Shown here: piece by piece, positions 1-64,000 of the stretch
Position numbering within the stretch: the stretch's first letter is position 1
Layout: the number at the start of each line of letters is the position of its first letter
Assembly: GCF_025526975.1 (NCBI RefSeq)
Contig: NW_026515692.1
Coordinates: forward strand, 310,001-374,000
Direction: 5' to 3'
Origin: Fimicolochytrium jonesii
Lineage: Eukaryota
Length of the DNA: 64,000 nt
Translations under genes and position numbers: made by a program
The notes under the pieces: generated by a model
Seen by the model: the letters and a program-made list of their open reading frames with translations, nothing else
What the model was told of the DNA's origin: nothing
Database searches by the model: none

Positions 1-3000
1 TCGAGGCCGGTCGGAACGCGAAAAATGCTGTCGAGTCCCCGAAAAGCTGATGACCGCCTTGACCCTCCATCTTTACATCGGCGTCCACGGGAGGAGACGC
101 CGCGATGTCGGAATCGCTGTGTGGTGGCGCAATGTATTCACCACCTCCCATCATACGGTCTGTGCATAGATTCCGCGTCTCTTCATGGTCATCGCTGGAA
201 GACCGCCGCATGTCATGTATCGACATACCAACCTCCGGAGGGGCAGGAGGGTCGACGCCGGATGCGATCCTGACCTCGTCCCCCATCATTGTGTCCCCCC
301 CATCGCGAGACGTACGCCCAATATTCCTCATGTCCATGCCATCCAAGAAGTTTGTGATACCACCCATGGCAACCGACGACGGCGAGGGTACCTCCAGTCC
401 CATCGCGTTGAGCATCATCGGGCGAGGCGGCACCATATACGACGCTGTATCAATCCGATTGGTCTGGTTCAGCCCTCCCGACAACGGTGATTGGGGCCCG
501 ATCGGCATATGATGGTCGTAGGGGTGCCCCACAGGCCCCGCCCCGGGTAACGCGAATGAGTGACGGTGGGAATGTGATGCGAATGTGTTCGGTGGCATTC
601 GTAGAGGCCCCGGGTGTGATTGACGACGCGGCGCTACGGTCGTCGTTGTGTGCAATGGGGCCATCGCGTGCATTGCGGTTGCTTGCAATGGATTGGCCGG
701 CATCGGAATCTGGAAAGGTCTCAGAGGTCGCATCTGCTGGTTCTGCTCCAGTGGCAGTGGCGGCTGTTGTTGGATTGGCAACCCGCCAGCTATCTGCACA
801 GGCGCATTCACCATGCCCATCCCCGGATGTCCACGCTGTTGCACGTCGCTAACCACCCCCTCAACTCGCCTCACAAGGTCCAGCACGACCCTCTGGCTCT
901 CCACGAGCAGCCTCTCCAACCCCGCAACGCGCACCCGCAGATCAGCCTCCCGCTTCAAGGTCTCGGCTAACATAGTCGTCTGCGATTCAGACTGGCGCGT
1001 GAGATGCGCTGTCTGATGTTCGAGAGTGTAGGCGTGCGCTTCGAGCGTATGGATCTTGGACGCTTTCTTCTGACGGGAGCGGCGGGCGGCCTATGTTCGT
1101 GGTGCATGAGCAGGGAGGAGTTGCAGAGTCGGCACATACGGAGTCAGGCGAGGATGTGACGGAGGGAGAACAGAGGTCCTACCCATCCGCATCCCTGAAA
1201 GAGGACCCATGGCTACTCCCCCACACAGCCCGCATTCCACACCACACCAAGGACGGAACCGCACAATCCATTCCCAGCACATACCTCTGTATTCTTCGCC
1301 CGTCGTTTCTGCATATCATCCGACCCTGAAGGCGCTTTCACGTCATCTGCGTTCCCGCCTCCAACTTTCTCCCTCGGCTCCCCAACTGCATCGTCACCGG
1401 CCTTCATCTCCTCTTCCCCATCTTCTTCATCGCTATCTTCATCTTCTTCTGCCCATGGCGACTCGCTCACCGTGGATCTTGTGTGACCGCCCCGGGCTTT
1501 TGCCTTGAACATCGGTATTGTTGGGGTTATGGGTTGCGTTATGGGTATGGATATATGCAAAGGAGACGCTACCCGCACGCGTTTGGCAGTTGTCCGCCGG
1601 CCTGTGGTGGTTGAGACCGTACTGGTAGGTGGGTTGGCAGAAGTAGCGATGAGAGGTGCGATGCCCGATGTCGGCGGAGGTGTTGTCGTAGTTGCGGGCA
1701 ATACACCCCGCTTCCGCGCTCCAGGTGCCGGCGTCGGCGTCGTTTGAGAAAGGAACTCCTCATCATCCATCCCAGTTTTCTCAAGCTCGAGCTCACGCGC
1801 CGACACCGCGCGCGTATGGTACCGGTTTGACATCTGCGTATGCGGCGTCGAAAACACGTTTGCAGGGTGTCCGCCACCACGGCCGCGGCGTCGCTGAGCG
1901 GTCTGTGGAGTCATCGGGTCGGAGACGGCCTTCGGGGCTGCCGTGCCGGTTGGGGTCTTGGGTTTCCGGCCGCGTCCGCGAGTCGCGGGGATAGGCGGAG
2001 ACTGATGTGTGGTCGATGCAGTGAACAACCCCGCCGCCGTTGTCGATGTCGATGTGCTTGGGATTGGATCATCGTCGTAGGGCTGGATCTCGTCCGGATT
2101 GACGTTTGGGGGCGGCATGCTTGAAGACGTGGGCATCATCGGCATGCCGTGTGCTGGGACAGAGGTAGCATGCACATCGACCGGGAAGACCACCAGGGGG
2201 GTCTCCACTGCATCGGGCACTATCTGCGGTGGATTACGCAAGCCGAATGTTCCCCCAAATCTAGCGTCAGGTGGTCGTGGCGGTATATTCACACTCGAGC
2301 CCTTCCGCTGCTCAAATGGTCGGGCAGGCGCCGATGAGGGAAGGGGAACCGGGTCCATTAAGAGATTGTGGTACGGATGGGTGTGTGGCTGGATGGGCGA
2401 AGGTATCACGGAAATCTGCATCAAATGCGTTGTAGACGGTGGGACGTACGGTGGCGGGATTGGTGTCTTTGATGGTAGGGTGGCTGATGAGGGTATCGGG
2501 ATGCTACCGACGGATGCACCCGACACCCCAAATGGCGCTACCACAGTTGGCGGCGCATATTCTTCCAGCACCGGTGGTACAGTCGGAGGTATGGTATGCG
2601 GCGCAGGAAAGCGTGGCAGGGGATCAACGCCGCTGGGCCGTTCCATAATCATCGCATGCGAGCCAAAAATCGGTGTGGGCACGGGTGTCGTTCCATCCTG
2701 GTCCAGATCGCGTGGAAGCGGCAGGGGCAGTGACAATGGAAGTGTAGGTGGATGTGGTGTCGTAAGCGGCAGCACGGCGGGACTACTGATCCCGTTTGTG
2801 GCGGCATGATCTACGGGTGCTGTGAAAAGCGGGGGGACGGTTGACACCGGTCCAGCGCTCGACAAATCGTTGATGTTCGTAGGCGAGCCCGGATGCAACC
2901 TCATTGTGTCGAACACATCCGCTTGAGTGTGGTACTGCATCTGCACGGGCACAGGTACGTTCACAGATCCAGGCGCCGTGAACAAAAACGTGCCATCAGC

Positions 3001-3873
3001 AGGAGTATATCCGCCCGGCTGACTAGTCTCGATGAAATCGAATTCACCCATGCGTATCCCCGCATGCGTAAGAGGACTAGGTGCTCTATCGTCGCCACCG
3101 AGGAGTGCATGGAGTTCCCCGGACGTCAAGGGTGGTTGCGACCGCACCACAGCACCCGGATCCATGGGAGGGAACGGGAAGTGCATCCCGGGAGCCAACG
3201 GCGTGTGGCCCAGTGTGCTCGGGTAGGACGACATGGGCGTTGGTGTCTCGTCATTGTAATCCCACCCGGTCGTGTGGAGCAGTGCGTACCCATCATCATC
3301 GAAATGCGATGCAGCGGCGAGGTTGCGCGGATACGTTGGCATCACATCCATTGCCATAGGCACCGATATCCCGCCTGGTCGCAAAACCTCACCTATCCTC
3401 TCAGAAGCCGGTGGGGCATGGCTCATCGTTCTGGCACCATGTACCTCATCTTCATCAAGATCCGGGTGCATTCCGTGCACACCGCTCTGCTCGTCTACTC
3501 CCGCATACGCACTGGCAACACCGATGCCGCTCGCATGTCCAGCGCAGCGAGGGTCCCGCGCCAAAGGTACGTCCATTTCCCGGTCCATTTCCAGCTCCGT
3601 CTCACTCGCCTGCACATCCTCCGCGCTCGGCAACGATGTCTCAGATTCCCCAACGGAGCTAGTATTGATGAAGTCAAATTGTTTTGACGACGTGGGCATC
3701 TCGTAGTCCTGCGCGTGTGGGTCCGGCATCGGTGACGGTTGTTCGCCCGCTTTGATGGCCTTGCCGCGTTTGCGCCGGGTGTGGTGGGAAGACGCGGATG
3801 CTTGTGCTTCGGACGGTAATGGCGGATTGGATACGTCGTGTGCACGGCCGGGGTGCGTTTTGCGTTTTCCCAT
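1..3873 (-). CDS. GCN4/CPC-1-like bZIP transcription factor, long Pro/Thr-rich N-terminus; 3' end runs off window
   Basis: Exon 3873..1285 (probable start MGKRK at 3873) ends ...DDMQKRRAKNTE. Intron 1284..1091 (GTATGT...CATAG). Exon 1090..<1 continues AARRSRQKKASKIHTLEAHAYTLEHQTAHL... The spliced basic region KRRAKNTEAARRSRQKK matches the GCN4-type KRxxNTEAARRSR signature and is followed by a leucine heptad. AT-hook-like RGRGRKPK upstream. Confidence 0.85.
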
Positions 3874-6800
3874 CTGTTCCGAAGTTTTTCTTTGAAATTT
3901 TCGATTTGCTGTGGGATGGGGATTAGCAAACACGAGTGGGTGGATGTCTCCCACGGGCGCCGGTTCTTGACTCACCTCGAAACTAAGAAAGAAGAGATTC
4001 AGAATGTATGCCGGTTTCAGATGACAGCAGATCTGTTCGCAGAGAGGAAGGTGAACGAGAACAAAGGCGAGTGTTAGAGCCGATGCTGTCGAACAAGCGC
4101 AAGTATCGATGTCTCCGCATCGCACGCTTTCATCACGGAGCCTCCGCCGGCACTGCGCACGATAGGCCGCACTTAAATGCCGTCGATGGAGGATCGGTCG
4201 CGGGGTTGAGAAGCGCACCCCTGGTGTCCGTAATGCCCGACTACCATCCCTGGTAGGCGAAGAATTCTTGGACCCGGCCTGCGCCTAACTTTCACCAATC
4301 CTACTCAGGTGCCGGGCCGCCGGCCATGGTTCTGAGAAGGAGTACTTCTCCGGAGAAACGGAGCTGCGCAGCCTAAGCCTCATCTCACATCCCATCCCAT
4401 CCCATCCCATCCTTTTCGAAAAAACAATTAGGGTTTTCGAAAAATCTCCCATTCATCTCCGACCGGCGGATGGCGAAGAGATGGAAAGGCTTTGAAAGAA
4501 AGCCACATCTCGCGTAGAGGATCGGGGCATGTCCCTTCCTTCCTTCCTTCCCGCTACCGCCTATCCGTGCTCACCCCACCCCAACATTACCCCACAGCGT
4601 ACCTTGCTGAAGATCAGACCCTGGTAGATCAATCGCCCGGTGGATGGGGTCCGGGATCGGAGGTTGTGGAACAATCCTGCGGAGTCTCGGTCCGGTAGCT
4701 GAGACTCTTCCCTGTCGTGATGGGAAGGGCTCGAAGGATTGCGAATGGGATGAGTGATAATCCGAACGGAAGCCTGGGTATGACGGTCGAAAACGAGAAA
4801 AGGGATGGGAACGATTATGGTGAGGTGCGGATTCAATGGAAAGGGAGAAAAGGCGCGAATCAAGGAGTTTGGAGAAAGGGGATGATTTTGCGGAGCCTCC
4901 CCCATGATATATCTGACCATGCCGTGAGGAGTGGAGAGGCAGTGTGTTCGTCAACTTCGTAAAACCATCAAGACACCATAATCTCCACTAGTTCGTCAAC
5001 GTGGGTGTGGAGAGGCTTACAATCGATCTTTGGCAGATTGTATGACGGGGAGACTGGAAGTAGAACCACGCCAACAGAAATCCATGCATCCCTTCCCATC
5101 GTCCTGACTGTCTTAGCGGCTTACCGAAAATTCTGCCTCTGCCTCTGAGCGCTACTCCGTTGAGAAACAGTTTGAATATGTGTATCAATCGCACGACGCA
5201 GAGAAACGGCAGGAGGAAGACTGGGTTGTCGGGACAAACGGCACTCAGCTAGAACACCTCCCCATCTCTTTGCAGATCCTGTTCTGACGAACCGAATGAT
5301 AAGACTTATGGAAATGGGGCCGAGGAAGCCATGGATTCCCATATCTTGGCTGGTGGGGAATGATGGGAACATCGCCGCCGGTCTATTCCTGACTCACTTG
5401 CGTGCTGTCAATAGTGTCAGTTACGGATTCGAAATTTCCCCGTTGACATTATCGCTATGGCCCGACCGCCCCCCCCCCCCCCCAATTCTACTCCCGAGAA
5501 GCCAATGCCGTGGCATCCTCATATGGATAATGGGGTTCCAGCATATCCCCAATTTGACGGGACGCATCACTTTGCTCTCCACAGTTAAATGGACGACGAG
5601 CTATCCCCCGTTCCCTGCACCGGAGACATGCCGCTTCTGTTGGCGCACGTGCGGCTGGAGAATGGCAAAAAGGCGAAAGGGCCGGGGAATCAGCAATTAC
5701 CAGGGGAAACCTGCCGGCGTCTGACCACGGTTCAGATTGCAATGTCGCTCAAGTCGGTGGATCTGTCGGCCCTATCTTAACCCAATGTGCCTTCCCGACA
5801 ATGAACTCTCTTGCAAAGTTCGACAGCGCGTCTCCGTCCGCGTAAACTGTCAATGCATTTGCTCGGCTCTTCCGTGACCGCAGGCAAAGCAGAATGAACC
5901 ATCGCTTCTCCTCACTTGACATTCAGCTATTGGGCTAGAGAAGGAACGGCGCCGAGAACAAAACCGAACCGGACACCAACGAAACGAACGGGGCGAGGCT
6001 TGATGAGGATGCGCTCCCCGCTAAAACAGTGAAGAGACTCAACGTCGCCACGCTGTGTTGTACTGTACCAAGAAACTTGACCCATGGGCGATATTGAATC
6101 GGCATCCCATTCCTTGCGCATTTACCAGGAGCGCCTTGCCTGCCGGGGCAGAACTCCCGAAAATTCACAGCGCGCCAGCCCTGTCAGTGTGTTCATATTC
6201 CTCCAGGATTTTCGTCCGTACAGTAGGAAAAACTTTGCTTGATTATGACTGTAATCTCCCTTGAACACCAAAAACCAGTGCGGCTGATACCTCTCCGTCG
6301 GAAACAAAGGTCGAGCTGTAGGCTTGAAAAAGGAGACAGTATAGATGCACAACCTGATCGGAACGTCAAGTTCGTTGCCAAACGTGCGACGAGACTGATC
6401 GACGACCTACAGTATACATCGGCATGAACTTTTGGTGCACGGGGGGGGTCTGGCCCTCAGCTCTAGTGAGAGTAAGGAGTTGTCACCTATATGATTTCCA
6501 TACGAGAGTGTCTTTTCCTTCCTTCGCCGACAGCGCGTTTTTAATCGAAGTGGACACGTGACTCCGTGTGTCCGATTTCTTTTCTCTTTCCTTTCCGCCT
6601 CTCCGTGCGTCCTCGGAGTCCTTCTGTCCAACCACGGCCATCATCGTCAGCGACCTTATTCCATGCCCTTTTGTACCCGTACCAGCGAATACTGGTTGTT
6701 TCGCACCGGTATCACCGTCGCCAACTTTTAAATCATCGCCAGCATGGGAACAACTCCAAACCCGCATGGGCAGCAGGCCACATGAGGGGTGGGTGGGTGG

Positions 6801-7751
6801 CTTCTGAATCTGGGTGCAGGGTCATGAGGGGGGGCATTTAACAACTATCCAAGGAATGCAAGCATCAGGATTGAGCAGGAACAGTAGTATCTACTAGTAT
6901 GCAGCTTGCGGATATGCAGCTTGCGGCGGCAGTCTCCCTTCTCTCTCTGTCCCGACTCCGTGATTTCGCCATAGCGGCACAAGCGTGAGAAGCTTTTGCG
7001 TCTCCCTGCATACCGCATATTGCATCTTTCGCCGTCCTTCAAATTCAGGCAACATTTTTACCGCAGACCGGAGAAAGACTTTCCTCTCTTATCATATTAC
7101 CGCTCCAACTGCGAAAATATTCCCATACCAGGTGGTGCAAGGTCTGTCGTTCTTGTCCCCCGCTTCCGCCGCCCGCTGCATCAACTCCTCTCAAGTAACT
7201 TGAACGTTGGTGTTGAACAACGTCTTGCGGCCGTCCAATTGGTAAAAGCACCCACCGATCATCCTTGTCCTTCACCCCAAATCCTCGGACCAGGTCTCTC
7301 GCTCTCTCTCGTTATTGCAAGGTAGTGAAGCCTCACCTCGTCTCAGCCGAACGCCCGCAGCCTTGCCGCTGCCCTCCTTCCCCAAGCTCACACACCTCGA
7401 CTCGAGACTCGTACAGCCAGTTTCAACCCTCACCTTACAACAACTCCCAAAGGTGTTCCCGAGGATAGGATAGCGGCTGGCCGACTACTATTCTCTTCGA
7501 ATATCTCCGCGAACGGAGCTCGCAAGAAAGGCTTTGCACGGGCAGAAAACGAGCGCTTCTCGCCTCAATCCATTTTCTCGCCTCCCTTTTTTTTCACGCC
7601 CGGCTGGTCCATTGCGAGCTTTCACCTCCCCCGAAAGTGCGGTGCTAGTTTCGGTGTCTGTTCTATAGCTTGGACGTAGCGTCGGCACTGGACAACGGGA
7701 TCGCCTTCACCTCCCACTTCACACCTCCCCCCATTTCACACCTCGCCCAAC

Positions 7752-9989
7752 ATGGACACCCCCCTCCTAATCCTCCTCATAACCTTCGGCATCTCGGTCC
7801 TCCTCGCCCTGGAGCTGATCGCCATCTTCACCCGTGTCAAACGCAACCTCACCCTCCGCGTGTGGGCAGGGTTCACTATCCTCTATGCTTTGATCGTTTT
7901 TGCGGGCAATATTGCGACGGGTGGGGAGGGCAATGTGCCGGGGAGCAAGAAGGCCTTGAGTGATGGGGTTTGTGCAGGGCAGGCGTTGGTCATCCTTTAT
8001 TTGATTAGTGTTATGTGAGTAGTGAGAGAGCGGAGTGGGGCCGGCGATAGCGAGGGGAAATGCTTGAGGTTCGGAGCGAAGCGAAGAGAAATCGACAGCC
8101 AGCGAGTCCAATTGCGCTAGAGTCCGAGCCAAGCGAGTGAGGATGGCTCTCTGCAACGAGCGAAGCGACGTGCAGGGTTGATTCGGTCTGGGAGACCGAG
8201 AGGGCGAACATCGCAAACGCTTCGCGAGTTCCTTACGCCAAAGGCGCAATACACCTAACCACGGCTCTTAGCGAGACTCAGCGAGCGTCAGATCTTTTGC
8301 GAGCGAAGCGAGCAGCTCCCGCCAATCAACACTTAGCGTCGATGGGTTGACGACATTCATTCATTCACTCACCAACATCATGTTTTCCCCCCTATGAATC
8401 CTTAGATACGCGCTCAACTTCTTCATCACCTTCAACGTCTGGTCCGCCGTCTGCTCGACCAAATTCCGGGACCGTGAATCCCGTCGTTTCCCAATCTACC
8501 TCACCAGCTCACTCATCGTCGCGGCCATCCCCACCGCCGTCGTCGCCTACTTCAACATCCAGAAAATGAATTCCGCGGTACCCGTGATGGTGCCCGTGCC
8601 CGTCCCCGGCGCCCCCGCGGGCACCACCGTCATGATGCCCATAATCCCCGAGCCCGGTTTCGCCTTCTTGGGAAGTTATTGCCAGCCCGTCTATCCCGTC
8701 AAATCCTTTATCTACGGCCCCATGTGGTACAATGGCCTCTCCACGCTCGCGTGTGTGGCGATGATCCTCCACGCCGGCGGAAAACTCATCGTGTACCGTA
8801 GTCAGATGAGCACGAACAATGAGAGCACGAGCGGAGGTGTTGGCAAGAGCAGCCGCGGCGGCACGTCCCCGAACTCCAGCGCGACGATCAGTAAAGCGAT
8901 GTGTGTCAGGTTTGGAGTGTGGGTGGTTGTTTTCTTGGTGGTGGTTGTGATTGCGAACTGGAAGTATGTGGAGGCGGTGGCGAATAATAAGTTTATGACT
9001 GCGGACCCGAGACATATTCCGGTTACGTTTTATGCTGGTGAGTTTCTGTCACATCATATTCCCTTTCAGTTTGCTCCCGAATGTGAATCTAAAATTATGA
9101 CCCAGGCGCCATCCTCGGCCTCGCCGCCTACCTCGTCTTCGGCACCGGCCGCGCCGCCTTCATGGCCTCCACGCCCTACGCGATCTACAAGCACTTCACC
9201 AACCGTTCCTCGCGCTCCTCAACAACCTCCGGCCGCCGCCCCTCCAACTTCTCCACCTCCTCCTACAACCCCACATCCTCCACTATCCACAACACCCGCG
9301 TCAACACCAAAGCGGTCGAGAACGACGGCTACGACATGCGCGCGTACTACCTCGACCAGTCCGCGAAATCCGGCGGTGCAGCAAGAGAGACGTATGGCGT
9401 TACCCGTGAGCAGGACGGGTTGAGTTACCCGGCCGTCGCGGCCGCTCGGCAGTACCCCGTGTATGATTACACCAACGATGAGCAGGAGTACTACGCCCCT
9501 TCTCAGGTGGCTTCCCCGCACCAGGACGGGTACAACGACTACCCCCGCTACACCAACAACGGATCCCAACAGCATCTCACGCGCGCGACGACTCCCGCGA
9601 CGACCACCAACGCGACCAATGTATCGTACTACGATGATGTGTACGACTCCCAGTCCACCACAGCGTTCCACAATCCCACACCGAACCCATCCAACCGCTC
9701 CATCCGCTCACCCACCCCCGTGCGCTCCAACACCGGGAATGCGTCCGAGCTCGCGTACATGACCACCGGACCCGCGTACGGGTACACGTCGCCGACGAGT
9801 GTATCCCAGAGCGCGAGGGGCGGCAGTGAGCGGGGAGGAGGGTATGGCAGCGAACGAGGCGGGAGTGAACGCGGAGGCAGGGCGCAGTACGGGGTTGCGA
9901 GGGAGAGTGAGGACGGTGCGTATGGACAGGGCGGGTACAGCCAGCAGGGGCAGGGGTATGGACAGGGCGGGTATGGATATGGCCGGTAG
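7752..9989 (+). CDS. 7-transmembrane GPCR-like protein (cAMP-receptor/frizzled-like topology) with a long Tyr/Gly/Ser-rich cytoplasmic tail, about 592 aa
   Basis: Exons 7752-8014, 8406-9037, 9106-9989 (1779 nt, frame kept across GT-AG introns). Seven hydrophobic segments; Cys at the start of TM3 (VCAGQAL), Cys in ECL2 (GSYCQP), TM7 ends AYLVFGT. No large N-terminal ectodomain. Confidence 0.75.
8126..8314 (+). repeat. Intronic GAGCGAAGCGA-rich dispersed element, copy A (GPCR intron 1, 8015-8405)
   Basis: Aligns by eye over about 190 nt to 11409-11602; identical 29-mer GCGTCAGATCTTTTGCGAGCGAAGCGAGC at 8285-8313 and 11574-11602. Confidence 0.85.
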
Positions 9990-10935
9990 ATGATGGGTAT
10001 AGCCCAGCCCCCGGCTCGAACGGATCCCCGAATCGAACTATCAGCTGCTGATGGCCACCACGCATCCCCTCACACGCATTCACACCCCCGACGCTCCAGC
10101 GGGCGCCTGGGAACATTGGTTCTCAACCCACTTTCGTAACCCATTCGTTCATCCCGCGTTCATTCATTCATCACACATCCGGTTTGCGACATCCCCCTTC
10201 ATGGACATATCATGCGCCCCCTACAGCGGCGTACCCATTCCATCCATCACCCCCCATGTAGTTTTATTTTTCGGTTGTTTTCTGATTCTCCTTTGGTTTT
10301 TGCTTGTTTCTCGAATGCGCTGGGCGTACTGTAGTGATTTTTTTCTTTTTTCTGTGGGGTTTCTTTTTTTGCGTAATTAGGTTTTTAGTAGTTGGGGGTT
10401 GTGTCCCCCATGTAGAAAAACAGAGAGTTTTTGTTTGTTTTCCAAGCTCTTTTTTTCATGGTAGAAAATGTTGCAATGCATATCCCGTCATACACTTTAG
10501 TTGGACGGTCGGTTGGGAGGAGCGGATACTGTATGATAGGTTGAGAAGAAGAAAAAGAAGTCACGTGCGCCGCATGAATCAATTAAAACGCGCTGTCGAA
10601 CTTTCGGAGTCACCGTCTACATGGCACTAAGTAACGCGAACAGGGGGTCGGAAGGGGGGGCAGATACTCAACAGGCAGCACGACACAAATGCACAGCGTA
10701 ACAGGCGAACGCCCGCCCGGCTGTCACATTCATCTTTGTCACGAACTAAAAAGACGATATTGGCTGGCTTTGGTCTCGCGGCCCGTGTTCGCCGAATTCG
10801 TGTTGGGATAGTCGCGGATTCAGGAGTGGGTGCTAGCCAAGTCATACGCAGAGGGGAAGGTATACTGTCCCGAAACGTTGAAAAGTGTGAAAGGCAAGAC
10901 AACACACCAAAAGGAGGAATTGAAACCCACACGAG

Positions 10936-13900
10936 ATGTTCATCGAACGGGTCGCTGAGCTGGGCCTTCTCGAGCATGCCATCGGTAAGCGTGTGGGGTT
11001 TGGTTCACATGATCCCGCCGTCGTCGGTCTAACTACGCGACCTCCCACACCACCCAGACACAAACATCCTATCCGCCTTCCCGCTCCCGACCCGCCTCAC
11101 CCTCATCTCCTCCGTGACCTCCTGCCTGCTGCCCAACTCCACGCTCGTCGCGGCCCCACCGGCGCTGCTCACGTCCGCCGCGCATGTGCGGTGGGCTATG
11201 GAGGTTGTGGGGCAGGGGTTTGCGTTGCCGATTGAGGAGTGGGGGGTTATTAGGGCGTGTTTGGGGGTTTATGCGAGTTGGCTGGGGGGTGGGAATGGGG
11301 AGGTCGGGGGTGCTCCCGTGGCGATTGGGGAATTGACGGGGACGGAGGTTGAGCAGAGGTTTTGGCAGGTGCGTTTCATGCGAGAGGAGTGAGGGAGAGC
11401 GAGAGGGGAGCGAGTGACTGCAGTTGTTTGCGGCGAGCAAAGCGAGGTGCAGGGTTTGAAGCCGGTCTGGGAGGCCGAGCGTAGCGAGGTCGACCAGGGC
11501 GTGCTTTCGCGAGCGAGTTCCTTGCGCGAAAGGCCCAAATACCCCTAATCACGGCCTTAGCGAACTCCGGAGTGCGTCAGATCTTTTGCGAGCGAAGCGA
11601 GCTACGTTCCCCCACCGCAGCCCAACATCCTTGTCGGCGCGGAGCGACCAGGGTGTTGTTCAATCAACCAACACCCATCCAACCATCCATCCAGACGTCG
11701 CTTCGCTTCATTCAGTTCATATCAGCATGTCCAATTGTTACTGACCCTTTTCTTCTCTCTGGCAGACAATCTTCGAACAACTCTCCCTCCTCTTCCAACC
11801 ACGCTCCCCCACCCTCCCCACAACAGCCGCAGCAACGTCGCCCCCACCAAGCTTCCCCGCGCCACTGGCTCCCCCACCCAATCTCGGCTCCGCAACAGAC
11901 CCCACCGACCTGCTCAGCATTCACGTCGACCTCTGCCACACGGCCCTCTCCATAATCTCCACCGCGGCCCGACAGCTTGGGGAAGAGTTCTCGGAGGAGA
12001 CGTGGATTGTGCTGTTGAAGGTTATGTTGGGGGTTGCGGATTGTTTGTTGGGCTTGCCGGTGGGGAGCCAACAGCCATCTCATCAGCATGGCGAGACGGG
12101 GAGGGGGAATGAGAGGGAACGGGAGAAGAGGGAAGCGACGGATTTGGGAACCTATGGACCGAGGATGGCCGATGCTCTCTGCCAGCACCTCATCCGCGTG
12201 CTCATCGAGTTATGGTTACGTGCTGGAGTCCGACGAGTCTACATGTGGGATTGTCTCAAGGTGCGTCAGAACAGACAGCCCATGGAAGAGGGAAGCAAAA
12301 GCTGATGGTGTGTTTACAGAAATACTTCACAACATGGACACACCGCCTCCCCATCCTGCACCAATGGAACGCGACCATCCTCGGGCTCACCAAACGGGTT
12401 GTTGGGCTGTTGTATGGGACGAATGAGGGGGCTGAGAGGGTTGTTATTGATGTGTGGGTACTGGTTTCACGGAGACAGTTGGCGGCGGGGGGTGGGGTGG
12501 GAAGGGGGCTTACCTGGCGGTTGCGGAAATGCGGTACTGATTTCCATTTTCGGGCCCATGTCTTTTTGCAGCGACGAGAACTACAACGTGACGCTCGTAC
12601 TCGACACCGAATTCGTGTATTACGCGTGGCATCGCACGATCTGTAAGGCCTCATTTACGCTCGCAAACAGAGACGGTGGAAAGCTATTGGGAACTCTGCC
12701 ACTGACCCGGAGTCTGCTCCATTTGCAGATCTGATAGGAGACCCTAATGCGCTGCTAGCGGCGAATTTCGAGGTTGCTGTTAAGGTATGCGCAGGGGAGA
12801 AATCCACGTTGCTCTATCGCGTGGCATAGACCGGAGAAGCGTGATGGCTCATGAATAATTCTTGTTTGTGTTGACCGCATTCGCAGGGCATTGGCGCTGT
12901 CGTGCACGTATGGCATCGGATTGGGGGTGATGAAGAGCCTGCCGTGAGTCAACACATACATGCGGGATTCGTGCTCTGTGTTGAAGGATAACTGATGGGT
13001 TTCGGTAACAGGACCGCCACACCCCCGGCGTGCCTGACGGCAGCACCTTGCTGCATATGTTTGGGACGTGGTTGTTTGAGGCGACGACCAAGACGGGGTC
13101 CGAGTACGTTGCTCGTTTCATGTGGATTATCGTTGTCGCGGTGAGGGAAGCTAAAAGAGAGGTCATTGGTTATGCGATAGTTACTCGGCGGGAAGGGCAG
13201 AAGCCCTCGGCATCCTTTGCCGCATCTTCTGCCAACCGCAGCGGCGACGGCGGTTTGAGCGGACGTATCTGGAACGCTTCTACACGGCAGTGAAAGAGGT
13301 ATTGTTGTGTAATCGTTTTCACATCGCATACAACCGTTCTGCCCCTTTCGCCTCGTTTCCCCCTCCTCCCCGGGAAGCATGGAAGCATACTCAAATCTAC
13401 AATCTCTTTTTTACGATGGATTGTTCTTAGGGTCTCCGCAACGACACCCGCGCCATAACCTCCATCCTCCTCAACAGCGGCACCCTCTTTGCGCGCGACC
13501 TCTCCGGCTCCCGCATCCTCGTCCCCGATTTCGTCATCGCCTTACGTCGTATCTTACCCCGTCCTGCCTCCCATAATACCCCTGCCCATCAAAATGCCCC
13601 CCATCCCCAACAACAGAAATCAACCGCGACAGCAGTAAACGACGGAATCCTCCGGCGCGCGGCATATACGGTGATCGGATGCATCATCGCACTGCCCAAT
13701 CATTTCGAGAGTGTCCCGTTGAGCCAGGCGTGGATGGGGTATGATAAGTATGTTGGGGCCGCGGCGGGGATGGGGGTGGGGAAAGGAGGGGAGGATGCGT
13801 TGCTTTTGCGGACGGTGAGTTTTGGAGATGACCTGAGCATGGAGAGCGGGAGATGGGACGTTGACGATGTTTTGGTGTAGATTAAGGCAATGTATGCGAA

Positions 13901-16900
13901 TAGCGAGGACCCGCAGGTTGGGGGAGAGGACGTGCCGCTGTTCAAAAAGGTGTGTTTCATTCCCCCGTCGCAATAGGCATTCTGAGACCCATGCTGATTT
14001 ATTTTTCGTTAGCTCAAAGCCCACCTCGCAGAAATGCTCATCGCCTCCCTCACCACCGAACACTCCCCGCCCAACGCGCGCTACATCCTGCACCTCGTCA
14101 ACAATTTCGTCGCGGAGGATGTGGCGTTCTGTCCGGGGTTGCCGGCTTTGGTTATTCGGGTTGTGCAGGAGAAGGTTTGTATATTTAGTCTGCGCTTCAT
14201 TTTCATCTATCGTTCTGCAATGTGGCTTCTGCGATATCGTTTTCTGATATTGGAATTTCTCGTTTAGCCGATAAGAGGCTGGCCCCCAGATGTCGCCCGC
14301 ACGGCGTTCCAGACGCTCAACACGTTGTCGCATTTCTATCAGTATATCTGGCGGGATAATAAGAATTGTCCCCGCGAGCTGGTTTTGAGTTTATGTCGGT
14401 ATGTCGACCAGAGTTTGCTGGAGGATAACTTAGTGGTAAGCGCCCGCCCACCCCACAAACAACAAGCTGTGATTCAAAATCTAAACCCCGATATACACAG
14501 GCAGCGCAACCCCTCATCATCGCCGCCTACGACTGCCTCGTCCGCTGGGTAACCGCGGGCGACTGGATCACGGACGACAAAGAATGCCACCGGGCCGTCA
14601 TCGCGACCCTCTGCCGCGGGATCGGGCTGCTGGACCGCGAAGACGAGTTTGCAGCCGTCAGCCCGCCCAACACCTACTCCGGGTTGTCCCCACAGCACTC
14701 CTCCTCGCTGACCGCAAGCTCGACCGTCGGCAATCTGAGCCAGCTCGCCAGCGGCGGGGTTGGGATTGGGATCGCGGCGTATGGCGTGGAAACGGGGGGA
14801 GGGGATAAGAAGAAAGGGCAGCGGCATACCATCGCGGCGTCGAAACTTATCCCCAAACTCCGCGGGTCCGCGGCGCCGAGCGCGGCGGGGTCAGTGAGCA
14901 CGGGGACGAAAGATGCCGGTTTGGGGTTACCGACGTTTGCGAACCTGACGGCCGAGTTGACGATCAAAGGGGCCGCGGAGATGGCGTTGGCGCATATGGT
15001 GAATCATCTCGGGCATTTTCCGCCGTATGGAGAGGTTACGGGCGTCGCGAAGGTTAGTAGTATGTGGGATGAGGAGGGGGAGGTTGGGAGGATTGTAGCG
15101 GTGAGGGAGGCGTTGGGGAAGAGACGGCGCAGGCAGATGTGGGCGGATGAGTTTGGTGCAAGGGATGGGAGTAGTGATGAAGACGGGGACGAGGATGGGA
15201 ACGCGAGTTCGTTGACCGCGGAGGAGGTGGCTGCGTTACCCACTCCTAAAGTCACGCTGGCGGATTATCGCAAGTATATGCGGTTCTATGCGTACGAGAA
15301 ACGGATCATCATTGGAATTGTCGAGACGCCACATTGGGCGGTACTTGACGACCCAGCAGAGGCGCGGAAGGAGACAGCGTCGGTGACGGGCAGACTGCCG
15401 GAAAGTGGTCGAACCTCGTCCCTCTCACGGCCTTCCGCAGGACAAGTCTCGCGATTGGGTGGCCCAAAACGCCTCACACCGTACATGACCCTCGTCCTAC
15501 GTGACGCGACTGGAAAGTACACTTGGATGAGTTCGCTCCGGTACGTCGAGGAGGACTACCGTACGCCGGACACGACCATGGATCAACCACCCTCAGCGGC
15601 CGAAACAACAGCGGATACCTCCGTGGCATCTCTCCCCGCGCAGACCGACGCACCAAGTGAGACTCCCGGGTCGCCTCAGCCTCCCAAGATCACCATCTCG
15701 TCTGACTCTCGTCACGGCTCTGCCGAATTGGGCACATGCAGTTCCAGCAGCACTGACGACGTCCACCATGCATCGGCTGGCGATATCACCTCACCTGACC
15801 AGTCGATTATTCCCTTCATCAATGCCTCCAACGCGCCTGCATCTCCCGTATCCCCGCAACAACAAACAGGGGTCACGGTGCAAACATCAACATCTCGGTC
15901 TCGCCATTTCGTCCCGGCAGCCTATCCCTACACCCCCAAAGGTGCATCGGTCGTGCACTACAAATGCGTGAACGAGACGAGTATCCCGGCCCTGGACGAC
16001 GTACTAGGCGACGGCGACACGGATCGTAAAGGACATGAAGTGATCAAGAAGGTAACGCAGAACCAGATCCAGATGGAGCAGGAGTGGGCGGACAACGTCG
16101 ACAAAAGTGGTGCTCACCTCCCGCAAACCACGGCCGCCATCCCGCCAGCACCCGTGGATCTCACGGATCCCCACACCAAGACCCCCAACGCGTTCCGGAT
16201 CTTCCTCTCCCAGTTCGGACTCCTGAAACCCGACCTGCAGTCGCGACTCTGGCCGCTGACGATGACCGACGCGCTGCTGGAGGAGCTGAAGCGAGTGGAC
16301 AAGCTACCCGAACGCGATTGTATGAGTATTTCGGTGCTGTTCTGCAGATCGAGTAACGACTCGGTTGACGAGATCTTGCATCGGGCTACGGTCAGTAATG
16401 ACTTTGATGAGTTCATGCACTGCTTGGGCTGGCCTGTCGATCTGGCGACGCACGTCGGGTTCAAAGGCGCACTGTCTTCGTCTATCGCCGATACTGCGCC
16501 TTACTTTGCAAGCAAACATGTCGAGATGGTCTTTCATTGTCCGTACTACATCCGACGAGCGAAACCGTTGCCAGGATCGCAGTCCTCGTCATCACCAGCC
16601 GCGCCCGCTTTATCACATACTTCAATTCAAACCTCTTCTCCACAGAAAGCCCGCTCTACATCGCCCCAACGAACCGTCCCGCGGCCGCTAGGCGTGCCCC
16701 GCGAACGCCCCATCTCGCATCCCCCGGCTCGCATCTCGGCTGCATCTTCGGCGGTCGTAAAGGGCACCCCAGCCGCCGCTGGACTCGTACCGGAGCTGGA
16801 CCCGACCCTTACGAAAGAACACGCGACGTCAGCGAGCCACGTCTCACTTGCATCCTCGGTCTCCATGTCGATGCGTAACATCCCCACTTCTGCTACATCC

Positions 16901-17753
16901 GAGGTGTCACCCTCATCATCATCGGCATCAAAACCACCCACCACATCCCACGCATCCAACCCCACCCACCCGCACGACTTCCTCACCCACCTCACCCACG
17001 ACGACGTCGTCACGCTCATCTGGATCGAAGACATCTACCGCCTCTCGCGCATCCAGCAGCGGCTCGTGCGCGCCGGCTCCCTCGCGCAGATCTACATCTT
17101 TGTGCATCCGCTCCCGCACGCCCCCGGGTTGTACTGGATTCGCATCCTGCCGGTGGGAGGCGTGCATCCGACGCCCGGGTCGGTCGGCGGGCATCACCAT
17201 CATCAGCATCCGGCGTTGGCGAGCTTGCAGGGCGTGGGACAGGCCGGGAGTGAGGATTTGACGGTGAGTTGCGGATTGACTGACCGACCGTGAGCGAGGT
17301 CGGACGCGGATGCCTTCTGAACACTTTCTGTATCGATATTACCTTGCTCAACCCGTGTTTCTGGCATTTCAGAAAATCGGACCATTGATGGACGGCATGA
17401 TCATCAGCCGGCACACGCTCGGCACGCTGGTCCGCGCCACGGCGCAACGGGCGCATAAGCATTGCAAGGCGCTCAAGATGAATTACCGTCGGCCGTGAGT
17501 AACCGCTACAGTAGTTCGACGGGATGTTTGCGATTGACCGACTTTTTCTCGACAGAACACTGATCCGCCGCCACGACATCGAAGGGCTGTGCAACAAGCA
17601 CAAGGCGAGCTTATCACTGGGCCGGTAAGTTTGCCCCCTTCAATGCGTATTTGCGCTCTCGGTGGCGGAGTCTACCGTAGGCCAGAGGTGAAAAGAAGCC
17701 CGTGCTAATCACACACCCCCATCCACAGCTTCTACGCCGACCTGTTCACATGA
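10936..17753 (+). CDS. RALGAPB: Ral GTPase-activating protein beta subunit homolog (RalGAP-beta, Rap-GAP-like C-terminal domain), multi-exon
   Basis: Exon 1 10936-10984, exon 2 11058-11368, exon 3 from 11766, many further exons, last exon ...FYADLFT* (TGA 17751-17753). RalGAPB-like motifs: HVRWAMEVVGQGFALP...VYASWL, PDGSTLLHMFGTWLFEA, YSAGRAEALGILCRIF, RDATGKYTW, FDEFMHCLGWPVDLATHVGFKG, IGPLMDGMIISRHTLGTLVRAT. Confidence 0.85.
11409..11602 (+). repeat. Intronic GAGCGAAGCGA-rich dispersed element, copy B (RalGAP-beta intron 2, 11369-11765)
   Basis: Homologous to 8126-8314: shared GTGCAGGGTT, CGGTCTGGGAGRCCGAG, GCGAGTTCCTT, CCTAAYCACGGC, CTTAGCGA and the 29-mer. Confidence 0.85.
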
Positions 17754-18527
17754 CCCTACAAGAAGAACATGTACATATATACCCACCCACACCCACATCT
17801 GCGTACCGCAAACCCCACTCCTACGATAAGAGACACCCCATCAGTTTCATCCCTTGCAGCGCTGCTCGGGAAGGGAGAACGTTTTCCAGTTCCCCATATC
17901 ACAACGAACATCCCTCCCTTCTTACCACCGGACAACTGTATATACATCAACCACACTGCACACTTTCGGACAGAAACGCATGGGTAGGAGACTACGTTAC
18001 GTCCCCGCCCTGCGACGCAATGCATACCGCAGTTGTCCTCCCTGCGGAAAAATGGAATCCCAAACCTCCAGAGCACGAAAACATAAGGGCAACCCTATAT
18101 CGTCGTGGGGGGAGAATCTACATCCCGAATCGAACGACCGCCCCGAATCCATTCAAATGCCCCGCACATCCACTCGCTCGCTCGCTCGCTGAGGAGCGGC
18201 GGCGGCGGGGGGCGGGACCCCAACATCGCATACGGCGGATTTTCTAAAAGACGATCGCACATGCTCCATTCTTTATACATCTCGTCCCCAATTCCCAAGC
18301 CCGCCCACCTCGAGACGTCCCTCACCCACAAGCCGCCATCCATCCGGCTCCTCAAAAAAAAAAAGGAAAAGAAAGTACCGCGGTCAATCCCCAAAAAAAA
18401 ATACCATTCACCATCCCCATTCCCAATCCCGAGAAAAAAATTACATATATACAAAAATGCCAGAAAAATGGTTCTCATCTCGCATACAAGGAGGGCTAGG
18501 TCTCCTCCCTGACCTCCCCTCCTACGA

Positions 18528-21500
18528 TCACGGCTCCGGGCCCGTAGTGTTGCCCAGCATCCCCTTGCCGATCTTTACCCCGCCGACGACGCGTTCATTG
18601 ACCAGCATCAGCTGCTGCGTGATCCACAGGATCGGGGGGTAGCGTCTGGTGACTGCGTTCAAAAACCTCAGCACTTTCTTGAAATCATTCTGGGCTTGGT
18701 CGAAGGCTGCCAGGCTTTCCTTGCTGTGTGGTGAAGAGGACGGCGGCGGGGAGGTGGAGGTGGAGGCGGTGATGGAGGGGGTGGAGACGAGGGCGTGGCA
18801 GCTCGCCATGATGTGGATGAACCCGGCTTCGCGGATGCCGAGGCAGGTCATGAGTGTCACTGGGGGGACATGGATATGCTTGGTCTCGGTTGATGCCGTG
18901 GCGTCGCTCGGTCCTCGTGTCTGTGTTGCGGTCGTCGAAGTGGGTTGTGATTCCCCACTCGGCGTGGCGTCCCCAACCCCCGAGTCGGGTGCACCGCCTC
19001 CACCCACCAACCGCTCAGTAACCCCCACAAACACCCTCGCGATCCGCACCGCCTCCTCCACACACTCCCTCGCCTCCCGCGTCCCCCTCCCCTCCCCAAC
19101 CGCCGCCACCATGCGTGGCCGTCGCAGCAAGCACAGCGTCGCGAGTCGCTGGAGACACAGATCGACTGCGTGGTAGGGTACCACTTCCTCCCCATCGTCG
19201 TTGGCGTTGGGCGAATCGTGAGTTGAGCTGCTGCCGTCTTGTGGATCCGAATCACCGAACGGGTTCATCGTAAACCTCCGCGCCCCCTCCGCCCGCCACA
19301 CCGTCCCGGGACACCGCATGTACCAGTGCTGCACCTCGGCCTCCAGGCCCGCATACACCGGATCGAACCGCGTCAGATCCACCCCTTGCGCCAATGCCGT
19401 GCGATTATACGCCACCGCCTGTAAACATATTCACAGTATGTTAGTAAAAACTCCACATGATCCAATGAATTTTTTGTTTTTAACGTACACGAGCGCAGAC
19501 GGACATGAAGGACGTCCCCAACGCGCAATAACTCTCGGATTTCAGGTGGAGGTATCGGAGAGGTAGACGGCCGGTGGTGTCGGAGAGCTCCCACAGGGCG
19601 TCGTCGCAGGGGAGGGGCACGTTGTAGTGGTGCGGGCGTTCGAAGAAGGTTGGTTGGTTTTGGATGGCTGATTTTAATCTAAGATGGGGATATAGATGTG
19701 AGTGAGCGAAGGGGGGGGGGGGGGGGGGGGGGGGGGAATTTCAAATGTATAAAATGGATGTGGAGGACAGGGATGGGAACTTACATATCGGAAATATACA
19801 ACGCCCACCAAATCCTCCGCCTCGTTTCGATTTCCACCCACCCCATCTTCTTCTTCCGTCCCCTCCTCACCCCCTGCCCCATAACCGTAACCCCTTCCCC
19901 TCCATTCCACTCGCCTCCATCCCCATCCTCCCTTTCGTTCCATCCGCCTCCACCTTCCCCCTCCTCATCCCCGCCGCCTCCACCCTCCCGCGCTCCCATG
20001 ATATTCGCCCCAACTCCTTCGTCCCCCTCCTCCTCCTCCTCCTCCCTCCCAACCCCCAACCACCCCGCCATCCTGACCGCCAGCCCGCCCACGACGCCCG
20101 CGGCCCTCATGCTCCTCCGCATCAACGTGGCGATCGTCAGCAGATGCAGACCCTGCAGCACACCCACGCTCGGATTCTCCATGCTCCTCACGACCAGATT
20201 GCGTGCGCGGGTGTAGAATTGGTTTTGAAGGGCGCGGATGGAGGGCGAGGGGTGGAGGGTGCAGATGTTGGCGTAGAGGGCGTACAGGGTTAGTGGGGGG
20301 AGGGAAGACGGACGGGAGAGGACGGTGGAGCGGTGGAGGAGGGGGTAGGGGATCAGGGAGGTTGCGTGTCTGTTTAAAAGGGGGACTGGTTAATTTTTTG
20401 TGCGGGTTGAAGATGGGGTGAAGGGATGGGAAGCGGGAGGCGACGATGCATAGGACAGGATGTAGCGAGACACGGAGACGATGGGATGGGACTTACTTGA
20501 AATGTAACTCCAAAAGCTCCATATTCACATACGGCTCGTTGATATCCTCCGGCAACACCACCGCCACTTCCCCTTGTCCCGCCCCCGTCCCCGCGGCCCC
20601 GGGACTCGACCTCTCAGTCGCCGCGGTCGATTCCTCGTCGTCGTCGTCAACCCTCATCTCCTCCGTCAACCGCGTGATATCGTCCACAAAATAGATATCC
20701 GGCGTCGGGCCCGTATTCGCGTACCGCTGCTTGTACTCCCTGCAGAACTGTTCGACGACTTTGCTTGGTGTCGGGTCGGGTTTTTCAGTTGCAGGCGGTG
20801 GTGATGATGACGCGGGTGAGGATGCATGGAGGTGGAGGTTGTGGATCACTTGGTCGGCTTCTTCGAAGGTGGAGTAGTGGATCCGGAGGAGGGGGAGGGT
20901 GTCGGGGGCGAGGGCTGTCGATCACATTGAGAGAGTTGTGGGAGATTAGGGCTGGGTGAGTGATATGCTGGGACTTGCTAGACTTTTTACCTGGTGCGTT
21001 GATGGGTAGGGCCGTGTCCATGGCGTTCGGATTTCCGAGGGTGGGTTGGCTTTGACTTCTCGGTTTCGTAGCAGGTGGTGCAGTATCCAGACCGGCACTC
21101 GTTTCGTTCGCTCCACCATCGTTCCCTCCGTTCGCTTCACCCCCGCCCCCACCCATCCCCCTCCGCGCATCCCCCAACATCTTTTCCAGCGTTCTCACCC
21201 GTTCCTCCAACTCCCGCTCCCTCTCTCCCCGTTCCCTCTCCTCCCTCTCTTTATCCATCACACTCCCCTGTTGGCCTTCTCCTGTCCCTTTCTGTGCTTG
21301 TTGTTGTGGATTAGCAGGTCCAGGTAACACCTCCCCATCGTAAGTACACCTCCCCGCCGTCGAAATCGAACAAGGTACACACTGCGGCCGGCCGCCGTCG
21401 CAGCGGTGTTTTCGGCGGCGGCATTGATCTAATCACAAAAATACAAAGCGTAAACCAGTATATCAGTAGATGTTATCTCACCTCGTTTATGTTGGGGGGG

Positions 21501-22904
21501 CGCTTTCTTTTACGTACCACATGCAGTTCGGCGTCCGTTCGCTTTACCCGTTCTTTGCTGCTGCGTGTTTGTGACTGGAGTCGTTGCGGCACGCGGCTTC
21601 TGTTGTTGTTGATGCGGTTGTGGTTCACTCCGCACAGGTATTTTGCTAGGTGGTGAATGCGATCTCGAACTCGAGGCGCAATCGGAAGAGTGGTAGGATG
21701 ATGGTGTGGGGTGTGTGTAATGTTGTTGTTGTTGTTGCTGTTGTTGCTGAGTGTGAGAATGTGGCTGATGATACGATCCAGCGGTGGGTAGTGGGGTGAA
21801 GGGCATATGTGGCGTCTCATAAAACGCATTCTCAAAGTGAAAGTTTCCCGGACTGTTGTTGGCGTTGGTGGTGGTGTTGGAGGCTTGCCACGCATTCCAG
21901 CTCGCCTCCGTCGCAATGACGGCGTCCTCACCCACGATCCATTCATTCCCTCCACCATTCGATCCCGCGATCCCAACGCCAGATAAAGTCCCCACCAAAT
22001 CCGCACTCGTCCCAGTCGCACCAGGCCCCGCTGCCTCGCTGTATAGCATATTTAAAAACGACGACTGTTGTTGTTGCTGTTGTTGGTGTTGGGGGATCGA
22101 TTCCCGATGGTGGATATCGGCGGTGGATAAGCCGTGCATTTTTATGTCATGGGAGGGGACGTGGGTGTGGGATTGAGTGAAACTGGGTAGACCGTGCCCG
22201 ACGAAATTGACGTAGTCTTGGTTAGCGTAGAGGGAGGTGTGGCGGTGTGGGTGTGGTTCCTGTTTGGGAGAGAGAGAAAGGACGTGAGATTGAAACGAAA
22301 GAAACACAAGGATGTGCCGCCTTCAAGTTTCAAAGTGCCGCGGTGAGCTAAGCGACGAATGAGCGAAAGCGAAGCGAAAGCGAAGCGAAGGTGGGGCGGA
22401 TAATTGGTTGAATGATGTTTGAACGAAGCGTATATGCAATAAGGACGATCGTTCGCTGCCGCTCAGGTTTACTGCTCCCTGTCGCTCACGAACCAGAAAC
22501 CCCGCAGGTGCCTCGCTTTGCTCACCCCCGCAGACAGCCAGCATCGCTCGCTTCGCTCACGGCCTCGCATGGCTCGCATCCACATCCATCGCTCCAACGG
22601 TCGCGGTGCTTACCTGTTGGGAGAGCAAAACTTGATGCTGCTGCTGGTCTCCCGATCCCGCCGCGTTGTTCGTATAAATCCTCACACCGCCATCGGTCAA
22701 AAACTGAATAGGCTGTGACGGAAACAGTTGAATGTCCTGCGGTGCTGTCCGTTGAGCTCTGATCAGCAATTGATGGGAATCAATAATATCCAGTACTGGC
22801 GGCGGCGGACAGTACAGTGCTTGAGTGGTAGCATCGGTGTCGTTATTTGGACGGAAGTTATCGGAGGTTGGAGGGGGGTGGTTGTGTGCACGCATAGGCG
22901 ACAT
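18528..22904 (-). CDS. Zn(II)2Cys6 binuclear cluster transcription factor with fungal TF middle-homology region, multi-exon
   Basis: Splicing the 21517..21429 intron gives ACDQCRRRKHRCDGGRPQCVPCSISTAGRCTY. Fungal_trans-type motif ETRRRIWWALYISD; poly-Q tracts. Introns include 22613..22260 and about 20990..20915. The start MSPMRAHN at 22904 is tentative; stop at 18528. Confidence 0.85.
22497..22559 (-). repeat. Intronic GAGCGAAGCGA-rich element, partial copy C (Zn2Cys6 gene intron 22613..22260)
   Basis: Minus strand GAGCGAAGCGAGCGATGCTGGCTGTCTGC...GAGCAAAGCGAGG...TGCGGGGTTT versus copy A GAGCCAAGCGAGTGAGGATGGCTCTCTGC...GAGCGAAGCGACGTGCAGGGTT; sense orientation relative to its host gene. Confidence 0.65.
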
Positions 22905-25072
22905 CGTGGAAGTTTTGAATTGTGTGAGCTGAATGTAAAGTAGGGGTGGCGTGGGAATACTACGTATTGTAAGAACTCCGAGGGTAGAGGGGTTGAAGAA
23001 GTCCGAGGGGAGGGAGGGGCGTGGGTGGGCGTACGAATAAGTATTTGAAGGCCGCGGAGAAGAGTGATGGGGGCGTGGGAGGGCAGGTGGGTGGCGGGTG
23101 GGCAAAAAAAAGGGAGACGAGCCTGCGGTTCCGGAGGTCCCTTTCTCTGTACAGTACAAATAGCTGGCTGCTCTGTCTGTTCTCACAGTCCCCTTCCGTA
23201 GATAGATAGACGTGCACTGGTGGGTTGCGAGTGAGATTGCGTTGGTTGTGAGTTGCTCTGTGGGGGTTTTCCCAGTGTTTGTTATTATTCTTTGGGGAGG
23301 GTTGTCCTTGCCCTTGTCCTTGCTGTGCTTGCTGTGCTTGCTGTGCTTGTTCTTCTTGTTCTTCTTGTTCCCCATTCATTGTGCGTGTTCGTTCTTTCCC
23401 CTTATCAGACAATAGGGGGGGGGGGCGCATTGTCTCACAGTGTATTGCTCAGCGTGACTCATTGGAGCTCCCTCATGGGGCATTGTGATAATCGTGGAGC
23501 GCAAGCCTCATTCATCCCTCCCGTGAATCGGCAAATTCATCAGAGATCATATTCATGGCAATTCCAAGGCGAACGCGTCTCCAGACTCCAGCTTCACCAT
23601 TGCATCATCGTCGCTCAATCCACCCCACGTGTGAGCGCCGTGCGCCGGGAAGTGGGTACGCCGATCATTGACAGGGTTGGCATACCCTCACAAAATGTTA
23701 CCTTCACGTCAGCGAGCGGGACGAGCAGGGTATCGGTTCGACCAACCAACCAACGCTTTTGCAACAACCCACACTCTACTGGAACTGACGCGCATCTCCC
23801 GCCACAAATTGTTTCTCCATTGTCACAAAAAACTCATCCCGAAATAGGTTGATCCTGTGTGCATCCTCACCGCCCTTCTTGTCGGCGGAGTGTACACGCA
23901 CACCTGCCTGCTTCCGCAGCCATCCGATGTCTTCGCCATCAGGTTGTTGGGAGGAGATCTCCTGCTTCTCTAATACCAAGTTACATACGTCCGTGTTGCG
24001 ATGGCATTGTGAAAGGAACCCTTGCACCTGCATCGCCAACCCTCTTTTTTTTGTTCGAACGGGGGGGTGATTTCGAGGAAGAGGAGATCAGCTCCCGAGG
24101 AAGAGGTATTCGCACGGAAGCGGTTTAGGTTCGGCACTTGACGGACTTCGAAGCTTCTTTTCTGGCATGAGAGGGTAGCACTATGTTGTCATCCCCCTTC
24201 AGCCGCACCCTCATCCAACCCGGCCCAGGGAAGATCTTCCCATCAAAGGCGACCGCTGAATGTCCGTAAGACGGCTGTGGATTGGGCATGTACGTCAAGG
24301 GTCGCCGTGGAAACCGTTACGGTATTCTAGATCATCGAGACCGGATTATAGATCAGACTGTGCCGAGTTTGATCTCCCCCATTCCGCTGGATGTTGTCAA
24401 CTTTGATATAATAATTTATCAGAAGGGGTGCTCACGGCCGCCTTCCCCGAGGGCTCCATATCACGCCGACCACACCCCGACAACAGGATCACTTTGCCAG
24501 AAGGCTGGCAGGTTGCTGCACCTGCGTTACGTAAGCAACTCCGCACTACCGATCTCTGTCAAAATCTGTCGTGGACGCGTACGTCTTTGCAGCGACGATG
24601 GCTGATGCCCAGATCATTTGGCGAGCGTGGGAATCGCTCCTCATTTGGTGGCTCTAATCGAGAACAATGGGGCTAACAGTTGGTGTCTCTAATCGATAAA
24701 GCAAAAGCTCTGTGCTAAATCAACTTTGTTGCAAATGGATTCAGAGGAAGCGATATGGCAAAAGGCACGGCCATCGCATACACGGCACATCCGCCGTGCG
24801 CTTTTTCATTCAAATGCTCGGGTGCATGGCCTCCCTCCATCGGCTCCACTGCCTCCGGCTACGGTCGTACACCATACCGTCCGGCAGTTAACGAGCTCCG
24901 ATCCCATCGAACTTCACGGAGGAAACGTCCTCCGCAGTTTCGTGAGTTGATCCGCGCCCGACAGAAATCGTTCCCCGTACAAACCGCGACCCGTACGAGC
25001 CGCCCGTCTCATCGCTCCTCCCTTCTGCCATACAGTGGCCGTCCACGTCGCGTTACGTTGATTTCGAACGCC

Positions 25073-27290
25073 ATGGAGAATGCAGATGCAGGTCCCAACA
25101 TCAAGGAGCTCGCCAAGGAGTCAGCCCTGAGGATTAAGGGCGTTGGGTTCCCCGGACTCCGTTGACGCTGTTGGCCCCACTGTTAGTTGCACTCGCACTC
25201 ACGGGCGTATTGCTACCGGTAAGCCCCCACCCAACCGCCTTCCGGATAATGCAAGCCCCAGCATCTGTTCTGACTGACCGGGCTGGATAAGAACACATCT
25301 GTTCTGAACGATGCGAGCCGAGATTCGACCGCGTACGTGTCGACTAGATTCATGGAGACTGTCTTGTCTAAGGTGCGGTGATCACGGTGACGGGTGATCT
25401 CAAAAAAGATGCATGCGATTGATGTAGAGTTTCATCATTTTGCAGACCAATGCCTCCATCGTATCCTCTGTGAGAGCGGTCGATCCGGCATTAGTCTGAC
25501 GACCAACAATCCCGATATCAAAGCGGCGTTTGTCGGAAGTATGCTATCACACACCTCTGTTGACCAACGTTCTCTCTCGGCTTACACTTGTTGAGGGGGG
25601 CCGTAGACTGGACCAACCTCCACCAATCCGCCGGCATCCCCACATTGTCCATGGTCCGAGAGTCGTTCAAGCTCGACTCCCTCGTCTGTCTGGCCGCAAA
25701 ATTCAAACCGGGATAGTGAGTTCCTACTGATTTCCCATTAACGCATGTGATTGGTCGCAACGATCGGCATTCCGACTGCTGTCGTAGCACCACCCTCCCG
25801 CCCAACATGACGAGCCCAAACACCCATATCGCCACCATGGTCTATGCGAGGCTTATCTTCCCCAACCACGTCCTCGCCTCGCAGGATCCAACAGCTTCCC
25901 TATGGATTCCACCTCGCTGTTAGATCTCCGCTTTCTATGACAAGACAAAAGGTTACCATCTGGCCTCCATCCTAGACCTCAACAGCAAGCCACATGTCTC
26001 TTTCTCGTCGAACGGCGTTATTATATGCGAGTGGTGATACCACCCCACCTTTGCGACTGTATATGTGCTGTAGATCAGACCAGGGCGCGGATGCACGTGT
26101 TGGACCCCCAACAGTGAGTTCAGTTCCAATCGCCTACCCAAGAAACGCACAGGGGTCATTGTTCCGTTGGTTAAACGGATTGCATATGTAGCACGAGAAC
26201 CCGTGAGCTCACCGATCCCCCAACCCTTCGACGGCCGCGTTCCGAGGGGGGGCCCAGCAATCCATGGGATAGTACCCACCTGAGCTGATTCCGCGCGGCG
26301 TTGCTTTTGGTGGTGAGTGTCGTATCACGGATATACACGGGCAAAGCGGGGTATCAAGTGACGTCTTTGAACTCCGGTAGTGAATACACAGGGAACGCAA
26401 AGCACAGGATACACGACATTGGCCAAGTTCGACGGCGCCAACACCACGCCGATCTTCGCTTGCTTGGGCAGGTTTCCGGGGTGGACACCTCATGGATCCA
26501 CATCTTGATATCCGCCAAACCGACTTCCGACAGCGGTGGGTGGCACACGACGTTCGGCTGTGTGGATAACGAATCGAGATCAAGTGTTTACTAGTTTAGT
26601 GTGGATTGCAGTCGTTGCAATGTTCTCGAACGATCCAACCCAAGCCAGGCCAATTCGTTACCCTGGGCAGCAGCAGCACCATCCTCGTAAACAGCACCGT
26701 GGACCCCTCGACGGGCATGCTAGTGGGCGAGTACCACCGAGGATCCGCGGACCGTCGATCTGCGTGCGAAGCTGGTGGAGAAATTCGGGACGGTGCCGGC
26801 CGCACTCACGGCAGTTTGAGCTTGACCTTGCTGGACAGCGATGGGTGAGCATTCCGACGAAGCGCGAACTGAAAAGGCTGCTGGAAGTTGTTGACCAGAT
26901 TGTCACCCCACACACAGATTATCAACATGGGCGGGACGCCGATCAGCACCATCGACACATACCTCGTGGTCGTTGGGGTTCCGCGGACCGAGGTCAGCCA
27001 TGATCTTCTTCCCCAGCCCCTCATAAATCGGGCGTTTCCGCGAGGGGACGGTCACTGAACCCAGCACGTGCACGAATGTTTTCCCCAGATTTACAGCCGC
27101 CACCCGCCGCAGCCGAGCCATCGCCGCCGGTATCAGCGTAGGAATGAGCATCGCGGTCGCCGGGATCTTCGTCCTCGCCGTCCTTCCTCTCCGCGGTCTC
27201 GCGCGCCAGATGCAACAGCTCATCCAGCTCAATTTCGACACATTGGAATCGTCCGGCGCATTGGACAAACGGTCGTGGATATGCGAGGTA
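25073..27290 (+). pseudogene. Pseudogene of a TM-Cache-like-TM-HAMP membrane receptor (paralog of 58699-61071)
   Basis: MENADAGPNIKELAKES...[frameshift near 25158]PLTLLAPLLVALALTGVLLP| and NTSVLNDAS... match the 58699 gene with the same intron positions. The C-terminal AVLPLRGLARQMQQLIQLNFDTLESSGALDKRSWICE| matches AVLPLFSLAQQMEGLTKLDFGTLESSGALDRRSWVWE|. A second frameshift/deletion lies near 27095; no recognisable last exons. Confidence 0.75.
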
Positions 27291-30200
27291 CGCCATGGGG
27301 GTTCTGTTCACTTTGCCTACCTCTTTCAAAAACAGGACCGAGAGCTGACCCCCCGAGAGTTTTACGTTCATTCGAAGTCATGTGAACCGTGAAGTGGTCA
27401 GCTATGGGTGGATGTGTAGATGCCGAGCCGACGATCCTGGCCATGTGGGCCGGGCTTTATGAGAGCCTTCCTTTACCTCTCCTGTTAAATGTCTCCGTGT
27501 GGAGGCGAGTTTTACGGTTGGGCCCAACGATCATACGGAACAGCAGGTCGCACAGAAAGGAATGTCCAGCACGCCTCCTCACTATTCGGGGGATGCAGGG
27601 AAGCAACATGGCGAAGACCGTACAAACGAGGAAGGCCGAACTGCATGCCGCAGCACCGCTGCACTACATGTACAATGAGACAGTTTCACCCCTGACCGCC
27701 ATTTTCCGTGACCCCTTCCACATGACTTGCATATCGTCCCATTCTGAGGAAGTCCTCAAGGGAATGAAGCAACAAGAAATCTAGATCTACCAATGTGCCG
27801 TATTTCAACAGCGTAACGGCCGAGATGCTTTCAGACTAGTTGCCCAGAGGTTGCCAGCACACCGGGTGATTGCACCGTCAAATGAACTACCGGCACCCGG
27901 ACCCATCCGACCGCCATTGGCGCCGTCTGCCGAGCTTTATCAGCAACTCTGTCAATGGCCAGGCCCCACATGGGTGGGCAAGTGAATCTGTAACCATGTT
28001 GCTGGGAACAGAAATTGCCGGGCTAGATTCATGAGCAAGTGAGTCGTCCTATGTCTCGAAGGAAACGACGGCGAGAATCAGGAAGAAATGTTATGATTCA
28101 TTGATTGCAAGTGTTTGTAGTTTCTGCATATGCTATTTACACTCGACAGTAAGTGATGCCGGCGCAGCAGATTCGACAGCGCGAACCGACAGCGAGACGG
28201 GGAGCGCAGCCGTGCGGCATTTTTTGTGACATTGGGACCCGTCTTACGCGGGAAGCTGAGCACCTCTATCCCAATAACCCCCACTAGATGTGCGTATGTA
28301 GGACGGGAAGTGGACGCATGAGCCTCTGCGTGTGTGGCTTCCAGTTGACAAACCCGCGTTGGTGTTAGGACCCGGGGCATTTAAGGAGGAGGGTCTTTGC
28401 TCCTCTTCCCCGGATTTCTTTTTACTTCCGATTTTCGGATCGACTACTTCGTTGCTCCTCCATGGTCTCGAAGATAAACCGGACCCGCAAGCAAATGCTC
28501 CCACAAAAGAGATTCCCCGCCGCCACTGAGGGGTTCGTGGGTTCGTGGTGAGGCAAAACAGGTCGACGGACGGAATACATCCTTCTTCATCGCACTGCGT
28601 GGATCGCAGACATGGATATGAGGCCTTTCACATAGAATCGGGTCACTCAAAGGTGTCGTACGACTCCTCGCCAGGAAACATGCGACCGCCGCCGCATGTT
28701 GCGCCTTTCTATCCACGGCGGGCGTGCGAGCAGACTGGGAATCGGACATTCGATCATGGGCTCCGGGGAATTCGGACACCGCGTACAGTACATACGTAAG
28801 ACGCGTTCTTTCCAAGACGCGTAAACGAAAAGCTCTCCGACGACTTATCAATCTCTACTCTTTCTCGACAACGCAAAGGGCTCCCTGGGCAGCGGCAAAC
28901 ACATACCTGGTTGCGCGGGCGGAGTCAACACGAAGCGCACCGAGACCTTGCATATCGCTGAATCTGGACCGGATGTTCTCCGTAAGCTGGGTCCTGGGCG
29001 AGTGCTTTGAAAAACTGCGATGTATCTCCGGTCAACATGGCCTACGCTCGTCAAACGGCCATACTGGGCGCCCGGAAATCGACCCGCAGTAGCAAATCAG
29101 CGCGCCTCTGCAGCTGTTTTGCGATCCGTTAAAAGGGCGCTCCGGAAACCGATGTAGGGTTCAATCCGAGGAAACCACCATTGCGGGACAAGCGCGGAGT
29201 GCGCTCGGGTTTACTCGCAACGCAACCCCGTGACGTATTGCCAGCGTGGAATCACCCGACATGTGGGGCGCGCACAAGAAAGCGTGGAGTGGGGATACTC
29301 GCGGCAATACGTCCCATCGGATGCTCGCATACCTATCCCGCCGCCAGAGTTACGTGGACTGGCCTGGTACGTTGCCTCACCTTTTCTTCTCAAAAAGCTC
29401 CGCAAAGCCTTTCCAGAAGAGTTCGGATAGGCATGGCACCGTGGGATGTCTCATGGATGCGCGGATGTGCAGGAGAGCGTCCACCGCTACATAATGGACC
29501 TATCTGACGTCCGCCGGGCAGATGTGGGAAGCGCGAGTCGGAGTTGGAAAGGCGCGTGCAGCCAAAACACGCGTTAGATCATACGCGTTCGGAGGTTCGG
29601 CCAAGGCCATCCTGTGTGCTCTGGACGAGAAACGTAGTCCTCTAGAGTCTATGGACGAGGAGGAGGTTGCTTAGTAACCTCCGAACGGAGTCCATTCAGT
29701 GCAGTGAGAATACACAACACCTTCTCTCGAAAGTCGAGCGCCATTGTCGCCTGGAGGACATGGCCACCTGTCAAGTTCACTCCGTTACGAAATGGAGGAA
29801 CTTTTACAAGATGGAGGAAGGGTCCCGCCAGCATCGTTTTGTCCCACGCGGCTCGTGCAGAGCTTCGTCGCGCTGGCGAACCACGAACAAGTTCACTGAA
29901 CGATGTCAATACCAAGCACCAAGACTGCGACGGGACTGTGTCTCACTGTCGGCCGGGTGCGGTCTCCTCAACTTGCCGTCCGTGTGCCGTCCCGTTGGTC
30001 ATTCCCTGCACATCTCCTCGCACATCTACTGTACGCCCTCCAGGAATGAGAAAACGTGCAAATACCCAACATGTCGAACAGGAGCTTGGATTAAGTAATA
30101 AGCCGTCGGGATTATTTAAGGCCCTCAAACCCGGCCCATTGAGGCATCAAACGCCGGGTGTGGACCGCATGTGCGGAATGTCGAGCGTATTCGTCGCTGG

Positions 30201-31243
30201 CAGAAGGTACAGCGCGGGATATAGTACACATCAGAACGTAGCGAAACCTTGAACCCGGCGACATTGCACCATGGATGTGTCATTCCCACCCATGCAAATC
30301 GTTCATTTTTCCTAACATCATCCATCCCCATGGATTTAGTTCGTCTGATGAAGACGGCACCCCGGCAGTAGATATCTGATTGCATGGACAGGACGTTCAG
30401 AGGATGGAGGTGCACGCATCAGACGGGTGTAGATGCGGCATACTAGCACTGCATGAAAACAATCCGGTGGGATGCAACGGCTCGCAAAACATGTGAGTGG
30501 GCTGTGCCTAGCGACCTCATCCAGGAGGCGGCCCACATCTGACCAGTAACCAACGAGAGTGGCTTACCGTCGCCGCACGGCGACGGGGATATCTACTTGA
30601 TGTCCCCAAACCGTTCCGGCGTCGATGATGAGCAACGTAGCTGATTATCCCCTGCCGCATGCGGGCCCCTTCTCATGCGTTGCGCGATCTATGCGCTCTC
30701 GGCCCCAGCTTGTCCGTATCCTATTAGCACATGAACACCAACGCATGGCGTCCGTACGACTTTTGTTGTTCTTGGCAACCTTTTTTGCAGGCGTTCGGTG
30801 GCCCATACGCAACCCTCCAATCTCATCCCGCGCGGTTACATCGCTCCTACAGTACGTCAGCCCCCCAAAAAAACCAGCAAACATCTTTCAAAAGAGACCT
30901 CTGCATTTTTCTTTCAAGAAAACACTTAACAAAAAAAAAGAAGAAGGCGACAAAAAGGGCAAAAAAAAAACACAAAAGGTTTAACAAAAACCCCGCTCCA
31001 CTCTCCCTTCCTCCATCGTCAGGGGGGGGGGGGGGGGGGCGGGAGCGAGGCGGGTGTAACGATGAATACAAAAATGCGAGACGGGGGGGGTGGGTGGGTG
31101 GGTGGTTCATGTTCATCCCAAGGAGGAGGTGGTGGTGTCCCCATCTATATAATCTCTCACTCACTCCCCGCGTGCCCCCTCTCAGCCCTCCCAATCTTCC
31201 TCTGGAAGTTTGGAAACCCGGGATGACGAAATTTTTTTTTGTC

Positions 31244-33269
31244 TCAGTCATTCAAGGTAGGCCGCTCGATCTTCACCGGCACAAACGTATCCAGCTCGAT
31301 ACCGCGGGCGCGCAGCGCGGCCTCCGCGTGGGGCGGGACCAGTGCGCGGTTCAAGTCCGGCTGGATCGACAATTCTAAAGATTGCAAAAAAAAAACAAAT
31401 TCGCAAATTCAGCCATCGCAAAAAATAATTCCCCCGGTCACATATCACCGAACGCCCCACAAGGAGAGTGTGTGATGGGACTCACCCATGGGACTGAAAT
31501 CAAACAGCTGGGGTAACTCCTTCCCGTTGGGCATGCGCGTGTTCGGATCACGCAGCTCGTCAAAGAAGTTGTGGGCGAGGGCTTCGATGGCGGTGAGGCG
31601 GTTCAGGGGCGTGTATTCGAGGAGCTTGGCGATCAGGTCGAGGGATTCGGGGGTGGTAGGTTTTGCGCGGAAGGTCTGCGGGGGTAGGATGGGCGATAGC
31701 GATGGCCGCCAAAATATCGTCAGTTGTTGATTGGGGAAGGGTGATACCCCCCACGCGAAGGGGACGATGGAAAGTAAAATGTACGAGACACTCCCCGCGG
31801 GGATAGATCGAAAAAAGGACAGGACGGGAGGTGTGTGAGTTCCGCACGCACCTTTTGCCACGGACTAGCCTTAATCTGCGGAAACTTATAATCGGTGTAG
31901 TTGCGGTTCATGCTCTTGATCTGCTCGCGGGTCGGGGTGCCGAGGACTTTGATGATTTCTACGAGTTGGTCGACGCCCGATTCGCCGGGGAAGATGGGCG
32001 CGCCGAGCATTAGTTCGGCCATTACGCAGCCTGTGGACCATATATCTGAAAGTTCATAATGGGAGTGAGTATACATTTGGCGGGAACAGAGTCAGCGGAT
32101 GGAGATATTTTTGACGAGGGGTGTTCATGAAGGAGGTGTGGGGAGCTTAGCGGACGGTGGGGGTTTTTTTTACGTACCGATGCTAACAGAATAATCCGTC
32201 GCGCCAAAAATAAGCTCAGGTGCGCGGTAATACCTCGAGCAGATGTACGACACGTTCGGCTCGTCCTTGACCAGGATCTTGGCCGAGCCGAAATCGCACA
32301 GCTTCAGGACGCCTGAGTGTGGGTCTAGGAGCTGCAAAAGAAATAGGGGGTCATAGACCAAGTTAGCAGGTGCACGATGATGAGACACAGGGAGAGAGAG
32401 GGAACGATAATGAGACGAGACTTACCAGATTCTGAGGCTTAATATCACGATGACAAACCCCCAAGCAATGGATATACGCCAGCGATCTGAACAGCTGGTA
32501 CATATACAACTACGAAAAAATCCAATCCCTATCAGTATCACTCCGCTAAACTGAACCTTCCCCCATGGCGACTTTTTGACGCACCTTAATAAGCAACATG
32601 GGCATAGTCTGCTTGGCCTTGGAATGGTGTCTGGAGGCCTTGTATATCGTCTCGGGGATATACTCTAAGGTGAGGTTAAGGAACAGCTCGTCCTTTTTGT
32701 CGCCGTTGGAGTAGAAGAAGGCCTTGAGGGAGCAGATGTTGCGGTGGTCGAGGAGACGCATGATTTGGAGTTCGCGGTTCTAATAAATGAAGAGAGTCGT
32801 CGGGTTTAATCGGGGTGTTGGGCGGCGAACAGAAGACATACACACAAACAGGCGAAAAACAAAAAACACCCTTCGCAAAACCAAAATTAAGTTGCCGGAA
32901 ACATACCTTAAACCTCTTATCCTGCAAAACCTTCTTAATAGCAACCTGTTCCCGTCCCGGAAGCAGCTGCGCCTGAAACACGACCCCAAACGATCCATTC
33001 CCAATCACCTTATACCCCGTATACTGCAGCTCGATGCTCTCCCCCGTACGTCCATCATTAGCGGGTACACTGATGATCTTTGTCGAGTCGGGTTCGTTCA
33101 TCAGGTGCACGCCGTTGATGACCGGGCCGGAGGTCGAGGATGTGGAGGGGGCGGTGGAGGACGGTGCCGCGGCGGTCGAGGATGTGCTGGGGGGAGGCAC
33201 GGATTTGATGCTGCCGGGGTCCCCGAGGGCGCCGACAAGGTTGCGTGGGAGGTTTTTTTTGGTGGACAT
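31244..33269 (-). CDS. GSK3: Glycogen synthase kinase-3 (GSK-3/Rim11/shaggy family), multi-exon
   Basis: [105 protein letters not shown]; last exon ends ...IERPTLND* at 31244. Confidence 0.97.
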
Positions 33270-35429
33270 GGTATGCGCGGACTGTTTCTTTTGAGGCAGT
33301 TATCCCCAAAAAAGTTGATAGCGCGTAGGTGACAAAGAATCGACTGGTACTGTCAAATCAACCGTTGTGGCGGGGCGGGGTATATGGGCGTTATAAATTA
33401 CGCTTCGGGTAGGGTCGGTGGGTGTACAGTCGCCGGCGACAGAACAGAAGAGAAGCGAGCGGATAATGGGAAATCGAGCACCGAGGGTGTTTATTCCGTC
33501 TGTCACGCTTTGGGGAGCAAAATTGGTGTCACTCAGTAGTGAACCCAAGAAAAGTTTGTTCGTTTTTTTTGTCCGCCAGGGATATTCCAAAAAAGAAAAC
33601 GTCGGATAGGGGTGTGGGGCGGAAGGGATGGAGGATTGGGCGATATCCGTTGCAAGATGTTCGTCGGGGGCTTGGAAATCGAGATTCGCGCGTTCGGTGA
33701 TTTGAGATTTTCGGGGTCGTCGGAGATTTCGCAATCTTCTGTGGTAAGGATAGACGGGGTTTGGGCCAAAAACGAGGATATTGCTCGGGACGAGTGGGGA
33801 GTGTTTCCTCGTCGATGTGATTTGGGGCGGTGGGGGGTATCTTGTACGCGTGCGAGAATCAACACGGGGAAGCGAGGCCAAACTCCGGGTGTTTGCTGCT
33901 GCTCGTTGCCGGAGGGTTGTTGGGTGGGATAGGGCAGGCGCAGACGGACCCTCACGCACTAGGTACGCTTGCGAGTTGGCGAAGGGGGGTTGGGGGAAGG
34001 GAAGGGGAGTTGTGGTTGGCGATGAGCAGGCAGCAGTTGGGGGGGTGTTCTGGCCTGGGCCTTCGAGGGGGTTTGGGTGGAGTGACGCGCGCGCACGGCG
34101 ATTGCTGCGAGAGGGGAGACTAAGAGTAATTAGCGGTGCTTGTGGGGTCACCAAATACTTATGCGAATACGAAGCTCAAACTTGAAAGTAACATAACGCC
34201 AACAACTCTCACGGAAGTAAATAGGCACCCAACGTAACTAACCCACTGGCTGTCACTCACCTCTGTAACGTACGTGGTCTCTACACGACCGCCAAAGTGA
34301 ATGGCCCGTGTTCAAGTCGGTTCCGTCGGAGTGTGAATTGCAATTCCGAAGTGGTACAGTTCCCCGACGATGCACTCAGTCACTCTCGGGCACGCAAGTC
34401 CCAACCAACGCCAGTGGCCGCAGTCGCAGTCCGTTCGTGCAGAGTGTTGTGAAGAGAAAAAAACCGTATGCTGACGAAAGCCGGTGCAGGGTGTCCAACT
34501 GTCGTGTCACGCTTGCTAAGGTAAGGTAACGTGAGGGTAACGTCGAGCGGTTCTGTGCCGGCGAGCGGTTCCTCTCCCAATACGAAGGTGCTGGTGGAAA
34601 CAGCGAGGGGGCAAAAGAAGGCGCTCTGGGAATGGTGTGGGAAGGGGATTTGGGGGATGTTTATGTGTGTTCGTTGTCTTGCGTATTGTTGGCCCAGATA
34701 TCTCCCACTGCCGATCACTTCCAAGAAACGTGTCCCAGCGCGCGCGTAAGAGGGGAAATACTGTACATACGCAGACACCCTGGTCTATACTGCGACAGTG
34801 CCCGTCAACCGGCAGGTCTCCAATGCACTCCGATAGCCTTCTCAACCCAAAAATATTGGATATTGGGTTATTCGAAATAGGAGGGGCACTGGACTTTCTG
34901 CGGGTGTCTTGACATCATTAACGAACCGCTTCCCGCGCATACGCTCCCGTTTACACTTTTTTTGCCCGTGAATCAAATCGATCGCTGTGGAAACTGTTCA
35001 CTCGGGCCTACCCGCGCCATTGCCCCGGCGACCCCTTGAGTGAATTTAGATCGAGCTTCTTGTTTTTTCTTTCACCCCAATTGAAATTGATATTGTAATT
35101 GTTTGACGTGCACTTTTGAAATTGACGTTGGCCTTGACGTGCACGGGGGGTCATCAAGCATGGATGATTGATCCAGCGACGTTCCAAGCCCAGACAGAGT
35201 CTGACAGACATGCCCGCAAGCGGCATCACGTCGACTCCACAGGATATCCGTCAGCGCCCCAGTTGACATGCCCATAAGAAAGCCAGGGTGTCCTAACCCT
35301 AACCCTTTTCTGAGATTTCCGTAGTACTGTGATGGCGCGTATGTTGCTCGTGTGACGCGGTCCAAAAGGGAGTCGCATCACATTGGCCACAACAAGAATA
35401 AGAGCGGCCAAATGGGATTCATTCTGGAG

Positions 35430-35468
35430 GAGTCACAGTGACTCATGGGAGTGACTCACAGTGACTCC
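35430..35468. promoter_or_regulatory. Cluster of AP-1/Gcn4-type TGACTC(A) sites upstream of Pol kappa
   Basis: GAGTCACAGTGACTCATGGGAGTGACTCACAGTGACTCC: two TGACTCA, one TGACTCC and one inverted GAGTCA, about 100-135 nt before the ATG at 35566. Confidence 0.45.
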
Positions 35469-35565
35469 TCCGCCCATGTCCCCCTGCGCCTGCGGGAGTG
35501 TTTGCGCTGCTCAATTTGAACTGGGCGAGCCCCAGCGCACGAGGATAATACGGTAACAGGTAATA

Positions 35566-38277
35566 ATGGCACTCCACCCACCACCACCAGCAACGGCCAC
35601 CCCTATTCCCACCCACAGCACTGACTACGAGACAACCCACTTCCGTAGCGAGCCCAACTACCTCCACCTAAAAGAGCACTGCCGCGACCACCCCTTGGAC
35701 TTTGACGCGCCGGAACTCGGAAGCGAACATGAGGCCACCCACAACGACTACGAGGAGGAGTACAAGGACGACGCCAACGAGGTGCAAATGGACGACGCGG
35801 GTCGCTACATGGCCGAAGAGGAGTATATGCAGAGCGACGGGCGGATAGACTGTGATGTGATGGAGGAGGATGTGCGGTGGGAGCGACATGGGGATGGGCA
35901 TGGCGACATCTTGGCGAATGGCGTTAACGGCGAGCCCTCCGCATCACATACGATGGTGGTAGACGATACCCATACGATATCCATCAACGACACGGGAAGG
36001 CATATGCAACAGAGAGACGGGGCGATACGGAACCAGCAGAACGACCAGGAGAAGGAAAAGCAGTCCGAAGACAATGTGAAAGCCCGGTTGCTGATCAACC
36101 CCAACAAGGCTGGAACGCAGCATGTGGACAAGGAGCGGATACAGGAGATTATCTATGAGGCTTCAAAGGTATTATCGTAGAGGGTGTTGGCGATTTGGAA
36201 AGTGATTGCTGGATACATTGATGGACCCACGAACCAAATCTTCCCGCAGGGCACACCCTTCTTTTTGGACCAACAACGCCGCGACGCCCTCCTCACCTCC
36301 AAAATAACCCACTACACCCGTCTCGCAACTCACATCCGCTCCCTCCCCTCCCTCACCCGCGAACAATCTTACATCGCCTCCTACACCTCCACCCTCCTCT
36401 CTGCCGCCGCCCTCCAACCCCCGCGAACAATCGTCTGCGTCGACATGGACGCCTTCTACGCCTCGGTAGAGGAACTCGACCAACCCCACCTCAAACACTT
36501 ACCCATGGCCGTCGGCAGCATCGGCATGCTGACAACGGCGAATTACGAGGCCCGCAAATACGGCGTTCGGTCCGCTATGCCAGGATACATCGCCCGTAAA
36601 CTCTGTCCCCGGTTGGTCATCGTCAAACCGAGCTTTGAGAAATATACCCGCGTAAGCACCGTCGTCCGCCAAGTCTTTGCGAAATACGACCCACACTTTG
36701 TATCCATGTCCCTCGACGAAGCCACCCTCGACCTCACGCCTTACCTCACCGCCCATCCTACTCAAACACCCTCGGAAATCGTCCAACAGCTCCGAACCGA
36801 TATATTCACAACAACAGGCCTAACAGCCTCCGCCGGAATCGCCCCGACAAAACCCCTCGCGAAAGTCTGCTCGGACCTCAATAAACCCAACGGGCAGTAC
36901 GTCCTCACACCCGCCGCCGTCCCAGCTTTCGTCGAATCCCTTCAGATCAGAAAAGTACCGGGGATCGGGAGAGTGAATGAACGGATATTGAACGCACTGG
37001 GGATCCGCACGTGTGGGGAGATGAGGAGGGAGTTGGTGTTGATATATAAGCTGTTTTCGCCCATTTTCTTTGCGTTCTGCGCACGGACGGCGCTTGGGTT
37101 GCCGCCATCACCCGCTCCATCGGATGGCGAGAACGCAGGGGAGCGGAAGAGTATTGGAGTGGAACGCACCTTTGCGCCGATCGCAACCCGCGAGGAGATG
37201 TATGCCAAGATCGGGCATCTGGCGAGCCTGCTGGAGGAGGATCTGCGCCAGGCCAACAGGAAAGGGCTGCGTGTCACACTCAAGTTGAAAAGCGCCGACT
37301 TCAGATCCTGGAGTCGGGCAAAGACTCTGGAACGCTTTGTATGGAAACGCGGGGACATCGAACGTGTTGCGAGGGGGTTGTTGGATCGGGAGTGGGAGGC
37401 GATGATGAAGGGGGGAGGAGGAATGAAGTTGAGGTTGATGGGGCTGAGCATGTCGAAACTGGCTGTACGGTCGCTCCATCCCGGGCCTGCCGAGTCGTCG
37501 CCGCACGGAGCCGATGAACAGGCCGAAGGGCGGGAGGGAGATGAGGAGCAGGGAGAGAGCGGGGTGATCAACCGCGCGGTGGGACGGACGACGGCGGGCT
37601 TCTTTGCGCCCATCATACGTGACGCCGACGCGGAACGGAAACGGGAACGCGAGTTTGGGATCGTCAAGTTCCTGGTGCTCGATTCCGAGGTCGACCCACA
37701 TGGAGGTCCGGCGGCCAGACACGGGGATCCTGACGACGACCACGACGACGACGACGCAGCGGAGAACACCACCCGCAACAAAAAACGTAAGTTGGACGCT
37801 GACGAAAACGGAGACTCTGCCACCCACCCGACGTGTCCGGTCTGCGGGAAAGTCTTCCTGTTCCGTGGCCTAAGCAACGGCAAGGGCATGGAAGCACCGG
37901 ATGGGGTTGAGAAAGGCGACGAGGCGGCCGAACGCGCGATGAACGAGCATGTCGGGCGGTGTCTGGACGAGTCGCTCGGTAACCCAAACCATACCCACGA
38001 CCCGCCGTTGAACCCTGATAACCTCGACCCGGTCCCACCCGCGACGAATCCCTCCGCAACCGCTGCAGCGAACCAACCCGAACGCACAGGCATCCGCAAA
38101 TGGGTCGTGTCCACCCCCGCCGCCCCGACGTCGAATACGTCCCCGGCAACACCATCACAGCAGAGCGGGAACGAGGCCACGTCGACATGCCCCGTCTGCG
38201 CCCACCCCTTCCCGGACCCGCGCAACCTGGCGGCGGTGAACGCGCATCTGGATCGCTGTTTGTCCGCGTATACGTGA
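35566..38277 (+). CDS. POLK: DNA polymerase kappa (Y-family, DinB) with two C-terminal UBZ zinc fingers
   Basis: Exons 35566-36168 and 36250-38277. N-clasp NKAG...IQEIIYEASK|GTPFF, IVCVDMDAFYASVE, TANYEARKYGVRSAMPG, SLDEATLDLT, TASAGIAP..LAKVCSDLNKPNGQ, RKSIGVERTF; CPVC...NEHVGRC and CPVC...NAHLDRC. Confidence 0.96.
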
Positions 38278-39819
38278 GCTGGAATCAGCGAATACACCCC
38301 GTTTTGGACGCGTTTTGGGGGTTCTTTTTTGGGGATGCGGGGGATGTACTGTATGTACGGTGTATATATTGGACGCGTAGTTTTTTTTTCACCGGCAAAT
38401 CGGACGATGGAGAACCCCCGACCCCGCTGTTGGCGAACGCAGATGGGTTTTTAACGGTTCGGGTGATGGATACGCAAGGAACGGGCGTTTCCAATCTCAT
38501 GAGTGAAGCGTATGAGTGTGGAATGAGAACGGGGGGTACGCCGACGAAGGGGAAAGCGGCAGGCTGACTTGGCAGGGGGGCGGGGGGGGGGGGAGGGGAT
38601 CCTGTCTTTCTTGGCTGGGTGTTTTGGCGTACTAGATGATGTTCTGTCGCGCTAGGGCCCCCCCTGTTTCGCAAGGAAGTTTCGACGGGATCTCGACAGG
38701 ATCGGCCCCCGACCCCGACCGGCGGCCGTGAGATATTCGGCGAAGACTGGCCCCATACGTGACCTCCGACCGCGGGTCGCGTATGGCGCTCATCGTTTAT
38801 CCATTAGTCTTTCGTTCGAAATCGTTTATGATGACCGCCATACCTCACAAGAATAGCGACAGAGTTGTGGCGCTGGCTGCAAGACCCCCGTTGCTTGCCA
38901 ACCCTGTTGTAACACCCCCTCTTCGATGCCCCGCATAGCCCGGAATCACGGACGGGGCAATCCGCCGAGAGTGCGGGTAGCAAGGAAGGGAGGTGGAACC
39001 AACACCCCGAGATGCTAGACGGATCCGGGGGGTGCATTGGTACGACCCCGACATCCCCCCGCTGCGAACTCATGGCGTGTTCGTGGGGGACTGTGGTCCC
39101 GGTTCAATCTACCATGAAAGACGTGCTGGATAACACCGCTGTTTTCCCGTTGATCAATACAGGCCGCGGAATACTCTACGAGGGTCGAGATACTCCCCTT
39201 GTGGATTCCGCAACCCCGTGGGAGATGTGAGCGAGTGCGGGGCCCACGTTCAACAACACGCGGGTATGGCCGACGGGGACGGGTTGGGCACGGAGATGGG
39301 CGGCTACAGTCAGCGTCCCGGATTGGATTTGGGGCTTTTTGCGGCTTGGGCAGCCGGGGCCGGGTCGGCAGGGCATACTCTATACCGCAAGTGTAACGCA
39401 GCACGGATGTTTTGCGCGCGGGGGTAGAAAATCGGAAGCGCAACGTACGAAGTCTGTGAGGGGGGTGAGGGAAGTGCGAAGGCTTCGCGGGGGACATGCT
39501 TTCGTTCGCTTTGCGCCTGGATCCGTGTGCGGCCGCGGATGTTAAAGGTGTTTTGTGAGTAAGGGACGACGAGCGCCGAGTATGCCTTTCGAATACTGAA
39601 ATGAAGTGAATGCAACTGTATTCGTTACGCGCCAAGGTGGGTGGTGTATATATATATGTATGTACAGAGGACGAGAAAGAGTGTATGTGCAGTAGCGGAT
39701 GTCCGGGATGGCAATGTACAAGAAGAAAAAAGGTGGACTGCTCTATATATAGTGTGGTGTGGGTCCAGCCAACGCCATACGCCGATATCTCCAAAGCAAG
39801 GGGGACGTCTCACTGACGG

Positions 39820-41744
39820 TTAAACCTTCTCACCCATCCAAAAAACACTCATCCCCCCAAAACTCGGCACCCACTCCCTCCACCTCTCCACCCCGCCCAA
39901 CCCGACCGCGCCCCACGTCCTCTCCACCCCGCGCATGAACCCCTTGTACTCCTCCTCGTCCGTGTTCATCTGCTGCACCACCTTCCCCCCCTTCTTGAGG
40001 ATCTTGACCACGTTCGCGTACAGCTCCGCGGTGTACAGCACCTTGGCGCTCTCGGCGGTGTTGTCGGTGCAGTCGATCAGCACGATGTCGAACTGGGAGG
40101 AAAGGGTGTCCATGTGCATGGTGAGGTACGCCGCGGCGTCGGTGTGGTGCCAGGAGACTTTGGGGTGCGTGAAGGAGTTGGAGGCGCCCGCGGGGGCGAA
40201 GAATGTGCGGGTGAGGTTGGTGACGTGCGCGTCAATGTCGATCAGCGTTATGCGGTTGATCAGCGGCGTGTGGTTGTCCAGGAGGTGCGATGCTACCCAG
40301 CCTGTGAGAATGGTGGGATTGATTAGTAAGTGAAAGAAAAGGAGAAGAGCGGGGGGGGGGGGGGGGGGGGAGGGGATTGTGGGTACGTACCATCACCACC
40401 ACCGATCATAAAGATGTTGAGGCCTTCCGAGGGGACTTTGTTTTCGTGGCGGGCGGCCCAGTCGTCTTCATCATCCTCGTCATCTTCAACCACCTTTCCA
40501 TCCACCGTCGTCGTCTTTCCCGCCTCGATCGTCTTCACCTTCTTCATATCAGTAGAAGGGGTGATACGTCGCGGCGCTCCACTCCCCGTGTACCCCTTCA
40601 TGACCCTCCCCACCATCCCCTCCGTATACACGTGATTGTCACTCTCACAGAACTGCACCACGCGGTCAAGCAACATACACCGTCCAAAGCTCTGCGTGTC
40701 GACGATCTCGATGCGTTGGTAAGGGGATGTGACGTCCGCGAGGATCGTGGCGTGGCGGAGGAGGGTGCAGTCGTCGGTGAGGGTGTCTGCGTTGATGCAG
40801 AGGTGGGCAGTGTATGGGACAGAGGGCGGGGAGAGGGCGAGGGTAAAGTCGCGGGCGTGGCCGAGGGTGGGTGGTGGGACGATTTGGGGGACTTGGGTGA
40901 GGGAAGTGGATAAGGAGGAGGATTTGTCGGCGATGATGTGTTGCGGGGTGGGCGTGTCCTTCGTCACATGGTGCATCGTGCCCCTCTCGACGTACGTTTT
41001 GACCGTCTTGCCCGGTTGGAGTAACTTTTCGAAGCGGTTGACAATGTTCCCTGGATCCCCCGCGCCGCAGGTGTAGACGTCGAGGGCGACAAACCTGTTC
41101 TCGGGCCATGTGTGGATACTGACGTGGGATTCGGAGAGGAGGAAGACGGCGGTCATACCCCCACACTCGAATTTATGGGACGAGGATCCGAGGAGGGTCA
41201 TTCCGGCCTCCGTGATGTAGGATTCGATCTCGGAGAAGGATGTGAGGGTCTCGAGGGTTGCCAAGGCCGAGGGGTTGACATCGTGCAGGTCGACGAGGTA
41301 GTGGCGGCCTGCGGGGAGGTGTTGTTGGGTGGAGCCCGCGGGGGATTTGCAGCGGAGGGGTGGGGGTGTGGTTGAACCCCATGTTCCCGAGAGTTGAACG
41401 GGAATCTTGTTATGTGTGCGGATTGTTGTCGGTGGGGTGGTGGATGATTCATCATCTTCATAGTAGGCGTCGCGGAACCGACGAGGGCTTCCGAGGGAGA
41501 TGTAGCCGGTGTCAAAGAGGATGAAGGCGAGGGCCCAGAGACCGAGGTTGAGGAAGAGGAAGAGGTTGAGGAATCCGCGGGAGGAGCCGGTGAGGGAGGC
41601 GAAGGAGAAGGAGCGGCGGCGGGCGAGGAGGTCGCTTGGTCTGCGTTTGGCCGTGTCTGCGTAGGAGGGGAGGTGGTACTTGATGTCGATGTTGTTGTTG
41701 TTGCTGCCGCGGCGGGGGTAGTTGTCTTTTGTCATGTCGGACAT
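39820..41744 (-). CDS. speD-speE: Type II membrane-anchored fusion of bacterial-type (class 1b) S-adenosylmethionine decarboxylase and aminopropyltransferase (spermidine synthase family), about 611 aa
   Basis: Exons 41744..40391 and 40301..39820. Signal anchor FLNLFLFLNLGLWALAFILF after a basic N-tail. SpeD: GRHYLVDL...GMTAVFLLSE/SHVSIHTWPENRFVALDVYTCG, with the pyruvoyl-forming E-S intact. SpeE: SPYQRIEIVDTQSFGRCMLLDRVVQFCESD, IGGGDG, LIDID, TDA, DIVLIDCTD, VPSFGG. Confidence 0.9.
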
Positions 41745-42117
41745 GACTTCCTAACTTCCTAACGTGGGGAAATGCCAAGAAAGAAGGAGCGAAGGGAATG
41801 CAATAACGACCGGAGGCTGGCTAATGGGTGGGTGGGGGATGGGGGGATGGGGGTGGCGAGAAGAGACACTCTGCTACGTAGGACGAATGCCGCGGAGAGC
41901 AAGAGGGAGAAGAAGGAGGAGGGCGGCGCTTGGCACGGCTCCAGTGGTATATATATCCGCCCGTTTCGAATGGGTTGCTGAGCCTTCCTTCTCTCTTGTC
42001 TCTTCTCTCCAATTCAACTCAATCAGGGATGGGTGGGGGATGGGGATGGGGTCTCAATCGGAGGCACGGGGGCCCGCCGGACATTCTAAACTCTACGAAC
42101 GAGATGCCTCTTTCCCT

Positions 42118-42163
<46 letters not shown>

Positions 42164-42341
42164 CGCACTTACTTAAACACATGGGGCGGCGGGGGGGTCT
42201 CCGATACACACAATGGAATAACGGGGGAGGGGATCATGGAAGACAATCGTGGCATGTGCTCTGGGGAGGGGGATGGGTTGGATTTAGCTCCAGTGCCGTC
42301 CGAGTGCGTGGGGAATAAGGTTACTTGCTACGTACTAGATA

Positions 42342-42372
<31 letters not shown>

Positions 42373-42914
42373 CCCCGTACCAACAGGGAGTCCTCTTGAT
42401 GCATGCTCTTCCCCCAAATAATATAATAGAACATGGGGGGGGGGGGGGGGAGGACGGGGGGGAAACAGTGTTTCGACAGGAAGGCAGGAGTGACAGGATG
42501 GGTGGTGATGGATGAAACGCGTCCACTGACTGCGCCACTTCCCATCGGAGTTCTCTCGTGGCGGCGCGGAGTGAGGGAGGCGTGTTTCGAACAGGCGAAA
42601 CAAACGGGGGTGCGATAATACTATAGGGAGTGCGATGAGAGATGGGGGCGGCTTGTTTGTTTGTTTCTTATTCGGCGCCCCCATTCCCCCAATCCGTCGC
42701 AATAGGGGGTTGTTTATGACTGGGCATTATTGGCTTATGATGGGGAGGGAGGGAAGAGAAAGAGCGAGACGCACGCACAGCACACAGCAACCGGGCAATA
42801 GTATCAAATCAGATCATGATTGCTTGCGGGCAGAGGCAGAATCGGCGGAATCATCAGACTACTTGGCTCAGCACAGCACAGAGAACGAGAACGCCTTCTC
42901 CCACAAACACACAA

Positions 42915-42945
<31 letters not shown>

Positions 42946-43096
42946 GGGGCATAGATATCATTACCCCTCCTCGTTCTACTCCCTCCCTGCTTTACTCCCT
43001 GCATCGTCTTGCATATCTCAAAGCGCTCGCATCCCATCACACTCACATCATCAACATCACATCACAAGTAAAAGCAAAGGAGGAAAAACTGCGAAA
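41745..43096. promoter_or_regulatory. Probable bidirectional promoter of the polyamine-fusion gene pair, with (CT)n/(GA)n microsatellites and a G-tract
   Basis: 1.35 kb between divergent ATGs (41744 and 43097); (CT)n at about 42119-42160 and 42347-42372, G-run about 42435-42450, GA-rich tract about 42914-42945. Confidence 0.5.
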
Positions 43097-45875
43097 ATGA
43101 CAGGCGGCGGAGATATCCACCATCCGCCCTCGTCGCCCTCAAAGCGCCGTGCCAGTACCGTTCCTCTCTTGGGTGGTGTTTCCGGTGCCAGGGTTGCTGA
43201 GTGAGTATATTGGATGCGAATACAGACAGGGACGCAGGAAGCAGATGGGAAGGTTCCACGACGATGATGTGTCGCGGCGCAAGTTGGGAGAGCTCAGCAG
43301 CAGTGATGAGATTTTGATGTGCATTCGGCAAAGCCAGGCGCAGGATGACCTTTAGATCGAGCGAGCGAGCGCAGGGAGGATATCTCGCTCGCCGCAGGAT
43401 GGGCTGAAGGTCGCACATCCAGTTTCTAATCATCATCCCCTTTCCTTCCTCCCTTAGGTCCCACCACTTCCCACCACTAAAACGCCGCTTCACCCGTCTC
43501 CTCACCCTCATCGCCCTCACCCTGTGTCTCACATGGGGCGTCTTCTCCCTCTTTCATAACGCCAGTGCCGGTGCTGCGTCAAAGTGGAGATCGACTGCGA
43601 ATGCGGTAAAGGAGCAGAAGGACGGGCTGATGTTTATTTACGAGCAACCAGCTGTTCCTGCCGTCAAGGTCGAGAAGGCGGAGAACGAGGTGGTCAAGAT
43701 CGTCGAAAAGGTGCAAGTCCCACCCGCGTCACCACCATCCGACATCAAAACGGACACCGACGAAATAACCCTCCACCCGCACCCCGCCCACGGCACCTGC
43801 CTCCACCACCCTTCCTCCGCCCTCCCCCAAACATGCACCGCAACCGACCTCCTCCACGCAGAGCACCTCCTCCACCCCACTCTCCTCATGCACCCCTTCC
43901 CCCGCCGCGTCCTCATCCTCGGCAACCCGCAAGCCTCCATCGTCCGCCAATCTCTCCGATACTTCACACTCGAGAAAATCACATGGGTTAGCGGTGTTGG
44001 GGAGGGAACTGTAAACAAGATCAAGGAGGCGGGACGGGGAATGTGGGAGTTTGATGATATTTTGGGGATGGTTACGCAGGTGCATGGGGTGAGCGTTGAG
44101 GGATACTTGGAGGATAAGATGAAAGATATCGGGAAGGGGTTCGATATCATCATCTTGGACGATGCCTCCACGGCCGTCACGTCCACGCTTGCAGACACTC
44201 TATCAACACATCTCGCACCGGGGGGGTTGGTGGCCGTCTCCACCCCCCAACCCCTCACCTTCCCAGCCTCGGACACATTCAGGAGGACATACACACACCT
44301 CCACCAAACCTTCCCCCACACATACACCGCAACCCTCTACCTCCCCCACCTCTCCTCCCTCACGTCCTACATCCTCGCAACCCACTCCTCCGCCCTCCCC
44401 GACCCATCCCGTCTGAGTCCGCAATACATCGTGGATTGGTTGGAGAGACGGACGACGGTGGGTGAGGAGATGCCCTTGGAGTGGTACGACGAAACAGCCC
44501 ACGTAGGCATGTTCGCCACCCCCGCCTGGATCCGGGACGCCACGGAGAAAATCCACGCCGCCGTGTCCGCTACCCGCAAAGGGGAGGTGAAGCCGGATTA
44601 CGCACCCTTCCCCCAAGAGAGCACGAAACGGATCACGGCCGCCGTGCCCCGGGGCAAGGCGGTGGTGAGGGAGTATCATGGTATGGATCTGGAGGATCAC
44701 GACGCCCACTCTTTGAAGGGAATTGTTAAGAAGGGATTGGAGTTTGCGCATGCGCCGGATGCCAAGGTCAAAGTGGTCGAATATGAACACACGCGGAATC
44801 TGACGATGAGCGACGAGGTTGTCGAACACGACGATGAAGACGACGACGAAGACGAACTCAACCCCGAGAAGAAGAAAAAAAAGACAAAGAGTGTCCACGT
44901 CTCGCAACTCCCCACCAACCGCACGCTTCTTCCCCCCACGACCAAGAAACCGTCTCCCGTCCCAGCTGACGAGGACGAAACCACGGAAACGATCACGGTC
45001 ACGGCGACGTACGAGGGCGGCTCCTTCACACTGACCGTGTTCCCACACTTCAACTACGCCATCGCCCACTCACTCAACTTCAACACAAACGTCCGCATCG
45101 ACGAAATCACCGGCTTCATCTTCGAAGAACTCGACGCCGGCCTCGCTTCAGGGTCCGATATACCCCTAGGCCACGCCCTCGCGCCACTCACCCCGCGCGA
45201 CAACAGGGTGCACCTCCCCAACCTCAACCACTTCACCCTCCCCACCCCCTACCACACGCACCCCAGCGTGACCACCCGCACCTCCCCAACCGCAGGAACA
45301 GGCCAGTTCGCCCGCTCCCCCATCAAAAAGGGCACCGAGATCTTCACGGGCCCCATCGACCCCCTGCTCCTCCCCAGCGCGGCCGTCACCACACCCAAGT
45401 GGTTCCACGCGTTCAGCAACCATATGGCGGAACAGGCCGCGCATAACATATACGTTGCGCCCGGCATACATAGCGTCGACGCGAGCTTCTTTACGAACCA
45501 TAACTGTGACCCGAACCTCGTGTACACGTCGTATGATACGATGATTGCACGGAGGGATATTGCACGGGGAGAGGAACTGACGTACGATTATGGGACGGTC
45601 GATAGCGAGAGGTAAGACATCCCCACCCCCGCGCAAACCTCCCCATCCTAATACCTGATGCCCAACACGTACCATTTTTTCTCTATTTTTTTGTGTTTTT
45701 CAGTGGGAGTAGGTTCAAATGCAAATGCGGCGCACCGACATGCAGGGGCATCGTCACCGGCGGGGACTGGAAGGACGAGGCGTTGGTCGAGCGGCTCGGC
45801 GTCGGCGCGTTCTGGCCCCATGTGCGACGGAAGATCTTGGCGAGGAGACGGACGAAGATGCTGGCCGCGGCGTAG
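43097..45875 (+). CDS. Type II membrane-anchored fusion: degenerate aminopropyltransferase-like domain, degenerate AdoMetDC-like domain, SET/post-SET methyltransferase, about 809 aa
   Basis: Exons 43097-43200, 43458-45611, 45704-45875 (2430 nt, in frame). Anchor KRRFTR-LLTLIALTLCLTWGVFSLF. SpeE-like HPTLLMHPFPRRVLILG, FDIIILD, LAPGGLV, LEWYDETAHVGMFATPAWIR, but GGGxG is replaced by GNPQAS. SpeD-like ITVTATYEGGSFTLTVFPHFNYAIAH lacks ESH. SET: GTGQFARSPIKKG, FTNHNCDPN, ARRDIARGEELTYDY; post-SET FKCKCGAPTCRG. Confidence 0.85.
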
Positions 45876-48800
45876 ATCCCAGTGACTGTGCCCTCCCTAT
45901 CGTTGACGGCGGTGTGGGTCGTACCTGTACATATCTTGTTTTTTTGCGCGTCTTGTGCGGCTTTCTGTATATAGCCGTTCTGTTGTATATATCGCATGTT
46001 CCCCACCAGTCAGCCCACACAAACACATCAAGGCTGATCAGTCAGCCTAAACCCGCCACGGAGATGCACGCCCGCCTTGTGAAATACATCCCACCTGCAT
46101 ATCACACGCGTCTATCTCCTTGAACCTGGCAACCCGCCCCGGGGGACTCACTCACTGCCTAGCGTGACAAAGCCCCAAAATCCCCCCGCCTCCGTTTTCC
46201 GAAGCAGGCGGGTATCCACGGACCCCAATGGACATGACATAAACCGTGCGCTTGTGTGAATGCGTCCGGTCGGCGTACGGGTGCGGAAGAACTGAAGCGA
46301 TCCGCGAGGTGTCGTGGCAGTGGGGGAGGTGGGTCACCAGCAAGATGACTTTTTTTGCTTTTGCTTCATATCGACATATGCGGGGCAGATTCGGCATTGA
46401 GAGCACGGTTGCATGCACGCGTGTCTGTTCGTTGAGCCCAAAGCCAATCGACCCACTATCCGGCCAGATCTTTCAAGTCTTTTTTTTTTAGGCCAGGAAA
46501 GGAACACTTCTTTTGTTGAATGGACTGACTGATGATCGCATGAGATGGGGCTGCAGGCCGAGTGCCGCAACAGTAGCAACATGAGTTGATGCTGCGTGGG
46601 AGCAATGTGGTTAGACGTTTCCCACTTCGTAGCAACCCGCGTACAGCCATGTCACTTTCCAGCCCTGTCCCGACCATGATTCCGCCGAAGTTGGCACACT
46701 GGAGAAGAGAAAGGAGTCACCAGAGTTGCGCTTCGGTGAAGACCATCTGTGGGACCTGGGAACAACCATGGTAGACCGCCCGCAATCATTGGATCCGGGA
46801 TCTTGAAATCGCGGATCTCTGAGAGCGGGGTAGGGATGGTTCGGAATGGGGGATGGTGCACTTGTGGCGGTCGCGGCTTGTTTCAAAGGAACTCTTCGGG
46901 CAAAGGCCTTTGCTACACAAGTGAAACCCCCCTCTCGCTTCTCACGCGAATGGCGACCGAGGTTCGGAGGGTCAAGGACGTCTCCTTGAAGGTATTCCCC
47001 ACATGATGGCCGAGTCGGTTGACGGCGTTGGCGAATCGCCGCGGGATCAACATATTCGGCAATCGAAAACCGGAAAAGTCCATGGGTATCCGGCCGAGAG
47101 GCGCACCACGCCCGTTCCGGTGTCGCCCCTCTCATGAGTGAAATCAACGCCAACATCTTCATCCTCCGCATCGTTAAGGAAAGACTGATATGGTCGTGCC
47201 ACCTCAGCTCCCACCACTTCCGACTCGTCCTCTGAGTTCGTCGTGGCGAGCATCCCACCTTATGCGGCGTAAAACACCAAAAAAACTCCTTGGAGGGGCT
47301 GTTATGTCCATCTCATGGCAAGCCCTTGGCAGGATTCTGACGGCATGCCACAGCCAACTGCCGCCGCTGTCAATTCCCCGTCGAAACCGACTCGACAGAC
47401 AAGCCGCGCGAACCAGCCGCGTTTCCGTTCCCTTCTTCTTGTTTCCACAAAGAGTAGAAATAGCGTAGTCCATTGCGGTCCCCTTGTTGCTCTCCAGCAG
47501 ATCAGCACAAGTCATCCCTTCTTGTCATAGTTCGGTTCCCAGTCAATACATATCAAGCCCTCGTCGCCTACACTACCTCTTCCACTGCTCTTGTAATGTC
47601 CCAGGCCCTTTGGGCCTCGGGACCTTCCCGTCTGGACCACTGTTCACACCGTGGCCGCACGACCCCATCTGAACCCAGTCTGAATCTGTTCCAAGTCCAC
47701 GGAACCCAGTCTCAGCTCGATACTCGCCTTCGTCCCCACCCTACTCTTGCCGTGTGAGCCCCGTGCCTAGTACCTTTCCCGCTCGATCGTGACAGGGGCC
47801 GAGCGCCCTTTGCGCCGCATTCAAATGGATCACCAATCCATGGTGTGATAAGTATACGCGGGAGGAAATCAAAAAGGTTATCAAGAGACTCTTGGAGGCA
47901 GACAAGGTTGCGCTTGACGTGGAGCGTGTAATGAGTTTGGACGAGTGTGTAGTCCCGTCTCCTCGGACCCCTATGGAGTTTCTCAAAAGGCCAAACCTCT
48001 CGGAAGAGGTGCGGACGCTCATTCGCGAAGCTTGGCCGTCCGCTGGTTCCGTTCTCTTCACCTACACGTAGATCCCCTCAGGGGAAGTGGTCAGGACAGC
48101 TACTGATCCGTTACTGCATTCGCAGCAGGTGGTACATATCCTGTGTATTCCAACTTGTGATCATAGCTTGTAGCTAACTGCTATTTGTAAATCTCCGTGA
48201 ACTACATATACATTAGGAAATAAATGCGTACCCTTTCCCATGAGAGGAGCATTCTCGGGCACGACCTTGTTGTTCTCGCGATGTGATGGGCATGACCGGG
48301 ATTGATATGGTAGGGAACAAACGCGAGGCGTTCGAGGCGGGGGGTGATGCTCATCTGACGAAACCGGTTGGGCTGAATGGGCAGAAGGCTGTGTTGGCGG
48401 AGGTTTATGGGGAGCGGGTTCGGGGTGGACGCACGGCGCCAGCATTGGCACCGGCGTCTTAATCGGCGGTATACATATTTACCTCGGCGGTATACATATC
48501 TACCTATGTATTCACGGATCTTTACCCTCGGTCATATGTTAGGACTAGCAAGCCCCCGTCATCCTTTGGCGCACTACTATGTAGCTTGCTGGTGGCCAAC
48601 ATCTACATGTATGATCGATTCAGTCTACGGCCTCAGTAGATAATGGACATTCATTTCGATCTCTTTTGGCGGGTGTCATGTCTGCTGCGGGAAAGGTTTG
48701 TGTCCGCTCAGCGGCTACCCTACAGCGGTCGTTCGCGCAACAGTCCGGTTCATCCTGAAAGTGGCGGAATCAGCATGAAACTATGCGTCTAAAGCCGATA

Positions 48801-49143
48801 AGGGTGTAGGCTGCAACATTTCCGAATACAAAACGGATTGCGAGTGCGCTGTGCTTTTCATTGTGGTTGAGCAACGACTCCCATGTCTGACCTGTGCTTC
48901 ACCGGCTTTTTCCTCACGCCGATACGAATATTATTCGGTTTGGAAAGGATATATAATGGAGGAAGAAACGAACGGCCACTATCTCGAATGAATCTCAACC
49001 TGAAAACGGGAGTAACCCCGCTAGAAACTTAAGACATATCTCTAGTCAACTTGTTATCTAACTCTATATTAGGTATGGGACTCGGAAGACAAAACTCAAA
49101 CAACGTCCTTCGCTACGCGCCGGGGGTTAAGTAAGCAGCGTTC

Positions 49144-51123
49144 TTACGCCGTCCACAACTTGATGGTCTTGTCAGTGCTTCCACTGAAGACTTGCTTCAG
49201 ATCCGGGGACGTCGCTAGGGCCAAGACTTCATCTCGGTGACCTGGGAACGTGTGCACGTTCTCCGCGGTATCCACGATCCATTCTTTGATGGTTTTGTCA
49301 ACGCCGCCGCTGAACAGCAGTGTACCGTCGCGTGATAGGGCGACGCAGCGGATGCCACTTGGATGGCCAGCGAACTTCTTTACAGAACGGGTGGTAGTGA
49401 CATTCCACTGGATGATGGTATTGTCCCCACTCCCGCTGAAAAGCATGGTCCCATCCTGTGAGAGCGCAATGCCGTTGACTTGGTCCGTGTGACCGGTAAA
49501 GATCTGGAGGGTCTCCCCCGTGGCAACATCCCACTGCCGGATAGTGAAGTCACCACTGGCGCTGAAGAGGTGCCGCCCGTCCGGAGATACTGCGAGCGAA
49601 TACACCTGGCCCGAATGGCCAGTGAAGGTGCCGATGTTTTCTCCCGTCTCCACGGACCACAGCTTGATTGTTTTGTCATAGCTGCCGCTGAAGACGAATC
49701 TCCCGTCAGGCGACAGAACAATAGTGTTGACACCGTCAGAGTGTCCAGGGAATTGTTGAAGGACATTCGCCGTGGAGATGTTCCACTGGATGATGGTGTG
49801 ATCGCCACTGCCGCTAAAGAGCGTTCCATCGGGCGAGAGAGCTAATCCGTTGACCCAGTCGCGATGACCCGCAAAGTTGCGGATTATCTGTCCGGTGATG
49901 TCCCACTGTTTCACGGTATGGTCTCTGCTAGCGCTGAAAAACTGTTTGCCATCTGCGGAGATTGCCATAGTATTGACTCCATCAGTGTGATTAACAAACG
50001 TACGCAGAGAACGATCCGCAACCGCCGTCGGAGTTGGAAGAATTGATGAAGTGGTGGTCGACGAGGTGGTAGGCTGCGTTGTGGACGCCGGAGCCTCGTG
50101 GTTTGATTGCATCAATTTGAAAACACCCGCAGCAATGCCGATGACGATGAGAACGCCAAAGACGGAGAGCGCCAAGTAGCGTCTTGATCTCGGCCAGGTG
50201 CGTACGCTGAACAAGGCGGCGCGGCCATTTTTTCCTTGACGCGTGCCGGTCGTGTTTCCGGGATCTCCTTGGCGTTCCATCCCAGGATTCGAAGCCGTCT
50301 CTATCTGGTCCCCATCGATTGCTACCAACGTATTTGTTGCAGAAGGATTCGTGACGGGTTGATGGGGGACATGCGTGTCCGTCTGTGATGAAAGCTTCGG
50401 GTAAACCGAGACAGGCCTAACAGTTGCGGCAACACCTGATCCCGATGTCGTAGGATTTGCAGGTCGCGCGGGATTCACAATCGGCGCCATCGGGGCCGGT
50501 GAAGCGGGCGCTTCTCGTAATGCTGCTGACTCGGGATCATCGGCACTGCGTGCCTGAGACTTTCCAGGAAACTCAAGGCGTGATGGCTCAGCACTCGTGG
50601 GTCGAAACGTGACGGCTCCACCAGGTAGGCGTTGATCCCCTTCCTCGTCGCCAACCAAAGCCTCACTGTAAGCCGGTGGAAGTGGCGCGAGGGAGTCCAC
50701 ATCGTCGACCGACCTCCTTACTTTGACCAGAAAGTCCAGGCGGGGTTGCTGTGCCGTATCCCTCGGAGCAAGCAAGGTCCACACATCCGCCAACGGGTCA
50801 TCCAGTTCGGTGACGCGAAACATGTCCTGGATGTGGGGAGGACTGCAGGTCAGAGAAACGCGCCTCAGCCGGTCGTCTGTGACGCCAAGCGCATCCTCCT
50901 CGTCGATTCGGTACAACGTAACGTCCGCAGCGGTGTAAGGTGTCTCTGGTCGTCCCCCCGCTCCTGCTGCTACTGCTGCGGAGTTTGAGAACGAAGTTTG
51001 AGCAAACACGAGGCTGCGAAGTTGCGCGACGGTGAATGTAGAAGCGAAATCCGACGGAACTTGCACGGCGAATACCCTCCGAGGATCGTCCCCGTACAGA
51101 AGGCAGAACAGAGTAGCCGCCAT
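49144..51123 (-). CDS. Crinkler(CRN)-type ubiquitin-like N-terminal domain, disordered linker, single TM and 7 WD40 repeats (intronless, 659 aa)
   Basis: The N-terminus TLFCLLYGD...FAVQV...TVAQLRSLV...ADVTLYRI...LDDPL...LDFLVKV resembles the CRN header domain. TM YLALSVFGVLIVIGIAAGVF; seven GH...W[D/N] WD40 repeats at the C-terminus. Confidence 0.85.
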   Translation of the reverse strand: MAATLFCLLYGDDPRRVFAVQVPSDFASTFTVAQLRSLVFAQTSFSNSAAVAAGAGGRPETPYTAADVTLYRIDEEDALGVTDDRLRRVSLTCSPPHIQDMFRVTELDDPLADVWTLLAPRDTAQQPRLDFLVKVRRSVDDVDSLAPLPPAYSEALVGDEEGDQRLPGGAVTFRPTSAEPSRLEFPGKSQARSADDPESAALREAPASPAPMAPIVNPARPANPTTSGSGVAATVRPVSVYPKLSSQTDTHVPHQPVTNPSATNTLVAIDGDQIETASNPGMERQGDPGNTTGTRQGKNGRAALFSVRTWPRSRRYLALSVFGVLIVIGIAAGVFKLMQSNHEAPASTTQPTTSSTTTSSILPTPTAVADRSLRTFVNHTDGVNTMAISADGKQFFSASRDHTVKQWDITGQIIRNFAGHRDWVNGLALSPDGTLFSGSGDHTIIQWNISTANVLQQFPGHSDGVNTIVLSPDGRFVFSGSYDKTIKLWSVETGENIGTFTGHSGQVYSLAVSPDGRHLFSASGDFTIRQWDVATGETLQIFTGHTDQVNGIALSQDGTMLFSGSGDNTIIQWNVTTTRSVKKFAGHPSGIRCVALSRDGTLLFSGGVDKTIKEWIVDTAENVHTFPGHRDEVLALATSPDLKQVFSGSTDKTIKLWTA

Positions 51124-53198
51124 TGCTGCTGCTGCAAATGATTGTGAGTGGGAGGGAACAAACCAAGGCGTACTGTACTAGCCTGTCTTAAATAGGAAGG
51201 TCGCATACGCAAGAGAAGGCGTTGCCGCTGGCGGCACAAGCGGTCGGTTACACGAACCCCCCTCATTGAATAGTATTCATGACCGGACGACATATGTGTG
51301 TAGTAGTGTACAGCTGCATACAGTACCGTACAACCGCCCTTGTGAAGCGCACCGGTTGCCTCTACATGTACAGTACAGTCTGAGTAGGCTGCCAGATATC
51401 AGGTTACGACGGGTTGTTGAGCCTCCGTGTGCAACCCAGAAGTCACCGGCCAGCTGCCGTCAATTTCCAGGACAGGCAGGCCGGCGACTTCTGTTGGTGG
51501 CCATCTCGGCCCAGAGAGTAAACAGCCAACGCCGTCGCCAAGATTGCCAAGAGGCCGACATTGCCTCCGGCATTTTGACAACCTCAGACATGTATGGTTG
51601 ATCTCTTCTGGGGGGGTCATCAGTGCTCTCCCCGTCGTGTGCTGGTGTGGTTGTTGTCAAGTGCTGGGGTTGTGTGGTTGTCAAATTGTACCTGACTGTA
51701 ACTCACGGCATTGTACAGTATACCCAGGTATCTGGCCACCTACTGTATTACATGCCGCTCGAGATCCAAACTGCCAGTCAATACTATAGGCGAAGCGTCG
51801 TGCACGATCTGCTTTAGAGGCGTCAAGGAAAGACAAGTTGTATCATGAACGGGTCCGGGGACAGAGACACAGGTAGGATAACCGGAGCCAACTTCCAAGA
51901 AGTATTGTCGAGTAGGTTAAAGGCAAAACGGAATTTGAACAGACCGTACATGGACGGAATGCCTGGCACGCTGATGCTTTTTCTTAAAGCCGCTCAAAGC
52001 GCTTTGCTGGCACACTGGCAGGATCATCCCTGGAAAGTGAGAACATAGTGCCGATTGCTTTACGGCAATCGGGGAGGGCAAAACGAACTGAGCGCGATGT
52101 TGGCGCCTGGCTGTTGGAGCTTTCCCACGTGAATTCCATTGCGGCGGTCTCAAGAACGTACGGCTTGCCTATTGCGTGAACTCTGATTGCCATGGCCCCC
52201 CGGTTAATGCGTGACAGCCATCCCATCCCCACTGCAGACCCGCTAAATATCGCCCTCTTGGCGGGCTTTGCCAACGTCCCCTCTCCCCGCTCGCACATAA
52301 CGGTTTTCCCAGGGTGCAGCTGACAGTCTCTTCCTCGTCTCGGCTCTACGCGTGTCTCTCAGCCGGTAAGATCAGGAAGAGATCCTCGACTATGCTCGGT
52401 GGTCTTTCTATTCTGGTATCTTCGCCAGAGGAAGAACTCGCCATCTTCCCTGGACATCTTCCCTGGTTATCGTTGAATATATCTGTTTCTTGAAGGTTGT
52501 GAGTGCTGGAAGAGCCTCGAGTGACCAGCAGAAACCAGGGTCCGTAGGCTTGACTCTGTGGTTGTACTCCGTGCCACTTGGGACTTCTGGTTCGATGCAC
52601 AGGTTTGGAACTTGCGAACCCGTTCAGCCCGTTTGTGGCGAGCGGGGAAATGAATGTGGAGGGCTTACAGGGCGTGATGACTCAGCAATTGACGGAATCC
52701 GACAGCGTGGCAGCAAAGCGGGAAGTCAATCGCGAATTGCGCTCAGTGACGCTCGGTGACGCTTGCCATAGGCAAACTTCCTTTGAACGCACTCGTGTGA
52801 AGGAAACAAGCTGTTACCTATGGCCATGAGCTAGCTTTCGCTCCCGCACCCTATAAGGAGGATTGATTCGGTCGCATGCCCTGCGGCCGTGCCCATACGC
52901 ATCAATTACCCATAGAACCTTCAATTTCCAGTAACATCCAAAGAAACAGCAAACGTGGCCAAGTCCTTCTAACTCGGCGCTCCTTCCCACGGCTCACCAG
53001 CGCGGCGTCTCATTTGATTCGAACAGTCAACAGACCCGGTCCATATTTGACAGAGCCTGCAAGGAATGGTCTTGCCGTCACAGGAGGACGGCACAGTGGA
53101 GGAAGGAAAACGCCGGCCCAGCCACCTCACCCCTGGATGTTACAGTCCGCCCTTTGCCCTGTTCCTGATAGGTAAAGGTTGATCAACGGCAGAGAGAT

Positions 53199-55031
53199 TT
53201 GCATACCCCACCTCGTCTCATGCAATACCTTGTAGTTCTTGTCATTGTCGCAGTTGCGGTAACAAGTGCCATCATAAGCCAGCTCGCTTTCCGTGGATGG
53301 AATTCGACGGTTGACCATAGTAAGAAAGCGTTTACATTCCATACCTTCCAGAGTCTATTGCTGATGTACTATTTTCGCAGGCACCGCCCTGATTTTTGAA
53401 TCCAGTTTGCAAAGAAGTTACGATGCGGTGACGAGCATACTCACTGGGGGGACGGCAGCTCTGGACGCCGTTCTCGCGAGCCATGCCGTCCGGAGTATGG
53501 CCACCGATATGAACCCCGATACGAGATTAAAGTTTTCTGATTACCCGGATGCGTATGTGCGCCACCTGTATCCGAGCAGTCACTCCTTCATCCGAAGCCT
53601 TATGTATCTTCTCGCAGAATCTCCACTATTTACCACACCGCCAAACGAACTAACGGCGCGGCCAACATGGGGCTTGCCACCGGCGCGCAACCCAAAGCCA
53701 ATCTCTTGCTAGCTTTCCCCAACGTCCCATGGATACTAGACACAACGGGCAAGGATCTAGGTTTTTTCCTTGTGCAAGACGGATCGACCCCGTTAAATCA
53801 GGCAATCGGGAGCGATTACTACTTCAATGCGCTGTTCCAAAAACTGGCAATCGCGGGGCCTACGGGATTGGTTCAGTGGAGCTTGCTGCCCCCGATCCCC
53901 GCCCTCGACCCGCCAGGCCATCAGTACCCCATAGATCTCCCCGCCACAGATCCTGCGTCAAACGTCTCCGTCGGGATATGGGCGCCGATCAAGACTGACA
54001 AGGCGGGCATGCATTTTCCGTTGTACCGGAAATACTGGTGAGTATCAGAGCGAGCTTCGCGTCGTCTGGAGGTCAAACGAGAGCGAGGGGGCCTATATGA
54101 CAAAGCTCATCGTTTCGTTGACGCAGGAAGAATCAGCCTTTAGGGAGTGCGACGCCGAACGAGGACCATGAGGGAATGGGCATTGTTGCGCTGTCAGTTC
54201 GCTCGATTGAGGCGTTCCTGATGTCGATATATACGTCAGACAATGCTGTGTTGCTTATCTGGTACATCAGCGGAGCATCACAGAAGAATGTTTCGCGCTT
54301 CGCAATGATCCTGACCTTTGAATCCTTTATATAGCGAAGCGAACGGGTCCATGGTGGCAGCATCGGTCCCTGACCAAACGCAAATAGGCAACACAACGGA
54401 GCGATACAGCGCGACATCCGCACCAAACCCGTTAATCCAACAGACCGCCCGGTACCTCGCAGGCATGTCCGGCGGTCTTGCGGGGCTCGGCCACCGGTTT
54501 GGAGGGTCTTTCGAAAGCTCAATGGGCACGACGCTCGTCAGCACCAGGCGCCTGCAGGACAGCGGCGGTCTGAACTGGATTTTGATCCTCAGCGCACCAC
54601 AGTCCGATTTCACCGGCACGCTCTCGCAGACGCAAAAGACCATTATAATAGCCATCGTAGTTACGGCCGTCACCGCCGCGGCAATATCCGCGGGCGTCGC
54701 CTACGCGCTCGTTTACCCCATCCGCCGTCTCTGTCTCTTCATGGAACAAGCGACCGATTTTGATTTTTCAGCGGTCAGGAGCGATTTCTTCGCCAAGAAG
54801 CTCACGTTGGATCCGAGGGAGATTGTCATCTGCAAAAAGGTCTTTTTGGTCATGCTCACGAGGTTTGCAACCGCTGTTCAAAGCTCGCGCCAAGGCTCCA
54901 GTGTACGAAGTGCGCCTCGAAGTGCGCAGGACGGGATTAAACAGACCCCTGCCGCGAAGATGATCAATGCGTTGACAAGAAGCGAAGTGACGAGGGATGC
55001 ACCCGCGACACGGTATGGATGCGACATGTGA
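53199..55031 (+). CDS. TM-extracellular Cache-like domain-TM-HAMP membrane sensor lacking a catalytic output domain (start uncertain; ATG at 53220 or an upstream exon)
   Basis: Four GT-AG introns keep the frame. TM1 YLVVLVIVAVAVTSAII; Cache-type GSMVAASVP...NPLIQQTARYL...GGLNWILILSAPQSDF; TM2 IIIAIVVTAVTAAAISAGVAYALV; HAMP-like YPIRRLCLFMEQATDFDFS...REI...FLVMLTRF; short tail. Confidence 0.7.
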
Positions 55032-55389
55032 ACATGCAGCCTATGCTCGAGACAGTGCAGACTGGGACCCTATATATTCCGTAGCGATGCCCAAGTTGCA
55101 GAAAGGACATTAGTGAACGCCCAGTGGAGATGTCGAAGTCTGTTGCCGCTTTGCACATCACGACAATTTGTTCGTCTTTTAGATAGGATCGTCTCACACT
55201 CGGATAACCCGGAATGTCAGCTTTATTTGGTGTACAGTTGCAGAATCTGAAGAGCTTGATATATAGGAAAGACAAGCCCCATGTCTTCCTGTTGCGCCAG
55301 GGATTCCTATGATGCTCAAATTAGTGCTTACCCGATGAAGCGCAAACTATACTGACGCGCATACGCACTGCAGTCTAACGTTTCGAGAC

Positions 55390-55680
55390 ACCGCCCCAAG
55401 ACAGCGTTTCGGAAACTTTCAATCGCGAGTGCTACCCATGGGACTTTCGTCGGCGCCAGCAGCGTGGACTCGTTACATGATCACTCTCTTCTCCGATCTC
55501 ATTGATCAGGGATTAGTCGTATACATGGCCGATTTGCTTACCTATTCGAAGGATGACGCCACGCACCGATCCCTGTTAGACGAGCTCCTTCGACGTTTAA
55601 GCGCTCAACGGGTTCGCAGCCAAATTATCCAAGTGCAAAGTTCTACGCCGAATCAGCACTTTTTGCGGCATTGTCGTGAC
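55390..55680 (+). mobile_element. Degraded Ty3/gypsy-type reverse transcriptase fragment
   Basis: KTAF...VLPMGLSSAPAAWTRYMITLFSDLIDQGLVVYMADLLTYSKDDATHRSLLDELLRRL matches the gypsy RT consensus MPFGL.NAPA.FQR.M...YxDDILIYS...H...L; YxDD is mutated to YMAD, with frameshifts. Confidence 0.8.
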
Positions 55681-56558
55681 GCGTGACGAAGGCCGAAAAC
55701 TCCGCCGAAAACGCCGTCAGTAGCCCGTCATTTCATATTCTGAGGCCTACCATGCCGCCGCAGCAATGGGAAGAAAGTGTCCTCCGGCCCTCCCGAGCAG
55801 TCCTGAGTGGCCTCCAGAAGGCTGGGAGGTGTCCTGTAGGAAAAAGAAAACGCCATTCTGAGAATGGGTTATGCGAGCATACGGCATGGGCGATTGAGAG
55901 CATTTCTAGTCACCTATCACCGCTTTTCCTAAATTTCAAATCTTCAATGCGGTTTTGCTATTGCACAGTTGGCAAATTGACGTCCCCGGAGGAGTGGCAG
56001 GATATATATATGTCCCGGGGAAAGGCAGTGTTTCCAACGTCTAGAATCGGCACTGTTGCTACTATATATATAAGTAGACAAGCTGAAGGCATATCGAAAA
56101 CCTTTGCTTCGCCACTTCGCTGGTTGCAAAGATATATCTCTGACCCTCTCCGTCTTACATCTCTCCCGTCTCCGTTCGTTCTCTCGCCCTTTGCTAACAC
56201 ACCTATCTCGACAAACCATCCAGCACATTCAGGTCTAGCGGAAGATGTGTCCCACGATGAGCAGGTCCCCTTTCGATATTCTCGCTTGAAAAAGTAGTCC
56301 GCCGTGAGCAAGAACGAGGGCTTGTATATGTAGTGAAGGACTACGGAGACCATGACCCGGTTAGTTTCGCAATTCGACCTATTGCGTTTTGACAGCTCCA
56401 GTGACAGCTTCCGAAGTTACTGCAAAAGGGGCTTTTTCACTTCGTTGTTAAACATATCTTGCTTACTCATACTCTTTCCTCTACATTTGCCTCGCTTCTC
56501 TCGCTCGCATACGCTTTCGTTCATTTCTGGTCATTCGATCCCCCTTCGACATCGGAAC

Positions 56559-57471
56559 ATGAAACTCACCATCAACACCGCCTTGGCCGCCATTTGATGC
56601 TCCCTTTCGTGCTGCCCGGAAACAGGTCGACTCTGTTAGGGGCATCCCCGATGCAGGCGTTCTGCCACAGTTGCCAGTGGGAACTGTAAGTGCTGTCAAC
56701 TCATGCATAGTGAGCATCGCCGAAGCTTTGCCTGAGTTTCGACGCAGACATTGGACAACGTATCAACTCTGCCCAATCCCCAGAATTGGTGGCCTGTACC
56801 GGCAGCATGGCCAACAATTGGGACTACCGCTACCGGCCCAACGCATACTAGCGTCATCAAGCACGGCCTCCGGCTTTTTTGGCAGATGTTCACGGTCGAT
56901 GAAATTGTTCAACCGTTTGCCTTTTATTGCAAAACAGTCCTGAATCCTGCCATTCCTCAACGCGTTTTTATCCAAGACTATCAGGTGAGCGCTTCATTTG
57001 CGACATTGAGTAGTTTGCAGCCTCCATCCCTGTCCAAGCTGGTCTGATCGTAGATAATGGTCGACATATTTTGCAGAGCCGTTCGCCTAGCGAACTTAGG
57101 CAGCTGATCTTGCAGCACCTTCCGGAGATACGAGTGGAGGCCACCAGAACCCGACGCGTATATACGGAAACAACTTTGGCGCCCACGGTTACCCGAGACA
57201 TTCTTCGCATTCCTCCCGAATTCTACCAAGAATGCGTTGAGGAAACGGTGGCGGTGGCTATGATGGTTTGAATTGGGCGGTGGCTATGATAAACCAAGTC
57301 ATCTGGGCTGTAAGACCATTCCGATCGAGTAGCTTGGCACCCATGCCAGGTCTGGGTGTCGAGAATAGGTTTCTCACACCTACGGCCACGGAGGTGGTCT
57401 ACGAAACGGACGATCTGCCCCTGGAGGAGAGGGGGGCGCAAACCGCACCGGCTGGTCCGGCCCCCGCCTGA
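56559..57471 (+). pseudogene. Possible disrupted gene for a secreted protein of unknown function
   Basis: Signal-peptide-like MKLTINTALAAI followed by a stop/frameshift; plausible GTAAGT/GTGAGC donors and short coding-like exons; no recognisable family. Confidence 0.25.
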
Positions 57472-57473
57472 CT

Positions 57474-57766
57474 AGAAGTGCGTCGTCGTTCTTCCCGACG
57501 CGACGCACTTCTCGTCAGCGGCGTCGAGGCGTTTAGGTGATGCTAACCTTCGATTGGACGCTTGTTTCTCGTGTACTTACCCGAGTCGGAGGAGGAATCA
57601 GAAGGAACTCGCTCCCCTGCTTCCTTCTGATTCCTCCTCCGAGTCGGGTATGTCCGACAGGGGAGCGAGTTCCTTCTGATTCCTCCTCCGAGTCGGGTAT
57701 GCAAATCCGTTGAACGGCGTAAAGAAAGGTGTTCGGTGTTCGGAGCGCGTTCTTTACGCCTTTCAA
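57474..57766. repeat. Cluster of inverted repeats (three consecutive hairpins)
   Basis: 12-bp perfect stem AGAAGTGCGTCG/CGACGCACTTCT (about 57475-57512). 42-bp IR 57578-57619 / 57658-57699 (1 mismatch) enclosing a 30-nt duplicate of the right arm. 17-bp IR about 57710-57726 / 57750-57766 (1 mismatch). Confidence 0.85.
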
Positions 57767-58236
57767 TCTGAGGAAAGTTCCATGAAGGGAAGGCACAAGA
57801 AAGAAAGGGTCTCCCGGCTTCGCTCCCCGGCCTTTCACATCCACAAACACGCCCTCGGAGGGACTTCAGTGCGGCGGAACTACGGTCGCCGGCGACTTCG
57901 ACAATGCACCAATGGAAAGTCGCCAGTGTAGAGGCCATGGGAAGATCAAGCCGTTCTGTCGGTGCAAACGAAGGCAAGCGTGACGAAGGCAAGGCGGTCG
58001 CCGTCAGAAACCCGTCATTTCCAGGTCATGCGCATTTATCAAACATAGGGCCAACCGGCCAAACAAGCAGAAAAGGTCTGGAACTTCGACGTCAAACACA
58101 GGCGGAAGTAAACATCTGCATTGTTCAAGTCATACGGTGTTGAACACTCCCTCATGATCCCAGTTTCATTTCGTACATCTGGACATAATAGTCTTCGCGG
58201 GTGGTGGCTGAACGACATGAAAAGGTCATTGTCCCC

Positions 58237-58506
58237 GCCGATGCCTTTCGATCTGCACGACATTCGGTGATTTTGAACCGGAGAGCTGACTCATTTAACC
58301 TTGCTGAGGACGTTGTTGACGTGGGATGGGGAGACGTATTCTACCTGTACGCGATGAATGGGGTTACATGAATCGCTCATGGTATTCGCCGCTTGTCGCC
58401 GATGCCTTTCGACCCGCACGACATTCGGTAATTTTGAACCGGAGAGCAGACTCAAGCCTAACCTTGATGAGGGCGTTTTTGACGTGGGGGGATGGGGACC
58501 TGTACC
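58237..58506 (+). repeat. Diverged tandem duplication (about 160-nt period)
   Basis: CCGATGCCTTTCGA..GCACGACATTCGGT.ATTTTGAACCGGAGAGC.GACTCA...TTGACGTGGG...ACCTGTAC occurs at about 58238 and about 58399. Confidence 0.85.
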
Positions 58507-58698
58507 CGATGAAAGGAGTTTGGTGAAGGTCCCGAGCCCTTAAATGCCAAGCCAGCACCTCTCGGGAAGCCTCGGGAAGCCATCGCAAACGGCAAAAATT
58601 GCCAGCATTGCAGGCACTGGGAGATCGTACCCAAACGGCAAAAACGGACACTGGGAGATCGTACCCTCCGACGATACTGTCAAAGTCAACTGATCAAG

Positions 58699-61071
58699 AT
58701 GAGCAACCGAGACTCGACCGGGAGCAAGGACAACATTGGGGACCTCGCTCAGGAATCGAGCCATAAGCACAAAGCGACGTGGCTGCCGGCGATCCCGTTG
58801 ACCCTCTTGGCGCCGGTCTTGATCGGGCTGGCCTTGCTCGGTGTGCTGCTTCCGGTACTGGGCGGAAGAGTGGCCAGAAAGAAGAATGATTTTCCTCACG
58901 CTGATGCTAACGTGCTCTGCTCAACTTGGAACTTCTAGAATACAATTATTTTGACGAATGCGAGCGACGAAACGGCCCAGCTAGTCACTCAAAAATACCT
59001 TTCGGAGCTCATCTCAGATGTATGGAAAAGATCGCATTAGACTCTCTCGAGTGGGCATCGAATAGCTTACTCGCAGGGCAGGTTTCCTTCCGCTGCCAAA
59101 CCCCAATAGCGGCGATCCTGCCTGTGATCCAATCGGCGGTGGCAAACGCCGACATTACGGATCTGTTTGCTGGACGTAAGTGGTTGATATGGCCATTCAA
59201 CGTTCGCTGATCTAGATTTGTGGTGAGGGTGCATGATCTGACTCCCATCATCCATCCAGCACGGACCTCGTTCCAGATGTCCGGGGTGGCTCCATACGTG
59301 GCCATATTGCGGCAGAAAAATGGTCTTGATAATCTCGTATGCTCGACCGCAAGCTGGCGAGCTGGATACGACGAAACGTAGGGTGTTTATGTATGCGTGC
59401 TTCCGGAAGCTGTTTGTTCTGACCGCCGTGCTTGCATTTAGCAACTCACCGGTTCTCAACACAACGAGCGTGTCCCGAGCAATAGTGAGGAGACGGAGAT
59501 ACTGCATTCCAGCGGATTCGTGTTCATGGTCTAATTCTGTTCGATCCCTTGAAGATAAATTCCCTAAAGAATCCGGCCACCGGAAACGATGACACGATCG
59601 CTTTCCTCGACGACGACAAGCCCACTCAGTTCCGGGCATACGACCTGGACCCACTGAGTAAGTCGCTCCATTCGTGTGCGCTCAACTAGTTGACTAACCC
59701 TGCCGCAATAGCTCACCGAATTCTCAACACGTCGAATCCTCTTGTATTTCCTTATCCTGACTACACGATGTCGATGCAGATGGCGCTCAAGAAAAAACCA
59801 ACGTTTGGTGTCCCGTACTTTCTCCTCAGCACGGTTTCAAACAGCGGATACACGGGCGCCTATTTGGGCCTTACCCGTGTCGACGGCAATCCGGTCTGGG
59901 GATGCAGTGGTGGCATCAACGTCGGTGCGTCGTGGATTACCATGCTGCAGAAAATCAAGCCCATGGAGCGGAGCAGTAAGTCTGCATCCGCGTCAGTGCA
60001 ATTCTTTGCCGTGTGGTATCCTGATCTCAATTGAACGTCACTTTTAGTCGTCGCAATCCTCCAACTCGATGACCTGTTCTTCCCCACGAACTTCACGGTG
60101 TTGTCCAGCAGCAACATGGTAACGACGGGCGTAAGTATCGATGCACGTGGGAATCCACAATACGCCACTGCCAAAGTGGACGAGCGGACCGCCAGTATGC
60201 GCCTGCAAATCATGCAGAAGTTCCCGACTGTCAGCGCTGCAGAGGCGGCCGCGTTGTCCAACACGTCTTTTGAAATTACCTTGGATAATGAGCGCTTTGT
60301 AAGTTTGGAACATAGCTGTAACTGCGTCGTGCTCGTAATGAAATCCCCCCCGGGGCACTGTAGATCGCGATGATGGGCGTTACTCGGTTCGCATTCAACT
60401 ACCGAGTCCTTAATGTAGTGACAATGCCAAGAGACGAGGTACGGTTTCTGGCACTTGTCCGCTTTCTTCATTGTGACTGGAGTTTTGATTCCGGCCTTTT
60501 CACCTTTCGTAGATCTATGGAAAGATCGACGCCGCCCGCACTCGCAGCAGAGCCATGTCCATCGGCATCAGTGTCGGAGTGACGGCACTGATCGCCGCCA
60601 TCTTTGTCGCCGCCGTGTTGCCGCTTTTCTCGCTCGCTCAACAAATGGAAGGGTTAACAAAGCTCGACTTTGGAACGCTAGAATCTTCCGGGGCTCTCGA
60701 CCGTCGCTCCTGGGTGTGGGAGGTAAGTTGTCTCGAATTTCGCTTCCTCCTACTTTGTGCAAAGACCAGCGATGAACACCTATACCGTCCCATAGCTCCG
60801 AAAAGTCCAGATCGTGTTCGCAACTATGGTCAAAGCATTGTAAGTCTTCCTCCAGGGGCGCATCGGAAACTCATTTTCCGCTGACACCTTCACTCTTCCA
60901 AAATGCAGCGCGGGAGCGATCAAAAAGAACAAACAAATGCTCAACAAGAATCATAACACTGGAAGCTCTGTTTCAGCCGCCGGCTCGAAGCAAACTAACA
61001 CCGCCGTGACCGTGGATCCTGCGGCTTCACGCAAGGCTATTGCGGCTCGTGTTGCCAATGACATTGTGTAG
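58699..61071 (+). CDS. TM-extracellular Cache-like domain-TM-HAMP membrane sensor lacking a catalytic output domain, multi-exon
   Basis: Exon 1 MSNRDST...IPLTLLAPVLIGLALLGVLLP|NTIILTNAS...; many short GT-AG introns. C-terminal exons VVTMPRDE|IYGKIDAARTRSRAMSIGISVGVTALIAAIFVAAVLPLFSLAQQMEGLTKLDFGTLE...WE|LRKVQIVFATMVKA|FAGAIKKNKQML...VANDIV* (TAG 61069-61071). Not every middle exon was frame-checked. Confidence 0.7.
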
Positions 61072-62934
61072 AGGATTTAGACTAGGCCCGTGTTGGATGG
61101 CGAACGGGCAAGCAGTCCTGCTTGGTAGTCTACTATGAATGATCAAGCACCGGTGAATGATCAAGCACAGAATATCAGATGTCGATCAAGGTGTTAGCTC
61201 AACTTCCAGCTAGCAGACTGAGTGGAAGATATTCAGATTTACTGCAGTCTGGATATGGTTGACAGGGCTGTGGGGAATGAGAGCATAAAATGCCTAATCT
61301 GCAAACCCTCCCATTTTTGGTCGGGTACTTGATGCTCAATGCGTTGCTATGACTTCACGTGGGTGGAGTGGGACGTTGCAACACTCTCGAATGATTTTCA
61401 CTCCAGACCAGGTTGGGAGACGTCGGAGAGTGTGCCACCGCCACGACGACGAACTCAGGTGCGGTTCGATTGATGTGCGCAAAGGACGTGTTACGCGACA
61501 CTTTCGTTGCGCACAATAGAAATCGGCGGATGTGCGTTTTGACACGGATATTTGCGGACAGGGCAGAGATGGATGCATCGGCAGTGAATGGGGTCGAGGG
61601 AAGGCGCACTAGAGGAGGTTGGATAATATGTCGGACGGGGAGCGAAGGCGCATCAAGGATCCAACATGTCTGTACGACAGTTCATCCTTCGATGCTCCCT
61701 TCTTGATGAGAGTGAAACATCTGAGCCAATGACACTCGGGATGCTCTAGCTGTATAATAGAGAATTCCGATCGTCCCCAACGACTTTTGGAACCTCGACA
61801 GCATCATGCGCATGGACACGTTCGACGAGATTCTATACAAATGACGGGGCCCAATGTCCGTGGATCTGAGAGATCGATTCGAAAACTGTACTGTACATGT
61901 CTCTACTCCCGCTGTACTCGACCGATCTTGTTTGTCCTCGTGGAATCTCGGGCGTGACCAGAAATGGGTAACTCGTGCTAAATGTGGGTAGCTCACCTCC
62001 AGAATAAGACTTTTTTACAGCCAAAGTGAACCATTTGATTAACAAACCCAACCCCTTTGCCTTCGGTGAGTCGGCCTTACCTCCTTAAATCAGGGTCTAC
62101 CCTCTCCGCTCGGCAGCTGTCTAACTAGTCTAACCCTAAACCGAGTTACTCACATCTAGCACGAGTTACCCACTTCTAGTCAATCCCGGGAATCTCGGGA
62201 CTGTGAATCACATTCACGGTGAGGTGCTTTGCACAAGATGGAGAGGGAGGATTTCGCTTTCATCGGTGTTGGGGAAAATCCATTTTCTGAGGCAAAGGAT
62301 TCGAGGGAGAGACGCCGACTAGCGAAGTGGAGACACGTTGGAGGATGGGTCCACTGGTGGTATGTGGCATCGATGTGGCAGACGGATAAGCAAAGGCTCT
62401 GGAACACTTCGCAGAAAACGCCTCGTCGTCGGGAGCATTATACCGTACGATCATGACAAAATCCACCGTTTCTGTCGAAGTCAGAAGTGCGGAGGGGGGA
62501 GGGTGTGACGTCATGGGTTATGTAACTTTTAGAATTAGAAGGTTCGCCCGGTAACCAGGTTTGCGGCGGTTGCGGCGACATGGGTTAACCATGCACTCAT
62601 CATGGACATGGACATATGTTGATTAATCTGATGAGGAGCACAGCCACATTCCGTCGCGTTTCGGCGTTTCGGCAGTTGGGACAATGGCTGGGGGGAGCCT
62701 TGGTTGGCTTGGTATTATCATTGGTGGCTGGGGGACGATGAGGAGAGACGAACGGGCGCTTGGCAATGGAACACCTCTTCGTTGACGGAGACACTCGGGC
62801 CGCTTGCCAATTGAGAGAAGCTTCGCTTAAAAGAACGTTCGCTCGCAAGAAGGTTCCCCCAACACACGGACTGCACGCCCTGACAGACACCATTCTCCTC
62901 CCCACCTACTTACTACTGATCAATCACTCCAGAC

Positions 62935-64000
62935 ATGCACAGAGTCCGCGGCAGAGCCCAGACAGAGCTGGGAAAGAGCTTCATCAACCCTCTCCGCGCT
63001 TCTTTCCGTTCCTCCCGCTCCTCACCCAACACCGTCTTTTCCTCAAACTCTCCTACCACTACCAACACCACTCCCTCAAACGCTAACCATGCGCCTACCC
63101 ACGGCGCAGATACCGTCATCGACCTCGACTCGACCGATACTGCGGGCGACGCTGCCCGCCGATCGCAGGATATCGGCGGGTCAAAAACTAAGACGCACCA
63201 GCCGCCCGTAGAACATTCCATTCTAGGCCAGATGAAAATCGCCCTGTTCAACTCCTACCTCAACATCCTGCTCGTGCTTGTCCCTGTCGGGATTGCGTTG
63301 CATTTCACGAGCGTTAGCCCCACCATCATTTTCGTCGTCAACTTTATCGCCATCATCCCTCTCGCTGGTTTACTTTGCTTCGCCACCGAAGAGCTCGCGG
63401 GCAGGACAGGCGAAGTGTTCGGCGGGCTCCTGAACGCCACCTTCGGAAACGGTAAGAGAAATTGCTTCATCCACATCGCTGACGCGGAGCACTCCAGCGG
63501 GAAAGCTGATATCAAGTTGGCGCGTCATCACCACATTTAGCCGTCGAGTTGATCGTGGCCGTCATCGCCCTCGCCAAACGCGAAGTCATCGTCGTGCAAA
63601 CCTCAATGGTCGGCTCCATTCTCTCGAACCTCCTGCTCGTGCTCGGCTGCTCCTTCCTTCTCGGCGGCTTCAACCGCTACGAACAGTATTTCAACACCAC
63701 CGTCGCGCAGTCCGCCTCTTCGCTCCTCGCGCTCGCCGTCGCGGCACTCATCATCCCCACAGCGTTCCACATGACGGCGACCTCGGCGGCTCCGAACGTC
63801 GTTAACAGCGGTATCGTCAACCTCAGCCACGCTACCGCGGTCATCTTGCTGCTCGTGTACGCCAGCTACCTCTTGTTTCAACTCAAAACACACGCCCTGC
63901 TGTTCCAGATGCCGAGCCAGAAGGTGCCCAAACGACACGAAATCCACTCCGTAGAACAGTTGACCAATTTGATCCCGTCCTCGGTCGCGTCCGCTAACCC
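62935..64000 (+). CDS. VCX1: Vacuolar Ca2+/H+ antiporter (CAX/VCX1 family), 3' end runs off window
   Basis: YLNILLVLVPVGI, NFIAIIPLAGLLCFATEELA, GGLLNATFGN|AVELIV (intron 63452-63540), VVQTSMVGSILSNLLLVLG, YLLFQLKTH. Confidence 0.93.

What the first reader, a model, noticed from the sequence alone, without database searches (positions are those of the whole stretch)
39820..45875. Divergent pair of membrane-anchored, bacterial-type polyamine fusion genes (SpeD-SpeE and pseudoSpeE-pseudoSpeD-SET): a candidate secretory-pathway long-chain/N-methyl polyamine system in a fungus
Seen: two head-to-head, intron-containing genes 1.35 kb apart, each with a short basic N-tail and a single hydrophobic anchor (type II topology, as in Golgi enzymes). 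Gene A has a class 1b (prokaryotic-type) AdoMetDC with an intact E/SH pyruvoyl site fused to an aminopropyltransferase with intact GGGDG/DID/DCTD motifs. Gene B has the same two folds in reverse order plus an intact SET/post-SET domain. Established: canonical fungal Spe2/Spe3 are separate, soluble, eukaryote-type enzymes. From memory (to be verified), bacterially derived AdoMetDC-aminopropyltransferase fusions with SET domains and secretion signals were proposed by A. J. Michael to make N-methylated long-chain polyamines in diatoms. Inference: a co-regulated two-gene module that makes dcAdoMet, aminopropylates and N-methylates a substrate (a free long-chain polyamine, or lysines/glycans of secreted or wall material) in the secretory lumen. 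I do not know of this being described in fungi.
Basis: partly seen in the sequence, partly recalled or inferred. Interest (0 to 1): 0.92.

Follow-up and report, generated by a model that had tools for sequence, protein, structure and literature searches.

The report
Back-to-back fungal membrane polyamine genes
A chytrid fungus carries two back-to-back genes, found together in other chytrids, in blastoclads and in a probable basidiomycete, that encode a membrane-anchored polyamine-building enzyme and a methyltransferase, which likely act inside the secretory pathway to make methylated polyamine chains of the kind so far proposed only for diatom cell walls.

Summary
The window is from the chytrid Fimicolochytrium jonesii.

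Gene A (611 aa) has one N-terminal anchor, a class 1b AdoMetDC with all processing residues and an aminopropyltransferase (APT) with intact motifs. Gene B (809 aa) has an anchor, a degenerate APT, an AdoMetDC-fold domain with no pyruvoyl serine (Z 15.6 to 1vr7) and an intact SET domain.

The pair is conserved. Accessions are consecutive in Spizellomyces, Cladochytrium and the blastoclad Catenaria. It is head-to-head in 3 of 3 metagenome loci of a probable basidiomycete. Conserved cysteine pairs and an enriched N-glycosylation sequon (14 of 21 against 6.7 shuffled) point to a lumenal location.

Most likely A makes dcSAM and aminopropylates an amine acceptor, and B N-methylates it. Product, location, expression and A-B contact are untested.

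Ten literature searches found no fungal description, but the key diatom paper (Michael 2011) was not held. This scan noted the same pair earlier in another chytrid genome; the range across phyla is what I add. Verdict: a new variant of the diatom AdoMetDC-APT(-SET) kind.

The parts
39820..41744 (-). Gene A: anchored class 1b AdoMetDC-aminopropyltransferase fusion, 611 aa; exons 41744-40391 and 40301-39820
41514..41570 (-). Gene A single hydrophobic anchor, residues 59-77
   Evidence: present in 16 of 18 A proteins examined
40971..41318 (-). Gene A AdoMetDC domain (143-258); E205|S206 cleavage site with the Ser codon at 41129-41127; H211, W213, E215, C226
   Evidence: Pfam E 1.9e-26; 1vr7 Z 16.8; residues kept in 22 of 22 homologues, C226 in 21 of 22
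39823..40814 (-). Gene A aminopropyltransferase domain (311-611): Q343, Q364, Y373, GGGDGW, D473/D475, D506, DCTD; ends without the spermidine synthase C-terminal tail
40302..40390 (-). Gene A intron, 89 nt, splitting the GGGDG motif
41745..43096 (.). Divergent intergenic region, 1352 bp, with (CT)n and (GA)n tracts; shared promoter is inferred only
   Evidence: no similarity to the matching regions of L001 or L003
43097..45875 (+). Gene B: anchored pseudo-APT / pseudo-AdoMetDC / SET fusion, 809 aa; exons 43097-43200, 43458-45611, 45704-45875
43498..43554 (+). Gene B single hydrophobic anchor, residues 49-67
43768..44550 (+). Gene B degenerate APT domain of thermospermine-synthase type; conserved Cys149/Cys161 pair
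44644..45174 (+). Gene B AdoMetDC-fold domain with Gly in place of the pyruvoyl Ser and no catalytic Cys; loop with N-glycosylation sequon N482
45295..45872 (+). Gene B SET and post-SET domain (NHNCDPN, ELTYDY, CxCGxxxC), interrupted by the intron at 45612-45703

Best explanation
The two divergently arranged genes encode membrane-anchored proteins that likely work together in the ER or Golgi lumen, where A is predicted to make decarboxylated SAM and add aminopropyl units to an amine acceptor and B's SET domain would N-methylate the product. Shown: gene structure, domains, residue conservation and linkage across fungal lineages. From family knowledge: A would cleave itself at E205|S206, leaving the anchored beta chain holding a pyruvoyl alpha chain that carries the transferase. 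Inferred: the catalytic domains face the lumen. The acceptor is a polyamine-like chain, free or already attached to secreted or wall material, because A keeps the second Asp of DxxD, which binds the distal amine in spermidine synthases (role recalled). B's two degenerate domains likely serve as a scaffold or acceptor-binding module rather than as catalysts. The expected product is an N-methylated oligo-propylamine for the cell surface or a secretory vesicle.
For: A's catalytic residues are kept in 21-22 of 22 homologues, with both folds confirmed. In B, 0 of 21 homologues keep the pyruvoyl Ser, 0 of 17 keep the APT substrate Gln, and 14-15 of 15 keep the SET motifs. Linkage: consecutive accessions in S. 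punctatus, Cladochytrium and Catenaria. Head-to-head in 4 of 4 loci where I could read the DNA: the window and L001-L003. Lumen: anchors in 16 of 18 A and 13 of 22 B proteins. A Cys pair is kept in 17 of 17 B proteins and at the same two positions in 21-22 of 22 A proteins, where 6 of 6 intact reference APTs have none. C132 and C194 of A are lost together in one lineage. A sequon lies in one loop in 14 of 21 B proteins, against a shuffle mean of 6.7 and maximum of 13 in 2000 shuffles. Precedent: diatom AdoMetDC-APT fusions, some with SET, proposed to make and methylate long-chain polyamines. These genes and diatom SET genes peak with wall formation.
Against: No activity, product, localisation or expression data exist. 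The charge bias across the anchor is weak: the N side is more positive in 10 of 16 A and 4 of 7 B proteins. The 21 B proteins in the sequon count are related, so the count is not independent, and both Spizellomyces proteins lack the sequon. B was identified in only 6 of 11 named genomes that hold A. The second Cladochytrium copies of A and B lie on different contigs, and the S. 'palustris' accessions are not consecutive. A paralogous B clade occurs in four named genera where no A was found. In L003, A has His for the catalytic Cys. Four paper hits for a Golgi SAM transporter (listing only) showed none for these fungi, so lumenal SAM supply is unexplained. The diatom enzymes themselves were uncharacterised in the reviews I read.
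Confidence: 0.5

Rival explanations
1. Two uncoupled activities: A makes an ordinary triamine or tetraamine (spermidine, spermine or a nor-polyamine) in the secretory pathway, and B methylates lysines of a secreted protein; they are neighbours only because they serve the same stage.
For: A has the short-tailed AdoMetDC-APT layout of human spermine synthase (3c6k aligned over 145-611). Tested bacterial fusions of that layout make spermidine and spermine or thermospermine. B's SET domain is closest in the PDB to histone lysine methyltransferases. B paralogues exist without a detected A.
Against: A fits neither the spermine nor the thermospermine synthase signature: it has GGGDGW with Asp at motif 3. 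B keeps two polyamine-enzyme folds across all lineages. Linkage is kept across phyla.
Confidence: 0.22
2. B is mainly a partner subunit of A (prozyme-like or scaffold), pairing through the matching dead domains and setting A's activity or chain length; methylation is secondary.
For: The two proteins are complementary. A keeps the catalytic residues but lacks the APT C-terminal tail, while B keeps the HP..HP.P and YDG..H.MF elements. All 13 B proteins of the A-linked clade keep the Asp at the end of beta-4. An active-plus-dead SpeD pair has precedent (PMC10407285).
Against: The His needed for proenzyme processing is kept in only 4 of 20 B proteins. If it acts across the dimer (recalled, not checked), a SpeD heterodimer would not process A. 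SET motifs are strongly kept, so methylation is under selection.
Confidence: 0.13
3. The anchors hold the enzymes on the cytosolic face of an organelle, where SAM and polyamines are plentiful.
For: No topology predictor was available, the charge bias is weak, and it removes the SAM import problem.
Against: Conserved Cys pairs absent from cytosolic APTs and the enriched sequon. Several homologues have signal-peptide-like N-termini.
Confidence: 0.1
4. A's SpeD domain has become an arginine or ornithine decarboxylase rather than an AdoMetDC.
For: Such neofunctionalised SpeD homologues are widespread, keep the same processing residues and occur in two algae.
Against: It is fused to an APT that needs dcSAM. 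The AdoMetDC-APT fusions tested in the papers I read had AdoMetDC activity.
Confidence: 0.05

Closest known systems
Diatom AdoMetDC-aminopropyltransferase(-SET) fusions (Michael 2011, seen only through reviews: PMC6356823, PMC3820600, PMC12029483, PMC12803844)
   Same: Class 1b AdoMetDC plus APT fusions, some with SET (diatom cluster with SET in 30% of members). Signal peptides and dead-AdoMetDC variants are recalled from that paper.
   Different: Fungal, two genes in a fixed divergent pair rather than a large family (32 fusions in one diatom). B has APT before AdoMetDC and both are degenerate. No silica wall is known to me in these fungi. Common descent with the diatom proteins was not tested.
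Animal spermine synthase and bacterial AdoMetDC-spermine synthase fusions
   Same: A has the same domain order and the same short C-terminus.
   Different: A keeps an intact AdoMetDC, has a membrane anchor and conserved Cys pairs, and lacks the spermine synthase signature.
Chloroflexota/plant-type thermospermine synthases
   Same: B's first domain is closest to this class.
   Different: GGGEG, the substrate Gln and DID are lost; fused to a dead AdoMetDC fold and SET.
Diatom-specific SET methyltransferases (BacSETs)
   Same: SET enzymes linked to wall formation.
   Different: B carries two polyamine-enzyme folds; relationship not tested.
Pyricularia oryzae membrane protein-APT-like fusion
   Same: A fungal membrane protein with an APT-like domain, with homologues in chytrids.
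   Different: No AdoMetDC or SET domain described; its APT-like domain made no polyamine and is judged unrelated to polyamine APTs.
Canonical fungal Spe2 / Spe3
   Same: Same two reactions expected for A.
   Different: Class 2 AdoMetDC and soluble spermidine synthase, separate from each other; A is class 1b, fused and anchored.

Membership tests
Class 1b AdoMetDC (gene A) | Class 1b fold | tested here: met
   1vr7 Z 16.8, rmsd 2.1, 114 aligned; Pfam E 1.9e-26
Class 1b AdoMetDC (gene A) | Ser, His and Cys for self-processing (Thermotoga S63, H68, C83) | tested here: met
   S206, H211 in 22 of 22, C226 in 21 of 22; residues named in PMC10407285
Class 1b AdoMetDC (gene A) | Decarboxylates SAM, not Arg or Orn | not testable with these tools
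   needs an assay
Class 1b AdoMetDC (gene B middle domain) | Class 1b fold | tested here: met
   1vr7 Z 15.6, rmsd 2.0, 112 of 120
Class 1b AdoMetDC (gene B middle domain) | Pyruvoyl Ser and catalytic Cys | tested here: not met
   Ser in 0 of 21, Cys in 0 of 20
Aminopropyltransferase (gene A) | Fold plus GGG(D/E)G, ribose-binding acid, DxxD and substrate Gln/Tyr | tested here: met
   Z 27.5 to 6qmm; motifs in 21-22 of 22
Spermine or thermospermine synthase (gene A) | hhhhGGGD(G/C)G with Glu at motif 3, or hhhhGGGEGA | tested here: not met
   A has GGGDGW and Asp473
Aminopropyltransferase (gene B) | dcSAM-binding and substrate motifs | tested here: not met
   GGG(D/E)G in 0 of 19 (one keeps GTGDG), substrate Gln in 0 of 17; the beta-4 Asp is kept in 13 of 22
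SET methyltransferase (gene B) | GxG, NHxCxPN, ELxYDY and post-SET cysteines | tested here: met
   Pfam E 2e-10; NH in 14 of 15, DY in 14 of 15, post-SET Cys in 15 of 15; also in L001 and L003
Diatom AdoMetDC-APT(-SET) fusions | Fused prokaryotic-type AdoMetDC and APT, optional SET | tested here: met
Diatom AdoMetDC-APT(-SET) fusions | Entry into the secretory pathway | tested here: inconclusive
   anchors, Cys pairs and sequon favour it; no topology predictor or localisation
Diatom AdoMetDC-APT(-SET) fusions | Common descent with the diatom proteins | not tested
   no diatom sequence was retrieved; only cluster-level look-alikes
Diatom AdoMetDC-APT(-SET) fusions | Makes or methylates long-chain polyamines | not testable with these tools
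   still proposed, not shown, for diatoms in the texts read
Canonical fungal Spe2/Spe3 | Class 2 AdoMetDC and soluble, unfused spermidine synthase | tested here: not met
   class 1b, fused, anchored

The most novel reading that the evidence does not exclude
Fungi have a two-gene secretory-pathway system that builds N-methylated long-chain polyamines, free or on wall proteins, without making silica. It is older than the chytrid-blastoclad split and survives, or arrived as a cassette, in a basidiomycete lineage. It would be the minimal two-protein version of the unsolved diatom machinery and reveal an unrecognised polycationic component of fungal walls or vesicles.
Probability: 0.3. Interest if true: 0.9.

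Novelty: new variant of a known kind. Interest (0 to 1): 0.74.

Why it matters
How long-chain, N-methylated polyamines are made is open. The diatom candidates are large families that were still uncharacterised in a December 2025 paper (PMC12803844). A compact two-gene version in culturable fungi makes the proposal directly testable: express A with and without B, or delete them. That paper's fungal section names only budding-yeast spermine synthases as validated and did not mention this family in the parts I read or in term searches. A pair kept head-to-head across fungal phyla suggests a function under long selection. Lumenal aminopropylation would be new chemistry for the fungal secretory pathway.

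Tried and rejected
No whole genome was held, so housekeeping Spe2/Spe3 and further paralogues in this species were not checked.

No RNA holder was listed; this says nothing on expression.

Complex prediction for A with B was not available, so binding is open.

Sequence profiles did not detect B's AdoMetDC-like domain (hhalign probability 0.8%, hmmsearch no better than reversed controls). Structure and homologues overturned this.

The B model is poor overall (pLDDT 43). Only the middle-domain core (about 70-84) and the APT core are usable; the SET part was not matched in the fold lists shown.

Scans with A's signature motifs found no relative among 73 candidate stretches in GTDB genomes or 14 in viral contigs; these exact-pattern scans cannot find distant ancestors. 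A plasmid search with B gave only single-domain matches, 27 records, none covering 80%. The GTDB scan with B returned APT-only matches (80 of 230 shown).

A recent duplication and inversion as the origin of the pair is not favoured by the tree but is not rejected (p 0.40). The tree used 10 A, 10 B and 38 reference rows, chosen mostly as relatives of B, with no diatom or spermine-synthase-type fusions.

A sequon in A (12 of 22) was discounted because it comes almost entirely from one lineage.

No promoter similarity between the window and L001 or L003.

Michael 2011 and Michael 2016 were not held. No supplements were read; those of PMC12803844 might list such proteins.

Look-ups of earlier findings by sequence and by place were empty.


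Full report
Observation. Both genes are present as described. Gene A (minus strand, exons 41744-40391 and 40301-39820) gives 611 aa. Gene B (plus strand, exons 43097-43200, 43458-45611, 45704-45875) gives 809 aa. The start codons are 1352 bp apart. The homologue search returned the same proteins as Fimicolochytrium jonesii gene models; the B model starts 154 codons earlier than the start I prefer. Each protein has a single strong hydrophobic segment near the N-terminus.

Gene A. Pfam finds AdoMet_dc and both spermidine synthase domains. A model (pLDDT 68) matches Thermotoga AdoMetDC (Z 16.8) and spermidine synthases (Z up to 27.5). It aligns with human spermine synthase across both domains (316 residues, rmsd 10 because the domains sit differently) and ends about 40 or more residues before canonical spermidine synthases do. 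E205, S206, H211, W213, E215, Q343, Q364, Y373, GGGDGW, D473, D475, D528 and D531 are kept in 22 of 22 aligned homologues; C226 and D506 in 21 of 22. The motif pattern fits neither the spermine nor the thermospermine synthase signature given in PMC11107197 (passages), so the acceptor cannot be read from sequence.

Gene B. The family profile matches thermospermine synthase best (E 2.7e-39) and SET domains. The middle domain was invisible to sequence profiles but has the class 1b AdoMetDC fold (Z 15.6, rmsd 2.0, 112 of 120), and 6 of 6 tested homologues score against Pfam AdoMet_dc. Across the family the pyruvoyl Ser (0 of 21), the AdoMetDC Cys (0 of 20), the APT Gln (0 of 17) and GGG(D/E)G (0 of 19) are gone, while SET motifs are kept in 14-15 of 15. 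One caveat to 'dead': the beta-4 Asp of the APT is kept in all 13 members of the A-linked clade, so amine or nucleoside binding may remain. Two fragments with shifted ends (P0044, P0049) were left out of some counts, which is why n varies.

Range and linkage. A was found in 11 named genomes, all Chytridiomycota or Blastocladiomycota, plus unnamed records. B was identified in 6 of those 11; I looked up names for 10 of about 16 new B homologues. Accessions are consecutive in Spizellomyces punctatus, Cladochytrium replicatum and Catenaria anguillulae. Orientation is not shown for these. A metagenome scan gave 24 loci, 3 of them family members. All three have B head-to-head with A: about 1.3 kb apart in L001 and L002 (where only B's 5' end is on the contig) and about 2.9 kb in L003. 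These contigs are intron-rich, and a neighbour in L003 resembles clampless-1 proteins, commonest in Basidiomycota (score 0.94), so the host is probably a basidiomycete. No named Dikarya protein appeared in three homologue searches, which suggests either wide loss or transfer of the pair; quick trees leave that lineage unresolved inside both families. Against strict coupling: the second Cladochytrium copies are on different contigs. A B-paralogue clade in Thoreauomyces, Gaertneriomyces, Powellomyces and Phlyctochytrium arcticum has no A detected. A in L003 lacks the catalytic Cys.

Compartment. Anchors or signal-like segments occur in 16 of 18 A and 13 of 22 B proteins examined; most misses start inside a catalytic domain. 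Two prokaryote-type fusions used as controls have none. Both families carry two cysteines at the same APT hairpin positions where 6 of 6 intact references have none. A has a second conserved pair (C316, C326) and a third (C132, C194) lost together in the basidiomycete-like lineage. A loop of B's middle domain holds an N-x-S/T sequon in 14 of 21 proteins against 6.7 expected from shuffles. These signs fit an oxidising, glycosylating lumen. They are indirect, the sequences are related, and I could not inspect disulfide geometry.

Origin. In a 58-row APT tree A and B are each one clade (100/100). B sits among thermospermine-synthase-type prokaryotic APTs (99/94 with one unnamed row) and A nearer spermidine-synthase-type rows (92/81). 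Holding A and B together is not rejected. Intact APT-AdoMetDC (P0137) and APT-SET (P0064, P0075) fusions exist in unnamed records, so B's domain order has precedents. No prokaryotic or viral sequence carried A's signature motifs.

Mechanism. The most economical reading is one lumenal module: A supplies dcSAM and transfers aminopropyl groups, B methylates, and B's degenerate domains hold the complex or the acceptor (0.5). Rivals are uncoupled activities (0.22), B as a regulatory partner (0.13), cytosol-facing enzymes (0.10) and a neofunctionalised decarboxylase (0.05). Whether the product is free or bound to wall material is unresolved.

Comparison with the known. The nearest system is the set of diatom AdoMetDC-APT(-SET) fusions, which I saw only through passages of PMC6356823, PMC3820600, PMC12029483, PMC12803844 and bioRxiv 10.1101/2020.11.23.393678 and as Atlas clusters. 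The source paper was not held; its signal peptides and dead-AdoMetDC variants are my recall. Of PMC12803844 I read parts 1-4 of 9 and term searches: its one mention of chytrids concerns an unrelated membrane protein. PMC10407285 and PMC11107197 were read as passages. Ten searches listed no paper describing this fungal pair; most hits were seen as listings only, and the library lacks most subscription papers. The scan's own notes describe the same pair, or gene B, in other chytrid DNA; they are leads, not support.

Verdict. A real, conserved and apparently undescribed fungal gene pair that works like the proposed diatom machinery but is not shown to belong to it or to make its product. New variant of a known kind; interest 0.74.

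Noticed in passing
window 36181-38277 (+): Y-family DNA polymerase (IMS, IMS_C, HhH domains with C-terminal zinc fingers), the neighbour on gene A's side; looks unrelated to the pair.
   Followed up: partly
window 49144-51177 (-): 677-aa stop-free frame with an N-terminal region resembling a Crinkler-type ubiquitin-like domain (recalled), one hydrophobic segment and C-terminal WD40-like repeats.
   Followed up: no
window 42110-42165, 42345-42375, 42915-42950: (CT)n and (GA)n microsatellites within the divergent intergenic region.
   Followed up: no
P0048, P0052, P0055, P0057 and unnamed P0054, P0056, P0059: A second B-like clade in other Spizellomycetales that has also lost the APT beta-4 Asp, with no gene A detected in those genera.
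   Followed up: partly
L003:7000-9900: The longer spacer between A and B holds a decayed helicase-like fragment (motif recognised from recall), and A here has His for the catalytic Cys, so this copy may be decaying.
   Followed up: partly
L001:3441-4760 and L002:152-1324: The 1.3-kb spacer is 69% identical over its whole length between two loci whose A genes are 87% identical; may mark shared regulatory sequence.
   Followed up: partly
P0064, P0075, P0137: Unnamed proteins with an intact APT fused to SET, and an intact APT fused N-terminal to an intact AdoMetDC: possible relatives of B's ancestor.
   Followed up: partly
P0027, P0028: Scenedesmus and Tetradesmus AdoMetDC proteins with APT-like C-terminal remnants fall next to the A family on a long branch.
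   Followed up: no
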